From Escherichia coli (GTDB taxonomy: Bacteria; Pseudomonadota; Gammaproteobacteria; Enterobacterales; Enterobacteriaceae), in assembly GCF_003334315.1 (NCBI RefSeq), contig NZ_QOWR01000003.1: a stretch of DNA of 64,000 nt; one strand, given 5' to 3'. Of this stretch, positions 1 through 64,000 are shown piece by piece. Positions within the stretch are counted from its first letter, which is position 1, and each line of letters opens with the position of its first letter. The notes beneath the pieces were generated by a model. The model saw only the letters and a program-made list of their open reading frames with translations. It had not been told where the DNA came from and did no database searches. The position numbers were made by a program, and so were the translations under genes.

Positions 1-350
1 AGATACTCCGCCTTCGCAGAAAAGTGTTCGCCATTGTCAGAGAGCGCAGAAATACGCGCGCGCTGTAACCCCTCGACCAGCACTTTGACGGTGCCGTCAG
101 GCAGCTTCAGCATCTGCAATATAGAGGCCACGGTCCCGACGGTGAAAAGATCGTTTACACCCGGCTCATCCGTTGAAGCTTCTTTCTGCGCGACCAGCAT
201 AATTTTTTTATCATGGTCCATCGCCGCTTCCAGACAACGGATAGATTTTTCCCGCCCGACAAATAAGGGGATGACCATGTGCGGATAAACCACCACATCG
301 CGCAGCGGCAATACGGGGATTTCAATGCGTTCAGAACGCTCAGGATTCAT
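1..350 (-). CDS. lon: Lon protease, N-terminal part only (gene continues past window start)
   Basis: Minus-strand frame open from window edge to ATG at 348-350; encoded N-terminus MNPERSERIEIPVLPLRDVVVYPHM is the Lon N-terminus; sits directly after clpX as in the clpP-clpX-lon cluster. Confidence 0.92.
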   Translation of the reverse strand, partial: MNPERSERIEIPVLPLRDVVVYPHMVIPLFVGREKSIRCLEAAMDHDKKIMLVAQKEASTDEPGVNDLFTVGTVASILQMLKLPDGTVKVLVEGLQRARISALSDNGEHFSAKAEY

Positions 351-433
351 AGAGCTCTCTCTTAGTTTAATTTCCGCCAGGTAATCAGATGACACGATTG
401 TGCTTCACGCCATCTATTAACATGTACGTCAGT

Positions 434-462
434 ATATGGGGATGTTTCCCCCACATTCAACG
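434..462 (-). promoter_or_regulatory. Heat-shock (sigma-32) promoter of lon
   Basis: Minus strand reads GTTGAAT-N13-CCCCATAT, matching the sigma-32 consensus CTTGAAA / CCCCATNT, about 90 nt upstream of the lon ATG. Confidence 0.6.
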
Positions 463-477
463 CCGAGAATAGAGGAA

Positions 478-510
478 AAATTAAAGGGGAGATAAAATCC
501 CCCCTTTTTG
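478..510 (-). terminator. Intrinsic terminator after clpX
   Basis: GC-rich hairpin (GGGGAGAT/ATCTCCCC arms) followed by a T-rich tract on the minus strand, about 30 nt past the clpX stop. Confidence 0.55.
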
Positions 511-537
511 GTTAACTAATTGTATGGGAATGGTTAA

Positions 538-1812
538 TTATTCACCAGATGCCTGTTGCGCTTCCGGCTTGCCATAAATCAGCAACGGTTTGCTTTGACC
601 ATCAATTACCGACTCGTCTATAACCACTTTTTCGACATCTTCCATGGACGGCAGATCGTACATGGTATCGAGCAGTGCGGCTTCTACGATGGAACGCAGG
701 CCACGGGCACCGGTTTTACGCGCCATCGCTTTCTTAGCGATAGCATCCAGCGCCTCGTCACGGAATTCCAGATCCACGCCTTCCAGATTAAACAGCGCCT
801 GATACTGCTTGGTCAGGGCGTTTTTCGGCTCTTTGAGGATCTGAATCAGAGCTTCTTCGCTCAGTTCATTCAACGTTGCGACAACCGGCAGACGACCAAT
901 GAACTCAGGGATCAGACCAAACTTGATTAGATCTTCCGGTTCAACCTGCGCCAGCAGCTCGCCTTCGCTTGCTTTGTCGGACTTCGCTTTTACCGTCGCG
1001 CCAAAACCAATGCCGGAGCCGGTTTCTACACGGTGGGAAATCACTTTATCCAGACCGGCAAACGCACCGCCACAAATAAACAGGATCTTAGAGGTATCAA
1101 CCTGCAAGAATTCCTGCTGCGGATGTTTACGCCCACCTTGCGGTGGAACAGCAGCTACCGTACCTTCGATCAGTTTCAACAGTGCCTGCTGTACGCCTTC
1201 ACCGGAAACGTCTCGGGTAATGGACGGGTTGTCTGACTTACGAGAAATCTTGTCGATTTCATCGATGTAGACAATACCACGCTGTGCTTTCTGGACATCG
1301 TAGTCGCATTTCTGCAACAGCTTCTGAATGATGTTTTCAACGTCTTCACCCACATAACCGGCTTCGGTCAGTGTAGTCGCGTCGGCCATGGTGAACGGAA
1401 CATCCAGCAGGCGCGCCAGCGTTTCAGCCAGCAGCGTTTTACCGGAACCGGTCGGACCGATCAGCAGAATGTTACTTTTGCCCAACTCGACGCCATTGCT
1501 GGTATCGCCGTTGCGCAGACGTTTGTAATGGTTGTATACCGCGACCGCCAGCACTTTTTTCGCCTGTTCCTGGCCGATAACGTAATCGTCCAGGTGGTTG
1601 CGAATTTCATGCGGCGTCGGTAGCGCACTGCGTTCACGATGCGGTGCAACTTCTTTAATCTCTTCGCGAATGATGTCGTTACATAAATCAACACATTCGT
1701 CGCAGATATACACGGATGGACCGGCAATCAGCTTGCGCACTTCATGCTGGCTTTTGCCGCAAAAAGAGCAATACAGCAATTTGCCTGAGCCATCTTTGCG
1801 TTTATCTGTCAT
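538..1812 (-). CDS. clpX: ATP-dependent Clp protease ATP-binding subunit ClpX
   Basis: 424-aa ORF; N-terminal C4 zinc motif (CSFCGK...CDEC), Walker A GPTGSGKT; expected length and position next to clpP. Confidence 0.97.
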
Positions 1813-1937
1813 GGGTCAAAACCTCTTCTTTGTTCTTTGTGCCGCACACGACGACGCAAATGCCATTCTCAGGCGCAAGCCGCTTACAGCGTTGTGCCGC
1901 CCTGGATAAGTATAGCGGCACAGTTGCGCCTCTGGCA

Positions 1938-2561
1938 TCAATTACGATGGGTCAGAATCGAATCGACCAGACCGTATTCCACCGCTTCAGGGGCGGAAAG
2001 GAAGCGATCGCGCTCGGTATCACGTTCAATCTGTTCTAATGATTGACCCGTATGAAGCGCCATAAGTTCATTCATGCGCCCTTTAACTTTCAGAATTTCA
2101 CGGGCATGAATTTCGATATCGGTCGCCTGGCCCTGGTAGCCGCCCAACGGTTGGTGAATCATCACGCGCGAATTCGGCAGGCAAAAACGTTTACCTTTTG
2201 CCCCTGCGGTCAGCAAGAAAGCGCCCATCGAGGCCGCCTGGCCCATACAGATGGTGCTGACATCAGGCTTGATAAACTGCATGGTGTCATAGATAGACAT
2301 CCCGGCAGTGATCACCCCGCCTGGGGAGTTAATGTACAGATAGATATCTTTTTCTGGGTTTTCCGCTTCCAGGAACAGCATCTGCGCCACAATCAGGTTA
2401 GCCATGTGGTCTTCAACCTGGCCAGTCAGAAAAATGACGCGTTCCTTAAGTAGACGAGAATAGATATCAAAAGAGCGCTCACCGCGTGAGGTCTGTTCAA
2501 TGACCATCGGCACCAGCGCCATATGGGGTGCAAAGTTATCTCGTTCGCCGCTGTATGACAT
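1938..2561 (-). CDS. clpP: ATP-dependent Clp protease proteolytic subunit ClpP
   Basis: 207-aa ORF with serine-protease active-site context GQAASMGA; upstream of clpX. Confidence 0.97.
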
Positions 2562-2640
2562 TTCCGTCTCCTGGATAAAATTGAAAAAACCTGCTGTACC
2601 GATTGTAACCTTATGGACGGATTATCAGCTAGTCCCTGTG

Positions 2641-2670
2641 TTATGGGTACGGCATCACCATATTTCAAGC
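2641..2670 (-). promoter_or_regulatory. Probable sigma-32 promoter of clpP
   Basis: Minus strand reads CTTGAAA-N14-CCCATAAC, about 80 nt upstream of clpP start. Confidence 0.45.
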
Positions 2671-2740
2671 ATAACAATCTTTTGTTGTTACGCTAACACC
2701 GAAAGAGGCTTTTCGCACGGTTCCATGCAAAATTCATGAC

Positions 2741-2772
2741 AAAAAAAAGCCCACCACCTGGCGGTGACGGGC
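2741..2772 (-). terminator. Intrinsic terminator after tig
   Basis: Hairpin GCCCGTCACC/GGTGGTGGGC followed by T8 on the minus strand, about 35 nt past the tig stop. Confidence 0.75.
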
Positions 2773-2806
2773 CTTTGTGCGAATTTAGCGCGTTATGCTG
2801 CGTAAA

Positions 2807-4114
<1,308 letters not shown>

Positions 4115-4359
4115 TCAAAAAATCACAGTGCTCGGTCAACTCTTACCCCGCAAGCACAGGTTGTTGGCTTCGCGGAACCGGGATGTTCTTATAATCAATC
4201 ACATTCCCTGTTACCAGAATCATCCCGAAAGCATTCAAATAGGACGCGGCATTATAGCGGCATCACTTTTATGAGTCGAGAACGGTTATTGCGCGCTGTC
4301 GCGTATTTTTTCACAATTCCCGGGCAATTTTCGTCTGAATGCTGGGCAAAAAGCGCAAA

Positions 4360-4392
4360 ATCCAGACAAAACAAAACGGCCCGCAGGCCGTT
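4360..4392 (-). terminator. Intrinsic terminator after bolA (hairpin is symmetric, T-tracts on both strands)
   Basis: AACGGCC-CGCA-GGCCGTT hairpin flanked by T/A runs, about 60 nt past the bolA stop. Confidence 0.6.
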
Positions 4393-4448
4393 TTTCATAA
4401 AATCTTTAGCAACATACTGGAAAAGCGCCGACAGTTGCAAATGCGTTT

Positions 4449-4766
4449 TTACGCGATGCTTCCTGCTCCACGACAGGGAGGAGAGGCAAAGACGGTGTCC
4501 TGCAACCCTTCCCACTCCTTAATAGTGTAAGTATGCAGAGCCAGCGCATGAACGGTAGTAGAGAGTTCCTCCGCTAAAGTACTGTAAATCATTCGATGAC
4601 GATTCAGAAAACGTTCACCCGTAAAACGATCGCTGACCAGCACAACTTTAAAATGGCTTTCAGAGCCGGCTGGGACATTGTGACGATAGCTTTCATCCAC
4701 TACTTCGAGGAATACGGGTTGGAACGCCGCCCTTAATTTTTCTTCTATCCGCTCACGTATCATCAT
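4449..4766 (-). CDS. bolA: Transcriptional regulator BolA
   Basis: 105-aa protein [17 protein letters not shown]... starting at an ATG preceded by AGGAG; the ORF track extends 11 codons further upstream, which I take to be non-coding. Confidence 0.9.
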
Positions 4767-5070
4767 GAAATATCTCCTCCGACAACGCTGAGATGTCATC
4801 CATCCCTTTAAATACTAGCCGCTTTTACCGTTTCCATTGCAGCTTAACAACAAATATTTAGGTTTCGTCCTGGTTTTTCCGTCAAGCGTATGAAGTTTAC
4901 TGATTTAAAGATTGAAACACAGGCCTCGCATCAGTGTTTCTTTTACCAGGGGCGATTATTTCGTCAACATGATGAATTTACATGCCTTACCCACTTCCCC
5001 TCGCCGTTGGCAATGTTATGATGGCGGGAATTTTTACCAAACACGCTTAAGAGTCTCTGAGAGCCCGAAC

Positions 5071-5649
5071 ATGTTCAAAAAAATCCTCTTCCCGTTAGTT
5101 GCTCTGTTTATGCTTGCAGGATGCGCAAAACCGCCAACAACTATTGAAGTTTCCCCGACGATTACACTGCCACAGCAGGATCCAAGCCTGATGGGCGTCA
5201 CCGTAAGCATTAATGGTGCCGATCAGCGTACCGATCAGGCGCTGGCAAAAGTCACCCGCGATAATCAAATCGTTACCCTGACCGCCTCCCGCGATCTGCG
5301 TTTCCTGCTGCAAGAAGTGCTGGAAAAACAGATGACCGCGCGTGGTTACATGGTTGGTCCGAATGGCCCGGTTAATCTGCAAATCATCGTTAGCCAACTG
5401 TATGCTGACGTGTCCCAGGGCAACGTGCGCTACAACATCGCGACCAAAGCGGATATCGCCATCATCGCTACCGCGCAGAATGGCAACAAAATGACCAAAA
5501 ACTATCGTGCCAGCTACAACGTTGAAGGTGCGTTCCAGGCCTCCAACAAAAATATCGCCGATGCGGTTAACAGTGTGCTGACCGATACCATCGCTGATAT
5601 GTCTCAGGACACCAGCATCCACGAATTCATCAAGCAGAACGCGCGTTAA
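5071..5649 (+). CDS. yajG: Lipoprotein YajG
   Basis: 192-aa product from ATG at 5071; signal peptide with lipobox LAGC; upstream ORF extension lacks support. Confidence 0.85.
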   Translation: MFKKILFPLVALFMLAGCAKPPTTIEVSPTITLPQQDPSLMGVTVSINGADQRTDQALAKVTRDNQIVTLTASRDLRFLLQEVLEKQMTARGYMVGPNGPVNLQIIVSQLYADVSQGNVRYNIATKADIAIIATAQNGNKMTKNYRASYNVEGAFQASNKNIADAVNSVLTDTIADMSQDTSIHEFIKQNAR

Positions 5650-5692
5650 TTTCTGCCCTCTGGCCCGGTGCAAGCCGGGCCTGTAGACGCCC

Positions 5693-7168
5693 ATGTCCAG
5701 TCAATATTTACGTATTTTTCAACAGCCGCGTTCAGCCATATTGCTGATCCTGGGTTTTGCTTCCGGGCTACCGCTCGCCCTGACATCCGGTACCTTACAG
5801 GCCTGGATGACGGTCGAGAATATTGATCTCAAAACCATTGGTTTCTTCTCTCTGGTAGGCCAGGCTTACGTTTTTAAATTCCTCTGGTCACCGCTGATGG
5901 ACCGCTACACGCCTCCATTTTTTGGGCGGCGACGCGGTTGGCTGCTCGCCACGCAAATCCTGTTATTAGTCGCCATTGCGGCGATGGGTTTTCTCGAACC
6001 AGGCACCCAACTCCGCTGGATGGCGGCGCTGGCGGTGGTGATCGCTTTTTGCTCTGCCTCCCAGGATATTGTCTTCGATGCGTGGAAAACCGATGTGCTC
6101 CCGGCAGAAGAACGTGGTGCGGGCGCGGCAATCAGCGTTCTGGGTTACCGTTTAGGGATGCTGGTTTCCGGCGGCCTAGCCCTGTGGCTGGCAGATAAAT
6201 GGCTGGGCTGGCAGGGCATGTACTGGTTGATGGCGGCGCTGTTGATCCCCTGTATTATCGCGACGTTGCTTGCACCAGAACCGACCGACACCATTCCTGT
6301 GCCAAAAACGCTGGAACAAGCGGTTGTTGCACCTCTGCGAGATTTCTTTGGTCGCAATAATGCCTGGCTTATTTTGCTTCTTATCGTGCTGTATAAGCTG
6401 GGCGACGCATTCGCCATGAGCCTGACAACCACGTTTTTGATTCGCGGCGTCGGGTTTGATGCGGGTGAAGTAGGCGTGGTTAACAAAACGCTTGGCTTAC
6501 TAGCGACCATTGTTGGCGCATTGTACGGTGGGATTTTGATGCAGCGCCTGTCACTGTTCCGGGCACTGCTGATTTTCGGCATTTTACAAGGTGCGTCTAA
6601 CGCCGGTTACTGGCTGCTGTCGATTACTGATAAGCATCTCTACAGCATGGGCGCAGCCGTCTTTTTCGAAAACCTCTGTGGCGGGATGGGCACATCAGCC
6701 TTTGTCGCGCTGTTAATGACGCTATGTAATAAGTCATTTTCCGCTACTCAATTTGCCCTGCTCTCAGCGCTTTCTGCTGTAGGGCGAGTTTATGTCGGCC
6801 CCGTGGCGGGTTGGTTTGTTGAAGCACACGGCTGGTCGACATTCTATCTATTCTCCGTCGCCGCTGCCGTACCAGGGCTTATTTTGCTGCTGGTTTGCCG
6901 CCAGACGCTTGAATATACACGAGTAAATGACAACTTTATCTCCCGTACCGCATATCCGGCAGGTTATGCCTTTGCCATGTGGACACTGGCGGCGGGCGTC
7001 AGCCTGTTGGCCGTGTGGTTACTGCTATTGACGATGGACGCGCTGGATTTGACGCACTTCTCTTTCCTGCCTGCTCTGCTGGAAGTCGGGGTTTTAGTCG
7101 CCCTTTCTGGCGTCGTGCTTGGTGGTTTGCTGGATTATCTGGCGCTACGAAAAACGCATCTGACGTAA
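5693..7168 (+). CDS. ampG: Muropeptide permease AmpG (MFS transporter)
   Basis: 491-aa polytopic membrane protein; length and sequence fit AmpG; immediately after yajG. Confidence 0.95.
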   Translation: MSSQYLRIFQQPRSAILLILGFASGLPLALTSGTLQAWMTVENIDLKTIGFFSLVGQAYVFKFLWSPLMDRYTPPFFGRRRGWLLATQILLLVAIAAMGFLEPGTQLRWMAALAVVIAFCSASQDIVFDAWKTDVLPAEERGAGAAISVLGYRLGMLVSGGLALWLADKWLGWQGMYWLMAALLIPCIIATLLAPEPTDTIPVPKTLEQAVVAPLRDFFGRNNAWLILLLIVLYKLGDAFAMSLTTTFLIRGVGFDAGEVGVVNKTLGLLATIVGALYGGILMQRLSLFRALLIFGILQGASNAGYWLLSITDKHLYSMGAAVFFENLCGGMGTSAFVALLMTLCNKSFSATQFALLSALSAVGRVYVGPVAGWFVEAHGWSTFYLFSVAAAVPGLILLLVCRQTLEYTRVNDNFISRTAYPAGYAFAMWTLAAGVSLLAVWLLLLTMDALDLTHFSFLPALLEVGVLVALSGVVLGGLLDYLALRKTHLT

Positions 7169-7624
7169 TCTGTAAATATTATTTAGCTGTAGTAATCACT
7201 CGCCGTAATTATTACGGCTAAATAAACATCAGTATCGCTTATTAATATTTGTTCTTTTGTGCGGCTTAGCGTTTGGAAATTATTGGCGCCATTTATAAAT
7301 TCTATTTTTCTTACACGATTCAGCTAATGAGTCTTTATTTTCTCATCACCCAGTTGTCACTCTAATGATAATTATTTGTTAAATAATTGTTTTATTTCAC
7401 ATTGGTTATACCAATTGCCCGCCCAGACTCCTTCAGCACTCCCCTTTTGTTATAACGCCCTTTTGCAACAGCTTCTTAAAATCAACCTGATATGTTTTGC
7501 AACATATGTGACCTGGCAGCCAAATCCAAGTAACAGGAATTTAATCATGTTTACAGTAATGTAACCTTCCCGTAAAATGCCCACACACTTTAAACGCCAC
7601 CAGATCCCGTGGAATTGAGGTCGT

Positions 7625-8575
<951 letters not shown>

Positions 8576-8584
8576 AGGGGTTGA

Positions 8585-11521
<2,937 letters not shown>

Positions 11522-11532
11522 GAGCGGCGGTT

Positions 11533-12423
11533 ATGATGTTTAAGCAATACCTGCAAGTAACGAAACCAGGCATCATCTTTGGCAACCTGATCTCGGTGAT
11601 TGGGGGATTCCTGCTGGCCTCAAAGGGCAGCATTGATTATCCCCTGTTTATCTACACGCTGGTTGGGGTGTCACTGGTTGTGGCGTCGGGTTGTGTGTTT
11701 AACAACTACATCGACAGGGATATCGACAGAAAGATGGAAAGGACGAAGAATCGGGTGCTGGTGAAAGGCCTGATCTCTCCTGCTGTCTCGCTGGTGTACG
11801 CCACGTTGCTGGGTATTGCTGGCTTTATGCTGCTGTGGTTTGGCGCGAATCCGCTGGCCTGCTGGCTGGGGGTGATGGGCTTTGTGGTTTATGTCGGCGT
11901 TTATAGCCTGTACATGAAACGCCACTCTGTCTACGGCACGTTGATTGGTTCGCTCTCCGGCGCTGCGCCGCCGGTGATCGGCTACTGTGCGGTAACCGGT
12001 GAGTTCGATAGCGGCGCAGCGATCCTGCTGGCTATCTTCAGCCTGTGGCAGATGCCTCACTCCTATGCCATCGCCATTTTCCGCTTTAAGGATTACCAGG
12101 CGGCAAACATTCCGGTATTGCCAGTGGTAAAAGGCATTTCGGTGGCGAAGAATCACATCACGCTGTATATCATCGCCTTTGCCGTTGCCACGCTGATGCT
12201 CTCTCTTGGCGGTTACGCTGGGTATAAATATCTGGTGGTCGCCGCGGCGGTTAGCGTCTGGTGGTTAGGTATGGCTCTGCGCGGTTATAAAGTTGCTGAT
12301 GACAGAATCTGGGCGCGCAAGCTGTTCGGCTTCTCTATCATCGCCATCACTGCCCTCTCGGTGATGATGTCCGTTGATTTTATGGTACCGGACTCGCATA
12401 CGCTGCTGGCTGCTGTGTGGTAA
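11533..12423 (+). CDS. cyoE: Heme O synthase (protoheme IX farnesyltransferase)
   Basis: 296-aa product [18 protein letters not shown]... from ATG at 11533; UbiA-family membrane prenyltransferase; last gene of cyo cluster. Confidence 0.94.
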
Positions 12424-12440
12424 CAAAACCTCTCTATTAA

Positions 12441-12466
12441 AAAGGTGCTACGGCACCTTTTTTCTT
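12441..12466 (+). terminator. Intrinsic terminator after cyoE
   Basis: AAGGTGC-TACG-GCACCTT hairpin followed by TTTTTT, 18 nt past the cyoE stop. Confidence 0.8.
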
Positions 12467-12571
12467 AGCATTAGAAACATATCCCTCTCGAAATATTTAC
12501 TAAAAAATCCGCATGTTTACCCCATTCGTTTGCCGCTTTACACTAGTCGCGAATTTAAAACAGAGGTGGTA

Positions 12572-13936
12572 ATGAACGATTATAAAATGACGCCAGGTGA
12601 GAGGCGCGCGACCTGGGGTTTAGGGACCGTATTCTCGTTGCGCATGCTGGGCATGTTTATGGTTCTGCCGGTTCTGACCACGTACGGCATGGCTCTGCAA
12701 GGTGCCAGCGAAGCATTAATCGGTATTGCCATTGGTATTTATGGTCTGACTCAGGCCGTTTTTCAGATTCCGTTTGGCCTGCTTTCCGACCGCATTGGTC
12801 GCAAACCATTAATTGTCGGTGGGCTGGCGGTGTTTGCCGCCGGTAGCGTTATCGCTGCGCTTTCCGACTCCATCTGGGGAATTATTCTGGGCCGGGCGCT
12901 ACAAGGCTCTGGAGCAATTGCCGCCGCCGTTATGGCGCTGCTTTCCGATCTCACGCGCGAACAAAACCGCACCAAAGCGATGGCGTTTATCGGCGTGAGC
13001 TTTGGCATTACCTTTGCCATTGCGATGGTGCTTGGCCCGATCATCACTCACAAACTTGGGCTGCACGCGCTGTTCTGGATGATCGCTATTCTGGCAACGA
13101 CCGGCATTGCGTTGACCATTTGGGTTGTGCCCAACAGTAGCACTCACGTACTTAATCGTGAGTCCGGAATGGTGAAAGGCAGTTTCAGTAAAGTGCTGGC
13201 GGAACCGCGGCTGCTGAAACTCAACTTTGGCATTATGTGTCTGCATATTTTGCTGATGTCGACGTTTGTTGCCCTGCCCGGACAACTGGCTGATGCAGGG
13301 TTCCCGGCGGCTGAACACTGGAAGGTCTATCTGGCGACAATGCTAATCGCCTTTGGCTCGGTCGTGCCTTTCATTATCTACGCTGAAGTTAAGCGCAAAA
13401 TGAAGCAAGTCTTTGTCTTCTGCGTCGGGTTGATCGTGGTTGCGGAAATTGTGTTGTGGAACGCGCAAACGCAGTTCTGGCAACTGGTGGTCGGCGTGCA
13501 GCTTTTCTTTGTGGCGTTTAATTTGATGGAAGCCCTCCTGCCCTCACTTATCAGTAAAGAGTCGCCAGCAGGTTACAAAGGTACGGCGATGGGTGTTTAC
13601 TCCACCAGCCAGTTTCTTGGCGTGGCGATTGGCGGTTCGCTGGGCGGCTGGATTAACGGCATGTTTGACGGTCAGGGGGTATTTCTCGCTGGCGCAATGC
13701 TGGCCGCAGTGTGGCTGACAGTCGCCAGTACCATGAAAGAACCGCCGTATGTCAGCAGTTTGCGCATTGAAATCCCGGCGAACATTGCCGCAAACGAGGC
13801 GTTAAAAGTGCGTTTGCTAGAAACTGAAGGCATCAAAGAAGTGTTGATTGCAGAAGAAGAACATTCAGCTTATGTGAAAATCGACAGCAAAGTGACGAAT
13901 CGCTTTGAGATAGAACAGGCAATTCGTCAGGCATAA
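12572..13936 (+). CDS. yajR: MFS transporter YajR
   Basis: 454-aa product MNDYKMTPGERRATWGLGTVF... from ATG at 12572 with GAGGTGG SD; ORF track start further upstream rejected. Confidence 0.9.
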   Translation: MNDYKMTPGERRATWGLGTVFSLRMLGMFMVLPVLTTYGMALQGASEALIGIAIGIYGLTQAVFQIPFGLLSDRIGRKPLIVGGLAVFAAGSVIAALSDSIWGIILGRALQGSGAIAAAVMALLSDLTREQNRTKAMAFIGVSFGITFAIAMVLGPIITHKLGLHALFWMIAILATTGIALTIWVVPNSSTHVLNRESGMVKGSFSKVLAEPRLLKLNFGIMCLHILLMSTFVALPGQLADAGFPAAEHWKVYLATMLIAFGSVVPFIIYAEVKRKMKQVFVFCVGLIVVAEIVLWNAQTQFWQLVVGVQLFFVAFNLMEALLPSLISKESPAGYKGTAMGVYSTSQFLGVAIGGSLGGWINGMFDGQGVFLAGAMLAAVWLTVASTMKEPPYVSSLRIEIPANIAANEALKVRLLETEGIKEVLIAEEEHSAYVKIDSKVTNRFEIEQAIRQA

Positions 13937-13944
13937 AAAACGCG

Positions 13945-14041
13945 GCGAATTGCCTGCTGCGCTACGCTTATCAGGCCTACAAAGTTTCTGAATTACAAAC
14001 CTTTGTAGGCCGAATCAGGCGTTCATGCCGCATCTGACATG
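13945..14041. repeat. BIME: two REP elements in inverted orientation
   Basis: GCCTGCTGCGCTACGCTTATCAGGCCTAC and GTAGGCCGAATCAGGCGTTCATGCCGCATCTGACATG between the convergent yajR and yajQ ends. Confidence 0.8.
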
Positions 14042-14063
14042 AACAAAACGCACATAGTCGCGA

Positions 14064-14555
14064 TTAATCGCGGAAGTTTTTGAACTGGAACGGCTGACCG
14101 AGATCGCCACCACGTACCATCGCCATGACAGCCTGCAAATCATCACGAGATTTGCCCGTTACGCGGATTTCATCGCCCTGAATTTGCGCCTGCACTTTCA
14201 GTTTGCTGTCTTTGATCATCTTGACGATTTTCTTCTGGGTCGCGCTCTCAATGCCCTGTTTCAGTTTCGCTTCCACAAACCAGGTTTTACCGCTATGAAC
14301 GATATTCTCCGGTACATCCAGCGAACTGCCTTCAATGCCGCGCTTCAGCAGCTTGGCACGCAGAATATCCAGCAACTGATTGACCTGGAAATCGGACTCG
14401 CTCAACACTTTGATGGTTTTGCTGGCGTCGTTCAGCTCAAATGAGGCTTCAACGTTACGGAAGTCAAAACGGGACTCCACTTCGCGGCTCGCGTTATCGA
14501 CCGCGTTACGTGCTTCCTGAAGATCAACTTCAGAGACAATATCGAAAGATGGCAT
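14064..14555 (-). CDS. yajQ: Nucleotide-binding protein YajQ (UPF0234)
   Basis: 163-aa product [22 protein letters not shown]... from ATG (rc of 14553-14555) with GGAGAGG SD; ORF track extension rejected. Confidence 0.9.
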
Positions 14556-14722
14556 CTTTTCCTCTCCCTTCATTTTTGATGCGAAGCATAATACCCGCAA
14601 AGTTAAATAACCGACAGTCCTGCACCAGGACGTATCCCTTAATTGTGCATAGTCGCAACAGCATGCACAATTAAGGGATAGCCTTATTGAACACCCGGAG
14701 TGGTTGCGGGTGAGGAGGAACA

Positions 14723-16187
<1,465 letters not shown>

Positions 16188-16190
16188 TGT

Positions 16191-16228
16191 CGGATGCGGC
16201 AAACGTCGCATCTGACCAGATGCGACGT
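16191..16228. repeat. REP-like palindrome (12-bp perfect stem)
   Basis: CGGATGCGGC...ACGTCGCATCTG-AC-CAGATGCGACGT between the convergent 3' ends of yajL and thiI. Confidence 0.6.
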
Positions 16229-16240
16229 AAAAACCACAAA

Positions 16241-17689
16241 TTACGGGCGATATACCTTCACATTGTTAAAGCCCTGCTCGCGCAGATAGAGCGCCTGCAG
16301 ACGGCTCATCACCCCGCGCTCACACCACAGCAGCCAGGTTTTGTTCTGGTCGAGATCGCCAAATTTGGTGCTCAGTTTATAGAACGGCAGAGAAACCACA
16401 TCAATCCCTTCGACTTTCAGTGGCTTATCTTCCTGTTCATCGATAGAACGGATATCGAGGATCACGTCGTTCGGGCCGAAGCCATTGACGGTTTCCACTT
16501 CCACCACTTCCTGCTCGGTCTGCTGGGCGATTTCGCGGATATCAACGTTATTCGCTTCCTCAACCACTTTATCGAGAATGCTGAAGTCGAACTTCTCTTC
16601 TTCCGCTTCAATCTTCGATTTAACTGCTTTCACCGTCGGGCTTTTGGAGATCACACCACAATATTCCGGCATCGTGCGAGCAAAGTCTTCGGTGCCAATC
16701 TGGCGGGCCAGGTTGATGATGTGCTCTTTGTCGTAAGAGATCAGCGGACGCAGGATCAGCGTGTCGGAGACGTTATCAATCAGGCGCAGGTTGGTCAGCG
16801 TCTGGCTGGACACCTGGCCGAGCGCTTCGCCGGTGACCAGCGCCTGTACGCCGTAACGTTCAGCCACTTTAGATGCGGCACGCACCATCATACGTTTGAG
16901 GATAACGCCCATCTGACCGTCGTCGATTTTCTCGAGAATTTCCCCGACGACCGGTTCGAAATTAATAGCGACAAAACGCACGCGGTGGGAGCTGCCAAAG
17001 CGGTTCCACAGATAATGCGCCACCTGACGCACGCCAATTTCATGCGCCGCGCCGCCGAGGTTAAAGAAGCAGTAATGCACGCGGCAGCCGCGACGCATCA
17101 ACATATAACTGGAAACACCGGAGTCGAAACCACCGGAAATGAGCGACAGCACATCTTCCTGGGTGCCGATCGGGAAACCGCCAATACCTTCGTAGCGGCC
17201 TTTAATCAGCAGGAGACGATCGTCTTCCACTTCCAGATGGACAGTCACATCCGGATTGGTCAGCTTCACGCGCGCGGATTCAATATGCTGATTTAAACCG
17301 CCGCCGACGTAACGTTCCACATCAATCGAGCTAAAATCATGTTTGCCACGGCGCTTCACGCGTACGCAGAAGGTTTTGCCTTCCAGCTGATCGCGATACT
17401 GAACCAACGCTTTCTCGAAAATATCGTGCATGTCGGTAAACGGCACGTCTTCGACTTCGAGAATATGGTGGATACCCGGAATACGGGTCAGAGCGTCGCG
17501 AATAGCCAGACGCTGGTTTTCATCTTTTGCGCGAACTTCGATGTTATCCCAGTGGCGGACGACAGCGAGCGTCTCATCATAGTGCTTTAAAACGTTACGA
17601 ATGTTCCCGGTAAGGATTTTTATAAAGCGCAAGCGCACAGATTGGCTTTTGATGGTGATTTCCGGGAACAATTTAATGATAAACTTCAT
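16241..17689 (-). CDS. thiI: tRNA 4-thiouridine synthase / thiamine biosynthesis protein ThiI
   Basis: 482-aa ORF with PP-loop SGGFDS and C-terminal rhodanese-like domain. Confidence 0.96.
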
Positions 17690-17894
17690 GGCGGCAATGC
17701 TTCGTTGGCAAGCCTTAAGCGACTTGTATAGGGAAAAATACAGCAGCCCACACCTGCGGCTGCATCCAGGCGCGGAAGTATACCACTAACATCGCTTTGC
17801 TGTGCACATCACCTTACCATTGCGCGTTATTTGCTATTTGCCCTGAGTCCGTTACCATGACGGGGCGAAAAATATTGAGAGTCAGACATTCATT

Positions 17895-18137
17895 ATGCCG
17901 AAGAAAAATGAGGCGCCCGCCAGCTTTGAAAAGGCGCTGAGCGAGCTGGAACAGATTGTAACCCGTCTGGAAAGTGGCGACCTGCCGCTGGAAGAGGCGC
18001 TGAACGAGTTCGAACGCGGCGTGCAGCTGGCACGTCAGGGGCAGGCCAAATTACAACAAGCCGAACAGCGCGTACAAATTCTGCTGTCTGACAATGAAGA
18101 CGCCTCTCTAACCCCTTTTACACCGGACAATGAGTAA
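17895..18137 (+). CDS. xseB: Exodeoxyribonuclease VII small subunit
   Basis: 80-aa [25 protein letters not shown]...; followed by ispA and dxs. Confidence 0.95.
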
Positions 18138-19036
18138 TGGACTTTCCGCAGCAACTCGAAGCCTGCGTTAAGCAGGCCAACCAGGCGCTGAGCCGTTTTA
18201 TCGCCCCACTGCCCTTTCAGAACACTCCCGTGGTCGAAACCATGCAGTATGGCGCATTATTAGGTGGTAAGCGCCTGCGACCTTTCCTGGTTTATGCCAC
18301 CGGTCATATGTTCGGCGTTAGCACAAACACGCTGGACGCACCCGCTGCCGCCGTTGAGTGTATCCACGCTTACTCATTAATTCATGATGATTTACCGGCA
18401 ATGGATGATGACGATCTGCGTCGCGGTTTGCCAACCTGCCATGTGAAGTTTGGCGAAGCAAACGCGATTCTCGCTGGCGACGCTTTACAAACGCTGGCGT
18501 TCTCGATTTTAAGCGATGCCGATATGCCGGAAGTGTCGGACCGCGACAGAATTTCGATGATTTCTGAACTGGCGAGCGCCAGTGGTATTGCCGGAATGTG
18601 CGGTGGTCAGGCATTAGATTTAGACGCGGAAGGCAAACACGTACCTCTGGACGCGCTTGAGCGTATTCATCGTCATAAAACCGGCGCATTGATTCGCGCC
18701 GCCGTTCGCCTTGGTGCATTAAGCGCCGGAGATAAAGGACGTCGTGCTCTGCCGGTACTCGACAAGTATGCAGAGAGCATCGGCCTTGCCTTCCAGGTTC
18801 AGGATGACATCCTGGATGTGGTGGGAGATACTGCAACGTTGGGAAAACGCCAGGGTGCCGACCAGCAACTTGGTAAAAGTACCTACCCTGCACTTCTGGG
18901 TCTTGAGCAAGCCCGGAAGAAAGCCCGGGATCTGATCGACGATGCCCGTCAGTCGCTGAAACAACTGGCTGAACAGTCACTCGATACCTCGGCACTGGAA
19001 GCGCTAGCGGACTACATCATCCAGCGTAATAAATAA
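18137..19036 (+). CDS. ispA: Farnesyl diphosphate synthase
   Basis: 299-aa ORF with both aspartate-rich prenyltransferase motifs (DDLPAMDDDDLRRG; QVQDDILD); start overlaps xseB stop. Confidence 0.96.
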   Translation: MDFPQQLEACVKQANQALSRFIAPLPFQNTPVVETMQYGALLGGKRLRPFLVYATGHMFGVSTNTLDAPAAAVECIHAYSLIHDDLPAMDDDDLRRGLPTCHVKFGEANAILAGDALQTLAFSILSDADMPEVSDRDRISMISELASASGIAGMCGGQALDLDAEGKHVPLDALERIHRHKTGALIRAAVRLGALSAGDKGRRALPVLDKYAESIGLAFQVQDDILDVVGDTATLGKRQGADQQLGKSTYPALLGLEQARKKARDLIDDARQSLKQLAEQSLDTSALEALADYIIQRNK

Positions 19037-19060
19037 ACAATAAGTATTAATAGGCCCCTG

Positions 19061-20923
19061 ATGAGTTTTGATATTGCCAAATACCCGACCCTGGCACTGG
19101 TCGACTCCACCCAGGAGTTACGACTGTTGCCGAAAGAGAGTTTACCGAAACTCTGCGACGAACTGCGCCGCTATTTACTCGACAGCGTGAGCCGTTCCAG
19201 CGGGCACTTCGCCTCCGGGCTGGGCACGGTCGAACTGACCGTGGCGCTGCACTATGTCTACAACACCCCGTTTGACCAATTGATTTGGGATGTGGGGCAT
19301 CAGGCTTATCCGCATAAAATTTTGACCGGACGCCGCGACAAAATCGGCACCATCCGTCAGAAAGGCGGTCTGCACCCGTTCCCGTGGCGCGGCGAAAGCG
19401 AATATGACGTATTAAGCGTCGGGCATTCATCAACCTCCATCAGTGCCGGAATTGGTATTGCGGTTGCTGCCGAGAAAGAAGGCAAAAATCGCCGCACCGT
19501 CTGTGTAATCGGCGATGGTGCGATTACCGCAGGCATGGCGTTTGAAGCGATGAATCACGCGGGCGATATCCGTCCTGATATGCTGGTGGTTCTCAACGAC
19601 AATGAAATGTCGATTTCCGAAAATGTCGGCGCGCTCAACAACCATCTGGCGCAGCTGCTTTCCGGTAAGCTTTACTCTTCACTGCGCGAAGGCGGGAAAA
19701 AAGTTTTCTCTGGCGTTCCGCCAATTAAAGAGCTGCTCAAACGCACCGAAGAACATATTAAAGGCATGGTAGTGCCTGGCACGTTGTTTGAAGAGCTGGG
19801 CTTTAACTACATCGGCCCGGTTGACGGTCACGATGTGCTGGGGCTTATCACCACGCTTAAGAACATGCGCGACCTGAAAGGCCCGCAGTTCCTGCATATC
19901 ATGACCAAAAAAGGTCGTGGTTATGAACCGGCAGAAAAAGACCCAATCACTTTCCACGCCGTGCCTAAATTTGATCCCTCCAGCGGTTGTTTGCCGAAAA
20001 GTAGCGGCGGTTTGCCGAGCTATTCAAAAATCTTTGGCGACTGGTTGTGCGAAACGGCAGCGAAAGACAACAAGCTGATGGCGATTACTCCGGCGATGCG
20101 TGAAGGTTCCGGCATGGTCGAGTTTTCACGTAAATTCCCGGATCGCTACTTCGACGTGGCAATTGCCGAGCAACACGCGGTGACCTTTGCTGCGGGTCTG
20201 GCGATTGGTGGGTACAAACCCATTGTCGCGATTTACTCCACTTTCCTGCAACGCGCCTATGATCAGGTGCTGCATGACGTGGCGATTCAAAAGCTTCCGG
20301 TCCTGTTCGCCATCGACCGCGCGGGCATTGTTGGTGCTGACGGTCAAACCCATCAGGGTGCTTTTGATCTCTCTTACCTGCGCTGCATACCGGAAATGGT
20401 CATTATGACCCCGAGCGATGAAAACGAATGTCGCCAGATGCTCTATACCGGCTATCACTATAACGATGGCCCGTCAGCGGTGCGCTACCCGCGTGGCAAC
20501 GCGGTCGGCGTGGAACTGACGCCGCTGGAAAAACTACCAATTGGCAAAGGCATTGTGAAGCGTCGTGGCGAGAAACTGGCGATCCTTAACTTTGGTACGC
20601 TGATGCCAGAAGCGGCGAAAGTCGCCGAATCGCTGAACGCCACGCTGGTCGATATGCGTTTTGTGAAACCGCTTGATGAAGCGTTAATTCTGGAAATGGC
20701 CGCCAGCCATGAAGCGCTGGTCACCGTAGAAGAAAACGCCATTATGGGCGGCGCAGGCAGCGGCGTGAACGAAGTGCTGATGGCCCATCGTAAACCAGTA
20801 CCCGTGCTGAACATTGGCCTGCCGGACTTCTTTATTCCGCAAGGAACTCAGGAAGAAATGCGCGCCGAACTCGGCCTCGATGCCGCTGGTATGGAAGCCA
20901 AAATCAAGGCCTGGCTGGCATAA
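19061..20923 (+). CDS. dxs: 1-deoxy-D-xylulose-5-phosphate synthase
   Basis: 620-aa transketolase-like ORF with TPP-binding motif [17 protein letters not shown]. Confidence 0.97.
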
Positions 20924-20931
20924 TCCCTACT

Positions 20932-21098
20932 CCACTCCTGCTATGCTTAAGAAATTATTCATAGACTCTAAATAATTCGAGTTGCAGGAAGGCGGCAAAC
21001 GAGTGAAGCCCCAGGAGCTTACATAAGTAAGTGACTGGGGTGAACGAATGCAGCCGCAGCACATGCAACTTGAAGTATGACGAGTATAGCAGGAGTGG
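20932..21098. repeat. ERIC (IRU) element
   Basis: Contains GTGAAGCCCCAGGAGCTTACATAAGTAAGTGACTGGGGTGAACG, which carries both ERIC primer sequences (ERIC1R complement and ERIC2) with one mismatch each as I recall them; bounded by 13-bp perfect terminal inverted repeats CCACTCCTGCTAT / ATAGCAGGAGTGG. Confidence 0.8.
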
Positions 21099-21102
21099 CA
21101 GC

Positions 21103-22077
21103 ATGCAATACAACCCCTTAGGAAAAACCGACCTTCGCGTTTCCCGACTTTGCCTCGGCTGTATGACCTTTGGCGAGCCAGATCGCGGTAATCACGCATG
21201 GACACTGCCGGAAGAAAGCAGCCGTCCCATAATTAAACGTGCACTGGAAGGCGGCATAAATTTCTTTGATACCGCCAACAGTTATTCTGACGGCAGCAGC
21301 GAAGAGATCGTCGGTCGCGCACTGCGGGATTTCGCCCGTCGTGAAGACGTGGTCGTTGCGACCAAAGTGTTCCATCGCGTTGGTGATTTACCGGAAGGAT
21401 TATCCCGTGCGCAAATTTTGCGCTCTATCGACGACAGCCTGCGACGTCTCGGCATGGATTATGTCGATATCCTGCAAATTCATCGCTGGGATTACAACAC
21501 GCCGATCGAAGAGACGCTGGAAGCCCTCAACGACGTGGTAAAAGCCGGGAAAGCGCGTTATATCGGCGCGTCATCAATGCACGCTTCGCAGTTTGCTCAG
21601 GCACTGGAACTCCAAAAACAGCACGGCTGGGCGCAGTTTGTCAGTATGCAGGATCACTACAATCTGATTTATCGTGAAGAAGAGCGCGAGATGCTACCAC
21701 TGTGTTATCAGGAGGGCGTGGCGGTAATTCCATGGAGCCCGCTGGCAAGGGGCCGTCTGACGCGTCCGTGGGGAGAAACTACCGCACGACTGGTGTCTGA
21801 TGAGGTGGGGAAAAATCTCTATAAAGAAAGCGATGAAAATGACGCGCAGATCGCAGAGCGGTTAACAGGCGTCAGTGAAGAACTGGGGGCGACACGAGCA
21901 CAAGTTGCGCTGGCCTGGTTGTTGAATAAACCGGGCATTGCCGCACCGATTATCGGAACTTCGCGCGAAGAACAGCTTGATGAGCTATTGAACGCGGTGG
22001 ATATCACTTTGAAGCCGGAACAGATTGCCGAACTGGAAACGCCGTATAAACCGCATCCTGTCGTAGGATTTAAATAA
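21103..22077 (+). CDS. yajO: Aldo-keto reductase YajO
   Basis: 324-aa product MQYNPLGKTDLRVSRLCLGCMTFG... from ATG at 21103; SD AGGAG lies inside the ERIC terminal repeat. Confidence 0.92.
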   Translation: MQYNPLGKTDLRVSRLCLGCMTFGEPDRGNHAWTLPEESSRPIIKRALEGGINFFDTANSYSDGSSEEIVGRALRDFARREDVVVATKVFHRVGDLPEGLSRAQILRSIDDSLRRLGMDYVDILQIHRWDYNTPIEETLEALNDVVKAGKARYIGASSMHASQFAQALELQKQHGWAQFVSMQDHYNLIYREEEREMLPLCYQEGVAVIPWSPLARGRLTRPWGETTARLVSDEVGKNLYKESDENDAQIAERLTGVSEELGATRAQVALAWLLNKPGIAAPIIGTSREEQLDELLNAVDITLKPEQIAELETPYKPHPVVGFK

Positions 22078-22085
22078 GAGTCCAG

Positions 22086-22118
22086 GCCTGATGAGACGTG
22101 ACAAGCGTCACATCAGGC
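22086..22118. repeat. REP-like palindrome
   Basis: GCCTGATGAGACG...CGTCACATCAGGC between the convergent yajO and pgpA 3' ends. Confidence 0.55.
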
Positions 22119-22130
22119 ATCGGTGCACAA

Positions 22131-22649
22131 CTACGACAGAATACCCAGCGGCCAGTGATGACCGATAAAATACAGGATGCCTGCGGAAATCACCCCGGCG
22201 ACAATATCGTCGATCATGATCCCCATGCCGCCATGCACATTGCGATCAAACCAGCGGATCGGCCACGGCTTCCACATATCCAGAATACGGAAAATCACAA
22301 ACCCGGCGGCAACCCACTGCCAGTCATTGGTCGGCAGCGCCATGAGCGTGATCCACATACCAATAAATTCGTCCCAGACAATGCTGCCATGATCGTGCAC
22401 ACCCATGTCTTTCGCCGTTTGATGACAAAGATAGACGCCGATACAGATCCCCAGCATCACCACCAGCGAATAGAGCTGCCAGGGCAAAAAGGTCATCAGA
22501 TACCAGAACGGAATCGCTGCCAGCGATCCCATCGTCCCAGGAATGATCGGGCTTAATCCACTTCCGAATCCGACAGCAAGCAGATGCCACGGATTACTCA
22601 TCTTCAGGCGACTTTTCGCGACATCTTTATGGCGTGGCAAAATGGTCAT
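22131..22649 (-). CDS. pgpA: Phosphatidylglycerophosphatase A
   Basis: 172-aa membrane protein; start overlaps thiL 3' end by 23 nt. Confidence 0.94.
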
Positions 22650-23604
22650 ATCCTTTCCAGTCTAACGTGACAGGTTCGCCGTCACGAACAAAACAGAGTC
22701 CTTCTATATCGGCGGTCATTTGCCCGATACAGGTAAATGGTACGCCCAGATGTCCCAAAGCGACATCCAGCGCGCCACGGTTCAGTTCCGGCACCGTGAA
22801 ACACAACTCGTAATCTTCGCCACCAGAGAGCGCCCAGCGCAGCGCCTGTTCCGGTTCAACGTGGCGAGAAAGTGCGTCAGAAAACGGCAGCAATGCCAGG
22901 CCAATACGTGCGCCGCAGTCGCTGGCTTTCACGATATGCCCGAGATCGGAAATCAAACCGTCAGAGAGATCGATGGCTGAATTTGCCAGATCGCGCAGTG
23001 CCTGCCCCTGTAAAATACGCGGCGATGGACGGAGATGACGTTTGATCAAGTAGTCCGCATCTTTAGCATCGGCAACCTGCAAACGGTTTTGCAAAATCGC
23101 CAGCCCGGCGGCGCTATCGCCCGGTGTACCGGTCACATAGATCCAGTCACCCGGTTTCGCCCCAGAGCGCGTTAAGGCTCGTCCCATCGGAACAAAGCCG
23201 TGGATACCCAACGTCATTGATAATGGCCCACGCGTGGTATCGCCGCCAATGAGTTGCATATCGTAATAATTGAGAAGATCAAACAAACTGTCGCTGAAGG
23301 ACTCAAGCCACGCTTCGTCTACGTCCGGTAAGGTTAATGCCAGCGTCAGCCAGGCCGGATCGGCCCCCATCGCTGCCAGATCGCTTAGGTTCACCGCCAG
23401 TGCTTTATAAGCCAGATCAGCAGGATCGATATCAGGGAGGAAGTGGTTGCCCGCCACCAGCGTATCAGTGCTGATCGCCAGGGTCTGTTTCTCGGGGATA
23501 TTGAGAAGAGCGCAATCGTCGCCGATGCCCAGTTCGACATCAAGACGAGAACTTCTTACACGGTCAAAATAACGGGCAATCAGGGAGAACTCGCCACATG
23601 CCAT
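22627..23604 (-). CDS. thiL: Thiamine-monophosphate kinase
   Basis: 325-aa [19 protein letters not shown]...; AIR-synthase-like fold family; downstream of nusB. Confidence 0.95.
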
Positions 23605-23681
23605 ACGTTATGCCTCAGCAGGTAAAAAAGAAAAGGCCGGCGATCATGGAACAGTCTTCCGTGAATCTACCGGCCTGGATA

Positions 23682-24101
23682 TTACTTTTTGTTAGGGCGA
23701 ATCACAGGTGCTGCTTTATCGAGTACGCCGTTGACGAACTTATGGCTGTCTTCTGCGCCGAACGATTTCGCCAGTTCGATCGCTTCGTTAATGGCCACTT
23801 TGTATGGCACATCGCTACGTTTAGACAGTTCGTACAGCGCAATGCGCAGTACTGCTTTTTCTACCTGTCCCAGTTCTTCCAGCAGGCGGGACAGGTATGG
23901 CTTCATCAGTCCGTCGAGGTATGCGGTATTAGTCGCCACCCCGGCCAGCAGCTCACGGAAGTACAGGACGTCAACGTCTTTTACATCCTGTTCAGCCAGG
24001 AACTGGTATTCAACATCAGCGATGTCGTTCTGGGACAACTGCCAGGAGTAGAGCGCCTGGACGGCACACTCACGAGCGCGGCGACGAGCAGCAGGTTTCA
24101 C
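23682..24101 (-). CDS. nusB: Transcription antitermination factor NusB
   Basis: 139-aa [26 protein letters not shown]... Confidence 0.96.
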
Positions 24102-24120
24102 GGATTTCCCCTTACTAATT

Positions 24121-24591
24121 TCAGGCCTTGATGGCTTTCAATACATTAATCATTTCAAGCGCGGTCAGTGCAGCTTCTGCACCTTTGTTGCCAGCTTTGG
24201 TGCCAGCACGTTCGATCGCTTGTTCAATGCTTTCAGTGGTCAGAACCCCAAAAGCAACCGGAATTTCGCTGTCCTGGGCAACATGCGCCAGGCCGTTGCT
24301 TGCACCACCAGCGACATATTCAAAATGGGCAGTGCCACCACGAATAACCGTACCCAGCGCAATCACCGCGTCGTATTTACCGGTTTTAGCCAGTGCACCC
24401 GCCGCCAGCGGCAGCTCATAGGCACCAGGCACCCAAACAACGGTAATGTTTTCATCTTTTACCTGACCGATACGTTTCAGTGCATCAATTGCACCTTCCA
24501 GCAGGCTGTCATTGATAAAGTTGTTGAAACGCGCGATGGTGATGGCGACGCGAGCGTCCGGGGTAGCAACGTTAGCTTCAATAATGTTCAT
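24121..24591 (-). CDS. ribH: 6,7-dimethyl-8-ribityllumazine synthase
   Basis: 156-aa product [23 protein letters not shown]... from ATG (rc of 24589-24591) with AGGAAG SD; ORF track extension rejected. Confidence 0.93.
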
Positions 24592-24679
24592 TTTCTTCCT
24601 TCGGGTTCGAGTATGGCCCCGCAGGGGGGCGGATTTTAGCATAATATTTTGTGCGCTGCTTCCCTTTCGAGCCGGGAGA

Positions 24680-25783
24680 TCATGCACCCACTAAATGCAG
24701 GCAAACATCCGGGCCTACATGACGTATCTCTTTGAATTTAAATTGGGGGGCGTCGGCTAATTTCTCAAGCCCTGGCAGCGAGCATAATCCACGGGCGTCG
24801 CTGCCTAATAGTTTAGGTGCGATATAGACAATCAGCTCATCGACTAAACCCGCCTGCAGCAATGCGCCAGCGAGCGTTGGCCCCGCTTCCACCCAGATGC
24901 TGTTAATTTGCTGTTTACCCAGTTGCATCATCAGTACAACCAGATCCAGATGACCTTTATGCGCTGGAATCAGCAAGGTACGCACCGTTTCCGGCCACTC
25001 ACGAGAATCTTCCTGCGTACGCGCGAACCAGGTTTCGCCGGGCTGCTGCACAATGCGATGTACCGGCGTCACGCGATTTTGGCTATCAATCACAATACGT
25101 ATCGGCTGACGGAGATTTTGTTGCGGATAGAGCGCCTGAGTTTGTTCATCCAGTTCAGACCAACGCACCGTTAAGGCAGGATCATCCGCCAGCACCGTGG
25201 CGCTGCTGGTTAAAATGGCATGACTTTGCGCGCGCAGTAGTTGTACATCACGCCGCGCCTGGGGCGAAGTGATCCACTGGCTTTCGCCGCTCGCCATCGC
25301 CGTGCGACCATCAAGCGATGCGCCAAGTTTTAACTGAATATAAGGAAAGCCGGTGCGCATCCGCTTGAGAAAGCCTTTATTCAATTGCTCGGCTTCACTC
25401 ATCATCAGGCCGTGGCTGACGTCAATGCCAGCCTGTTGCAGACGGTAAAGTCCACGCCCAGCGACCTGCGGGTTAGGATCCTGCATCGAGGCAACCACGC
25501 GCGCTACGCCAGCGGCGATGAGTGCGTCACAGCACGGTGGCGTACGACCATGATGGCTACAGGGTTCGAGTGTGACATAGGCGGTCGCACCTTTGGCTTT
25601 TTCACCCGCCATACGCAACGCGTGTACTTCGGCATGTGGTTCACCCGCACGTTGGTGGTAACCTTCACCGACAATTTCGCCATCTTTGACAATGACGCAC
25701 CCGACATTCGGGTTGGGATGCGTGGTAAAACGTCCTCGTTGCGCCAGCTTTAGCGCCCGCGCCATGTAATACTCGTCCTGCAC
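24680..25783 (-). CDS. ribD: Bifunctional riboflavin biosynthesis deaminase/reductase RibD
   Basis: 367-aa ORF with cytidine-deaminase-type zinc motif (HAEV...[11 protein letters not shown]). Confidence 0.96.
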
Positions 25784-25786
25784 GGC

Positions 25787-26272
<486 letters not shown>

Positions 26273-26386
26273 TTACCCTGAACTGACGATACAACAAAGG
26301 CGCAACGCTTTTGAGATAAAGGATCGATGCTTTCGCTGCTTTTACCCTCTACCATTAGGCTAATTGCGACGAGAAAGGGACGACCT

Positions 26387-26926
26387 ATGAATACTAACGT
26401 TTTTCGACTGCTCCTGCTGGGAAGCCTGTTCAGCCTTAGCGCCTGTGTGCAGCAAAGTGAAGTGCGACAGATGAAACACAGCGTCAGCACGCTGAACCAG
26501 GAGATGACGCAACTCAATCAAGAAACAGTCAAAATCACTCAGCAAAACAGGCTGAATGCAAAATCCAGCAGTGGGGTTTACCTTCTGCCTGGAGCGAAAA
26601 CACCGGCAAGACTGGAAAGCCAGATCGGTACTTTACGTATGTCGCTGGTGAATATTACGCCTGATACAGATGGCACCACCCTGACGCTACGTATTCAGGG
26701 CGAGTCGAATGATCCCTTGCCCGCATTCAGCGGAACTGTTGAATATGGGCAAATTCAGGGAACAATAGACAACTTTCAGGAAATCAATGTGCAGAATCAA
26801 TTGATTAATGCCCCTGCCAGCGTCCTTGCCCCCAGCGATGTTGATATTCCGTTACAGTTAAAGGGGATTTCTGTGGATCAATTAGGCTTTGTACGTATCC
26901 ACGACATTCAACCTGTTATGCATTAA
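26387..26926 (+). CDS. yajI: Lipoprotein YajI
   Basis: 179-aa product from ATG at 26387; signal peptide with lipobox LSAC. Confidence 0.85.
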   Translation: MNTNVFRLLLLGSLFSLSACVQQSEVRQMKHSVSTLNQEMTQLNQETVKITQQNRLNAKSSSGVYLLPGAKTPARLESQIGTLRMSLVNITPDTDGTTLTLRIQGESNDPLPAFSGTVEYGQIQGTIDNFQEINVQNQLINAPASVLAPSDVDIPLQLKGISVDQLGFVRIHDIQPVMH

Positions 26927-27224
26927 ACGTATTGCGGGGCAATTTTGTGCGTCCCGCAACATCTTTCCCCGTCATTTTGTTACTCCGCTTACATCACCCA
27001 GATTGATAGTAAAAGTTTGCAACAAGGGTGAAAGTCAGTACAATCCCTGCCCGAATGTGTGTAAACGTGAACGCAATCGATTACGTAAATGATAGAACTG
27101 TGAAACGAAACATATTTTTGTGAGCAATGATTTTTATAATAGGCTCCTCTGTATACGAAATATTTAGAAACGCAATTTGCGCCTTTTTCACTCCCGCAAG
27201 GGATTTTCAAACAGTGGCATACAT

Positions 27225-28109
27225 ATGAAAAAAACATTACTGGCAGCCGGTGCGGTACTGGCGCTCTCTTCGTCTTTTACTGTCAACGCAGCTGAAAACG
27301 ACAAACCGCAGTATCTTTCCGACTGGTGGCACCAGAGCGTTAACGTTGTCGGAAGCTATCACACCCGTTTCGGACCGCAGATCCGCAACGATACCTACCT
27401 TGAGTACGAAGCATTCGCTAAAAAAGACTGGTTCGACTTCTATGGTTATGCGGATGCGCCGGTATTCTTCGGCGGTAACTCCGATGCAAAAGGTATCTGG
27501 AACCACGGTTCTCCGCTGTTTATGGAAATCGAACCACGTTTCTCCATCGACAAGCTGACCAATACTGACCTTAGCTTCGGTCCGTTCAAAGAGTGGTACT
27601 TCGCGAACAACTACATTTACGACATGGGTCGTAATAAAGATGGTCGCCAGAGCACCTGGTACATGGGTCTGGGTACCGATATCGACACTGGCCTGCCGAT
27701 GAGCCTGTCCATGAACGTCTATGCGAAATACCAGTGGCAGAACTATGGCGCAGCGAACGAAAACGAGTGGGACGGTTACCGTTTCAAAATTAAATACTTT
27801 GTGCCGATTACCGATCTGTGGGGCGGTCAGCTGAGCTACATCGGCTTCACCAACTTCGACTGGGGTTCCGATTTAGGGGATGACAGCGGTAACGCAATCA
27901 ACGGTATTAAGACCCGTACTAATAACTCTATCGCTTCCAGCCATATTCTGGCTCTGAACTACGATCACTGGCACTACTCTGTCGTAGCTCGTTACTGGCA
28001 CGACGGTGGTCAGTGGAACGACGATGCAGAACTGAACTTCGGCAACGGCAACTTCAACGTTCGCTCTACCGGCTGGGGTGGTTACCTGGTAGTAGGTTAC
28101 AACTTCTGA
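27225..28109 (+). CDS. tsx: Nucleoside-specific outer-membrane channel Tsx
   Basis: 294-aa product [25 protein letters not shown]... with signal peptide, C-terminal Phe; ORF track extension rejected. Confidence 0.95.
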
Positions 28110-28117
28110 TTATGAAA

Positions 28118-28146
28118 ATGCCGGGATTTATTCCCGGCATTTCTGA
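28118..28146 (+). terminator. Intrinsic terminator after tsx
   Basis: ATGCCGGGA-TTTAT-TCCCGGCAT hairpin followed by a T-rich tract, 9 nt past the tsx stop. Confidence 0.8.
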
Positions 28147-28170
28147 TTGTTAACAACGTGTGCTTTGTTC

Positions 28171-28270
28171 ATGCCGGATGCGGCGTAAACGCTTTGTCCG
28201 GCCAACAAAAGCACGTAAATTCAATATATTGCTGAAATAACGTAGGCCTGATAAGCGTAGCGCATCAGGC
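28171..28270. repeat. Two REP elements (BIME)
   Basis: ATGCCGGATGCGGCGTAAACGCTTTGTCCGGCCAAC and GTAGGCCTGATAAGCGTAGCGCATCAGGC between tsx and yajD. Confidence 0.8.
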
Positions 28271-28285
28271 AATTTTACGTTTTAA

Positions 28286-28633
28286 TCACTTCTTCTTGTT
28301 CATCATCGCTTTCAGGTCAGCGAATGGGTTGTACTTCGCTTCACCGACATCTTTCTGCGCATCTTCCCCTGCGATAACGGTCGTACCATACTGATCCGCT
28401 TCGGTATATTTCGAATGCTCATGATCGTGGCAATAGAGACACAACAATTCCCAGTTACTGCCATCTTCCGGGTTATTGGTATGGTCGTGATCAATGTGGT
28501 GAACGGTAAGTTCACGCAGGTTGGAATAAACAAACTCGCGGGAACAGCGACCGCAGACCCACGGATAGATTTTTAATGCTTTTTCGCGATAGCCGCTTTC
28601 TAACCGCGCATAGTTTTTTGGGATGATAGCCAT
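28286..28633 (-). CDS. yajD: HNH-endonuclease-family protein YajD (function unknown)
   Basis: 115-aa ORF with CxxC...CxxC zinc knuckle and HNH signature (CGRC ... HHIDHDHTNN ... CLYCHDHEH). Confidence 0.9.
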   Translation of the reverse strand: MAIIPKNYARLESGYREKALKIYPWVCGRCSREFVYSNLRELTVHHIDHDHTNNPEDGSNWELLCLYCHDHEHSKYTEADQYGTTVIAGEDAQKDVGEAKYNPFADLKAMMNKKK

Positions 28634-28709
28634 GAAAAGTTACCTGGATGAAATGTAGGGTTACGCGCAGTTTCCCAAGATGCGGGGATTTTCGCAATCT
28701 CCATACATC

Positions 28710-28737
28710 AAAAAAATCCCGATCTTCTGACCGGGAT
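28710..28737 (-). terminator. Intrinsic terminator after secF
   Basis: ATCCCG/CGGGAT hairpin followed by T7 on the minus strand, about 25 nt past the secF stop. Confidence 0.7.
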
Positions 28738-28760
28738 TTTCAACATCAACGGGAACTTGA

Positions 28761-29732
28761 TTACGGCAGAATTGACGGCTGATCCGCCCCTTCTTTTTCC
28801 ACTTTCTGCTGCAACATGTGTTCGCGCTTCATACCCAGTTTCAGAGCCAACGCAGATGCCACATAGATGGAAGATGCAGTACCGATGGAAACACCGATAA
28901 GCATGGTCAGCGAGAAGCCTTCCAGTACCGGACCACCGAAGAGGTACAGCATCAGGATAACCATCAAGGTAGTACCGGATGTGATCAAGGTACGGTGCAG
29001 CGTCTGGGTCAAGGACACGTTAAAGATTTCGTAAGGCGTACCGCGACGGATCTTGCGGAAGTTTTCACGAATACGGTCCGATACCACGATACTGTCGTTA
29101 AGCGAGTAACCGATAACCGACATCAACGATGCCACAATGGTCAGGTCAATCTCGATATGGAATAACGACAAAATACCCAGCGTAATGATAACGTCGTGCG
29201 CCAGCGCAATAACCACCCCTGCCGCCAGTCGCCACTCAAAGCGGAAACCTACGTACACGAGGATAGACAGCAGCGCTGCCATCAACGCCATCGCACCGGT
29301 TTGCGCAAGGTCTGCCCCCACGCTCGGACCGACGAACTCAATACGCTTCACTGCTGCATTCTGATTGGTGGATTCGTTAATCACCTTCAGAACCTGGCTG
29401 CCCAACACCTGACCGCCGGTTTCGCCTTCAGCAGGCGGCATACGGACCATGATGTCATGGCTGCTACCAAAGTTTTGCAGCATCGGCTCTTCAAAACCGG
29501 CTTTTTGCAATGCATCACGCATTACGTCAATTTCAGCCGGTTTTTCGAGCGTAATTTCAATAACCGTACCACCGGTGAAATCCAGCCCCCAGTTAAAGCC
29601 GCGCACGCCCATAATAACGATAGCAGCGATTAACAGCAGACCAGAGATGCCGAAAGCCCAGTAGTCCCAGCGCATAAAGTCATAGACTTTACGGCCGTGG
29701 TTTAGTTGTTCAACAGTATATTCCTGTGCCAC
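28761..29732 (-). CDS. secF: Protein translocase subunit SecF
   Basis: 323-aa product (M)[18 protein letters not shown]... with GTG start (rc of 29730-29732) 10 nt after the secD stop; no in-frame ATG gives the expected N-terminus. Confidence 0.9.
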
Positions 29733-29742
29733 ATCGCACTCC

Positions 29743-31590
29743 TCAGATTGACAGCTTCTTGACGCGCTTGCCGCCATATAGCAGGTTTACGATGGCACGC
29801 GTACCGACAATCGCGGTAAACATCGACGTCGCCACACCGATACCGGTAGTAATCGCGAACCCTTTAATTGCCCCGGTACCCACTGCGTACAGGATGATGA
29901 CTTTAATCAGCGTGGTGATGTTCGCATCGAAGATAGAACTGAATGCGCCACGATAACCTTCATCAATTGCCTGTTGAACAGTACGTCCGTTGCTCAACTC
30001 TTCTTTAATACGTTCGTTGATCAGTACGTTCGCATCGACCGCCACCGCAAGGGTTAAGACGATACCCGCGATACCTGGCATACTCAGCGTTGCGCCTGGC
30101 AACAGCGACATAATGCCGACGATTAAGATCAAGTTGGCAATCAGAGCACTGGTCGCAATCAGACCAAACTTCTTATAGAAGATGATCATGAACAGAATAG
30201 AAACCAGCAGACCGGCAAGGCAAGCCTCCAGCCCCTGTTCAATGTTCTGCATACCCAGGGTTGGGCCAATGGTACGTTCTTCAACAATCTGAATCGGCGC
30301 GATCAACGCACCGGCACGCAGCAGCAGTGACAGCTGACGGGCTTCGTTCGGGTTGTTGATGCCGGTGATACGGAAGCTGTTACCCAGACGAGACTGGATG
30401 TTGGCGATGTTAATCACCTCTTCCTGTTTCACCAGAACCGCACGACCATTTGCATCTTTCTTACCGCTGTCTTTGTACTCCACAAACAGGGTTGCCATCG
30501 GTTTGCCGATGTTGTCCTTAGTGAAGTTAGACATGATGTTACCACCAGCGCTATCGAGCGAGATGTTAACCTGCGGTTGGTTGTATTCGTCCTGGCTGGA
30601 AGTGGAGTCGGTGATATGGTCACCGGTCAGAATTACGCGTTTGTACAGCACAACTGGCTGACCTTCGCGGGTCTGTTTCACTTCAGAGTCGCCCGGTACG
30701 CGACCGGATGCCGCAGCGGCCTGGTCAACGTTGGTGTTTACCAGACGGAATTCCAGCGTTGCCGTCGCACCCAGAATCTCTTTCGCACGCGCAGTGTCCT
30801 GAATACCTGGCAGTTCAACAACGATACGGTCAGCACCCTGACGCTGAACCACCGGCTCCGCCACGCCAAGTTGGTTTACACGGTTACGCAGGATATTAAT
30901 GTTCTGCTGCACCGCATATTCACGCGCTTCACTCAGACGAGCATCGCTCATTACCGCACGCAGCTGGTTGCTGCCCTGGCTGCTAATCACCAGGTCCGGA
31001 TGGCGCTTGCTCAGATACGCAATGGCTTCATCACGAGCTTTAGCATCGCGGAAAGTGATGCTCAGGCCGTAGTTGTTTTCTTTACGAACAGTGGTATACG
31101 GGATGCCCTTTTCGCGCAGGTCACTGCGTAGGCTATCGATATTTTGTTCCTGGAGTTTGCCAAGCGCGGTGTCCATATCCACTTCCATCAGGAAGTGAAC
31201 GCCGCCACGCAGGTCAAGGCCGAGCTTCATCGGCTCAGCGTGAATAGCTGCCAGCCAGCGCGGCGTTGCCGGGGCAAGGTTAAGCGCCACGACGTATTTG
31301 TCACCCATAACGCCCATTAATGCTTCACGAGCGCGCAACTGGGTGTCAGTGGAGTCGAAGCGCGCAAGAATAGCGCCCTCTTCCAGTGCCACAGACTTAG
31401 CAGTTATTTTTTCTTCTTGTAACGTTTTCTGGACCTGGATCAGCGTTTGCTCACTGGCGGCGACTCCGCGCGCACCAGTGATCTGAACAGCCGGATCCTC
31501 ACCAAACAGGTTGGGAAGCGCATACAGCAGACCGATGACAATCACCACGATCAGCATGACGTACTTCCACAAAGGATAACGGTTTAACAC
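29743..31590 (-). CDS. secD: Protein translocase subunit SecD
   Basis: 615-aa membrane ORF with large periplasmic domain. Confidence 0.97.
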
Positions 31591-31617
31591 GGCAATTCCC
31601 TTAGGGAAAAATTTTAA

Positions 31618-31950
31618 TTACAGCGCCTTCATGGTGCCTTTCGGCAGGACGGCAGCTACGAAGTCACGTTTAATAACTACTTCAGTGGTGTCATTCAGCG
31701 CGATAGCAATGTAGCCGTTTTCCGCTACTTTGGTTACGCGACCAACCAGGCCACCGTTCGTCAGAACTTCATCACCTTTGGCAATGGAGTCCATCAGCTT
31801 TTTGTGTTCTTTGGTGCGCTTCTGCTGTGGACGCAGGATCATGAAATAGAAAATCAGACCGAATACCACCAGCATCAAAATCAAAGACATCGGGCTACCT
31901 TGCGCCGGTGCACCCGTTGCCGCTACCGCATCAGAAATAAAAAAGCTCAT
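31618..31950 (-). CDS. yajC: Sec translocon accessory subunit YajC
   Basis: 110-aa product MSFFISDAVAATGAPAQGSPMSLI... from ATG (rc of 31948-31950); single TM helix. Confidence 0.93.
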   Translation of the reverse strand: MSFFISDAVAATGAPAQGSPMSLILMLVVFGLIFYFMILRPQQKRTKEHKKLMDSIAKGDEVLTNGGLVGRVTKVAENGYIAIALNDTTEVVIKRDFVAAVLPKGTMKAL

Positions 31951-31972
31951 TAAATTTCCCTCATTATTAATA

Positions 31973-33115
<1,143 letters not shown>

Positions 33116-33155
33116 TCAGAAAAACAGTCCAACGTTTTAAACCAGCGCCGCGGAA

Positions 33156-34226
33156 TTACTCCCCGACGCGCTCATTAATTGCCTGCGGATTGTACGTGAT
33201 AAACATCGCATCACCGTAACTAAAAAAGCGATATTTCTCTTCTACCGCTGCTTTATAGGCGTTCATGGTGTGTTGATAACCGGCAAAGGCCGAAACCAGC
33301 ATAATCAGCGTCGACTCTGGCAAGTGGAAGTTCGTCACCAGCGCATCGACCACTTTGTACTGGAAGCCCGGATAGATAAAGATTTGGGTATCGTCGAAGA
33401 ACGGTTCAATGAGATCGTTTTTCGCTGCCTGAGCCGCGCTTTCCAGCGAACGTACTGAAGTGGTGCCAACCGCAATCACCCGGTTACCGCGCGCTTTCGC
33501 CGCCAGTACCGCGTCTACCACATCCTGCGGTACTTCAGCGTATTCCGAGTGCATGATGTGATCTTCAATGGTGTCGACGCGCACCGGCTGGAAGGTGCCC
33601 GCACCAACGTGCAACGTCACAAACGCCATCTCCACGCCTTTGGCGCGCAATTTTTCCAGCAAAGGCTCGTCAAAATGCAGACCTGCGGTCGGGGCTGCAA
33701 CCGCGCCCGGTTTTTCGCTATAAACGGTTTGATAAAGTTCGCGGTCAGCGTCTTCGTCCGGACGGTCGATATACGGCGGCAGCGGCATATGGCCGATGCT
33801 GTTGAGAATATCCAGCACCGAGCGTTCATCATTAAATTCGACTTCAAACAGTGCGCCGTGGCGCGCGGTCATTGTTGCGTTAATACTTTCGTCATCGCCC
33901 AGCAGCAGTTCTGCGCCAGGTTTTGGCGCTTTCGAGGCGCGAATATGCGCAAGAATGCGTTTGTCGTCGAGCATCCGTTCAACCAGCACTTCAATCTTGC
34001 CGCCGCTGGCTTTACGCCCAAACAGGCGCGCCGGGATCACGCGGGTATTATTAAAAACCAGAAGATCGCCGGGGTTGAGCTTATCAAGTAAATCGGTGAA
34101 AGTACCGTGCGTCAGCGCGCCCGTCGGCCCGTCCAGCGACAGTAAACGACAGCTACTGCGTTCAGGCATGGGATAGTGGGCAATCAGGGATTCGGGCAAT
34201 TCAAAGGAGAAATCGGTAACGCGCAT
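33156..34226 (-). CDS. queA: S-adenosylmethionine:tRNA ribosyltransferase-isomerase
   Basis: 356-aa [32 protein letters not shown]... Confidence 0.97.
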
Positions 34227-34318
34227 GACACTGACTCAGACTAAAATAAGAGGCGGGTAGTCTAGTGCCGGGGCGCTCTCCCTGCAACCTTTACCCCCTT
34301 TTGGATAGAATATAATCG

Positions 34319-34900
34319 ATGAATTTTTTAGCTCACCTGCATTTAGCCCATCTCGCGGAAAGCTCGCTTTCCGGCAATTTACTGGCTGATTTCGTACGCG
34401 GAAATCCTGAAGAAAGTTTTCCGCCCGACGTCGTGGCTGGCATTCATATGCATCGACGTATCGACGTATTGACTGACAATCTGCCGGAAGTCCGCGAAGC
34501 ACGGGAGTGGTTTCGTAGTGAAACGCGCCGCGTTGCGCCTATTACGCTGGATGTCATGTGGGATCACTTTCTTTCCCGCCACTGGTCGCAGCTGTCGCCG
34601 GACTTTCCGCTACAGGAATTTGTCTGTTATGCCCGCGAGCAAGTGATGACGATTTTGCCGAACTCACCGCCACGTTTTATCAATCTGAACAATTACTTGT
34701 GGTCAGAGCAGTGGCTGGTGCGCTATCGCGATATGGATTTCATCCAGAACGTGTTAAACGGCATGGCAAGCCGCCGCCCACGTCTGGATGCCCTGCGTGA
34801 CTCCTGGTACGATTTAGACGCTCATTATGACGCCCTCGAAACCCGCTTCTGGCAGTTTTATCCGCGGATGATGGCGCAGGCGTCACGCAAGGCGTTATAA
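34319..34900 (+). CDS. acpH: Acyl carrier protein phosphodiesterase
   Basis: 193-aa [34 protein letters not shown]... Confidence 0.93.
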
Positions 34901-34904
34901 AACG

Positions 34905-36722
34905 TTAGTTCATCCATACCGTAGCCGAAATGGCAGGCAAAGCCAGAATCCCGTCAGTCAGTTGCCCATGCCCTTCTTTGCATTGCCATTGCACGGCATT
35001 GAGAAACGGTGACGCGGGTAGCACCACTTCACAGGCCTCGCCACGGTTGATTGCCACCAGTACACGTTGCTGATTCAGCACGCGGACAAATACCACCACG
35101 TTATCTTCCGCATACAGCACCTGACAGCCGCCATGACGTAGCGCCTGACTTTTCTTACGCAGCGCAATCATTCGCTGGTACAGCGCGAATAACGCCGTAT
35201 CCTGCTTTTCCACCTGCCAGGGGAACGGTTTACGGCAAAACGGATCGTTTTTGCCATCCAGTCCTACTTCATCACCGTAATAAATGCACGGTACACCAGG
35301 CCAGGTGAACAGCCAGACCACCGCCAGCGGCAGGCGCGCAATATCCCGACCGAGCAGCGTTTTAAATCGCGCAGTATCGTGGCTGTCGAGCTGATTAAAC
35401 ATACGTAATTGTTGTTGATGAGAAAGCCCTGCGCGGTAATTATCCATCCAGGCCATACAGGTTTGGGCATCAATTTGCTGCGGATCGTAAGAGATATCGG
35501 TATTGGCAAGAAATCCCCACAACGGGAATGTGAAGCCACGATAGTTCATGGCGGCATCTTCCACATCGGCCTGTAACCATTGCCGTGCATCGCCAAAATG
35601 TTCGCCGACAATATACGCTTCCGGCTGGGTTTCTTTCGCCGCTTCGGTGATCCCGGCAACGTGCTGCATATTATTGCGCGCCCCACCCGCCTCCCCCAGC
35701 ATATGCACCACATCCAGCCGCCAGCCGTCCATATTCCACGGCGCTTTCAGCCAGTGGCGGACAATACTGTCTTCCCCGCGATAAATTTCATTCACCAGAC
35801 TTTCCGACTGATAATCCAGCTTCGGCAAGCTGGCATAGCCAAGCCAGTCGAGCGCCGTGCCATCATCACTAAACGAGTACCAGTCGCGCCAGGGCGATTC
35901 GGGGTTGTGACAAGCACCACCCGTGCCACGATTATGCCTGTCAAACCAGGCATGGGAATCGCCACTGTGGTTAAACACGCCGTCCAGCACCAGCCGCATT
36001 CCCAGCTGCTGCGTATTGTGTCGCAAACGCAGCAACGCCCCATCACCGCCAAACTGCGGATCGACATGGCGATAATCCTCGGTATCGTATTTATGTACGC
36101 TGGGAGCTTTAAACACCGGATTGAGATACAGCGCTGTCACGCCAAGCTTTTTCAGATACGGCAGTTTTTCGCTTATCCCGTCCAGATCGCCGCCATAGAA
36201 CGTTGATCCGCCCGCCTGCGCCGTGACCGGTTCATCCCAGTCACGCAAGATGATCTCTTGTCCGGCTGCATGATGGTAATAGACATGATCCTGTTCAGCT
36301 TCACGAGGAAGACTACGCGCAAAACGATCAGGGAAGATCTGATAAAAAATCTGATCCGCAGCCCATTGTGGGCCGATATCCGGTACATCGACGGCAAACT
36401 GCTCCAGTCGTGCCGGCGGCATTCGGCTGAAGCCCTGCGGTGTAAACCAACGCTGGCGATCGTGCCACAGCAGTTTGAAACTGTAACGCCGCCGGGGTTG
36501 TCCGCTGGAGAGATCAATCGCCGCACGCCATGCGGTGACGCCAGGCTGCGGCTGACTGCGCTGCTTATGCATCGGTACTGACATTTCTTCGTTATCGTGT
36601 TCTGTACGCAGCATAATGCGCTGCGGTGGGTCTTCGCCCGTCAGCCACAGTGTAATGAGCAGTTGATCTTTGCTTTGTTTAACAAATGGGGGCACCGGCA
36701 GGTGCCATGCATTTAACATCAT
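34905..36722 (-). CDS. malZ: Maltodextrin glucosidase
   Basis: Glycoside hydrolase family 13 ORF of 605 codons (604 if the second of two adjacent ATGs is used). Confidence 0.93.
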
Positions 36723-36877
36723 AATTCCCCTGTGATGAAAATCTGATCACCTTGCCATAGCCTAATGCAGGATCACTCATCATCTGAAGGATATTTGGGG
36801 GAGGAGGACGGGGGCGGATAACTTTCGGAATAGCCGGATCAGGATTTCCTCCTGAACCGGCTTACAGAACGCAAGGA

Positions 36878-38251
36878 TTACTGGTTTTCAGCCAGCTGAC
36901 GATCGTGGCGGCGTTTAAACATCCAGCCAATCAACAGCACAACAATCCACGCGAAACCGACATACAGCGAGATACGCGTATCCGGGTGATAACCAATCAA
37001 CCCGATAATAAAGAGCAGGAAAATCAGCCCGCCGATGGTCGTTGCTACCCCACCCGGCACTTTAAATTTCAGCGCCTTAACTTCTTCTGGCGGCAAACGG
37101 CGACGGAAGGCAATTTGCGACAGCAGGATCATAATCCACACCCACACCGTGGCGAAGGTTGCCAGCGAAGCGATCACCAGGAAGACGTTTTCCGGCATGA
37201 TGTAGTTCAGATACACCGCAAACAGCAGCGCGGTAGTCATCACCAGCACCGTAACCCACGGAATACCGCGACGCGACGTTTTGCTGAAAATTTTCGGCGC
37301 GCTGCCCTGCTCTGCCATACCGTGGAGCATACGGCCTACGCCAAATACATCACTGTTAATTGCCGACAGCGAAGCAGTCAGCACAACAAAGTTAAGAATG
37401 CTGGCGGCAAAGGTAATGCCCATATGCTGGAACGTCAGCACGAACGGGCTACCGGCAGTGCCAACCTGATTCCACGGGTAGATAGACATAATGACGAACA
37501 GCGTACCGACGTAGAACACCAGAATACGCATCGGCACGGAGTTAATCGCACGCGGTATCGATTTCTCAGGATCTTTCGCTTCACCGGCGGTAATCCCGAT
37601 AATTTCGATCCCACCGTAAGCAAACATCACCATTTGCAACGACATTACCATGCCAAGCCAGCCGTTACTGAAGAAGCCGCCGTTGCTCCACAGGTTATGA
37701 ATACCGGTCGGTTGCCCGCCGTTGCCAATCCCCCAGATGATGATGCCGAAACCGGCGACAATCATGATGATGATGGTGGCGACTTTAAAGAACGAGAACC
37801 AGAATTCCAGCTCACCGAATACCTTCACGCTCATCAGGTTTACGGCGCAAATGATCAGCACCACGCTCAGTACCCAAATCCAGTGCGGCACCGTCGGGAA
37901 CCAGACACCCATATAGATACCAAAAGCGGTCACATCGGCGATGGCGACAATAAGGATTTCAAAGCAGTAGGTCCAGCCGGTAATGTAACCTGCCAGCGGG
38001 CCGAGGTTTTCCTGCGCATAACGCGAGAAAGAGCTGGCGGCCGGGTTATGTACCGACATTTCCCCCAGCGCACGCATAATGATATACGCCGCGATACCAC
38101 CGATAATATAGGCCAACAACACGCTCGGACCGGCCATTTTGATGGCGTCTGCCGAACCGTAAAACAGCCCGGTGCCAATTGCTGAACCCAGTGCCATAAA
38201 GCGTATGTGGCGGGTACTTAGCCCACGCTTTAGCTTGTTCTTACTTTCCAT
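36878..38251 (-). CDS. proY: Proline-specific permease ProY (APC family)
   Basis: 457-aa product [33 protein letters not shown]... from ATG (rc of 38249-38251); the ORF track first codon is an upstream TTG. Confidence 0.94.
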
Positions 38252-38270
38252 CAATTCCTAACCCATCAAC

Positions 38271-38305
38271 ACAATAAAAAACCACGGGGCATCGCAGCCC
38301 CGTGG
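38271..38305 (-). terminator. Intrinsic terminator after brnQ
   Basis: CCACGGGGC-ATCGCA-GCCCCGTGG hairpin followed by T-run on the minus strand, about 20 nt past the brnQ stop. Confidence 0.75.
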
Positions 38306-38326
38306 TTAAAACAAATGTTCAGTGAT

Positions 38327-39646
38327 TTAGTGAGCGCTGGAGGTCACCTGACGACCTGCCGCGCGATCCCAGATAATGGCCAGAACCACCATCACCACTG
38401 TTGGCATTAACCACGCCAGACCTTGTTCGGCCAGCGGTAAACGCTGCGCCCAGGACGGTAAGATATCGCTGAATGCAGATGCTTTGATCCCGTCGAGAAT
38501 ACCAAAAAGCAGGCTGATAAACATCGGCGGAGCAATCACGCGGGACGAATTATGCCACCATGAGCGTGTAAAACTTAATACAACCAGTGCGATACACGGC
38601 GGATAAATAGCGGTCAGCACCGGTACGGAGATCTGGATCAGCTGGCTTAAGCCGAGGTTAGAAACCACCATCGAGAAGCCGCCGAGGATAAACACCAGCG
38701 TACGATAAGAGAGCGGTACGTACTGGGCAAAGAATTCTGCACAAGCACAGGTAAGGCCAACTGCCGTTACCAGGCAGGCGATGAAGATTAACGCCGCCAG
38801 CAGGAAGCTACCGCCGCCGCCAAAGGTGTGCTGAACGTAAGCATGCAGAATAGCAGCGCCGTTTGCAGACTGATCGACCAGCGACGCGCTGTCTGACCCC
38901 AGACGGAACAGCGCCAGGTACAGCAGAGTCAGACCAACACCCGCCATCAGGCCAGCCCAGACGGTATAACGGGTCAGCAGACGCGCTTCGGTAACGCCAC
39001 GAGAACGCGCCGCGTTAACAATAACGATACCAAACACCATTGCGCCCAGCGTATCCATGGTCAGATAGCCGTTAACGAAGCCGTTAGAAAACGCAGCGTT
39101 TTGATAAGCCTCAGTCGCCGTGCTGATAGAACCCGCCGGCCAGACAATCGCGGCAACAGACAGGATGACCAGCGCGATAATTTTCAGCGGCGCAAGGAAG
39201 TTGCCCACGGTATCCAGCAGCTTGCCCGGATAGAGCGAAACCAGAATAACGATAGCGAAATAGACCAGGCTGTAGATAAACAGCGGCAGCGCGGAATCAC
39301 CCGTCAGCGGCGCAATCCCCACTTCAAAAGAAACGGTAGCTGTACGCGGCGTAGCGAAAAGCGGCCCCACCGCTAGGTAACAAACCGTTGCCAGCAGTAC
39401 GCCAGCGACTTTACCGATTGGCGTGCTGAGGCTGTCAACACCGCCGCCAACTTTTGCCAGCGCCACTACCGTTAATACCGGCAGGCCAACGGCAGTAATG
39501 AGGAAGCCGAATGCCGCAGTCCAGACGTGTTCGCCTGCCTGTAAGCCGACCATTGGAGGGAAAATAATGTTACCTGCGCCGACGAACAACGCAAATGTCA
39601 TAAAGCCCAGAGCGATGATATCGCGCGATCTTAATTGATGGGTCAT
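38327..39646 (-). CDS. brnQ: Branched-chain amino acid transport system II carrier
   Basis: 439-aa polytopic membrane [34 protein letters not shown]... Confidence 0.96.
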
Positions 39647-39991
39647 AAATCATACTGCCTGTGGATGTGGTGTTGTAACGTTAAATTTTTGTGCCAATCC
39701 CTGGGGATGATACAGCGGTATATTTAAACAATTTTAGCGGGAAATACTCCCAACCAGGCGCGGCGAAGAATAGTTTTTCGATTTACCGCGTTAATGCAGT
39801 CAGTATGACAGCACCTGAAGCGCAATTTAAACGCTTATAACGTTTTAAAGCAAGGAGGGATCTAAAAACCAGAGGTATATAGCGATAAGAAATCACCAAC
39901 CAGTATAAAACACTATTTCCGTGAAAAAGACATGGCTAATCATGCGAACAAAAAACCACCAACCGTTGTAAAATCTAACGCCCATATTTTG

Positions 39992-40025
39992 ACTGCAAAG
40001 AAAATAAGCCAGCATCGGCTGGCTT
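39992..40025 (-). terminator. Intrinsic terminator after phoR
   Basis: AAGCCAGC-ATCG-GCTGGCTT hairpin followed by a T-rich tract on the minus strand, about 30 nt past the phoR stop. Confidence 0.65.
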
Positions 40026-40052
40026 ATGGCAATAAAAGATGACAAAGGCGGA

Positions 40053-41348
40053 TTAATCGCTGTTTTTGGCAATTAAACGTTCCGGGATAACAAAACTGAA
40101 ACGTGTTCCTTTTCCTACTGTACTCTCAATATTCAGGCGACTTTCGTGATGATTCACCGCATGTTTCACGATCGCTAACCCTAATCCGCTACCGCCGGTT
40201 TGCCGGGAACGCGCTTTATCAACGCGATAAAAACGCTCGGTCAGGCGCGGAATATGCTCCGGTGCAATGCCCGGTCCGTTATCTTCAATGCTAAATTCGG
40301 CACCGTGCGGCACTCGCTGCCAGCGTACGGTGATATGCGTACCTTCCGGCGTATGATTCACGGCGTTATAGACCAGGTTCGAAATCGCACTGCGTAGCTG
40401 ATCTTCGTTGCCAGACACCTTGAGGCCGTTATCTATCTCAAAGGTAAATGTCTGTTTTTTCTGACTCAGAGTCTGAGCCTCGCGCTCAACAACGCGCAGC
40501 ATCATCGGCACATCAACCTTTTCATTGAGCAAATGCGTCGGTGCGGCTTCTATTTTCGACAGCGTCAGTAATTGCTTCACCAGCCCTTCCATCCGCTGGG
40601 TCTGCTCGCGCATGGTGTGCAACGCTTTTTCACGTACCGCGCCTTCCAGCGGTTGCTCATCCATCATCTCCAGGTAACCCTGTAACACGGTCAATGGCGT
40701 ACGTAACTCATGGCTCACGTTGGCAAAAAAGTTACGCCGCGCCCCTTCCAGTTGATGCATTTGCGTGACATCACGCGCCACCATCAGTAACTGTTTGTGG
40801 GTATAAGGCATGACGCGAATTTCCAGATGCCGCCCGGTGTTGAGCACCAGATTGAGCGGGCGAGAAAAATCACGCGTTTTCAAATATTGCGTAAACTCCG
40901 GGTAACGCAGCAGGTTAAGGATGTTCTGCCCGTTATCTTCCGGCCAGCGCAAACCAAGAATCTGTTGCGCCAGACCGTTACACCAGAAAATACCGCCCTC
41001 TTCCGTGGTCAGCACCACTGCGTCGGGCAGCGACTCCGCGCCGCTACGAAAGCGTTTAATCAGATTGCCCAGTTCACGGCGGCGTTTTTTATTTCGCAGC
41101 TGCATCTGGTGTAAGCCGTATAGTAGCGGCTCCCAGCTACCACGCCCCGGTGGCGGGGTCATACTACGATCCACCCACAGCCACCATGAAAGGCGCAATA
41201 AATTCCAGAAATGCCAGATAAGCAGTCCCGTTACCGATGCCAGCAAAAACCAGGGCAGGTAACCAAAAAATGCACCCAGGATGAAAGCCGGGAGGCAGCA
41301 AAGTAGCAGCTCCAGCACCAGCCTTTTCCACGACAGCCGTTCCAGCAC
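40053..41348 (-). CDS. phoR: Phosphate regulon sensor histidine kinase PhoR
   Basis: 431-aa ORF; H-box [10 protein letters not shown]; HATPase domain; downstream of phoB. Confidence 0.97.
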
Positions 41349-41405
41349 GTAAGATACTCCAGTTAAGAAATCATAAGCCCTGCTCTGCGTCCGATGAACA
41401 AGGCG

Positions 41406-42095
41406 TTAAAAGCGGGTTGAAAAACGATATCCTGTACCGCGCACGGTCTGCACCATGCGGTCATGCCCGCCGGGCTCCAGTGCTTTACGCAGGCGACGAA
41501 TGTGGACATCGACCGTGCGGTCTTCCACATACACGTTAGTTCCCCAGACGTGGTTTAACAGCTGCTCGCGGCTGTACACGCGCTCAGGATGCGTCATAAA
41601 AAAGTGCAGCAGTTTAAATTCTGTCGGCCCCATCTCCAGTGGCTCTTCGCCCGCCATCACCCGGTGAGATGTCGGGTCGAGGCTTAGCCCCTGCATCTCA
41701 ATCACCTCTTCCACCGCCATTGGCGAAATACGGCGCATTACCGCTTTGATTCGCGCCACCAGCTCCTTCGGCGAAAACGGCTTGGTGATATAGTCATCCG
41801 CGCCGGTTTCAAGGCCGCGCACGCGATCTTCTTCTTCCCCTCTGGCGGTCAACATCACCACTGGAATATCCCGGGTCATCGACTCGCGCTTGAGGTGTTT
41901 GATGAACTGGATACCGGAGCCGCCAGGTAACATCCAGTCAAGGAGAATTAAATCCGGCCAGGGTTCATTCAGTTGATTCACAGCACTGTCATAATCTTCC
42001 GCTTCGACCGGCTGAAAGCCATTTTGTTCGAGCACGAAGCAGACCATTTCGCGAATTGGAGCTTCATCTTCTACGACCAGAATACGTCTCGCCAT
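41406..42095 (-). CDS. phoB: Phosphate regulon response regulator PhoB
   Basis: 229-aa ORF; receiver domain ([13 protein letters not shown]) plus winged-helix output domain. Confidence 0.97.
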
Positions 42096-42138
42096 GATTT
42101 GCCCTGTTGTAATAAATAGGTTGCGATCATTAATGCGA

Positions 42139-42176
42139 CGTCATTATGCGTCAGATTTATGACAGATTTATGAAAA
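42139..42176 (-). promoter_or_regulatory. Pho box of the phoBR promoter
   Basis: Minus strand reads TTTTCATAAATCTGTCATAAATCTGACGCATAATGA, tandem CTGTCAT-type PhoB sites about 45-80 nt upstream of the phoB ATG. Confidence 0.8.
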
Positions 42177-42284
42177 GCTCGTCGCACATATCTTCAGGTT
42201 ATTGATTTCCGTGGCGCAGAAAAAAGCAAATGGCACATCTGTTTGGGTATAATCGCGCCCATGCTTTTTCGCCAGGGAACCGTT

Positions 42285-43487
42285 ATGCGCATCCTTCACA
42301 CCTCAGACTGGCATCTCGGCCAGAACTTCTACAGTAAAAGCCGCGAAGCTGAACATCAGGCTTTTCTTGACTGGCTGCTGGAAACAGCACAAACCCATCA
42401 GGTGGATGCGATTATTGTTGCTGGTGATGTTTTCGATACCGGCTCGCCGCCCAGTTACGCCCGCACGTTATACAACCGTTTTGTTGTCAATTTACAGCAA
42501 ACTGGCTGTCATCTGGTGGTACTGGCAGGAAACCATGACTCGGTCGCCACGCTGAATGAATCGCGCGATATCATGGCGTTCCTCAATACGACCGTGGTCG
42601 CCAGCGCCGGACATGCGCCGCAAATCTTGCCTCGTCGCGACGGGACGCCAGGCGCAGTGCTGTGCCCCATTCCGTTTTTACGTCCGCGTGACATTATTAC
42701 CAGCCAGGCGGGGCTTAACGGTATTGAAAAACAGCAGCATTTACTGACAGCGATTACCGATTATTACCAACAACACTATGCCGATGCCTGCAAACTGCGC
42801 GGCGATCAGCCTCTGCCCATCATCGCCACGGGACATTTAACGACCGTGGGGGCCAGTAAAAGTGACGCCGTGCGTGACATTTATATTGGCACGCTGGACG
42901 CGTTTCCGGCACAAAACTTTCCACCAGTCGACTACATCGCGCTCGGGCATATTCACCGCGCACAGATTATTGGCGGCATGGAACATGTTCGCTATTGCGG
43001 CTCCCCCATTCCACTGAGTTTTGATGAATGCGGTAAGAGTAAATATGTCCATCTGGTGACATTTTCAAACGGCAAATTAGAGAGCGTGGAAAACCTGAAC
43101 GTACCGGTAACGCAACCCATGGCAGTGCTGAAAGGCGATCTGGCGTCGATTACCGCACAGCTGGAACAGTGGCGCGATGTATCGCAGGAGCCACCTGTCT
43201 GGCTGGATATCGAAATCACTACTGATGAGTATCTGCATGATATTCAGCGCAAAATCCAGGCATTAACCGAATCATTGCCTGTCGAAGTATTGCTGGTACG
43301 TCGGAGTCGTGAACAGCGCGAGCGTGTGTTAGCCAGCCAACAGCGTGAAACCCTCAGCGAACTCAGCGTCGAAGAGGTGTTCAATCGCCGTCTGGCACTG
43401 GAAGAACTGGATGAATCGCAGCAGCAACGTCTGCAGCATCTTTTCACCACGACGTTGCATACCCTCGCCGGAGAACACGAAGCATGA
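42285..43487 (+). CDS. sbcD: Nuclease SbcCD subunit D (Mre11-like phosphoesterase)
   Basis: 400-aa product [24 protein letters not shown]... from ATG at 42285; calcineurin-like motifs (DWHLG, GDVFD, GNHD). Confidence 0.95.
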
Positions 43488-46400
43488 AAATTCTCAGCCT
43501 GCGCCTGAAAAACCTGAACTCATTAAAAGGCGAATGGAAGATTGATTTCACCCGCGAGCCGTTCGCCAGCAACGGGCTGTTTGCTATTACCGGCCCAACA
43601 GGTGCGGGGAAAACCACCCTGCTGGACGCCATTTGTCTGGCGCTGTATCACGAAACTCCGCGTCTCTCTAACGTTTCACAATCGCAAAATGATCTCATGA
43701 CCCGCGATACCGCCGAATGTCTGGCGGAGGTGGAGTTTGAAGTGAAAGGTGAAGCGTACCGTGCATTCTGGAGCCAGAATCGGGCGCGTAACCAACCCGA
43801 CGGTAATTTGCAGGTGCCACGCGTAGAGCTGGCGCGCTGCGCCGACGGCAAAATTCTCGCCGACAAAGTGAAAGATAAGCTGGAACTGACAGCGACGTTA
43901 ACCGGGCTGGATTACGGGCGCTTCACCCGTTCGATGCTGCTTTCGCAGGGGCAATTTGCTGCCTTCCTGAATGCCAAACCCAAAGAACGCGCGGAATTGC
44001 TCGAGGAGTTAACCGGCACTGAAATCTACGGGCAAATCTCGGCGATGGTTTTTGAGCAGCACAAATCGGCCCGCACAGAGCTGGAGAAGCTGCAAGCGCA
44101 GGCCAGCGGCGTCACGTTGCTCACGCCGGAACAAGTGCAATCGCTGACAGCGAGTTTGCAGGTACTTACTGACGAAGAAAAACAGTTAATTACCGCGCAG
44201 CAGCAAGAACAACAATCGCTAAACTGGTTAACGCGTCAGGACGAATTGCAGCAAGAAGCCAGCCGCCGTCAGCAGGCCTTGCAACAGGCGTTAGCCGAAG
44301 AAGAAAAAGCGCAACCTCAACTGGCGGCGCTTAGTCTGGCACAACCGGCACGAAATCTTCGTCCACACTGGGAACGCATCGCAGAACACAGCGCGGCGCT
44401 GGCGCATATTCGCCAGCAGATTGAAGAAGTAAATACTCGCTTACAGAGCACAATGGCGCTTCGCGCGAGCATTCGCCACCACGCGGCGAAGCAGTCAGCA
44501 GAATTACAGCAGCAGCAACAAAGCCTGAATACCTGGTTACAGGAACACGACCGCTTCCGTCAGTGGAACAACGAACCGGCGGGTTGGCGTGCGCAGTTCT
44601 CCCAACAAACCAGCGATCGCGAGCATCTGCGGCAATGGCAGCAACAGTTAACCCATGCTGAGCAAAAACTTAATGCGCTTGCGGCGATCACGTTGACGTT
44701 AACCGCCGATGAAGTTGCTACCGCCCTGGCGCAACATGCTGAGCAACGCCCACTGCGTCAGCACCTGGTCGCGCTGCATGGACAGATTGTTCCCCAACAA
44801 AAACGTCTGGCGCAGTTACAGGTCGCTATCCAGAATGTCACGCAAGAACAGACGCAACGTAACGCCGCACTTAACGAAATGCGCCAGCGTTATAAAGAAA
44901 AGACGCAGCAACTTGCCGATGTGAAAACCATTTGCGAGCAGGAAGCGCGCATCAAAACGCTGGAAGCTCAACGTGCACAGTTACAGGCGGGTCAGCCTTG
45001 CCCACTTTGTGGTTCCACCAGCCACCCGGCGGTCGAGGCGTATCAGGCGCTGGAGCCTGGCGTTAATCAGTCTCGATTACTGGCGCTGGAAAACGAAGTT
45101 AAAAAGCTCGGTGAAGAAGGTGCGACGCTACGTGGGCAACTGGACGCCATAACAAAGCAGCTTCAGCGTGATGAAAACGAAGCGCAAAGCCTCCGACAAG
45201 ATGAGCAAGCACTTACTCAACAATGGCAAGCCGTCACGGCCAGCCTCAATATCACCTTGCAGCCACTGGACGATATTCAACCGTGGCTGGATGCACAAGA
45301 TGAGCACGAACGCCAGCTGCGGTTACTCAGCCAACGGCATGAATTACAAGGGCAGATTGCCGCGCATAATCAGCAAATTATCCAGTATCAACAGCAAATT
45401 GAACAACGCCAGCAACTACTTTTAACGACATTGACGGGTTATGCACTGACATTGCCACAGGAAGATGAAGAAGAGAGCTGGTTGGCGACACGTCAGCAAG
45501 AAGCGCAGAGCTGGCAGCAACGCCAGAACGAATTAACCGCGCTGCAAAACCGTATTCAGCAGCTGACGCCGATTCTGGAAACGTTGCCGCAAAGTGATGA
45601 ACTCCCGCACTGCGAAGAAACTGTGGTATTGGAAAACTGGCGGCAGGTACATGAACAATGTCTCGCATTACACAGCCAGCAGCAGACGTTACAGCAACAG
45701 GATGTTCTGGCGGCGCAAAGTCTGCAAAAAGCCCAGGCGCAGTTTGACACCGCGCTACAGGCCAGCGTCTTTGACGATCAGCAGGCGTTCCTTGCGGCGC
45801 TAATGGATGAACAAACACTAACGCAGCTGGAACAGCTCAAGCAGAATCTGGAAAACCAGCGCCGTCAGGCGCAAACTCTGGTCACTCAGACAGCAGAAAC
45901 GCTGGCACAGCATCAACAACACCGACCTGACGACGGGTTGGCTCTCACTGTGACGGTGGAGCAGATTCAGCAAGAGTTAGCGCAAACTCACCAAAAGTTG
46001 CGTGAAAACACCACGAGTCAAGGCGAGATTCGCCAGCAGCTGAAGCAGGATGCAGATAACCGTCAGCAACAACAAACCTTAATGCAGCAAATTGCTCAAA
46101 TGACGCAGCAGGTTGAGGACTGGGGATATCTGAATTCGCTAATAGGTTCCAAAGAGGGCGATAAATTCCGCAAGTTTGCCCAGGGGCTGACGCTGGATAA
46201 TTTAGTCCATCTCGCTAATCAGCAACTTACCCGGCTGCACGGGCGCTATCTGTTACAGCGCAAAGCCAGCGAGGCGCTGGAAGTCGAGGTTGTTGATACC
46301 TGGCAGGCAGATGCGGTACGCGATACCCGTACCCTTTCCGGCGGCGAAAGTTTCCTCGTTAGTCTGGCGCTGGCGCTGGCGCTTTCGGATCTGGTCAGCC

Positions 46401-46630
46401 ATAAAACACGTATTGACTCGCTGTTCCTTGATGAAGGTTTTGGCACGCTGGATAGCGAAACGCTGGATACCGCCCTTGATGCGCTGGATGCCCTGAACGC
46501 CAGTGGCAAAACCATCGGTGTGATTAGCCACGTAGAAGCGATGAAAGAGCGTATTCCGGTGCAGATCAAAGTGAAAAAGATCAACGGCCTGGGCTACAGC
46601 AAACTGGAAAGTACGTTTGCAGTGAAATAA
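43484..46630 (+). CDS. sbcC: Nuclease SbcCD subunit C (Rad50-like SMC ATPase)
   Basis: 1048-aa ORF; Walker [10 protein letters not shown], long Q/E-rich coiled coil with central CPLCG zinc hook, signature LSGGESF and Walker B LFLDEGF; ATGA overlap with sbcD. Confidence 0.97.
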
Positions 46631-46755
46631 CTATTCAGCAGGATAATGAATACAGAGGGGCGAATTATCTCTTGGCCTTGCTGGTCGTTATCCTGCAAGC
46701 TATCACTTTATTGGCTACGGTGATTGGTAGCCGTTCTGGTGGTTGTGATGGTGGT

Positions 46756-47940
46756 ATGAAAAAAGTCATTTTATCTTTGGCTCTGGGCACGTTTGGTTTG
46801 GGGATGGCCGAATTTGGCATTATGGGCGTGCTCACGGAGCTGGCGCATAACGTAGGAATTTCGATTCCTGCCGCCGGGCATATGATCTCGTATTATGCAC
46901 TGGGGGTGGTGGTCGGTGCGCCAATCATCGCACTCTTTTCCAGCCGCTACTCACTCAAACATATCTTGTTGTTTCTGGTGGCGTTGTGCGTCATTGGCAA
47001 CGCCATGTTCACGCTCTCTTCGTCTTACCTGATGCTCGCCATTGGTCGGCTGGTATCCGGCTTTCCGCATGGCGCATTTTTTGGCGTCGGAGCGATCGTG
47101 TTATCAAAAATTATCAAACCCGGAAAAGTCACCGCCGCCGTGGCGGGGATGGTTTCCGGGATGACAGTCGCCAATTTGCTGGGCATTCCGCTGGGAACGT
47201 ATTTAAGTCAGGAATTTAGCTGGCGTTACACCTTTTTATTGATCGCTGTTTTTAATATTGCGGTGATGGCATCGGTCTATTTTTGGGTGCCAGATATTCG
47301 CGACGAGGCGAAAGGAAATCTGCGCGAACAATTTCACTTTTTGCGCAGCCCGGCCCCGTGGTTAATTTTCGCCGCCACGATGTTTGGCAACGCAGGTGTG
47401 TTTGCCTGGTTCAGCTACGTAAAGCCATACATGATGTTTATTTCCGGTTTTTCGGAAACGGCGATGACCTTTATTATGATGTTAGTTGGGCTAGGGATGG
47501 TGCTGGGAAATATGCTAAGTGGCAGGATTTCAGGACGTTATTCACCACTGCGCATTGCAGCAGTGACTGACTTTATAATTGTACTGGCACTGCTGATGCT
47601 CTTTTTCTGCGGCGGCATGAAAACAACGTCGCTTATTTTTGCTTTTATTTGTTGCGCGGGATTATTTGCCCTTTCAGCACCGCTACAAATATTGTTACTA
47701 CAAAACGCCAAAGGCGGAGAGTTATTAGGTGCCGCAGGTGGGCAAATAGCGTTTAACCTCGGTAGCGCCGTCGGCGCATATTGCGGAGGTATGATGCTGA
47801 CGCTGGGGCTGGCATATAATTACGTGGCGCTGCCTGCCGCCCTGCTTTCATTTGCTGCGATGTCGTCGTTGCTGCTGTATGGTCGCTATAAGCGCCAGCA
47901 AGCGGCGGATACTCCGGTGCTGGCGAAACCACTGGGGTAG
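46756..47940 (+). CDS. araJ: MFS transporter AraJ
   Basis: 394-aa product MKKVILSLALGTFGLGMAEFGIMG... from ATG at 46756; ORF track extension rejected. Confidence 0.9.
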   Translation: MKKVILSLALGTFGLGMAEFGIMGVLTELAHNVGISIPAAGHMISYYALGVVVGAPIIALFSSRYSLKHILLFLVALCVIGNAMFTLSSSYLMLAIGRLVSGFPHGAFFGVGAIVLSKIIKPGKVTAAVAGMVSGMTVANLLGIPLGTYLSQEFSWRYTFLLIAVFNIAVMASVYFWVPDIRDEAKGNLREQFHFLRSPAPWLIFAATMFGNAGVFAWFSYVKPYMMFISGFSETAMTFIMMLVGLGMVLGNMLSGRISGRYSPLRIAAVTDFIIVLALLMLFFCGGMKTTSLIFAFICCAGLFALSAPLQILLLQNAKGGELLGAAGGQIAFNLGSAVGAYCGGMMLTLGLAYNYVALPAALLSFAAMSSLLLYGRYKRQQAADTPVLAKPLG

Positions 47941-47967
47941 GTTATAGTCTCGGTGCTCATTACTTAT

Positions 47968-48067
47968 TGCCGGATGCGGCGTGAACGCCTTATCCGCCCT
48001 ACGCGGTTCTGGCACATTTTGCAGGCCTGATAAGACGCGGCAAGCGTCGCATCAGGCATGATGCGCC
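47968..48067. repeat. Two REP elements (BIME)
   Basis: TGCCGGATGCGGCGTGAACGCCTTATCCGCCCTAC and GCAGGCCTGATAAGACGCGGCAAGCGTCGCATCAGGCATGATGCGCC between the convergent araJ and mak ends. Confidence 0.85.
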
Positions 48068-48082
48068 AATTGCCTACGTTTT

Positions 48083-48991
48083 TTACTCTTGTGGCCATAA
48101 CCACGCAGCGCCGCGTACGCCGCTGGAATCACCGTGCTTCGCCTTACGCACCGGCGTTTCACATTCGCCGCCGAAGACAAATTGTTTAATCAACTGCCCA
48201 ACCGTTTGATATAAACGGTCTACATTGCTCATCCCGCCCCCCAGGACAATCACATCCGGATCGAGAATATTCACGACATGTGCCAGCGATTTTGCCAGCC
48301 GCAGCTCGTAGCGACGCAATGCCAGTTCCGCTACCGGATCGCTTTCTTCAACCAGGCGGATAATTTCACTGCCTTTCAGCGCATGTCCGCTCAAACGACG
48401 ATAATCCATCGCGAATCCCGTGCCCGAAATAAAGGTTTCAATACAACCTTGTTTACCGCAATAACAAGGGACTTCCTCGCGATAACGCAGTTCGTCTTCG
48501 TCCATCCACGGTAGCGGATTGTGTCCCCACTCACCTGCCGTGCCATTGCCGCCGATATGCGCCCGCCCATTGAATGCCACGCCCGCGCCGCATCCCGTGC
48601 CGATAATCACGGCAAATACCGTCTGCGCTCCCGCTGCCGCGCCATCTACTGCTTCTGAAACCGCCAGACAGTTAGCGTCATTTGCCAGCCGCACTTCCCG
48701 CTGCAACCTCGCGCTTAAGTCTTTATCGAATGGCTGACCGTTGAGCCAGGTTGAATTGGCATTCTTCACCACACCGGTGTAAGGCGAAATTGAGCCAGGA
48801 ATGCCCATACCTACCGTTCCGCGCTGCCCCGTCGCCTGCTCCGCCATATCAACCAACGTGGCGATCGTTTCAATAGTCTGCCGGTAATCATCACGCGGCG
48901 TGGGCAGACGATGGCGGTACAACTGCTCCCCTGCATCGCCCAGTGCAATCACTTCAGTTTTGGTGCCGCCTAAATCGATACCTATACGCAC
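48083..48991 (-). CDS. mak: Fructokinase / manno(fructo)kinase Mak (ROK family)
   Basis: ROK-family sugar kinase with CYCGKQGC zinc motif; start taken as GTG (rc of 48989-48991) preceded by AAGGAGAG, giving 302 aa ([14 protein letters not shown]...); start is uncertain. Confidence 0.88.
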
Positions 48992-49115
48992 GGTACTCTC
49001 CTTATTTTTTTCAATATCAATAGCGTAGAGACGGACAACCGGATTGGCAATGCAAGGCCGCCGACAATTCGTTATCATGCCCGCTAAATTTAACGACAAG
49101 GCCGTGGAAATTATC

Positions 49116-50027
49116 ATGCTGTGGTTCAAAAATTTAATGGTTTACCGTCTTAGCCGCGAGATTTCGCTGCGTGCAGAAGAGATGGAAAAACAGCTAGCCT
49201 CGATGGCATTTACCCCATGCGGCAGCCAGGACATGGCGAAGATGGGCTGGGTTCCTCCGATGGGATCGCACAGCGATGCGTTAACGCACGTTGCCAATGG
49301 TCAAATTGTTATCTGCGCGCGCAAAGAAGAAAAAATCCTCCCGTCTCCGGTGATTAAACAGGCGCTGGAAGCGAAAATCGCCAAACTGGAAGCGGAACAG
49401 GCGCGTAAGCTGAAGAAAACCGAAAAAGATTCGCTGAAAGACGAAGTGCTGCACTCTCTGCTGCCGCGTGCTTTCAGCCGTTTTAGCCAGACAATGATGT
49501 GGATCGACACGGTTAACGGTTTGATTATGGTGGACTGCGCCAGTGCCAAAAAAGCGGAAGATACGCTGGCATTACTGCGTAAAAGCCTGGGGTCGTTACC
49601 GGTTGTACCATTGAGCATGGAAAACCCGATTGAACTGACGCTGACCGAATGGGTACGTTCCGGTAGTGCGGCACAGGGCTTCCAGCTGCTTGATGAAGCC
49701 GAGCTGAAATCGTTGCTGGAAGATGGCGGCGTGATCCGCGCGAAGAAACAAGATCTGACCAGCGAAGAGATCACCAATCACATTGAAGCCGGAAAAGTGG
49801 TGACTAAACTGGCGCTCGACTGGCAGCAGCGCATTCAGTTTGTGATGTGCGACGATGGTTCGCTCAAGCGTCTGAAGTTCTGCGACGAGCTGCGCGATCA
49901 AAACGAAGATATCGACCGTGAAGATTTCGCCCAGCGTTTTGATGCCGATTTCATCCTGATGACTGGTGAACTGGTAGCGTTAATTCAAAACCTGATTGAA
50001 GGATTAGGTGGCGAAGCACAACGTTAA
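49116..50027 (+). CDS. rdgC: Recombination-associated protein RdgC
   Basis: 303-aa product [27 protein letters not shown]... from ATG at 49116. Confidence 0.94.
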
Positions 50028-50044
50028 TTGCTGATTTTCCTTTA

Positions 50045-50083
50045 ATGCCGGATGCGACGCCTGCCGCGTCTTATCCGGCGTAC
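50045..50083. repeat. REP element
   Basis: ATGCCGGATGCGACGCCTGCCGCGTCTTATCCGGCGTAC 18 nt after the rdgC stop. Confidence 0.8.
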
Positions 50084-50184
50084 GAAGCCACACCAGGCAT
50101 ATAATTATTCGCTACGGCGAGCAATAATTTTTAGCGCAGCAATATTATGCGTTTTACGCTGTAACTTGCTCCATGGACGTTGTG

Positions 50185-50466
50185 TCATTGTTTTTCCTCA
50201 AGCCGGTGACGCGCTTCACTGCGAATTTTCCGCGTTGCCCCGGTTTTCACTAAATCACGTAACAGCGAAAGATCGGGTTGTTCGACAAATAAGAGTAATG
50301 ATGGATCCTCTTTTAACCACGCCGTTTTCACATCGGCAGCCAGCTGTGGATTATTAATAGCCAGCGACCGATCCTGAGGCTCAGTCAATGTCGTTAACAA
50401 CAACGCCGGGGTATGTGCGTTGCGCAATGCCGTTTGGCGTAAATGATCATTGCGACTTTGCAGCAA
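50185..50466 (-). pseudogene. ykiA: ATG-less ORF; probable gene remnant (ykiA-like)
   Basis: 93-codon minus-strand frame containing no ATG/Met codon at all (track start is TTG), no SD, adjoining an AT-rich stretch; position between rdgC and ppnP matches where I recall ykiA in K-12. Confidence 0.4.
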
Positions 50467-50673
50467 TGCACGCCACCATTCATCATCTGATTTATCTTTT
50501 ATCGTAGCCAGTTCCGCAACAATATCTGGAGATCTTCACTGATATTTATATCAACCTTGATAAATTATGAATATATCGGAAATTGAAAAAATCGCAGCAA
50601 AGGAAATATTATTATGGGTTAAAGAAAGGATATTTCAGAAAAATGCCCTCCCGTTCAAGGGGAAGGCGAGGAA

Positions 50674-50958
50674 TTACAGATAGCGGCACAGATAAGAGGT
50701 GGGTTCGGCAACTTGCAGATGAAACTCACTGTGACCGGGAACATTAAACACCGAACCGGCTTCATACACTTGCCAGTCGGTCGCGTCAGGCAGTAACACA
50801 TTCAGCGCGCCACTGATTACCGTCATCTCTTCCGGCTCAGCGGTGCTGAAGGTGTATTCGCCTTCAACCATAACACCCACGCTGGCGCGACCAGTGCTGC
50901 TGCTGGAAAAGCCGATCGATTTCACTTTGCCGGAAAAGTACTCATTACTTTGAAGCAT
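50674..50958 (-). CDS. ppnP: Pyrimidine/purine nucleoside phosphorylase PpnP (formerly YaiE)
   Basis: 94-aa [40 protein letters not shown]... Confidence 0.93.
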
Positions 50959-51029
50959 AAACTGGCCCTGTCTGGTAGTTGAACATCTACTTCACTATAG
51001 GGGCCAGAGGCGCTGGCTGTCACGCAAAA

Positions 51030-51707
51030 TTACACCAGTAATTCCGCAGCCAGCCGTGCAATCAATACGTTAGAGAGCAAGACAGGAACATCGAGCTGTT
51101 TTTGCAGTAAATCGCGATGACGCTGGTTAAATCCCAAACAATCCAGCATGATGACATCAGCCCCTTTTGCCAGTAATTCTTTCCCGGCATCAATGATTTT
51201 TTGTTCTGAATCATGAATGGGGTTACCCAATGAAAATACCGGCGGTTTCTGCAAAATTTGCCATTTTTGCGCCTGAACGGTCAGCAACTCCTCAACCGGT
51301 ACGATAACCCCTACCTGATGATCTTCAACAATAGAGGAAACCAGCGGTGGCAATATCCGCGACGGCTCAAGAAAGATCGTATTACGCGCAGTCATACTAC
51401 TAATGTTTGCCGTACTCATTAATATAATGACGTCGTAGCCCTGATTATCGAGCACTTCAACCACACCTTGCAGGTCACGCTCTACTTTGCGACGCGAAAC
51501 ATGGGCCAGATGGTTGTCATTTAATAATGTGAGAATTGTGTCTTCGCCTGCTTCTGGCGCGTACTCCGCCATCACTTCTTCGCGGCTTAACTTCCCCAGC
51601 AGGCTATGATGGGAAATATTATCTTCGTCAATGTATTCTGTCAGGAGCGGCAAAACTTCCTGCATAGGTACAATGCCGATGGTTAGAATCGCCAACGACG
51701 CACTCAT
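51030..51707 (-). CDS. aroM: Protein AroM (function unknown)
   Basis: 225-aa ORF downstream of aroL-yaiA. Confidence 0.93.
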
Positions 51708-51964
51708 TGTTCTTCCACCTTACTTTTATTTCGTCGTTAATTACCGGGCAAGTGTTAAGCACCACTGCTGACACTTACTTGTGCTACAAATGACAAAAAG
51801 CGTAGCAGCAGACGTGCACGGCATAATGTAAAGATTCCAAATGATTCCAGTAATGGATTGTTATTGTTTAATATTCTAATTATTTGAAAAACATGAATTA
51901 TGAAAAATGTGACGCAGATCCCTTGTAGTGGCACTCAGAATCCCTTCCGAGCAGTCTGATGCGG

Positions 51965-52165
<201 letters not shown>

Positions 52166-52205
52166 TTATTTCACGGGATGAACGTTAAGTATAGGCGCTC
52201 GAAAA

Positions 52206-52730
52206 TCAACAATTGATCGTCTGTGCCAGGGCGCTGCGAATTTCAGAAATCACCTGGCTGGGTTCGTTTGTTGCGTCGATGATAATATGCGCAACTTCGC
52301 GATATAGCGCATCGCGTTCTTCCAGCACTTCCTGAACTTCTTCGCTCAGCGGTTTTCCCGTTAAGGTTGGCCGTAAATCTTCTTCCGGTGCAGCTTGCAG
52401 TCGGTTAACCAGGACTGATACTGGCGCACACAAATAAACCACGATCCCGTTATTTTGCATGAAGTGACGATTAAATTCCGTCAGAATAATGCCGCCGCCT
52501 GTAGCGATAACGGTGGATGGCGCAGTTACCGCTTCCAGCGCCGCCGTTTCTCTGGCGCGAAATCCCGCCCACTCTTCCCTTTCGACGATCTCCGCGACCG
52601 TCATATTGAGCTGTGATTGCAACCACTGATCGGTATCGACAAACCGACGGTTAAGCGAATCGGCAAGGGCCATTCCGACCGTTGTTTTACCACAGCCCCG
52701 AGGCCCGATCAGAAAAAGAGGTTGTGTCAT
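52206..52730 (-). CDS. aroL: Shikimate kinase 2
   Basis: 174-aa ORF with Walker [10 protein letters not shown]. Confidence 0.97.
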
Positions 52731-52789
52731 CGTGGGTTTTCCCCAATAGGTCGCAATGCGGCGAAAGCCGGTGTCATGAGAATAGCGAT

Positions 52790-52809
52790 CATACCATCAA
52801 ACTAGTACA
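52790..52809 (-). promoter_or_regulatory. Probable TrpR operator in the aroL promoter
   Basis: Minus strand reads GTACTAGTTTGATGGTATGAT, containing the GTACTAGT trp-operator half-site overlapping a TATGAT -10-like hexamer. Confidence 0.4.
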
Positions 52810-52817
52810 ATTTCGAT

Positions 52818-52835
52818 TGTAAAGGAAAAATTCCA
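52818..52835 (-). promoter_or_regulatory. Possible TyrR box (weak)
   Basis: TGTAAA-GGAAAA-ATTCCA; one half-site matches the TGTAAA-N6-TTTACA consensus. Confidence 0.4.
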
Positions 52836-52893
52836 CTTAAAGTGAAAATCTCAATACACCCCTTACTATACCAATAAATATTCAAGAATGAAG

Positions 52894-52911
52894 TGTAAAT
52901 AATAAATTACA
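52894..52911 (-). promoter_or_regulatory. TyrR box (strong)
   Basis: TGTAAA-TAATAA-ATTACA, 11 of 12 match to TGTAAA-N6-TTTACA; overlaps the yaiI stop codon. Confidence 0.55.
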
Positions 52912-53371
52912 TTTGGCCGCGACTACGTTGCACTTCCAGCCACCATTTCTCCAGCTCCGCAGCAAAGGCCTGGCGGTCACGTTGTGAAAGACTATCTGGT
53001 CCGCCGGTCTGGATCCCACTGGCACGTAAGGTATCCATAAAATCGCGCATCGTCAGGCGCTCACGAATGGTCGCTGGCGTGTAACGTTCGCCGCGCGGAT
53101 TAATCGCCGCAGCGCCTTTCTCGATGGCTTCAGCAGCCAAAGGTATATCTGCGGTGATCACCAAATCGCCCGCTTCACACTGCCGGACAATTTCGTTATC
53201 GGCAACGTCGAAACCTGCCGCGACGCGCAGCGTACGAATAAATCGCGATGGCGGCACGCGTAAACTCTGGTTTGCTACCAGTACCAGCGGCATCTGCATA
53301 CGTTCCGCCGCGCGATACAAAATCTCTTTAATTACATTGGGACACGCGTCGGCATCCACCCAAATTGTCAT
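52907..53371 (-). CDS. yaiI: UPF0178-family protein YaiI (function unknown)
   Basis: 154-codon product [35 protein letters not shown]... from ATG (rc of 53369-53371); ORF track extension rejected. Confidence 0.88.
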
Positions 53372-53490
53372 AAAGTCATCCTTTGTTGGGTAATCCTCTA
53401 TTGTGTCGCGCTTTTGCCTTCCGGCATAGTTCTGTTTATGCTTCTGCCAGCGATTATCAAAACAATGAATTTCACGGCAGGAGTGAGGCA

Positions 53491-64000: not shown

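Follow-up and report, generated by a model that had tools for sequence, protein, structure and literature searches.

A REP pair between the convergent araJ and mak genes of Escherichia coli is very probably a single BIME-2 unit

The question raised by the gap between araJ and mak in Escherichia coli is what its palindromic DNA represents. The two genes end against each other, and the hairpins between their stop codons could be read as a repeat element, as a terminator serving both genes, as the gene for a small RNA, or as inverted repeats that arose by chance. REP and BIME elements have been described since the 1980s. We examined the gap in a 64-kb window, which here means the whole stretch of E. 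coli DNA that was analyzed (64,000 nucleotides) and which is oriented in reverse relative to the K-12 chromosome. The local gene order is sbcC, araJ, mak, and rdgC, with sbcC (43484-46630, + strand) as the upstream neighbor of araJ. The araJ gene (46756-47940, + strand) encodes the MFS transporter AraJ of 394 aa and ends with a TAG codon at 47938-47940, as determined from its translation and the RefSeq annotation of the identical locus of strain E308. The mak gene (48083-48991, − strand) encodes a fructokinase/manno(fructo)kinase of 302 aa with a GTG start and ends with a TAA codon at 48085-48083, according to its translation and the RefSeq annotation. The positions of the two stop codons bore out the 142-bp convergent gap reported by the first-pass annotation, which extends from stop codon to stop codon at 47941-48082. 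A literature search for araJ together with REP returned only irrelevant REP-PCR papers, and no locus-specific publication was found.

Two REP units account for 73 of the 142 bp, or for 91 bp (64%) when the linker between them is included. The first unit, REP1, is of the Y type and lies on the − strand at 47968-48002 (35 nt; + strand, TGCCGGATGCGGCGTGAACGCCTTATCCGCCCTAC; − strand with GTAG first, GTAGGGCGGATAAGGCGTTCACGCCGCATCCGGCA), 28 nt from the araJ stop codon. The second unit, REP2, is of the Z2 type and lies on the + strand at 48021-48058 (38 nt, GCAGGCCTGATAAGACGCGGCAAGCGTCGCATCAGGCA, with the head tetranucleotide first), 24 nt from the mak stop codon. The units are inverted with respect to each other, and their GTAG/CTAC ends face each other, tail to tail, over an 18-nt linker at 48003-48020 (GCGGTTCTGGCACATTTT), which was judged to be of the S type by its length alone. 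The GTAG of REP1 is intact (48002-47999, − strand), and the foot of its stem carries a G>C change at 47997, which creates an extra C-C mismatch. The corresponding tetranucleotide of REP2 (48021-48024) reads GCAG owing to T>C at 48022. The element had previously been placed at 47968-48067; its start was exact, but the end lies 9 nt beyond REP2 in a single-copy flank. This right flank (48059-48082, TGATGCGCCAATTGCCTACGTTTT) belongs to a 45-bp stretch, 48046-48090, that occurs in one place per E. coli genome at megablast sensitivity, and the flank is therefore unique DNA at that sensitivity. Because 48046-48090 is single-copy, GATGCGCCAATTGCCTAC in the right flank was rejected as a possible third REP of degenerate sequence and likewise as a BIME flank motif that is dispersed through the genome.

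The REP consensus scans, which used a head motif, a tail motif, and a complete head-loop-tail pattern, were positive. The head motif GCCKGATGCGRCG with at most one mismatch was found six times in the 64-kb window, compared with 0.63 expected, and the tail motif CTTATCMGGCCTAC with at most two mismatches was also found six times, compared with 0.33 expected; none of 100 shuffled sequences reached six for either motif. Two of the six matches of each motif, one per strand, are located in the araJ-mak gap. With a head-loop-tail regular expression that allowed a variable loop, five complete REPs were identified in the 64 kb, and two of them were in this gap. A full-length consensus pattern with a fixed 8-nt loop gave no matches, its loop length being wrong for Y and Z2. 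In addition, a 116-bp query containing the element matched all 5,426 of 5,426 complete E. coli genomes, at 39 or more places in the median genome. The units show the general characteristics of REPs, being extragenic (between two stop codons), present in high copy number, and dispersed.

These counts bear directly on the reading that the palindromes are chance GC-rich inverted repeats, or the relic of an insertion sequence or MITE. Such a reading can draw on the shortness and GC richness of the region and on nothing more, but 0 of 100 shuffles reached the motif counts, and both units match published family sequences. Neither terminal inverted repeats nor target duplications were found around the pair, and in other strains a real insertion sequence, IS1397, sits inside the REP loops. 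The motif scans, the occurrence at 39 or more places per genome, and the match to published Y and Z2 refute this reading, which retains practically no probability, and a chance origin of the araJ-mak palindromes is excluded.

Both units were compared with the E. coli REP units flanking the RAYT gene yafM, for which Table 1 of Nunvar et al. 2010 (PMC2817692) gives GTAGGacgGATAAGgCGttCACGcCGCATCcGGCA as Y and GTAGGcatGATAAGaCGcgcCAgCGtCGCATCaGGCA as Z2. REP1 agrees with the published Y at every conserved (upper-case) position, and REP2 agrees with the published Z2 apart from T2 of GTAG and a single additional base in the loop. A GTAG tetranucleotide 5' of the palindrome foot is used as a criterion for REPs (PMC3333891), and REP2 carries GCAG instead. 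Because GTAG is present at this position in the alleles of O157:H7, O111:H8, and EC11 and in the second K-12 unit, REP2 is, to judge from these alleles, a point-mutated copy of a Z2 unit. Altogether, the consensus scans, the comparison with published Y and Z2, and the genomic dispersal support the REP pair that the first-pass annotation had recognized in the gap.

The assignment to a class follows from the combination of units. According to the account of Ton-Hoang et al. 2012 (PMC3333891), BIME-2 consists of y and z2 with a short linker S and flanking s, l, or r motifs, and is usually found in tandem, in numbers that differ from strain to strain; in BIME-1, y is combined with z1, and the linker is a long, IHF-binding L. 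The araJ-mak element shows the inverse arrangement of y and z2 over a short linker, the linker being compared by length only. Since Y and Z2, their inversion, and the short linker match the definition in PMC3333891, we conclude with high confidence that the element is one E. coli BIME-2 unit, in which Y and Z2 are joined tail to tail by an 18-nt short linker. In terms of the Bachellier/Gilson/Hofnung nomenclature as summarized in PMC3333891, it shares with BIME-2 the unit types, the inverted layout, and the short linker, and it resembles BIME-2 further in being extragenic, in having a strain-variable copy number, and in being a target of IS1397. The window allele differs from a typical BIME-2 in three respects: it is a single unit without the tandem array, it carries GCAG in place of GTAG on Z2, and it has the G>C change in the foot of Y.

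The other REP clusters in the window had been considered to be of the same class. This holds at the level of the superfamily but not of the subtype, the araJ-mak element being the sole cluster in the window with the order Y, short linker, and Z2. A BIME-1-type cluster at 28173-28270 consists of Y, a 35-nt linker (28207-28241) with an IHF-like ATTCAATATATTG, and an inverted Z1, and a BIME-1-like pair at 13952-14038 consists of Z1, a 24-nt linker, and Y. Two further elements are single: a nearly perfect Z2-like palindrome with CGGTGCAC after it, at 22083-22131, and a hybrid REP at 50047-50083, which has a Y-type head and a Z2-length loop and lies directly after rdgC. The araJ-mak element resembles the BIME-1 (RIP) examples at 28173-28270 and 13952-14038 in its Y unit and inverted-pair layout. 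However, its partner is a Z2 of 38 nt and not a Z1, which measures about 29 to 30 nt, and no IHF-like WATCAANNNNTTR site was found in its 18-nt linker. Against the Rfam models, only one family reached its gathering score in the window, namely, the sraA small RNA (RF02029) at 422-517 on the + strand, with 106.7 bits.

A resemblance also exists to the REPINs of Pseudomonas fluorescens (PMC3116915), which are inverted REP doublets able to fold as a single long hairpin and for which a RAYT is likewise the presumed mobilizing enzyme. In contrast to REPINs, the arms of the araJ-mak element are of different subtypes, Y and Z2, with a complementarity of 80 to 86%, and the REPINs of P. fluorescens belong to another REP family in another host. 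When the 95-nt pair was folded on the − strand, one long REPIN-like hairpin had a free energy of −40.7 kcal/mol, compared with about −38 kcal/mol for two separate hairpins. Folded individually, the Y hairpin, whose stem contains an internal loop, reached −14.5 and −16.5 kcal/mol on the + and − strands, respectively, and the Z2 hairpin reached −21.8 kcal/mol on both strands (z = −5.4).

Hairpins that are stable on both strands and lie between convergent genes would also suit an intrinsic terminator that is dedicated to araJ and mak, works in both directions, and resembles REPs by coincidence. A coincidence of this kind is difficult to reconcile with the dozens of copies in each genome and with the agreement of the units with the published Y and Z2. 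In addition, no T-run directly follows either REP stem. When Rho-independent terminators were sought as a GC-rich stem-loop with an immediate T-run, none was detected in 47700-48400, compared with 1.1 sites expected in shuffled sequences. Termination would be favored by an alternative hairpin (48039-48074, −18.6 kcal/mol) with six T's in a row after it, but this run starts 4 nt beyond the stem, and two Citrobacter genomes manage with a 6-nt gap between the same genes. We consider a dedicated terminator highly unlikely and retain the BIME-2 unit as the reading of these palindromes. The alternative hairpin itself has an imperfect stem, in which 48059-48074 can pair with 48039-48054, the 3' half of REP2, so that it and the Z2 hairpin are mutually exclusive. 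The T-run occupies 48079-48084 and reaches into the mak stop codon. This hairpin together with the T-run could act as a weak terminator of araJ.

Strain variation at the locus was examined in complete E. coli genomes, among which a locus search found the contiguous locus in 5,299 of 5,426. Alleles were surveyed in 59 chromosomes sampled at regular intervals from the ranked list of all records. The one-unit allele was found in 31 of the 59 chromosomes (53%), a K-12-like two-unit allele in 15 (25%), a B2-type two-unit allele in 12 (20%), and an interrupted allele in 1 (2%), and the two-unit alleles together made up about 45% of the sampled chromosomes. An earlier sample of 39 chromosomes agrees with this distribution (20 one-unit, 11 K-12-like, 7 B2-type, and 1 interrupted). 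The BIME at araJ-mak is always present in E. coli, being carried by all 5,426 complete genomes, and the variation is therefore one of copy number. A comparison of related genomes had been proposed to detect a presence/absence polymorphism; the strains do vary, but between one and two units and by the insertion of IS1397 rather than by presence or absence.

The gap of strain E308 is identical to the 142 bp of the window, whereas that of K-12 MG1655 measures 244 bp (NC_000913.3, 411053-411296). Base for base, the window gap equals the first Y-S-Z2 unit of K-12 together with both unique flanks, and this first K-12 unit carries GCAG on Z2 as in the window. The additional 102-bp unit of K-12 comprises the junction CGGAGCACTTAT, a Y with the canonical foot, a 16-nt linker, and a Z2 with GTAG. 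The window allele is the product that would be expected from unequal exchange or slippage between near-identical Z2 copies; conversely, the K-12 allele would be expected from a duplication. The RefSeq annotation of K-12 MG1655 contains no repeat feature at the araJ-mak gap. GenBank and EcoCyc presumably annotate a four-REP element at this site in K-12. In the phylogroup B2 strains JJ2434 and C25, the gap measures 268 bp and holds two more-divergent units whose internal junction is longer. Gaps of 139 to 142 bp occur in further one-unit alleles (O157:H7, O111:H8, EC11, XJ6.1, and e1-39), which differ in the foot of Y and in GTAG or GCAG on Z2, with GTAG in the O157, O111, and EC11 alleles.

The alleles were also compared in the left flank (47941-47967; 27 nt, GTTATAGTCTCGGTGCTCATTACTTAT), which contains CGGTGCTC...TTAT. 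Because this motif is similar to CGGAGCAC-TTAT, the junction inside the K-12 two-unit allele at which its units meet head to head, the left flank is probably the edge motif of a mosaic element. It also resembles CGGTGCAC, which stands beside the single Z2 unit at 22119-22131, and the junction between the two units of the B2 allele contains a partial copy of the motif. The left flank is highly variable, with 7 to 8 differing positions of 27 nt between the window allele and the O111 and O157 alleles, a divergence that far exceeds that of the neighboring coding sequence. The flank is probably an edge motif of the BIME that is subject to conversion.

IS1397 was found at two positions within the element, and about 2% of chromosomes carry it in a REP loop here. 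In E300010, an IS1397-family element is inserted in the loop of the Y unit, with the junctions GGCGTGAAC/TGAACTGCACCCC and GGGGTTCAGTTCA/GAACACCTTATCC and a duplication of GAAC. This Y-loop insertion was present in two genomes; in E300010, it lies at about 60-1470 of the retrieved locus (L004). In FDAARGOS_448 (locus L131, 2024-2989) and in a further 100 or so genomes, the loop of the Z2 unit is occupied by an IS1397 that has an internal deletion, with the junctions GACGCGTCA/TGAACTG and GTTCAGTTCA/GCAAGCGTC. A junction query identified 106 genomes in which araJ, REP, and IS1397 are contiguous. Judged by their junctions, the Y-loop and Z2-loop copies are two independent insertions into REP loops. 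A preference of IS1397 for REP loops as targets has been published (cited in the introduction of PMC3333891, among others), and the insertion sites at araJ-mak, as read from the junctions, match this specificity.

The two-unit alleles are also pertinent to the reading that the element is the gene for a small RNA like naRNA4, a nucleoid-associated RNA that binds HU and that is described in PMC4550694 as derived from REP325. The Rfam model of naRNA4 (RF02564) matches both units, and the K-12 two-unit allele gives a full-length match of 79.8 bits, above the gathering score of 59.5 bits. This match spans the head-to-head Y-s-Z2 junction (locus L001, 1635-1714, + strand), which the model covers and which is missing from the one-unit allele. 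In the window, each unit matches only half of the model below the threshold of 59.5 bits, REP1 the first hairpin with 33 bits and REP2 the second with 39.2 bits. A promoter scan of 47700-48400 yielded no sites, so that the region offers no promoter-like sequence for such a gene. Because the K-12 two-unit allele scores 79.8 bits across its junction, the results suggest that RF02564 recognizes generic BIME-2 junctions and is in effect a generic model of them; Rfam has no REP family as such. A small RNA gene is extremely unlikely here, and a BIME-2 unit remains the preferred reading.

A combination of these observations would make the BIME copy number a functional switch, in which the two-unit alleles of K-12 and B2, with their complete head-to-head Y-s-Z2 module, would provide an HU-binding RNA of the naRNA4 type and a stronger gyrase site, and the one-unit allele would lack the module and could use the alternative hairpin with its U-run to terminate araJ. 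We regard such a switch as very unlikely. If it were true, strains would differ in the local handling of the nucleoid and of supercoils and in the formation of the araJ and mak 3' ends.

Next, we examined the gap in other species by scanning for the Mak C-terminal motif with a degenerate pattern, in a sample without Salmonella, Shigella, or E. fergusonii. Among the matches listed, most were distant ROK kinases, and the informative ones were Escherichia albertii, two Citrobacter genomes, and a few Enterobacter- and Klebsiella-like genomes. In Citrobacter werkmanii (locus L033, about 3325-3345) and Citrobacter sp. FP75 (locus L082, about 145-170), just 6 nt separate the stop codon of araJ from that of the convergent mak, and no REP lies between them. 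The C terminus of AraJ diverges beyond about residue 384 in both Citrobacter genomes. In a Klebsiella-like genome, mak adjoins sbcC, and an E. coli-type REP was not found there. In Escherichia albertii NBRC 107761, araJ is absent, and the order is rdgC, mak, a 140-nt gap, and sbcC (locus L051, 1530-6755); the gap between mak and sbcC holds a single Y-like REP whose head reads ACAG instead of GTAG. Within this limited sample, the element appears to be an addition of the Escherichia lineage to a gap that can be almost empty.

The finding at araJ-mak comprises a known repeat class, a known kind of site, and known types of polymorphism and is in this sense already known. It has little import beyond correct annotation, as copy-number variation between strains and the targeting of REP/BIME by IS1397 are already documented. 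The locus is a clear textbook example and could be used as a marker or control; it combines one- and two-unit alleles, two independent IS1397 insertions, and a REP-free 6-nt gap in two Citrobacter genomes. Once the gap is recognized as repeat DNA, there is also less temptation to take its hairpins for a dedicated terminator or for the gene of a small RNA.

The element was probably seeded, and subsequently expanded or contracted, as a nonautonomous repeat by the RAYT enzyme (TnpAREP/YafM) acting on GTAG-tagged hairpins in single-stranded DNA. Recombination or slippage between near-identical Z2 copies would provide a second route of expansion and contraction. Binding and cleavage by TnpAREP require GTAG and a mismatch in the stem, as described in PMC3333891. 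On the − strand, the sequence contains a Y REP that has GTAG and is internally mismatched, and the Z2 iREP of the same strand carries TGCC/TGAT, which corresponds to the C/T cleavage site given there and would be a candidate for cleavage. The + strand does not have the features of a RAYT substrate because its Z2 carries GCAG. By the published requirements, only the Y unit of the window allele would qualify as a REP for TnpAREP, with GTAG first on the − strand, and the Z2 with GCAG could serve only as the inverted partner to be cleaved.

Several roles at the level of RNA and DNA may be proposed by analogy with other REPs, for which the introduction of PMC3333891 lists termination, mRNA stabilization, and the binding of gyrase, IHF, and Pol I. 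The araJ and mak transcripts would both end in REP stem-loops of −14 to −22 kcal/mol within their 3' untranslated ends, and such stem-loops, whose classical effect is to protect RNA from 3'-to-5' exonucleases, could also partly attenuate transcription that runs on into the gene opposite. REPs are reported to affect translation, by stalling terminating ribosomes, only when they lie within 15 nt of the stop codon (Liang et al. 2015, as cited in PMC12306157). The units at araJ-mak are 28 nt and 24 nt from the stop codons, more than 15 nt, and therefore should not act through ribosome stalling. BIME-2 elements are bound and cleaved by DNA gyrase in vivo (Espeli and Boccard 1997, as cited in PMC3333891 and PMC2817692). 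As duplex DNA, the element would be a candidate gyrase site, which could be useful between convergent transcription units, a single unit being the weakest case. Stabilization, attenuation, mobilization by TnpAREP, and gyrase binding at this locus are thus proposed from the behavior of related elements. With GTAG lost from Z2 and an additional C-C mismatch in the foot of the Y stem, the element may in part be undergoing decay instead of being maintained.

Follow-up and report, generated by a model that had tools for sequence, protein, structure and literature searches.

A GTG codon behind a strong Shine-Dalgarno sequence as the translation start of mak in Escherichia coli

The mak start region and its annotation

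The window analyzed here, a stretch of 64,000 nucleotides of an E. coli genome, carries on its minus strand the gene mak, which encodes a ROK-family fructokinase, and beside it the divergently transcribed rdgC (Table 1). The reading frame of mak is open well upstream of a GTG codon at 48991..48989. Its longest ORF (48083..49129, minus strand) runs to 348 aa from a first codon TTG at 49129..49127 and exceeds the 302-aa GTG form by exactly 46 codons, with the GTG falling at residue 47 of the 348-aa numbering. Ahead of the GTG, 50 codons containing four further start codons stay open before the frame is bounded by a TAA stop at 49144..49142 (minus strand). A run of this length is unremarkable in itself, the chance of 50 open codons being about 0.09, or (61/64)^50. 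The original prediction described a longest frame that begins 46 codons upstream, in the region between the two genes. This codon count is exact; the TTG that opens the frame, however, is not intergenic and falls within rdgC, 13 nt into its coding sequence on the opposite strand. The end coordinate then assigned to the region, 49115, corresponds to the third base of ATG-42, the start codon of a 344-aa form, and not to the end of the longest ORF. As the rdgC ATG occupies 49116..49118 on the plus strand, the true rdgC-mak spacer measures 124 nt. The GTG itself is preceded by the sequence AAGGAGAG, at a spacing of 6 nt counted from AAGGAG and of 4 nt counted from the full 8-mer.

Table 1. Features of the mak-rdgC region, in window coordinates
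Feature	Position	Strand	Basis
mak CDS, ROK-family fructokinase (302 codons + TAA)	48083..48991	-	ORF list, RefSeq, Pfam, NCBIfam
mak initiation codon GTG, read as fMet	48989..48991	-	MG1655, GM4792 and CFT073 annotation; 80-species codon alignment
Shine-Dalgarno sequence AAGGAGAG	48996..49003	-	anti-SD energy and conservation
mak TSS	49015..49016	-	PMC6131387 Supplementary Data 2
Putative mak -10, TACGCT (3/6; A2 and T6 kept)	49022..49027	-	position relative to mapped TSS
Putative mak -35, TTGCCA (5/6)	49045..49050	-	17 bp from -10; geometry
Unused in-frame ATG-29 (331-aa annotation)	49076..49078	-	no SD; upstream of mak TSS
rdgC TSS, divergent promoter	49086..49086	+	PMC6131387 Supplementary Data 2
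Unused in-frame TTG-36	49097..49099	-	no SD; upstream of mak TSS
Unused in-frame ATG-42 (historic 344-aa yajF annotation)	49115..49117	-	no SD; upstream of mak TSS
rdgC CDS, divergent neighbor	49116..50027	+	RefSeq annotation, ORF list
Unused in-frame TTG-46 (348 aa)	49127..49129	-	weak SD; within rdgC CDS, opposite strand; upstream of mak TSS

The 601 nt around the mak start are present in 5,425 of 5,426 complete E. coli genomes, where they carry the features 'mak: fructokinase' and 'rdgC'. RefSeq/PGAP annotation of K-12 GM4792 and CFT073, together with that of MG1655, gives mak a CDS of 909 bp and 302 aa that begins at window 48991. In MG1655 (NC_000913.3), the gene spans 410144..411052, and window positions are obtained as 459135 minus the MG1655 coordinate. 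The K-12 gene (b0394, formerly yajF) is the same gene as mak of the window and has the same CDS boundaries. The start region and the 150 nt upstream of the GTG are identical in the window, MG1655, GM4792 and CFT073; the window and MG1655 differ at three sites in rdgC and in a divergent mak-araJ spacer, and at no position of the mak start region, so the window derives from a different E. coli strain. The mak-araJ spacer (window about 47950-48080) contains a REP-like sequence, GCCTGATGCGACGCTT...GCCGGATGCGGCGTGAACGCCTTATCCGCCCTAC.

The GTG start of mak is already known, being the start in the current reference annotation, and longer forms of the protein are deposited alongside it. In an exact-sequence look-up, the 302-aa Mak, identical to UniProt MAK_ECOLI, is far ahead of all other forms, with at least 1000 contigs. 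A 331-aa form is found on 71 contigs, such as that of ATCC 8739, and a 344-aa form on 13, including an entry named 'unknown [E. coli str. K-12 substr. MG1655]'; a 348-aa form is deposited as WP_001016712.1. The MG1655 protein now stands at version NP_414928.2, indicating that its sequence has been revised once. The long forms are early-release annotations that share locus and frame with the 302-aa protein and reflect longest-ORF or first-ATG choices, and they differ from it by 29-46 extra residues that are non-conserved and lie outside the mapped transcript. They are over-extended annotations whose extra codons run across the promoter region between mak and rdgC. The mak start can thus be called ambiguous, as it was originally, only in the sense of this annotation history, with 331-, 344- and 348-aa entries all public, since the reference annotation had already settled on the GTG. 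Separately, the 90%-identity protein cluster that holds Mak also includes PlaP putrescine symporters of 452 aa, one of which serves as its representative; this looks like a database clustering or fusion artefact and not a feature of the window.

Ribosome-binding site and mapped transcription starts

Among the candidate start codons of the frame, strong pairing with the ribosome is confined to the GTG. Pairing with the 16S 3' end (ACCUCCUUA) yields a duplex energy of -9.7 kcal/mol at the GTG, compared with -1.1 at ATG-29, -1.1 at TTG-36, +0.4 at ATG-42 and -3.1 kcal/mol at TTG-46. Pairing at least as strong as that of the GTG is seen at just 0.48% of the window's 6,027 NTG triplets. The GTG is a canonical SD-led site, namely an NTG with an anti-SD complement at 4-9 nt (here AAGGAG, at 6 nt), and the claim that it is the sole start with a good SD at 6 nt spacing holds against all four upstream candidates, none of which is better than -3.1 kcal/mol. 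The mak leader is A-rich, and its SD is mostly unpaired in the predicted fold of the leader plus 45 nt.

A mapped transcription start separates the GTG from every other candidate. Supplementary Data 2 of the SMRT-Cappable-seq study (PMC6131387), a table with columns for the genes in the operon, the TSS, the strand, the type and the RegulonDB operon, lists 'b0394 410119 forward same' for mak and 'b0393 410049 reverse same' for rdgC. These TSSs correspond to window 49016 and 49086, respectively, and lie 70 bp apart. One mak operon with a single TSS is listed, in what is one data set covering limited growth conditions. With the TSS at 410119, ~25 nt ahead of the GTG (410144), the mak leader measures ~24-25 nt. 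All four upstream candidates (410006-410057) precede this TSS and therefore fall outside the mapped transcript, leaving the GTG as the only candidate downstream of it. The exact base may be shifted by one: the listed mak position is a T between A's, and thrL is listed at 147, a C, next to an A at 148, an offset suggesting that forward values in the table may be 0-based. If so, the mak TSS is probably the A next to it, at 410120 (window 49015). This 1-nt uncertainty is without effect on the conclusion about the start codon.

Back-to-back promoters in the spacer

Measured from the mapped TSS, the geometry of the spacer points to a mak promoter with a near-consensus -35 and a weak -10 hexamer (Table 1). 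The motif TACKCT in the -10 region is conserved in genera with a long spacer. On the opposite strand, TATCAT (49073..49078, plus) lies 8 nt ahead of the rdgC TSS, and ATG-29 (ATGATA) is its complement, while ATG-42 has a CATG palindrome in common with the rdgC ATG. Both ATG codons of the upstream frame consequently have trivial origins, one as the complement of the rdgC -10 box and the other as the mirror of the rdgC ATG.

A consensus promoter scan picked up neither the mapped mak promoter nor the mapped rdgC promoter, as the weak hexamers of both fall short of its thresholds. The promoter that it proposed on the rdgC strand, at 49090..49117, was rejected, since transcription from it would begin within the rdgC CDS, in disagreement with the mapped TSS at 49086. 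The 9-mer GCATGATAA occurs twice on the minus strand, 39 bp apart, at 49111-49119 and 49072-49080. The first copy spans the rdgC ATG and ATG-42, and the second spans the rdgC -10 and ATG-29; the consensus scan took the first copy as a -10 element, which does not fit the mapped TSS.

Two intergenic blocks, at about 49042-49056 and 49060-49082, are conserved across genera far above the rest of the spacer. The block CTTGCATTGCYAATC (about 49042-49056) holds the mak -35 hexamer and is separated by 17 bp from the opposite-strand -10 of rdgC; the block GGGCATGATARCGAATTGTC (49060-49082) holds the complement of the rdgC -10 TATCAT. Together, the two blocks may represent overlapping back-to-back promoter elements or a site for a shared regulator. 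That CTTGCATTGCYAATC is a shared operator coupling the expression of mak and rdgC, and not just a pair of overlapping -35 elements, seems unlikely to us. In Citrobacter, Pluralibacter, Yokenella, Kluyvera and Pseudocitrobacter (six loci), ~35-40 bp are missing from the stretch roughly 20-60 nt ahead of the mak start, and the segment lost in these five genera is the one that carries the -10 and TSS of E. coli mak (window 49010-49040). The architecture of the mak promoter therefore varies by genus, while the SD and the start codon are fixed.

Conservation across related genera

Orthologous loci were collected from one genome per species, giving 80 loci that range from Escherichia to Serratia, Pantoea and Erwinia with 76-97% protein identity. 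The codon aligned with the mak GTG is GTG in 73 of the 80, ATG in four and TTG in three, and in none is it GTA, GTC or GTT. Its third base is invariant, whereas codons 2-8 are free at the third position and internal Val codons of mak use GTA, GTC or GTT in a large share of the species. A codon that varies among GTG, ATG and TTG and is never replaced by a synonymous codon shows the pattern of a translation start and not that of a valine residue.

The onset of coding constraint falls at the same place. Column entropy at the three codon positions amounts to 0.49/0.28/1.33 bits within the first 40 codons, as against a flat 1.61/1.47/1.52 bits over positions -30 to -1 (80 loci in both cases); three-base periodicity starts at the GTG, and none is present upstream. 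The sole conserved island within -30 to -1 is the SD, with 81-97% identity at GAGGA across the 80 species, and an SD-like 4-mer lies 3-8 nt from the start in all 80 loci.

The upstream extension behaves differently. An extension is impossible in 36 of 79 loci, where the upstream frame is closed by a stop before it reaches any ATG, GTG or TTG, and the median open stretch upstream is nine codons; in most genera, the extension is absent or closed by a stop. rdgC is the divergent upstream neighbor in 76 of the 80 related loci, at distances from its ATG to the mak GTG that include 87, 91, 94, 98, 100, 123-128 and 142-150 nt. Many of these distances do not differ by multiples of three, so that indels in the spacer ignore the mak frame. 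E. coli keeps the upstream frame open without any change, and E. albertii has it almost unaltered; this openness within Escherichia comes from the sequences being nearly identical and is thus no argument for or against an extension. The extension is not conserved even from Escherichia to Citrobacter or Salmonella, and no selected function is apparent for it.

Protein family and N-terminal boundaries

ROK-family kinases are defined by a DxGxT(K) motif and by a CxCGxxGC zinc motif with a preceding GH. In the translation of the 302-aa form, residues 6-11 are the ATP-binding DLGGTK, followed downstream by EWGH, which supplies the GH, and then by the zinc motif. Mak matches the Pfam ROK model (PF00480, E=6.1e-103) over its full length: positions 2-293 of the 294 in the model align with residues 49-347 in the 348-aa numbering, equivalent to 3-301 in the 302-aa protein. 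With a score of 610 bits, Mak also exceeds the 443-bit cut-off of the NCBIfam fructokinase equivalog NF007108, whose positions 2-302 of 303 fall on residues 47-347 of the 348-aa ORF, or 1-301 of the 302-aa form. Residues 1-43 of the 348-aa ORF, by contrast, have no homologue or profile match in the structure, Pfam and NCBIfam searches.

Among the PDB entries searched, none is a Mak structure; the closest solved structures are those of the ROK paralogue NagK (N-acetyl-D-glucosamine kinase; 7p7i, 2ap1 and 4db3; E ~1e-58). NagK differs from Mak in its substrate, and Mak scores below the NagK equivalog cut-off (268 versus 380 bits), yet the glycine-rich ATP loop is N-terminal in both proteins, and the native Met1 of NagK (MYYGFDIGGTK) aligns with the residue encoded by the mak GTG. 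The N-terminal alignment with ROK kinases, proposed originally as a check, thus pairs the Met1 of the NagK structures with V47 of the 348-aa ORF. The expected ROK N-terminus with its glycine loop agrees with both NagK and the Pfam boundary, and needs correcting at one residue: an initiator GTG is decoded as fMet, so that Mak begins MRIGIDLGG and not VRIGIDLGG. A start downstream of the GTG was considered and rejected, because DLGGTK begins at residue 6 and any later start would delete this ATP-binding loop.

Mak has been described as a constitutively expressed, promiscuous sugar kinase present at ~279 copies per cell, a value drawn from Ribo-seq work by Li et al. 2014 (PMC10519446). The N-terminomics, TetRP and retapamulin sources searched contained neither an N-terminal peptide of Mak nor an initiation-profiling entry for the gene: mak is absent from the TRAINSPOTTER N-terminomics supplements, and the portion of the TetRP supplementary additional-start lists covered here has no ECK0388-0390 entry, its sole 'MAK' match being a spurious peptide. 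The portion covered of the 2016 Cappable-seq supplements has no rows at 4100xx-4101xx. The tryptic peptide IGIDLGGTK arises from all forms of Mak and so cannot tell the starts apart.

Initiation at the GTG and alternative starts

Taken together, the reference annotation, the orthologues, the SD, the TSS and the domain boundaries bear out the original choice of the GTG at 48989-48991 as the likeliest start. We conclude, with a probability of roughly 0.97, that this GTG is the ordinary translation start of mak, the gene of a ROK-family manno(fructo)kinase. Expression would proceed from a weak sigma-70 promoter (TTGCCA, 17 bp, TACGCT) firing at window 49016/49015, which would yield a transcript with a short, A-rich and unstructured leader of about 25 nt. 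A 30S subunit would bind the strong SD AAGGAG and initiate with fMet at the GTG 6 nt downstream, and the product would be the 302-aa Mak with DLGGTK at residues 6-11. The 46-50 open codons upstream would remain untranslated, consisting of the back-to-back mak and rdgC promoters and the first rdgC codons read on the wrong strand.

The open frame of 50 codons also invites the reading that mak truly starts upstream, at ATG-42 (the 344-aa YajF), ATG-29 (331 aa) or TTG-46 (348 aa), with the GTG as an internal valine codon; annotators have deposited all three of these longer forms, the 344-aa one for MG1655 itself. We consider this extremely improbable. None of the three codons has an SD comparable to that of the GTG, all are upstream of the mapped TSS, and two of them are accounted for by rdgC, ATG-42 as the mirror of its ATG and ATG-29 as the complement of its -10 box. 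The extension that they would encode is absent or stop-closed in most genera, lacks coding periodicity and is crossed by frame-breaking indels, and its residues 1-43 are covered by no homologue or profile in the searches. The supposed valine codon, moreover, takes none of the forms GTA, GTC and GTT across the 80 species. A mixed scheme, with the GTG as the main start and a minor extended isoform made from rare longer transcripts, for example by antisense read-through across rdgC, meets the same objections. Nothing speaks for it positively; its room lies in the open frame of Escherichia and in the fact that a single TSS data set may miss rare 5' ends. The extension has no apparent selected function, being unconserved between Escherichia and Citrobacter or Salmonella, and the covered portion of the TetRP additional-start lists names no additional start in this gene range. 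Dual initiation is therefore very unlikely, and GTG-initiated Mak is presumably the only form made.

Cryptic expression and the Mak+ mutation

The mak gene is classically regarded as 'cryptic', with low expression that is rescued by promoter-up mutations. This behavior fits the anatomy of the region, in which a weak -10 and a -35 one base away from TTGACA are combined with a GTG start behind a strong SD. Sproul and colleagues, in 2001, reportedly described yajF/mak as an ORF of 344 aa and 1,032 bp and are said to have placed the Mak+ change at base 71, in codon 24, as GCC to GAC (A24D). Codon 24 of the 344-aa ORF is indeed GCC and lies inside TTGCCA, consistent with the change so described, and a C-to-A substitution at its middle base (410088, window 49047) produces the consensus TTGACA. 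This C-to-A conversion of the mak -35 from TTGCCA into TTGACA is reportedly the published Mak+ promoter-up change. If that is right, the former 'missense' would be a -35 promoter-up mutation and would provide independent genetic support for the region being promoter and not coding sequence.

For E. coli, these results confirm the reference annotation of mak as a 302-aa protein initiated at GTG, while longer database entries are still circulating. Mutations once called amino-acid changes in the long mak ORF would, if the Mak+ change is as reported, be better read as promoter changes.

Follow-up and report, generated by a model that had tools for sequence, protein, structure and literature searches.

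Why does a single palindrome stand directly after rdgC in Escherichia coli, what might it do there, and does it bear on the decay of the genes that follow it? These questions follow up a sequence-only reading of the stretch of DNA analysed here (the window, 64,000 nucleotides of contig NZ_QOWR01000003.1, assembly GCF_003334315.1), in which the palindrome was named a REP unit and was taken to mark the edge of a decayed interval. Knowledge of REPs, short hairpin-forming repeats spread over the intergenic DNA of E. coli, goes back to 1984, and several hundred of them have been listed for K-12. The palindrome after rdgC, called the rdgC-REP below, represents this established class of element at its most ordinary.

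Position in the rdgC-ppnP region

The segment around the palindrome has the gene order araJ, mak, rdgC, ykiD, ykiA, ppnP, aroM, yaiA and aroL in a K-12-like chromosome. Over positions 49900-50250 the identity is 100% with strain CP53 and 99.7% with MG1655 derivatives, and both values are explained by a single RdgC codon (49975-49977, ...TGEL[V]ALIQ...), which encodes Val in the window and Ala in K-12 and most strains. The rdgC-REP (50045-50083, ATGCCGGATGCGACGCCTGCCGCGTCTTATCCGGCGTAC; core GCCGGATGCGACGCCTGCCGCGTCTTATCCGGC) is extragenic, being flanked by the stops of rdgC (50027) and ykiD (50105), in the 77-bp gap in which rdgC (+) and ykiD (-) converge. Seventeen bases lie between the rdgC stop and position 50045, where the extended stem begins, and 19 between the stop and the GCC core at 50047, and the distance of 18 nt originally given was thus right within one base. 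The ykiA-like remnant that the palindrome had been said to precede is indeed found downstream; however, the 27-codon ykiD (50105-50188, minus strand) stands between the two. The features of the locus are collected in Table 1. Elsewhere in the window, the sRNA sraA was located at 422-517 (+) (Rfam RF02029, 106.7 bits); this was the only Rfam family at gathering score in the window, and no Rfam family covers REPs.

Table 1. Features of the rdgC-ppnP region, in window coordinates
Feature	Position	Strand	Remarks
rdgC CDS, 303 aa	49116-50027	+	Stop TAA at 50025-50027; the REP is in the 3' untranslated region
Spacer from rdgC stop to foot of REP hairpin, 17 nt	50028-50044	+	IS1A target site in BL21 Star (DE3) gor KO
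Single REP (palindromic unit), Z2-like	50045-50083	+	iREP (inverted form) in the sense of rdgC mRNA
REP core hairpin	50047-50079		From inverted-repeat search and fold; loop is the IS1397 insertion site
ykiD, 27 codons	50105-50188	-	Convergent with rdgC; stop 21 nt from the REP tail
ykiA pseudogene	50185-50526	-	About 124 codons remaining from the C-terminal end of a 759-aa DUF2773-domain gene
ppnP intrinsic terminator hairpin	50645-50667	-	GCCTTCCCCTTGAACGGGAGGGC, followed by a T run

Fold and family membership

The sole inverted repeat detected between 49900 and 50300 has 14-nt arms (50047-50060 and 50066-50079) that are 86% complementary and enclose a 5-nt loop, CTGCC (50061-50065). The stem is composed of an outer segment (GCCGGAT/ATCCGGC), a G.U pair, a C-U mismatch and an inner segment (GACGC/GCGTC). 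The RNA fold energy was calculated as -25.5 kcal/mol for the plus strand (z -5.4) and -23.5 kcal/mol for the minus strand (z -4.2), and 0/200 shuffles folded as well. Non-complementary bases inside the stem are required of REPs (PMC3333891) and are present here as the C-U mismatch on the plus strand and as a 2x2 internal loop on the minus strand.

A consensus scan of the whole 64-kb window (GCCKGATGCG-N13-CTTATCMGGC, at most two mismatches) yielded three matches, at 22086-22118 (-), 48025-48057 (-) and 50047-50079 (+), the last two with no mismatches, and yielded none in 100 dinucleotide-preserving shuffles. A negative scan had been named as the outcome that would refute the REP reading, and the scan was positive. 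A stricter version, restricted to a loop of 4 nt and to CTAC as the tail, had no match in the window, its loop length and tail being too strict. The copy at 22086-22118 (-) carries two mismatches to the degenerate consensus, and weaker, degenerate REP-like palindromes are found at 14009-14038 (-) and 60121-60151 (+).

For the assignment to a REP class, in the nomenclature of Gilson, Bachellier and Hofnung, the Y and Z2 consensus sequences of K-12 were taken from Table 1 of Nunvar et al. (2010, PMC2817692). The minus-strand reading of the rdgC-REP, GTACGCCGGATAAGACGCGGCAGGCGTCGCATCCGGCAT, matches 26/27 conserved Z2 positions, and its alignment score is 25 to Z2 compared with 18 to Y. The single miss is the head tetranucleotide (minus strand 50083-50080), which is GTAC instead of the GTAG of Z2, three of the four bases being retained; on the plus strand the same change appears as a GTAC tail in place of CTAC. 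GTAG is highly conserved in REPs (PMC3333891). Because all other features of the family are found, GTAC is regarded as a degraded head in a true family member. As in the Z2 REP of PMC2817692, the rdgC-REP is a 33-nt imperfect palindrome with the same outer and inner stems and one internal mismatch. However, the fourth stem pair, usually T-A in Z2, is G-C as in Y units, and the loop of the printed REP consensus is one base shorter than that found here. Curated annotation was uninformative on the REP label, since the NC_000913.3 regions 404000-414000 and 5000-12000 are without any repeat_region features. In the one paper found to mention rdgC together with REPs, rdgC is listed with no such label.

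The sequence belongs to a family that each E. coli chromosome carries in dozens of copies or more. With the 39-mer as blastn query, at least 40 similar places per chromosome were returned in 5324 E. coli records, and the lowest count in any record was 29. Another member is in the araJ/mak gap of the window, where a BIME is formed by a Y-type REP (TTGCCGGATGCGGCGTGAACGCCTTATCCGCCCTAC, about 47969-48003), a linker and an inverted z2 REP (48025-48057). This z2 unit shares its fold with the rdgC-REP and is identical to it at 30/33 core bases; of the three differences, one is compensated within the stem (T-A to G-C). In contrast to the two inverted units and linker at araJ/mak, the rdgC-REP stands alone: no partner REP was found within 150 bp of it in E. 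coli, as the description of a single unit had implied, and it does not form a BIME, which comprises at least two units of alternating orientation with defined linkers. Single REPs are a minority class in K-12 (84/584; PMC3333891).

Natural IS insertions at the locus

In strain BH100 substr. MG2017, a copy of IS1397 is located between rdgC and the downstream small ORF (L006, 1068-2502), with the junctions ...GCCGGATGCGACGCCTG|TGAACTGCACC... and ...GGTTCAGTTCA|CTGCCGCGTCTTATCCGGC.... These junctions place the element in the REP loop (window 50061-50065) with a 3-bp target duplication, CTG. The same junction was identified in 3/5426 genomes (BH100 MG2017, Z226-7 and JNE25-005) and is missing from sister BH100 assemblies, which suggests a recent IS1397 transposition. 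Specific insertion of IS1397 into E. coli REPs is known experimentally (PMC1525189 and references there); thus, a REP-specific transposase treats the sequence after rdgC as a REP. A second insertion, of IS1A, was found in BL21 Star (DE3) gor KO in the 17-nt spacer at window 50034-50042 (L129, about 1718-2500), with a 9-bp target duplication, GATTTTCCT. It moves the REP to a distance of about 0.77 kb from rdgC.

That the palindrome arose by chance and is unrelated to REPs is a reading to which we give practically no credence, as 0/100 shuffles matched the consensus and 0/200 folded as well, 26/27 consensus positions agree, at least 40 copies are present per genome and IS1397 targets the loop. 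As with E. coli REPs in general, the element is extragenic, occurs in many copies per genome and is an IS1397 target. We therefore regard 50045-50083, with high confidence, as a genuine but ordinary single REP of the Z2 kind in the gap of the convergent genes rdgC and ykiD, and the original identification of a REP after rdgC was correct.

Conservation within E. coli and across Escherichia

Conservation within the species was assessed with a 120-nt segment (49985-50104) encompassing the end of rdgC, the REP and the spacer, which was counted as present at ≥95% identity over ≥80% of its length. It was present in 5363/5426 complete E. coli genomes, and the exceptions to the intact segment include the IS1397 alleles and the IS1A insertion. 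In a comparison of 11 strains chosen to span the identity range, variable columns numbered 0/39 in the REP compared with 6/38 in the flanking intergenic sequence (Fisher p = 0.012, from these 11 strains only). Conservation of this strength could reflect gene conversion among REP copies rather than selection at the rdgC locus.

For comparison beyond the species, a degenerate RdgC motif pattern was used to collect 120 rdgC loci from species-representative genomes. An orthologous REP starting 20 nt after the rdgC stop was found in E. albertii and in two other Escherichia lineages (SCPM-O-B-8794 and E69, both deposited as E. coli); rdgC DNA in these lineages is 92-94.5% identical to the window. 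All Escherichia lineages examined have an identical spacing from the rdgC stop to the REP. Across the orthologues no change is seen in the outer stem or the 3' half, the loop varies, and the 5' inner stem has undergone only pair-preserving changes (A-U to G-U and C-G to U-G). All 65/65 stem cells are paired in the four Escherichia orthologues and one paralogue, a value that is not significant, being equalled by 115/500 shuffles. The plus-strand tail is the canonical CTAC (GTAG head) only in E. albertii and is GTAA (TTAC head) in E69. From these comparisons, the REP has occupied this exact site since before the split of E. coli, E. albertii and the two other lineages. In E. albertii (L011) a further REP-like palindrome of 31 nt, GCCGGATAAAGTGCATATACCATATCCGGC, is inserted 13 nt downstream of the orthologous REP and about 50-95 nt after the rdgC stop, and the SF0329-family gene described below is intact there.

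These findings bear on whether the rdgC-REP is an active mobile element, namely a REPIN-like substrate of the RAYT transposase TnpA-REP, or a site for proteins acting at the DNA level (gyrase, IHF or Pol I), as described for BIMEs. The REP family is bound by TnpA-REP and the stem mismatch needed for binding is kept (PMC3333891). However, BIME functions need paired units and both binding and cleavage by TnpA-REP need GTAG (PMC3333891), whereas the rdgC-REP is single, has the head GTAC (TTAC in E69) and has remained static at one orthologous site across the genus. An active TnpA-REP substrate is therefore unlikely, and the mobile or protein-site reading as a whole is judged very improbable. With GTAC in place of GTAG at its head and without a partner REP, the rdgC-REP is probably an immobile relic and not an active substrate of the REP-associated transposase.

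The two-gene interval between the REP and ppnP

The nature of the sequence beyond the REP was established from strain O145:H28 RM12761, in which two intact minus-strand genes are located between the REP and ppnP. The first encodes a 151-aa SF0329-family protein (NCBIfam NF049912, 87.5 bits) and the second a 759-aa DUF2773-domain protein with a signal-peptide-like N-terminus (L128, 1932-4211). The protein product of ykiD, MTQRPWSKLQRKTHNIAALKIIARRSE, joins the 11 N-terminal to the 16 C-terminal residues of the 151-aa protein, and ykiD keeps both the original start, which overlaps the upstream stop (ATGA), and the original stop. Judged by this correspondence, ykiD is an in-frame 372-bp deletion remnant of the SF0329-family gene. 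Likewise, ykiA corresponds to the 3' end of the 759-aa DUF2773 gene, over about 124 codons. The literature search on ykiD returned only unrelated papers. A reading of the two genes as a defence system was considered and dropped, as neither the SF0329-family nor the DUF2773 protein matched any PADLOC defence model; NCBIfam recognises only SF0329_fam, and the 759-aa protein had no NCBIfam match.

Among the 5426 E. coli genomes, the inner segment of the SF0329-family gene is kept in only 921 and the 5' 1.9 kb of the DUF2773 gene in only 447. By these counts and the comparison with other genera below, the interval is Escherichia-specific, comprises two genes and has decayed in most strains, with the REP on its stable, rdgC-proximal side. 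The claim that the REP marks the edge of a decayed interval is thereby borne out as geometry, the 120-nt segment being present in 5363/5426 genomes against the 921 and 447 that keep the respective gene parts. The REP simply adjoins the conserved 3' end of rdgC, and no causal or limiting part in the decay of the interval is assigned to it.

The rdgC 3' flank in other genera

Neither the rdgC-REP nor the two-gene interval was found in genera outside Escherichia (Salmonella, Citrobacter, Klebsiella and Enterobacter). In Salmonella enterica subsp. arizonae, Citrobacter, Klebsiella, Enterobacter, Kluyvera and others, a gap of about 40-70 bp is all that separates the convergent rdgC and ppnP, and it contains a lineage-specific hairpin, often with T runs; some Citrobacter have REPs of their own between the two genes. 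In 81% of 118 loci from other bacteria, the 70 nt after the rdgC stop fold at -20 kcal/mol or below, compared with 2% of coding controls (Wilcoxon p = 1e-20), and a stable hairpin right after rdgC is therefore general.

The bidirectional intrinsic terminators found between rdgC and ppnP in Salmonella, Klebsiella, Enterobacter and Kluyvera occupy the same position after the rdgC stop as the REP and presumably have the same role as a 3' hairpin. However, their sequence is unrelated to the REP, they are followed by T runs and they serve both convergent genes directly, whereas in Escherichia the two-gene interval parts rdgC from the ppnP-side hairpin. The ppnP terminator of the window (50645-50667) probably corresponds to the rdgC/ppnP hairpin of the other genera, a homology proposed from its position and a shared CCTTCC/GGAAGG motif. 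The Escherichia arrangement thus consists of an ancestral-looking hairpin beside ppnP, the two-gene interval in the middle and the REP in the rdgC-proximal position.

The presence of intrinsic-looking terminators at the same place in other genera, together with the stable G+C-rich hairpin right after the stop codon, would also fit a Rho-independent terminator that only resembles a REP. This explanation is nevertheless considered highly unlikely: on the plus strand the hairpin is followed by GTACGAAGCCACACC, which has no U run, and is not called by the terminator scan; on the minus strand it is followed by CATTAAAGGAAAATC, again without a U run; and its sequence is that of the REP repeat family. 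A weak terminator-like hairpin, TTCGCTACGGCGAG (50108-50121), followed by CAATAATTTT, was noted at window 50108-50131 (+), antisense to ykiD and about 25 nt past the REP. This hairpin could help to end rdgC transcripts instead of the REP.

Proposed role in rdgC mRNA

The likely role of the rdgC-REP is the classical one, protection of rdgC mRNA by a stem-loop at its 3' end. In the rdgC transcript the REP would fold into a stable hairpin 17 nt beyond the stop codon. Transcription is assumed to continue past it and to end diffusely downstream, probably via Rho, inside the untranslated ykiD/ykiA remnant, after which the 3'-to-5' exonucleases PNPase and RNase II would trim the transcript back to the REP hairpin, which would in this way set and protect the steady-state 3' end of rdgC mRNA. 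As the hairpin is almost equally stable on the other strand, it could protect the convergent transcript of ykiD or of the SF0329-family gene too. The insertion of the two-gene interval would have parted rdgC from the ancestral terminator hairpin, whose position the REP may now fill.

Precedents for these steps are the action of REPs as exonuclease barriers and the trimming of Rho-dependent transcripts to U-less stem-loops (PMC6061677, PMC12306157). As in the U-less 3' stem-loops of Rho-dependent transcripts described by Dar and Sorek (2018, PMC6061677), the rdgC-REP is placed just after the coding region, is without a U tract and has a fold energy in the range of intrinsic terminators. A Rho-dependent 3' end has been reported inside ykiA (MG1655 408811 (+), window about 50324 (-); Adams et al., 2021, PMC7815308 supplement), which indicates that Rho acts in the untranslated interval. 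In those supplementary tables of the E. coli 3'-end map (PMC7815308) that were consulted, no 3' end is listed at MG1655 409030-409089 and there is no rdgC entry, and the RepRanger supplements contain nothing on rdgC.

An effect on translation was also weighed, in which the hairpin would stall the terminating ribosome at the stop codon and, as in the mechanism of Liang, Rudd and Deutscher (2015), lower the synthesis of RdgC by triggering cleavage of the mRNA and rescue by tmRNA. The REP is near the stop codon, in the common class of 1-20 nt, and REPs close to the stop lower translation according to the summary in PMC12306157. However, the extended stem, at 17 nt, and the GCC core, at 19 nt, lie just outside the 15-nt stalling range, as summarised in PMC12306157, and the spacing is identical in all Escherichia lineages examined. 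Lowered translation is accordingly an improbable role, and protection of the mRNA 3' end is preferred.

How the present arrangement came about is a more tentative matter. One possible history is that the insertion of the two genes (759-aa DUF2773 and 151-aa SF0329-family) cut rdgC off from the ancestral rdgC/ppnP terminator, that the REP was then kept by selection as a replacement 3' hairpin for rdgC, and that it persisted as a fixed boundary during independent decay of the inserted genes in different lineages, ykiA and ykiD being the debris. We regard this course of events as conceivable but doubtful. A bolder version would have the REP arrive with the two-gene interval, or be its integration site.

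Implications

For annotators, ykiD, an annotated small protein, is what an in-frame deletion has left of a larger gene, 27 codons in all. Natural insertions of IS1397 and IS1 at the locus may provide ready-made rdgC alleles in which the REP is disrupted or uncoupled from the gene. Within Escherichia, the locus would be a clean natural example of a REP replacing a terminator hairpin after a gene insertion, and the degraded GTAG head, taken with orthology across the genus, indicates that a REP can persist long after the probable loss of its mobility.

What the first reader, a model, noticed from the sequence alone, without database searches (positions are those of the whole stretch)
50185..50683. 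ATG-less ORF remnant (ykiA-like) next to a 27% G+C pocket between rdgC and ppnP
The 93-codon minus-strand frame at 50185-50466 contains no methionine codon at all and has no SD, so it looks like the 3' part of a decayed gene, not a functional ORF. Upstream of it, 50521-50640 is about 27% G+C by my count against roughly 50% for the flanking genes, and contains GATC-bearing palindromes such as GGAGATCT. A 38-codon plus-strand ORF (ATG 50567 to TAG 50683, [38 protein letters not shown]) without an obvious SD runs into the ppnP 3' end. This is the one place in the window that looks like a scar of gene loss or old insertion.
Basis: partly seen in the sequence, partly recalled or inferred. Interest (0 to 1): 0.4.

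Follow-up and report, generated by a model that had tools for sequence, protein, structure and literature searches.

The report
Decayed ykiA–ykiD two-gene relic
The ATG-less frame is the already-annotated ykiA pseudogene: the tail of a 759-codon gene that, with a small partner gene, was inserted between ppnP and rdgC in an Escherichia ancestor and later mostly deleted, though its promoter and a 27-residue leftover peptide (YkiD) are still expressed.

Summary
Window 50105-50673 is the E. coli K-12-type ykiD/ykiA locus. About 8% of complete E. coli genomes (O157:H7, O55:H7, O145 and others) carry an intact 2.9-kb insert at this site. It encodes a 759-aa protein with a signal peptide, a beta-helix and an LRV/HEAT solenoid, whose last 81 aa are Pfam DUF2773. 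A translationally coupled 151-aa SF0329-family protein follows it.

The window differs from that form by three deletions:
- 1069 nt, removing the start codon and 355 codons.
- 864 nt, in frame, between 12-nt repeats.
- 372 nt, in frame, between 10-nt repeats inside the SF0329 gene. This leaves the 27-codon ykiD, a peptide detected experimentally in K-12.

The 27% G+C pocket is not a scar. It is the operon's own upstream region, conserved in intact strains, and it holds the published BglJ-RcsB-activated ykiA promoter and the ppnP terminator. The AGATCT palindrome is a deletion junction. The 38-codon ORF is not conserved.

In 75 non-Escherichia enterobacterial species ppnP and rdgC lie 42-99 nt apart, so the insert is Escherichia-specific. 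It has decayed independently several times. Low interest.

The parts
50044..50080 (.). REP-type palindromic element just downstream of rdgC (rdgC stop codon at 50025-50027). It flanks the relic and is not part of it.
   Evidence: Sub-threshold Rfam naRNA4 (REP-derived) match at 50044-50079, E=0.012. The sequence is shown.
50105..50188 (-). ykiD, 27 codons plus stop. It is the in-frame internal-deletion relic of a 151-codon SF0329-family gene: residues 1-11 fused to the last 16 residues. It keeps the original Shine-Dalgarno sequence (GAGGAA), the ATG in the ATGA overlap, and the stop codon.
   Evidence: RefSeq annotates 'protein YkiD' here. The peptide MTQRPWSKLQRKTHNIAALKIIARRSE is listed under 'SPs detected in this study', coordinates 408947-409030 (PMC6001520). 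Alignments to intact alleles are, and the family consensus C-terminus KTHNxAAxKVIxxR.
50156..50165 (.). Junction of the 372-nt in-frame deletion inside the SF0329 gene. This is the surviving copy of an imperfect 10-nt direct repeat (CGCCGTAACT / CGCTGTAACT in intact alleles).
   Evidence: blastn overlap 50157-50166, gap L002 2659-3030, and the sequences on both sides.
50185..50535 (-). ykiA pseudogene: 116 sense codons plus stop, with no start codon. Positions 50188-50526 correspond to the last 113 codons of the 759-codon gene. Positions 50527-50532 (TCTCCA on the minus strand) correspond to codons 355-356 (Ser-Pro) of the intact gene.
   Evidence: PGAP pseudogene 'missing N-terminus'. blastn to L002 3031-3400 and 4253-4270. 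Translations. Pfam DUF2773 E=4.9e-46 on residues 36-116.
50464..50466 (-). In the intact protein it is an internal Leu codon.
50515..50526 (.). Junction of an 864-nt in-frame deletion. This is the surviving copy of a 12-nt direct repeat (GATATTGTTGCG, Asp-Ile-Val-Ala, on the coding strand), found at L002 3389-3400 (one mismatch in O157, exact in UTME-7) and at L002 4253-4264.
50530..50535 (.). AGATCT palindrome, holding the pocket's only GATC. It was created by the junction at 50532 of a 1069-nt deletion that removed the start codon and the first 355 codons. The junction has 1 nt of microhomology.
50533..50644 (-). Native 5' untranslated and promoter region of the lost operon, which is the A+T-rich pocket. 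It is conserved in strains with the intact operon. It contains the BglJ-RcsB-activated ykiA promoter reported in the literature. A sigma-70-like match on the minus strand has its -35 at 50638-50633 and -10 at 50616-50611.
   Evidence: 97% identity to L002 5340-5608, alignment, consensus scan. PMC3950696 gives lacZ fusions of the ykiA upstream intergenic fragment, 5'-RACE, and a binding site centred 79 nt upstream of the start site. The exact coordinates are only in a figure that I could not read.
50645..50667 (-). Intrinsic terminator of ppnP: an 8-bp stem with 6 G-C pairs, followed by ATTTTTCTGA.
   Evidence: It is conserved in all E. coli alleles aligned.
50567..50683 (+). The 38-codon ORF. 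It is most likely spurious and lies over the promoter, the terminator and the last 10 nt of ppnP.
   Evidence: TGG to TAG at codon 17 in strain UTME-7. Across 9 E. coli alleles there are 8 nonsynonymous (one nonsense) and 2 synonymous variant codons. No Shine-Dalgarno sequence.

Best explanation
Window 50105-50673 is the eroded remainder of a roughly 2.9-kb, lower-G+C, two-gene block. An ancestor of the genus Escherichia acquired it between the convergent genes ppnP and rdgC.

The intact block encodes two proteins. The first is a 759-aa exported protein with a signal peptide, a bactofilin-like beta-helix and an LRV/HEAT alpha-solenoid. Pfam DUF2773 corresponds only to its last 81 residues. The second is a 151-aa SF0329-family protein, translationally coupled through an ATGA overlap.

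In the lineage of this window three deletions occurred:
- A 1069-nt deletion removed the start codon and 355 codons.
- An 864-nt in-frame deletion between 12-nt repeats removed 288 more codons. What is left is the start-less 116-codon ykiA frame.
- A 372-nt in-frame deletion between 10-nt repeats shrank the SF0329 gene to the 27-codon ykiD.

The regulatory signals were spared: the promoter, the Shine-Dalgarno sequence and the ATG of the second gene. So the relic is still transcribed from the BglJ-RcsB-activated promoter in the A+T-rich pocket, and the YkiD peptide is still made. Both of those facts come from the literature. That neither relic product has a selected function is my inference.
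For: Annotation and synteny:
- RefSeq calls 50185-50526 a DUF2773 pseudogene missing its N-terminus, and 50105-50188 YkiD.
- O157:H7 FORC_044 and strain UTME-7 have the intact genes at the same site.

Junctions:
- Resolved to the base.
- The same 1934-nt junction occurs in the K-12-like record L001 and in three other deleted strains (NC101, JNEC-KY173, APEC E19035), as well as in the SF0329-only form.
- Escherichia sp. MOD1-EC7003 is the predicted intermediate, with that junction plus an intact SF0329 gene.

Counts among 5426 complete E. coli genomes:
- 447 keep the 1.9-kb 5' part of the large gene.
- 921 keep the SF0329 interior.
- 4544 have the K-12-type interval.

Outgroups: 75 non-Escherichia loci have a 42-99-nt ppnP-rdgC gap and no homologue of either gene.

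Selection and composition:
- Intact alleles are under purifying selection. pN/pS is 0.21-0.33 for the large gene and 0.06-0.11 for SF0329.
- G+C of the insert is 42-45% against 51-52% for the flanking genes.

Expression (literature): PMC3950696 for the ykiA promoter and PMC6001520 for the YkiD peptide.

Protein architecture.
Against: - The ykiA frame has stayed open in all K-12-type alleles sampled, and the one indel seen in it (NC101 and JNEC-KY173) is 3 nt. This could hint at residual constraint. However, the K-12 versus APEC E19035 comparison has only 3 synonymous and 5 nonsynonymous differences, so it has no power.
- YkiD is demonstrably translated, so 'relic without function' is an inference.
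- Whether the two deletions in the large gene were separate events or one complex event cannot be decided from the sequence.
Confidence: 0.93

Rival explanations
1. YkiA is a real small protein (93 aa from TTG 50466, or the 113 aa of older annotations). It would be translated from a non-ATG start and act as a free-standing DUF2773 domain.
For: The frame is open in every K-12-type allele sampled, and the only indel seen is in frame. The locus has an active, regulated promoter (PMC3950696). Pfam DUF2773 scores very well on it. A GGTGG lies 6 nt before the TTG.
Against: It aligns end to end with residues 647-759 of a 759-aa exported repeat protein, and it lacks the signal peptide and the start codon. 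PGAP flags it as a pseudogene. The whole remnant is deleted in the SF0329-only form, and IS1 replaces the interval in some strains. Compared with K-12, the alleles of NC101, JNEC-KY173 and APEC E19035 carry several non-conservative substitutions. Pfam DUF2773 scores higher on this fragment (155 bits) than on the intact protein (134 bits). That suggests the family was built on such fragments.
Confidence: 0.05
2. YkiD is a newly functional micro-protein that arose from the deletion and is maintained by selection, rather than a passively translated leftover.
For: The peptide was detected from a chromosomal SPA tag in rich medium (PMC6001520). The deletion is exactly in frame and keeps the Shine-Dalgarno sequence, the ATG and the native C-terminus. 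The ORF is annotated in most K-12-type genomes.
Against: NC101, JNEC-KY173 and APEC E19035 encode MTQRPWSKLQHKTHNIAALRIIARCS, with three substitutions and an earlier stop within 27 codons. The peptide joins 11 N-terminal and 16 C-terminal residues of a globular alpha/beta protein, so it cannot fold like the parent. It falls below the SF0329 family model. In about 9% of genomes a different decay route was taken.
Confidence: 0.1
3. The 38-codon plus-strand ORF (50567-50683) encodes a real small protein.
For: It has an ATG start, and the frame length is the same in 8 of 9 E. coli alleles. A sigma-70-like match on the plus strand lies at 50583-50612, but that is inside the ORF.
Against: Strain UTME-7 has a nonsense codon at position 17. 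Variant codons split 8 nonsynonymous to 2 synonymous. There is no Shine-Dalgarno sequence. The sequence is explained by other functions: the ykiA promoter region and the ppnP terminator. It is not annotated in any RefSeq record inspected.
Confidence: 0.03

Closest known systems
ykiA (b0392) pseudogene and ykiD small-protein gene of E. coli K-12
   Same: Same sequence and same neighbours (mak-rdgC-ykiD-ykiA-ppnP-aroM-yaiA). The YkiD peptide is identical. The window interval is 99.9-100% identical to K-12-type genomes.
   Different: Nothing substantive. The window differs by about 1 nt in 701 from K-12 laboratory strains. In the papers I could search, YkiD is not described as a deletion relic of an SF0329 gene.
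Intact DUF2773-domain protein (759 aa) plus SF0329-family protein operon of E. coli O157:H7 (WP_120795310.1 / WP_001303823.1) and strain UTME-7
   Same: Orthologous DNA at the same chromosomal site. The upstream region, the last 113 codons, the ATGA coupling, and the first 11 and last 16 codons of the second gene are all shared.
   Different: The window lacks 1933-1934 nt of the first gene and 372 nt of the second. The O157 allele of SF0329 also has an extra T that changes its last residues to NYCPP.
LRV/HEAT repeat proteins and bactofilin-type beta-helix proteins
   Different: There is a signal peptide, so the protein is exported and not cytoskeletal. No catalytic or toxin domain was found. 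The window retains only the last few helical repeats.
Orphan immunity-gene arrays of polymorphic toxin systems (recombinase-associated 'acquired interbacterial defence' islands)
   Same: SF0329-family genes elsewhere sit in same-strand arrays of small genes. These lie next to a tyrosine integrase with Imm10, or with SUKH-3, Macro, DUF2314, WGR-DUF4240 and DUF7716 neighbours. The family is spread across phyla at about 60% identity.

Membership tests
Pseudogene (truncated relic of a longer gene) | Aligns to only part of full-length orthologues at the same chromosomal position | tested here: met
   Positions 50188-50526 align to codons 647-759 of the 759-codon gene in O157:H7, UTME-7, L016 and E4930, all located between ppnP and rdgC.
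Pseudogene (truncated relic of a longer gene) | Loss of the start codon and N-terminal signal needed for the native product | tested here: met
   The deletion spans L002 4271-5339, including the ATG and the signal peptide. There is an in-frame TGA at 50536-50538, and no ATG, GTG or TTG before 50466.
Pseudogene (truncated relic of a longer gene) | Relaxed selection on the remnant | tested here: inconclusive
   K-12 versus APEC E19035 remnant: 3 synonymous and 5 nonsynonymous differences, pN/pS 0.51, against 0.21-0.33 for intact pairs. There are too few changes for a test.
Pfam DUF2773 (PF10971) | Significant match to the family HMM over its full length | tested here: met
   The remnant scores E=4.9e-46 on model positions 1-81 of 81. 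The intact protein scores E=1.5e-39 at residues 679-759.
SF0329 family (Pfam PF25753 / NCBIfam NF049912) | Match to the family model above its cut-off | tested here: not met
   YkiD (27 aa) matches no NCBIfam family. The intact 149-aa allele scores 93.7 bits against a cut-off of 60, and Pfam gives E=4.8e-22. YkiD descends from a member but is not itself a member.
SF0329 family (Pfam PF25753 / NCBIfam NF049912) | Descent of ykiD from an SF0329 gene: shared ends and shared position | tested here: met
   The first 11 and last 16 residues are identical to the 151-aa alleles of UTME-7, L016 and MOD1-EC7003. The deletion is 372 nt between 10-nt repeats.
Rho-independent terminator (of ppnP) | G+C-rich hairpin followed by a T run, directly after the stop codon | tested here: met
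   Positions 50667-50645(-): 8-bp stem with 6 G-C pairs and tail ATTTTTCTGA, 7 nt after the ppnP stop.
BglJ-RcsB-activated promoter | Activation by BglJ-RcsB, a mapped transcription start, and a binding site whose mutation abolishes activation | not testable with these tools
   Reported for ykiA in PMC3950696. The coordinates are only in a figure. The consensus scan gives one minus-strand sigma-70-like site at 50638-50611.
Polymorphic toxin / immunity gene pair | The upstream protein carries a recognisable C-terminal toxin domain | tested here: not met
   The 759-aa protein shows only a signal peptide, a beta-helix and an LRV/HEAT solenoid. It has no Pfam, NCBIfam or PADLOC hit other than DUF2773.
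Polymorphic toxin / immunity gene pair | The small protein recurs in arrays of immunity genes | tested here: met
   L005, L006 and L007 show arrays with Imm10, SUKH-3, Macro, DUF2314 and DUF7716, next to an integrase in L006 and L007. L004 has a WGR-DUF4240 neighbour. This is contextual only; function was not tested.
Anti-phage defence system (PADLOC) | Match to any PADLOC model | tested here: not met
   Neither intact protein matches any family at E<=0.1.

The most novel reading that the evidence does not exclude
YkiD, listed among experimentally validated E. coli small proteins, would be a clean natural example of a 'relic peptide'. An in-frame microhomology deletion removed 124 of 151 codons of a conserved SF0329-family gene but kept its ribosome-binding site, start and stop. 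The cell therefore keeps translating a 27-residue fusion of the two ends, and this peptide could have acquired a function of its own. Separately, the ancestral SF0329 family would be a previously unrecognised, unusually conserved orphan immunity-type protein. It shows about 60% identity across Bacteroidota, Firmicutes and Proteobacteria, pN/pS of 0.06-0.11, and no solved fold relative.
Probability: 0.2. Interest if true: 0.4.

Novelty: already known. Interest (0 to 1): 0.18.

Why it matters
The main value is in annotation.
- A catalogued 'validated small protein' (YkiD) and a Pfam domain of unknown function (DUF2773) both derive from fragments of decayed genes. This is a caution for small-protein catalogues and for families seeded on K-12 ORFs.
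- The BglJ-RcsB 'target gene' ykiA in K-12 is a promoter driving a pseudogene. Its biological target should therefore be studied in strains such as O157:H7 that keep the 759-aa exported repeat protein and its SF0329 partner.
- The locus is also a compact, fully resolved example of gain in one genus followed by repeated independent loss through short-repeat deletions.

Tried and rejected
- PADLOC gave no match for either intact protein. NCBIfam matched only SF0329.
- PDB sequence searches found nothing significant.
- Rfam on 49900-51100 returned only a sub-threshold REP/naRNA4 hit.
- Literature searches for SF0329 and DUF2773 returned nothing relevant. One 'ykiD' search failed for lack of a slot and was repeated.
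- I could not obtain the exact ykiA transcription start or BglJ-RcsB box coordinates. They are in a figure, and no supplements are held. I did not commit to my own attempts to place them by eye.
- I considered the large protein plus SF0329 as a toxin-immunity pair and rejected it as a membership claim. No toxin domain is present. The large gene occurs without SF0329 in other bacteria and in cryptic Escherichia clades. SF0329 occurs without the large gene in E. albertii.
- I considered a 5-nt 'filler' at the big deletion junction and rejected it in favour of two deletions. The 18 nt at 50515-50532 match L002 4253-4270 exactly.
- My first 'GC3' column actually measured codon position 1 for the minus-strand genes, so I do not use it.

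Full report
**What is in the window.** The region is the E. coli K-12-type arrangement mak-rdgC-ykiD-ykiA-ppnP-aroM-yaiA. A megablast of 50000-50700 found the interval in 5425 of 5426 complete E. coli genomes. In 4544 of them one place covers at least 80% of the query. RefSeq annotates 50105-50188(-) as 'protein YkiD'. It annotates 50185-50526(-) as a DUF2773-domain pseudogene, 'incomplete; missing N-terminus'.

**Checking the observation.**
- The 93-codon minus-strand ORF (TTG 50466 to TGA 50185) is real and has no ATG codon.
- The frame is in fact open from 50535, directly after an in-frame TGA at 50536-50538. That gives 116 sense codons, none of them a start codon before 50466.
- G+C of 50521-50640 is 26.7% against 51.6% for the window. 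Only 0.27% of 120-nt windows are that low.
- The pocket holds one palindrome, AGATCT at 50530-50535, with the pocket's single GATC.
- The 38-codon ORF 50567-50683 exists.

**The intact ancestor.** In O157:H7 strain FORC_044 (L002) and strain UTME-7 (L009) the same site holds two overlapping genes on the minus strand. One encodes a 759-aa 'DUF2773 domain-containing protein'. The other encodes a 149- or 151-aa 'SF0329 family protein'. blastn and MAFFT place the window against this block as follows:

| Window | L002 (O157:H7) |
|---|---|
| 49900-50166 | 2401-2668 |
| 50157-50526 | 3031-3400 |
| 50515-50532 | 4253-4270 (18 of 18) |
| 50532-50800 | 5340-5608 |

The window therefore differs by three deletions.
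1. A 372-nt in-frame deletion inside the SF0329 gene, between imperfect 10-nt direct repeats (CGCCGTAACT / CGCTGTAACT). It fuses codons 1-11 to the last 16 codons and produces ykiD.
2. An 864-nt in-frame deletion in the large gene, between two copies of GATATTGTTGCG (Asp-Ile-Val-Ala).
3. A 1069-nt deletion from codon 355 back through the start codon, with 1 nt of microhomology. Its junction creates the AGATCT palindrome.

YkiD's C-terminus (KTHNIAALKIIARRSE) matches the SF0329 family consensus. The O157 allele instead has an extra T that changes its own C-terminus.

**The A+T-rich pocket.**
- Window 50532-50800 is 97% identical to the region upstream of the intact gene in O157:H7. It aligns without gaps in all E. 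coli alleles examined. So the pocket is the operon's native 5' region, not the scar.
- It contains the ppnP intrinsic terminator at 50667-50645(-).
- Salscheider et al. (PMC3950696) fused the intergenic fragment upstream of ykiA to lacZ and showed RcsB-dependent activation by BglJ. They mapped the transcription start by 5'-RACE and abolished activation by mutating a site centred 79 nt upstream. I could not read the coordinates, which appear only in a figure.
- VanOrsdel et al. (PMC6001520) list ykiD (408947-409030, identical peptide) among 'SPs detected in this study' by chromosomal SPA tagging.
- The relic is therefore transcribed, and its second cistron is still translated.

**The 38-codon ORF.** Across nine E. 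coli alleles it shows 8 nonsynonymous variant codons, including TGG to TAG at codon 17 in UTME-7, against 2 synonymous ones. It has no Shine-Dalgarno sequence. Its sequence is accounted for by the promoter and terminator. I regard it as spurious.

**Population and history.**
- Of 5426 complete E. coli genomes, 447 retain the 1.9-kb 5' part of the large gene. These are mostly O157:H7, O55:H7 and O145.
- 921 genomes retain the SF0329 interior.
- The roughly 470 genomes with SF0329 but without the large gene represent a third form. It shares the 1934-nt junction but lost the ykiA remnant by a separate 319-nt deletion. All five examples inspected, including O104:H4, have a frameshifted SF0329 gene.
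- NC101, JNEC-KY173 and APEC E19035 share both K-12 junctions.
- Some strains carry IS1 in or instead of the interval.
- A scan of species-representative genomes with PpnP returned 80 loci. In 74 of the 75 non-Escherichia loci (Citrobacter, Salmonella, Enterobacter, Kosakonia, Buttiauxella, Cedecea, Raoultella and others) rdgC is directly convergent with ppnP; in the remaining one the stored sequence ends before rdgC. The gap, measured in ten of them, is 42-99 nt. No homologue of either gene was found.
- Within Escherichia the block decays in different ways:
  - Strains E4930 and E1V33 keep the large gene (71-73% aa identity) but only the last 20 codons of SF0329.
  - E. albertii keeps SF0329 (87%) but only the ends of the large gene.
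  - MOD1-EC7003 has the K-12 1934-nt junction with an intact SF0329 gene, which is the predicted intermediate.
  - Two further representatives have lost nearly everything.
- The block is thus an Escherichia-specific insertion with lower G+C (42-45% against 51-52% for the flanks), followed by repeated independent loss.
- Where the genes are intact they are under purifying selection. pN/pS is 0.21-0.33 for the large gene and 0.06-0.11 for SF0329.

**What was lost.**
- The 759-aa protein has an N-terminal signal peptide, a beta-helix (residues 68-176) and an all-helical solenoid running to the C-terminus. The AlphaFold2 model has pLDDT 91.7.
- An exhaustive HMMER search found 169 relatives, about 35 of them with E-value up to 1e-30, mostly full-length proteins at 25-35% identity. 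Their members hit Pfam LRV_2, LRV and HEAT_2. Their gene neighbourhoods are not conserved.
- Pfam DUF2773 covers only the last 81 residues. It scores higher on the K-12 fragment (155 bits) than on the intact protein (134 bits). The 'domain' therefore looks like an artefact of having been defined on the pseudogene.
- SF0329 is a broadly distributed family: 533 hits at about 55-68% identity in Bacteroidota, Firmicutes, Proteobacteria and others. Its predicted alpha/beta fold has no solved relative.
- Elsewhere SF0329 genes sit in same-strand arrays of small genes beside integrases, with Imm10, SUKH-3, Macro, DUF2314, WGR-DUF4240 and DUF7716 neighbours. From my knowledge of polymorphic-toxin immunity islands this context suggests an orphan immunity-type protein. 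The large Escherichia protein has no toxin domain, however, and the two genes occur apart. I therefore do not file them as a toxin-immunity pair. No defence-system model matches either protein.

**Verdict.** The feature is an annotated pseudogene (ykiA) plus a catalogued small ORF (ykiD), so it is already known and of low interest. Four points appear to be new relative to the papers I could search: the base-level reconstruction of the three deletions, the origin of YkiD as an in-frame relic of an SF0329 gene, the identification of the pocket as the preserved promoter region, and the Escherichia-specific gain followed by multiple losses.

Noticed in passing
window 50044-50080: REP-type palindromic element between the rdgC stop and ykiD. 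Rfam naRNA4 (REP-derived) matches partially on both strands, below the gathering score (E=0.012 and 0.6).
   Followed up: partly
Pfam PF10971 versus window 50188-50535 and L002 3062-5338: The DUF2773 HMM scores higher on the K-12 pseudogene fragment (155.2 bits) than on the intact 759-aa protein (134.4 bits). The 'domain' is simply the last LRV-type repeats of a much larger protein, and the family seems to have been seeded on truncated ORFs.
   Followed up: partly
L002 2613-2640 (O157:H7 SF0329 3' end): The O157:H7 allele has one extra T in a T run. This changes the C-terminus to NYCPP and shortens the protein to 149 aa. UTME-7, L016, MOD1-EC7003 and E. albertii keep the family-typical ...KIIARR(S/T)E end (151 aa).
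   Followed up: yes
L014 3115-3812; hits H1, H30, H120: IS1 copies are inserted into, or replace, the ykiA/ykiD interval in several E. coli strains. In STO_Bone1B the whole relic is gone and only IS1 lies between rdgC and ppnP.
   Followed up: partly
L006 1726-12483 and L007 635-8756 (metagenome contigs): SF0329-family genes lie in long same-strand arrays of 100-190-aa ORFs that start with a tyrosine integrase and include Imm10, Macro-like and DUF7716 genes. This layout resembles recombinase-associated immunity-gene islands.
   Followed up: partly
AFDB A0A0H3JEL4 (E. coli O157:H7, 770 aa): This is a second, 27%-identical paralogue of the large protein elsewhere in E. coli. It is variously named 'DUF2773 domain-containing bactofilin' and 'protein involved in detoxification of methylglyoxal'. 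Many database entries for it are fragments.
   Followed up: no
window 7221-7420, 51791-51940, 52781-52920, 57371-57490, 57721-58060: These are the other stretches of the window where 120-nt windows fall to 30% G+C or below. The one at 51791-51940 lies between aroM and yaiA.
   Followed up: no
PMC3950696, Table 1: Two of the ten BglJ-RcsB targets studied in K-12 are decayed genes. The authors describe molR as 'disrupted in K12'. They list ykiA as a 113-aa protein of unknown function, but it is a pseudogene. The regulon may be better studied in strains with intact copies.
   Followed up: no

Follow-up and report, generated by a model that had tools for sequence, protein, structure and literature searches.

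The window, the 64,000-nucleotide stretch of DNA analysed here, comes from a strain of E. coli other than K-12, and over the aroL control region it is identical to ATCC 8739 and others. It carries aroL on its minus strand, with yaiI and the divergently oriented proC upstream and yaiA and then aroM downstream. A 351-bp query over this region found a match in each of the 5426 complete E. coli genomes, where the annotation reads yaiI on one side and aroL on the other. Among 5429 hits for the yaiI-aroL junction, two fall on plasmid-labelled records. The features of the locus are collected in Table 1.

Table 1. Features of the aroL control region in window coordinates, with the conservation of each element among 26 aligned loci
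Feature	Position	Strand	Sequence	Basis or remark	Mean majority-base frequency (26 loci)
yaiI coding sequence, 154 aa	53371..52907	minus		ORF list; ends here in the RefSeq annotation of ATCC 8739	
yaiI stop codon	52907..52909	minus	TAA	inside the distal box in this strain	
Distal strong TyrR box	52894..52911		window strand TGTAAATAATAAATTACA, gene strand TGTAATTTATTATTTACA	consensus match, PWM and conservation	0.96; half-sites 0.99
P1 extended -10 element	52865..52873	minus	TGgTATAGT	conserved; 8 nt upstream of mapped start	0.96; 8/9 positions invariant (TGnTATAGT)
P1 transcription start	52857	minus	G	three published MG1655 maps	
Degenerate middle TyrR box, candidate	52841..52858		gene strand TGTATTGAGATTTTCACT	spacing and literature	0.65
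Proximal TyrR box	52818..52835		window strand TGTAAAGGAAAAATTCCA, gene strand TGGAATTTTTCCTTTACA	2 mismatches; PWM; conservation	0.87; half-sites 0.92
P2 -35-like hexamer	52811..52816	minus	TCGAAA	promoter scan; weakly conserved	
TrpR operator-like site	52791..52808		gene strand GTACTAGTTTGATGGTAT (52808..52791)	TrpR-PWM, conservation	0.96
P2 extended -10 element	52788..52796	minus	TGgTATGAT	promoter scan; 8/9 positions invariant	0.98 (TGnTATGAT)
P2 transcription start cluster	52780..52782	minus		Cappable-seq and SMRT-Cappable-seq; ~50-52 nt upstream of ATG	
aroL coding sequence, shikimate kinase II, 174 aa	52206..52730	minus		ORF list and genome search	
Whole intergenic region					0.79
Spacers					0.59-0.75

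The aroL control region is the long-studied TyrR/TrpR promoter-operator and is already known. Its K-12 counterpart, studied by Lawley and Pittard in 1994, Heatwole and Somerville in 1992 and DeFeyter et al. in 1986, occupies the same locus and has the same three boxes, TrpR site and P1. From the distal box up to the aroL ATG, the window and MG1655 differ at a single base, which belongs to the proximal TyrR box and lies in its N6 spacer. No indels intervene, and a window position converts to MG1655 (U00096.3) as 406405 + (52730 - window position). Table S1 of Kim 2012 (PMC3415461) gives aroL at 405629, from which we took a 776-bp offset between NC_000913.2 and U00096.3.

We scored the window against the TyrR box consensus TGTAAA-N6-TTTACA, an 18-bp palindrome, as quoted from RegulonDB in PMC4325908. 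An earlier note on this DNA had described a near-perfect TyrR box at 52894-52911, and this description held. The distal box has one mismatch and is the sole match with no more than one mismatch in the 64-kb window, where 0.11 are expected from shuffles. We also used a TyrR matrix made from eight boxes upstream of aroP, aroG, tyrR, tyrP, aroF and mtr in MG1655, which is independent of aroL. The distal box scored 20.6 bits and ranked first of 63,983 positions, and 100 of 100 shuffles had a lower maximum (best 18.5). Its predicted identity as a TyrR site holds on sequence alone.

The distal box, presumably 'box 3' in the K-12 literature numbering, spans -54..-37 relative to the P1 start and abuts the -35 position. 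It lies 164-181 bp from the aroL ATG, and the distance given earlier was correct. We rejected the idea that the box is anomalously far from its gene. A box-to-ATG distance of 165-181 bp is unremarkable because the main start at 52857 leaves a leader of 127 nt.

The second, weaker TyrR box claimed at 52818-52835 is also present, with two mismatches. We take it to be 'box 1' of the K-12 literature. Four such matches occur in the window against 2.24 expected, and singly the box is not significant. Its matrix score of 12.6 bits ranks third in the window, and 1.16 sites per shuffle reach that score. A trp half-site-like sequence beside a TATGAT hexamer had likewise been noticed, and both were found on the minus strand, GTACTAGT at 52808..52801 (one copy in the window against 0.5 expected) and TATGAT at 52793..52788. 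With a TrpR matrix trained on the trp, aroH, trpR and mtr operators, the 18-bp site that contains this half-site was the window's top match, with 14.6 bits. That score is attained in 28% of shuffles, though, and the training operators score 21-25 bits. Compared with the TrpR palindrome GTACTAGTTAACTAGTAC, which has two ACTAG-type half-sites, the left half matches at 9/9 positions and the right half at 4/9. With more than three mismatches overall, the site does not appear in a search for the full trp operator consensus at up to three mismatches, which returned no match in the window. Judged by sequence, the TrpR match is no more than suggestive.

A matrix scan was the check that the earlier note had proposed. 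The distal box exceeds all shuffles, whereas the proximal box and the TrpR-like site do not, and the latter two therefore need other support.

A third TyrR box, at 52841-52858, is kept as a candidate, and we take it to be 'box 2' of the K-12 literature. It covers -1..+17 of P1, spanning the start site, and its centre lies 23 bp from that of the proximal box. With four mismatches, a TyrR score of 5.7 bits and rank 50, it does not qualify as a TyrR box on sequence and is not significant. Its conservation among 26 loci is below the intergenic mean; the candidate is not conserved. Sequence and conservation do not support the assignment, and the candidate is retained on the literature and its spacing. 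In Pittard's work the essential positions of a TyrR box are reportedly a G at position 2 and a C at position 17, 14 bp apart, and both are present in all three aroL boxes. All three also lie on or next to the core of the mapped promoter P1, in front of an aromatic amino acid gene.

The main promoter, P1, was missed by the earlier note, as were the degenerate third box and the role of TATGAT as the -10 element of a second start. P1 is without a good -35 hexamer. Its start corresponds to MG1655 406278 (U00096.3) or 405502 (U00096.2). Kim 2012 (PMC3415461, Table S1) lists this start for aroL at NC_000913.2 405502 on the plus strand, with 136 reads and a 5' UTR of 127 nt, and the flank given there ends ...TATAGTAAGGGGTG. 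Cappable-seq reports the same position, 405502, with an RRS of 4.74. SMRT-Cappable-seq places the start at 406277, on a transcript covering aroL-yaiA-aroM.

Published 5' ends also define a second start, P2. Cappable-seq in M9-glucose reports 405579 (U00096.2), which is window 52780, with an RRS of 7.35 and an enrichment of 3.87, and SMRT-Cappable-seq reports 406353 (NC_000913.3) on a transcript covering aroL-yaiA. Kim 2012 (PMC3415461) lists P1 in Table S1 but no P2 start, and papers that take promoter names from databases give a single aroLp. A promoter scan recovered TCGAAA-17-TATGAT (9/12 matches, with TG ahead of the -10) directly upstream of the second start. Both P1 and P2 fit the sigma-70 extended -10 type, in which TGn and a TATAAT-like hexamer lie 7-8 nt before the mapped 5'-triphosphate end. 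TATGAT is thus the -10 element of a second, weaker-documented aroL start, which appears in high-throughput data. Kim 2012 (PMC3415461) further lists a very weak antisense start (4 reads) at window 52819 on the plus strand (NC_000913.2 405540, minus there). It is assigned in that table to proC with a 672-nt UTR, and a TACAAT at 52806-52811 on the plus strand overlaps the TrpR site.

The two promoters give the downstream elements different positions. Counted from P1, the proximal box occupies +23..+40; counted from P2, it occupies -55..-38, about the same offset as that of the distal box at P1. The TrpR-like site falls at +50..+67 relative to P1 and at -28..-11 relative to P2, and at P2 it takes in the TG of the extended -10 element together with three nucleotides at the start of the TATGAT hexamer. 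The TrpR site might be mainly a classical overlapping operator of P2 instead of a helper of TyrR at P1, with the proximal box serving P2. Cap-specific 5' ends in two data sets and a P2 score above that of P1 speak for this arrangement, although both data sets come from related cap-capture methods of the same research team, and Kim 2012 found P1 alone. The scan-recovered promoter, its nearly invariant extended -10 element, the fixed 57 bp to the ATG and the matching box offsets are also as expected of a P2 operator, whereas database-derived promoter names give one aroLp. Knock-down of trpR had no measurable effect on aroL (2025 preprint), which also counts against it. We regard an operator role confined mainly to P2 as possible but doubtful.

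We next consider conservation. In a genome scan, AroL identified the locus in 8 Escherichia and 17 Citrobacter species or lineages. We aligned 24 of those loci with the window and MG1655, giving 26 sequences, and measured conservation as the mean majority-base frequency (Table 1). Conserved footprints across these 26 Escherichia/Citrobacter genomes coincide with the two good TyrR boxes, with the TrpR site and with the -10 elements of P1 and P2. Spacing is similarly constrained. The gap between the distal box and the P1 -10 is 23 bp in 26/26 loci, the distance from the P2 -10 to the ATG is 57 bp in 25/26, and the centres of the distal and proximal boxes are 74-76 bp apart. The GTACTAG of the TrpR-like site is kept in 25/26 taxa. 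The exception is C. sedlakii, where GTACTAG is lost and TGGTATGAT retained, and the TrpR half-site and TGGTATGAT are therefore separable. The conservation pattern agrees with the results that Lawley and Pittard reportedly obtained in 1994, in which boxes 1 and 3 are essential, box 2 is dispensable, and the TrpR and TyrR sites are needed on the same helical face.

These data also bear on the idea that an AT-rich region has produced the motifs by chance. The intergenic region is 64% A+T (48% for the window), and neither the 2-mismatch TyrR box nor the TrpR match is significant singly. However, the distal box scores above every shuffle, the elements are better conserved than the sequence around them and keep fixed distances, and they sit at a known regulon member. 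The weaker elements are beyond chance because they are clustered within 120 bp and conserved in 26 loci. On the conservation pattern and the matrix rank we rejected chance motifs, to which we give a negligible probability.

Arrangements in other lineages differ. Klebsiella has an extra gene, KPN_00331, between yaiI and aroL, and in K. pneumoniae (NC_009648 371238, Kim 2012 Table S1) TGCAATGATAAGTTTACA lies at -20..-3 of the aroL start, a TyrR-like box over the -10. Winslowiella iniecta has a single TGTAAATCTGTGGTTACA upstream of aroL. Because the Klebsiella and Winslowiella arrangements differ, the three-site layout seems limited to the Escherichia/Citrobacter lineages sampled.

The aroL leader contains two small hairpins on the minus strand, both of them conserved. 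One, TCGC-N6-GCGA at 52751-52764, contains a single covarying pair that is U-A in Escherichia and C-G in Citrobacter. The Shine-Dalgarno purines form part of the other, a GGGG/CCC stem at 52733-52745. The fold of the whole leader is ordinary (z = -1.7), and an Rfam search of 51500-53600 at E<=1 returned no RNA family.

The dual tyrosine/tryptophan repression layout proposed for aroL in the earlier note is supported: papers state repression by TyrR and TrpR, and the motifs are conserved. Published work has TyrR repressing aroLM and TrpR repressing aroL, and a review describes tyrosine-mediated repression of aroLM and aroF-tyrA through a TyrR hexamer that blocks RNA polymerase. In RegPrecise-based work on Enterobacteriales, 10 genomes have TyrR sites at aroL and 4 have TrpR sites there. 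aroL is listed among TyrR genomic-SELEX targets, and in a Y. pestis tyrR mutant aroL is up 4.7-fold. The primary aroL study is Lawley and Pittard 1994 (J Bacteriol 176:6921). In a 2025 preprint combining CRISPRi with a reporter, knock-down of tyrR raises aroL and knock-down of trpR is without effect, and its authors conclude that tyrR alone regulates aroL.

We put at roughly 90% the probability that the region is the classical promoter-operator of aroL (aroL-yaiA-aroM), in which P1 is bracketed by TyrR boxes and TrpR provides an additional input. The motifs, their places relative to the mapped starts and their selective conservation at constant spacing are results of this analysis; protein occupancy, hexamer looping and TrpR/TyrR synergy are inferred or taken from the literature. 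Transcription would start mainly at P1, at 52857, and TyrR dimers would occupy the two good boxes that bracket it. In the presence of tyrosine and ATP, TyrR would assemble into a hexamer and contact every box, with the ~76 bp in between looped or wrapped and RNA polymerase kept off P1, a mechanism taken from the literature. Tryptophan-bound TrpR would add the tryptophan input from a half-perfect operator that adjoins the proximal box on its downstream side. Classical genetics reported TrpR repression of aroL only when TyrR was present. This dependence better fits a helper role for TrpR than an operator role at P2.

The TrpR contribution is the weakest link in the explanation. The site is half-degenerate. 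The TrpR-like sequence might have little or no regulatory role in vivo, and its conservation might reflect constraints on P2 or the leader. Only the left half-site is good, the score falls 6-10 bits below the four established operators and is reached by 28% of shuffles, and the 2025 CRISPRi/reporter data credit tyrR alone. Yet GTACTAGT lies in the P2 spacer, which is normally unconstrained, and is kept in 25/26 loci, while C. sedlakii lost it and kept TGGTATGAT. Published titles, for their part, name TrpR as a regulator of aroL, and RegPrecise predicts TrpR sites there in 4 genomes. We consider a TrpR-like site with little or no regulatory role to be quite improbable.

Tentatively, the region may also be organised as two tandem extended -10 promoters, each with a good TyrR box centred at about -46 and touching the -35 position. 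In this arrangement TrpR would occlude P2 directly and TyrR would act at both promoters. If true, this would account for the position of the TrpR site, ~58 bp beyond the classical start, and it might also account for TrpR effects that differ among assays weighting P1 and P2 differently.

The classical reading also places aroL beside other operators of the two regulators. Like aroL, the aroF-tyrA operator has several boxes around a sigma-70 promoter, through which hexameric TyrR represses in response to tyrosine. Its boxes, TGTAAATTTATCTATACA and TGTAAATAAAAATGTACG, are strong and similar in quality to those of aroL. In contrast to aroL, aroF-tyrA is without TrpR input, and the layout of its boxes relative to the promoter differs: two adjacent boxes lie over the -35 and one lies upstream. 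The mtr promoter is the other one subject to both TyrR and TrpR, and like aroL it combines a strong TyrR box (TGTAAAATAATATATACA) with a TrpR operator (GTACTCGTGTACTGGTAC) in a single control region. There, however, TyrR is an activator and TrpR dominates repression, whereas at aroL the dominant repressor is TyrR. When compared with the trpEDCBA, aroH and trpR operators, the left half of the aroL site, GTACTAGTT, is identical to the trp operator half-site, and the right half is degenerate (GGTAT against AGTAC in trp-type operators; 14.6 against 21-25 bits). Those operators overlap their promoters, and the aroL TrpR-like site likewise overlaps the P2 -10.

The earlier note also had the distal box overlapping the yaiI stop codon. 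This is true of this strain (TAA, 52909..52907) but not as a general trait. In K-12, yaiI closes with GGC TAA, and a single A separates this stop from the TGTAAT of the box, so that the stop lies 1 nt upstream of the box. The K-12 stop position, window 52915..52913, reads CAA here instead of TAA, and the stop lies 6 nt further downstream, within the box. The reading frame continues through CAA and ATG to the TAA within TGTAAT, making YaiI longer by two residues (Gln-Met). Besides the stop-codon change, four further substitutions relative to MG1655 occur at the yaiI 3' end, none an indel.

In K-12 and most Escherichia the yaiI stop is a TAA or TGA 1 nt upstream of the box. Across other taxa it lies 1-9 nt upstream, and reading into the box occurs only in the window allele and in Escherichia sp. 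MOD1-EC7003. By exact 57-mer, the window allele is present in 976/5426 complete E. coli genomes (~18%) and the K-12 allele in 3851/5426. The overlap is a minority polymorphism, and the next stop codon in frame happens to be one within the box. A conserved functional coupling of stop and box was rejected, as the overlap is confined to this allele and the one Escherichia sp.

SMRT-Cappable-seq contains full-length transcripts that run from upstream of yaiI (MG1655 TSS 405741) through 52731-53394 into aroL-yaiA and as far as b0392. We found no terminator-like site between yaiI and aroL. Because yaiI-side transcripts traverse the control region without such a site, bound TyrR or TrpR could act as a roadblock to transcription reading through from yaiI. 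At the other end of aroL, Cappable-seq reports a minus-strand start at ~52181 (U00096.2 406178), in the 49-bp gap between aroL and yaiA, with a score beginning 719. This start exceeds each of the two aroL starts ~100-fold in strength, which means that most transcription of yaiA is independent of aroL.

The scan has recovered a textbook operator, and its significance goes little beyond confirming the annotation. Two points may interest specialists: a cap-verified second start of aroL is overlapped by the TrpR site, and a common allele places the yaiI stop codon inside a TyrR box.

Follow-up and report, generated by a model that had tools for sequence, protein, structure and literature searches.

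The conserved protein YaiI of Escherichia coli: a DUF188 family member and putative metal-dependent nuclease encoded between proC and aroL

The yaiI gene of Escherichia coli is wedged between proC and aroL, two genes of amino-acid biosynthesis, and this arrangement raises two questions, namely what the gene product does and whether its position between these neighbours carries any regulatory meaning. In the window, by which we mean the whole 64,000-nucleotide stretch of E. coli DNA analysed here, the coding sequence occupies 52907..53371 on the minus strand, and both its identity and its extent, as given in an earlier note on this DNA, are borne out by translation, by Pfam and NCBIfam matches and by the RefSeq annotation. 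Read from its ATG it comprises 154 codons for a single-domain protein of 154 amino acids and 17 kDa, which in this strain ends in RSRGQM*, and a Shine-Dalgarno sequence, AAGGA, can be read from the sequence 7 nt upstream of the start (53379..53383, minus strand). A longer, TTG-started frame of 194 amino acids was rejected as the yaiI gene, because the homologues in a 52-sequence alignment align from the M-x-I-W-V-D-A-D start. The locus is 100% identical to that of E. coli NZ_CP025859, RefSeq naming yaiI between aroL and proC, and the gene, a single-copy core gene, is carried by every one of the 5426 complete genomes of the species. Its protein has furthermore been detected in E. coli by proteomics (PMC11537011). 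We are thus dealing with a well-known core gene, already known and catalogued as a "y-gene", and the earlier claim that its function is unknown still stands in so far as no functional study of yaiI, yqxD or DUF188 was found in the literature searched to mid-2026, nor any nuclease activity, substrate or phenotype for any DUF188 member. The finding described in the following is real but ordinary, and it changes little.

As judged from sequence, YaiI is an unambiguous member of the DUF188/YaiI-YqxD family (PF02639, NF001095, COG1671), since it matches the Pfam DUF188 model with an E-value of 5.8e-49 over model positions 1-127 of 130 and the NCBIfam equivalog NF001095 with 230.1 bits, the cutoff being 139, over positions 1-149 of 150. 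The family, of which YaiI is the type member, is widespread in bacteria, with 3589 clusters at 50% identity (E<=0.001). A classification published in 2017 (Matelska et al., PMC5499597) assigned it to the PIN nuclease superfamily as an NYN-like branch nearest to NYN_YacP, with acidic residues conserved at five positions and a pair of basic helices at the C-terminus. In light of the Pfam and NCBIfam matches and of this published class, the notion that the protein has no motif assignable to a function is out of date. The alignment, the structural model and the fold searches described below accord with this class.

Conservation within the family was assessed in the alignment of 52 representatives, which are 41-75% identical to YaiI. 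No variation is seen among these at D6, D8, P11, A57, D58 and I61, and conservation reaches at least 90% at D55, D69, T73, D75, R93, G94, R109 and R116. Homologues from Listeria and Priestia, which are 28-33% identical, likewise keep the acidic set. On the minus strand of the window, codons 3-11 (IWVDADACP; 53339..53365) encode strand 1 followed by the invariant Asp6 and Asp8, a putative first metal-binding motif, and the invariant Pro11; codons 53-61 (GFDVADNEI; 53189..53215) hold the near-invariant Asp55 and the invariant Ala57, Asp58 and Ile61 around the start of a helix spanning residues 56-64; codons 69-79 (53135..53167) contain Asp69, strand 4 and then Thr73-x-Asp75, the T/S-x-D typical of PIN and NYN domains; and codons 99-152 (52916..53077) encode the C-terminal part, where two long helices (residues 99-117 and residues 130-152) with the conserved Arg109 and Arg116 putatively form a nucleic-acid-binding surface. 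The five or more conserved acidic positions after S1, S3 and S4 that are described for the family (PMC5499597) are accordingly found in YaiI, as are the features expected of NYN-like domains, that is, carboxylates at the C-terminal ends of strands (D6/D8 and D55/D58) and a T/S-x-D after S4 (T73-A-D75).

Many NYN and PIN-like domains are non-catalytic binders, and one may ask whether YaiI is likewise an inert protein that binds nucleic acid or the ribosome on a PIN-like scaffold. Such a function would agree with how common non-catalytic domains of this type are, with the conserved arginines on the C-terminal helices, and with the fact that no activity of YaiI is on record in the literature searched; PIN-like clusters with a degenerate active site do moreover exist (PMC5499597). 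It is however in poor agreement with the three invariant aspartates and the three further acidic or threonine positions that are conserved in at least 90%, including in Firmicutes at about 30% identity. Such conservation over thousands of clusters leads one to expect a live active site and not a relic, and while we therefore regard an inert binder as rather improbable, the existence of an active site in DUF188 is near-certain.

The structure prediction and fold comparison that the earlier note had suggested gave a confident AlphaFold2 model (pLDDT 96.4, pTM 0.89) in which five strands alternate with helices and a pair of long helices comes last, and the order of its elements, b1-a-b2-b3-a-b4-a-b5, with the first strand at residues 3-6 and the first helix at 12-25, fits an NYN-like core. 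The best annotated structural matches of this model are NYN domains and the Bacillus subtilis RNase Rae1/YacP, the latter being the top PDB match in Foldseek (5mq9_B, probability 0.97, E 7e-3) at a TM-score of only about 0.4. It should also be mentioned that the fold-search scores are modest and that in the PDB generic Rossmann folds reach comparable values; in the AlphaFold DB the NYN matches outrank those to HAD proteins. A PDB sequence search gave noise only when run with the YaiI protein and nothing when run with the 52-sequence profile, and no solved structure of the family was found by it. Likewise, aligning DUF188 to a shallow YacP alignment (>=67% identity) with hhalign, in local, global and low-MAC settings, gave a probability of 0.1 and a nonsensical alignment, and homology to a proven NYN nuclease was therefore not reproduced at the sequence level; the published fold assignment of DUF188 used deeper meta-profile methods (PMC5499597).

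Motif I (D-x-D) of HAD-like phosphatases and phosphotransferases is matched by the invariant D6-x-D8 pair that immediately follows strand 1, and if YaiI were such an enzyme, Asp6 would be its nucleophile, Asp8 its acid/base and a small phosphorylated metabolite its substrate, and the acidic D75 after strand 4 could act as motif IV. We consider this very unlikely, for although motif I is kept, other hallmarks of HAD phosphatases are missing: there is no motif II Ser/Thr after strand 2, position 34 being occupied by Asn in 90% or more of the 52 sequences, motif III is without a candidate in that no invariant or near-invariant Lys occurs in the same alignment, and in the model strand 1 runs straight to the helix at residue 12, leaving no squiggle/flap or cap. 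Furthermore, the invariant A57-D58-x-x-I61 has no HAD counterpart and fits instead the T-A-D-E-x-I of NYN/YacP, and neither Pfam nor NCBIfam returned a HAD match.

When compared by eye, Rae1/YacP (NYN_YacP, PF05991; PDB 5mq8/5mq9) and YaiI share an aspartate after strand 1, an A-D-x-x-I helix start and a T/S-x-D after strand 4, the GFDVADNEI segment of YaiI resembling T-A-D81-E-R-I of Rae1 and Thr73-x-Asp75 corresponding to T102-S-D104. The proteins are similar in size, with 170 amino acids in Rae1 and 154 in YaiI, and each finishes in a pair of long helices that carry conserved basic residues; the two basic C-terminal helices that characterize NYN_YacP are present in YaiI as helices 99-117 and 130-152 with R109 and R116. 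There are however clear differences as well, since the Rae1 family has an invariant D7-G8-Y9-N10 where the YaiI family has D6-A7-D8-A-C-P11 and thus no G-Y-N, since the position of Asp53 in Rae1 is taken by Asn34 in YaiI, and since YaiI has no Pfam match to PF05991. In addition, B. subtilis has both YqxD and Rae1, and the two are therefore not simple orthologous replacements of each other (PMC5499597). To the NYN domains in general (PF01936; LabA-like/COG1432) YaiI likewise has no sequence-level match, and whereas NYN proteins, most of which are themselves uncharacterised, are predicted to bind one metal via four acidic residues (PMC5499597), in DUF188 the conserved acidic positions number five or six, the D-x-D pair among them.

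On balance we think it likely, though by no means assured, that yaiI encodes a small cytoplasmic metal-dependent nuclease that probably acts on RNA, and that it is a stand-alone gene whose overlap with a regulatory box of aroL is incidental. In such an enzyme conserved carboxylates would cluster where the parallel strands end on their C-terminal side: Asp6 and Asp8 follow strand 1, Asp55 and Asp58 belong to the beginning of the helix that comes after strand 3, and strand 4 has Asp69 and Thr73-x-Asp75 about it. The cluster would hold Mg2+ or Mn2+ and prime a water molecule to hydrolyse the phosphodiester bond, and the Pro92-Arg93-Gly94 loop may together with the two long arginine-bearing C-terminal helices grip the nucleic acid. 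RNA appears more likely than DNA as the substrate, since the closest characterised structural match is the B. subtilis endoribonuclease Rae1/YacP, and besides that analogy the preference has behind it a single RNA-interactome capture of the Bacillus homologue, in which the RNA-binding proteome was found to include B. subtilis YqxD (PMC12456014).

For Rae1, endoribonuclease activity is proven and substrates are known, its action requiring stalled ribosomes (PMC12407103), and the analogy could be taken further to suggest that YaiI/YqxD is a translation-coupled or RNA-surveillance endoribonuclease, in other words a proteobacterial counterpart of the Rae1 of Firmicutes that cuts mRNA at stalled ribosomes. 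There are some hints to this effect in the top PDB match to Rae1, the basic C-terminal helices, the RNA capture of YqxD and the DEAD-box and tRNA-related neighbours described below, but a role this specific seems doubtful to us at present. If it were true, YaiI would be a candidate for the incompletely assigned nuclease activities of E. coli at paused ribosomes, and if YaiI is an RNase of any kind, it would be a new enzyme in the well-studied RNA-decay inventory of this organism. The practical outcome is a set of residues for mutation (D6, D8, D58 and D75) together with a confident model.

The genomic surroundings of yaiI were compared in 80 proteobacterial loci, and the order proC-yaiI-aroL was found to be limited to 16 enterobacterial ones. 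In the 64 non-enterobacterial loci no conserved yaiI neighbours were found, the immediate same-strand neighbours belonging to 43 different clusters, of which the 20 that we annotated are unrelated housekeeping genes (hemF, ttcA, ybaK, pdxH, ruvB and others). The tRNA-related genes ttcA and ybaK adjoin the yaiI homologue in some genomes, and a DEAD-box RNA helicase gene is found within 5 kb of it in 5 of the 80 loci and also in Enterococcus. Some homologues carry N-terminal fusions (GNAT, a TonB-receptor fragment), and these were set aside as sporadic or as gene-call artefacts.

In Listeria the homologue lies 7 nt upstream of the primase gene dnaG, as confirmed on a Listeria contig, and a yqxD-dnaG-sigA operon has been reported in Bacillus and Listeria (PMC5499597), a place in Firmicutes that suggests a link to core macromolecular synthesis. 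This linkage is also what speaks for the alternative that YaiI/YqxD is a replication-tied nuclease directed at DNA or at primers, for example at RNA primers or flaps, like the FEN branch of the PIN superfamily. The linkage to dnaG is however absent in Enterococcus and in all 80 proteobacterial loci, and the model contains neither a helix-3-turn-helix DNA-binding module nor the long helical arch of FEN enzymes. Since FEN matches furthermore rank below those to NYN domains and Rae1, and since YqxD was captured with RNA (PMC12456014), we find a function in replication unlikely.

The PIN-like fold and the small size of YaiI are also reminiscent of VapC toxins, which have the superfamily-level fold and the acidic active-site logic in common with it (PMC5499597), and a possible pairing of toxin-antitoxin type with a MocR regulator has been noted in the B. 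cereus group (PMC5499597). It is nevertheless hardly credible that YaiI acts as the toxin in a toxin-antitoxin pair of the VapC type or in a defence module. No conserved small partner is found up- or downstream in the 80 loci, the gene is not mobile and belongs, in single copy, to the core of all E. coli genomes, and VapC proteins are without the C-terminal two-helix extension. Searches of PADLOC and PHROGs with YaiI gave no match, and a role in defence or in phages was therefore rejected. Plasmid copies are mostly found on non-mobilizable replicons (123/155), many of them megabase-sized among the matches listed, and the "phage" matches examined, from a phage collection, turned out to be short, unverified contigs of host chromosome. 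The missing partner, the core-gene status and the lack of a PADLOC or PHROGs match effectively refute a toxin-antitoxin or defence function, and yaiI is instead a stand-alone housekeeping gene under purifying selection, outside any toxin-antitoxin, defence or amino-acid-biosynthesis module.

As to the position of the gene, the ATG of yaiI and that of the divergent proC (pyrroline-5-carboxylate reductase; 53491..54300, plus strand, from the ORF list and the RefSeq annotation) are exactly 119 bp apart (53372..53490), in agreement with the earlier note, and the spacing in K-12 is identical (405644/405764). A consensus promoter scan of this spacer located neither promoter, and its sequence is poorly conserved beyond Escherichia. 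On the other side aroL (shikimate kinase II; 52206..52730) follows on the same strand, 176 bp past the yaiI stop. A terminator scan of this 176-bp gap called no terminator, and the sole terminator-like element before aroL is a weak hairpin (UUUCAC / GUGGAA) followed by U5 at 52826..52848 on the minus strand, seen in both the MFE and the centroid folds 60-80 nt past the yaiI stop and left without a call by the scan; the fold z-score of the yaiI 3' region, -1.29, is not significant. An Rfam scan of 51500..54500 at E<=1 likewise found no RNA family. With no convincing intrinsic terminator in the gap, some read-through from yaiI into aroL is therefore physically possible.

The control region of aroL reaches into the end of yaiI, and as the earlier note had observed, the yaiI stop overlaps the distal TyrR box of aroL in this allele. 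The TAA (52907..52909) sits within TGTAAATAATAAATTACA (52894..52911), which as the distal box reads TGTAATTTATTATTTACA on the aroL strand and also covers the last sense codon of yaiI. The box has one mismatch to the consensus, keeps the G and C of the palindrome, 14 bp apart, and is the sole match to TGTAAA-N6-TTTACA with at most one mismatch in the 64-kb window, the expected number being 0.11. A proximal box with two mismatches adjoins the aroL -35 hexamer (52818..52835). Between the two boxes, a candidate for the middle TyrR box of the aroL literature, TGTATTGAGATTTTCACT on the aroL strand (52841..52858), can be read from the sequence; it is weak, with four mismatches, and falls below the threshold of our TyrR box search. 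Lawley and Pittard (1994, J Bacteriol 176:6921) reportedly showed that TyrR binds the distal box and acts on aroL transcription. A sigma-70 promoter scan furthermore placed the aroL promoter, TCGAAA-17-TATGAT, at 52788..52816 on the minus strand, and within its spacer there is a TrpR-operator-like match, GTACTAGT (52801..52808), which is presumably a TrpR site. The same promoter hexamers are given as the constitutive promoter of aroL-yaiA-aroM (PMC3946193), and when compared with the aroL region of K-12 the near-consensus TyrR boxes and this promoter are exactly alike.

The earlier note took the short divergent spacer and the overlapping stop to mean that yaiI expression and termination are entangled with both neighbours, and such coupling could consist in read-through or in TyrR at the distal box acting on the yaiI 3' end. 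Besides the overlap in this strain, it could draw on the terminator-poor gap and on the 119-bp spacer that proC and yaiI have in common. On the other hand, aroL has its own mapped promoter (PMC3946193) and yaiI is reported to be monocistronic (PMC5499597), the overlap is found in a minority of genomes and the stop of K-12 falls outside the box, and both the restriction of the gene order to the 16 enterobacterial loci and the poor conservation of the divergent spacer are hard to reconcile with coupling. Escherichia, Citrobacter and Superficieibacter have both the distal and the proximal box preserved ahead of aroL, the former about 76 bp upstream of the latter; weaker pairs with 2-3 mismatches are found there in Enterobacter and Klebsiella, and the two boxes are separated by 74-80 bp in 8 other genomes (Escherichia, Citrobacter, Superficieibacter, Enterobacter, Klebsiella and Pluralibacter). 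The distance from the yaiI stop to the box by contrast varies from -5 to >100 nt across genomes; other genera have their boxes 4 to >100 nt past the stop, or separated from it by a further gene. On this sequence comparison the TyrR boxes track aroL and not the end of yaiI, and we judge functional coupling to be a very small probability and the proposed entanglement to be unsupported. For the enterobacterial genera sampled we regard both the overlap with the aroL box and the placement of yaiI between proC and aroL as probably accidental products of local genome compaction, with no demonstrated regulatory meaning. Transcription of yaiI independent of aroL, which the earlier note named as an outcome that would count against its reading, is largely borne out, and functional annotation by homology, which it named as another, has been attained by half.

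The overlap itself can be traced to one polymorphic codon of yaiI. Codon 153 (52913..52915, minus strand) is CAA (Gln) here and TAA (stop) in the K-12 alignment, and YaiI is therefore 152 amino acids long in K-12, where the stop ends 1 nt short of the distal TyrR box. The CAA shifts the stop 6 nt downstream into the box, the sequence of the box itself being unchanged relative to K-12. By exact 60-mer matches among the 5426 complete E. coli genomes, the K-12 type is present in at least 3851 and that of this window in at least 976, and the stop-in-box overlap is thus allele-specific, a strain-level curiosity of a minority of E. coli genomes.

Contrary to the notion in the earlier note that YaiI has no motif assignable to a function, Pfam DUF188 (E 5.8e-49) and NCBIfam NF001095, "YaiI/YqxD family protein" (230 bits against a cutoff of 139), both have this protein as their type member. 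The family comprises 3589 clusters (50% identity, E<=0.001), and no functional study of YaiI/YqxD was found in the literature searched; a 2025 paper describes the function of yqxD, the Firmicutes homologue, as a blank and its translation as poor (PMC12576955). Among 52 full-length representatives with 41-75% identity to YaiI, residues D6, D8, P11, V50, A57, D58 and I61 are invariant (52/52), and at least 90% conservation is seen for I3, A7, A33, N34, G53, D55, D69, T73, D75, P77, L78, A79, R93, G94, L106, R109, R116, G119, G124 and F136. The acidic residues furthermore persist in a YqxD of Listeria, at 28% identity, and in a copy on a Priestia plasmid, at 33%. A working active site has this pattern of conservation. 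One representative, P0167 (383 aa), carries a GNAT acetyltransferase domain fused N-terminally to DUF188, and GNAT also occurs as a gene of its own ~1-1.5 kb upstream of yaiI (loci L010, L015, L017, L019), beside hemF in Serratia, Pectobacterium and Acerihabitans and further in Budvicia; this association may be coincidental.

The AlphaFold2 model of YaiI, with the 52-sequence alignment as input, is confident (pLDDT 96.4, pTM 0.89) and predicts five strands (3-6, 29-33, 45-49, 70-72, 88-90) interspersed with helices (12-25, 56-64, 76-84), then a pair of long helices (99-117, 130-152), such that every conserved carboxylate comes directly after strand 1, 3 or 4. No PDB chain is sequence-related to YaiI with either a protein or a profile query, and Foldseek with the model gave no PDB match below E 1e-3, the best being B. 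subtilis endoribonuclease Rae1/YacP (5mq9_B, probability 0.97, E 7e-3, TM ~0.4). The AlphaFold DB search was the more telling of three fold searches, and the nearest annotated relatives of the predicted fold are NYN/Rae1 proteins. When Rae1 (a sequence identical to 5mq8_A, with invariants from its family alignment) is aligned by eye, its motifs are collinear with those of YaiI, IWV-D6-AD pairing with LLV-D7-GYN, VA-N34 with VF-D53, VA-D58-NEI with TA-D81-ERI and IT-A-D75 with TS-D104. DUF188 has likewise been classified in the literature as a NYN-like PIN domain nearest NYN_YacP, on which acidic residues are conserved at five positions and the two C-terminal helices are basic (PMC5499597). The assignment has its weak points: the G-Y-N hallmark of Rae1/YacP is not found in YaiI, and profile-profile comparison of the DUF188 alignment with the YacP alignment, which is shallow (>=67% identity), failed to detect a relationship (probability 0.1).

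HAD phosphatases too have a D-x-D following strand 1 as their signature, and YaiI might on that account be one of these. Its position 34 is however Asn and not Ser/Thr, the 52-sequence alignment has no conserved Lys, the model is devoid of squiggle, flap and cap, and the invariant A-D-x-x-I has no counterpart in HAD, for which reasons we rank this explanation low. With moderate confidence we rather take YaiI to be, most likely, a stand-alone metal-dependent nuclease that has a NYN-like PIN fold and probably acts on RNA; that it is catalytic, that it uses a metal, the class of its substrate and any link to the ribosome are what we infer for it. On the current view, Rae1 cleaves mRNA at the trailing edge of a stalled ribosome, 12 nt upstream of the A-site codon (PMC12407103), and YqxD was in 2025 recovered in a sporulation-stage RNA-binding proteome (PMC12456014).

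The chromosomal neighbours in E. coli are uninformative on this role. When one genome per species was scanned, the best 80 loci, all from Proteobacteria, held the order proC-yaiI-aroL in only 16 enterobacterial cases (Escherichia, Citrobacter, Enterobacter, Klebsiella, Pantoea, Rosenbergiella and relatives); in Serratia, Pectobacterium and Acerihabitans yaiI comes after hemF, and elsewhere the neighbours change from one locus to the next (ttcA, ybaK, pdxH, panE, ruvB, a lactonase, an AraC regulator, sugE, a diguanylate cyclase and others). A toxin-antitoxin or defence role was rejected, since no conserved small partner gene occurs among the 80 loci, YaiI has no matches in PADLOC or PHROGs, and plasmid copies mostly reside on non-mobilizable replicons, many of them megabase-sized among the matches listed. 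Five of the 80 loci have a gene for a DEAD-box RNA helicase (RhlE-like) no more than 5 kb from the yaiI homologue, against a rough expectation of ~1-2. These are L043, L044, L050, L057 (two copies) and L074, with distances of ~1-5 kb, and in L043, L057 and L074 the two genes are directly adjacent. In Enterococcus the homologue adjoins ddl-murF-cshA, with cshA (L084:5580-7190) three genes downstream on contig L084, and such proximity may hint at an RNA-related role. Unlike in Enterococcus, yqxD is in Firmicutes reported as the first cistron of a yqxD-dnaG-sigA operon (PMC5499597, PMC12576955), and a Listeria contig confirmed the link to dnaG: its genes run glyQ-glyS-ppsR-like-yqxD-dnaG, and dnaG is preceded by a gap of 7 nt. 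Three records entered as "UNVERIFIED" phages, of Listeria, of Enterococcus or unnamed (L082, OR848443.1; L084, OR846667.1; L085, MT836691.1) contain glyQ-glyS-ppsR-like-yqxD-dnaG, ddl-murF-cshA, or trkH and a glycerate kinase gene, and look like fragments of bacterial chromosomes, not phage genomes.

In the window, which is E. coli chromosome in the orientation opposite to K-12, yaiI is a genuine gene (52907..53371, minus strand) of 154 codons with the protein end RSRGQM* and a Shine-Dalgarno AAGGA 7 nt upstream of its start, and YaiI peptides have been detected by proteomics (PMC11537011). A TTG-started 194-aa version in the ORF listing is not the gene, since homologues in the 52-sequence alignment begin at M-x-I-W-V-D-A-D, and the K-12 annotation agrees. 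Region 52700..53500 shows 100% identity to NZ_CP025859 and at least 95% in 5426/5426 complete E. coli genomes, and every matching one is annotated aroL, yaiI, proC. On the same strand yaiI is followed by aroL (52206..52730), yaiA and aroM, and dgcC lies beyond proC. The earlier note rightly gave 119 bp between the divergent starts of yaiI and proC (ATG at 53491), as in K-12 (405644/405764), and this spacer is little conserved outside Escherichia. It was equally right that the yaiI stop, TAA at 52907..52909, lies inside the distal TyrR box TGTAAATAATAAATTACA (52894..52911), the sole site in the 64-kb window with at most one mismatch to TGTAAA-N6-TTTACA (expected 0.11). These observations are correct, already known and of little surprise, and what interest YaiI retains it shares with every protein family that is widespread, uncharacterised and probably catalytic.

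The further claim that yaiI is entangled with aroL is not supported, as the overlap is allele-specific, the distance to the box varies by genus and aroL has its own promoter. Codon 153 (52913..52915) is CAA in the window and TAA in K-12, where YaiI is consequently 152 instead of 154 aa and the stop ends 1 nt before a distal box of the same sequence; the two extra residues, Gln-Met, fall outside the conserved domain. As exact 60-mers, the K-12 haplotype occurs in 3851/5426 genomes and that of the window in 976/5426. Elsewhere the box begins 1 nt (E. albertii), 4-7 nt (Citrobacter), 19 nt (Superficieibacter) or more than 100 nt (Enterobacter, Klebsiella) after the stop. From these differences it follows that the boxes belong to aroL with the end of yaiI merely nearby, and that the overlap is incidental. 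An opposite-strand ORF of ~240 aa, rich in Gln/Ser/Asn and unmatched in NCBIfam, even parts yaiI from the aroL operators in Pluralibacter, two Enterobacter species, Pantoea stewartii and Rosenbergiella (L005, L009, L012, L018, L024, L025).

The 176-bp yaiI-aroL gap holds no convincing terminator by terminator scan and folding, its fold being no more stable than those of shuffled sequences (z = -1.29). Its sole candidate, a weak hairpin with a 6-bp stem (UUUCAC-UUUAA-GUGGAA, then U5; 52826..52848, minus strand), could be a leaky yaiI terminator, which that z leaves without statistical support, and some read-through into aroL is possible; yaiI has been described as monocistronic (PMC5499597). 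The hairpin overlaps the proximal and a possible middle TyrR box on the yaiI/aroL strand.

The proximal box (52818..52835, 2 mismatches) adjoins the -35 element of aroL, and both boxes are presumably the TyrR operators of aroL described by Lawley and Pittard (1994), an identity supported by their conservation: upstream of aroL, Escherichia, Citrobacter and Superficieibacter have a distal and a proximal box separated by 74-80 bp, and Enterobacter, Klebsiella and Pluralibacter have weaker pairs with 2-3 mismatches. The promoter found by scan, TCGAAA-17-TATGAT (52816..52788, minus strand), is listed as that of aroL-yaiA-aroM among constitutive sigma-70 promoters (PMC3946193). Promoter and operators are independent of yaiI. 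The promoter spacer contains GTACTAGT (52801..52808, aroL strand), which is similar to a TrpR operator half-site. Such a site is consistent with the dual control of aroL by TyrR and TrpR.
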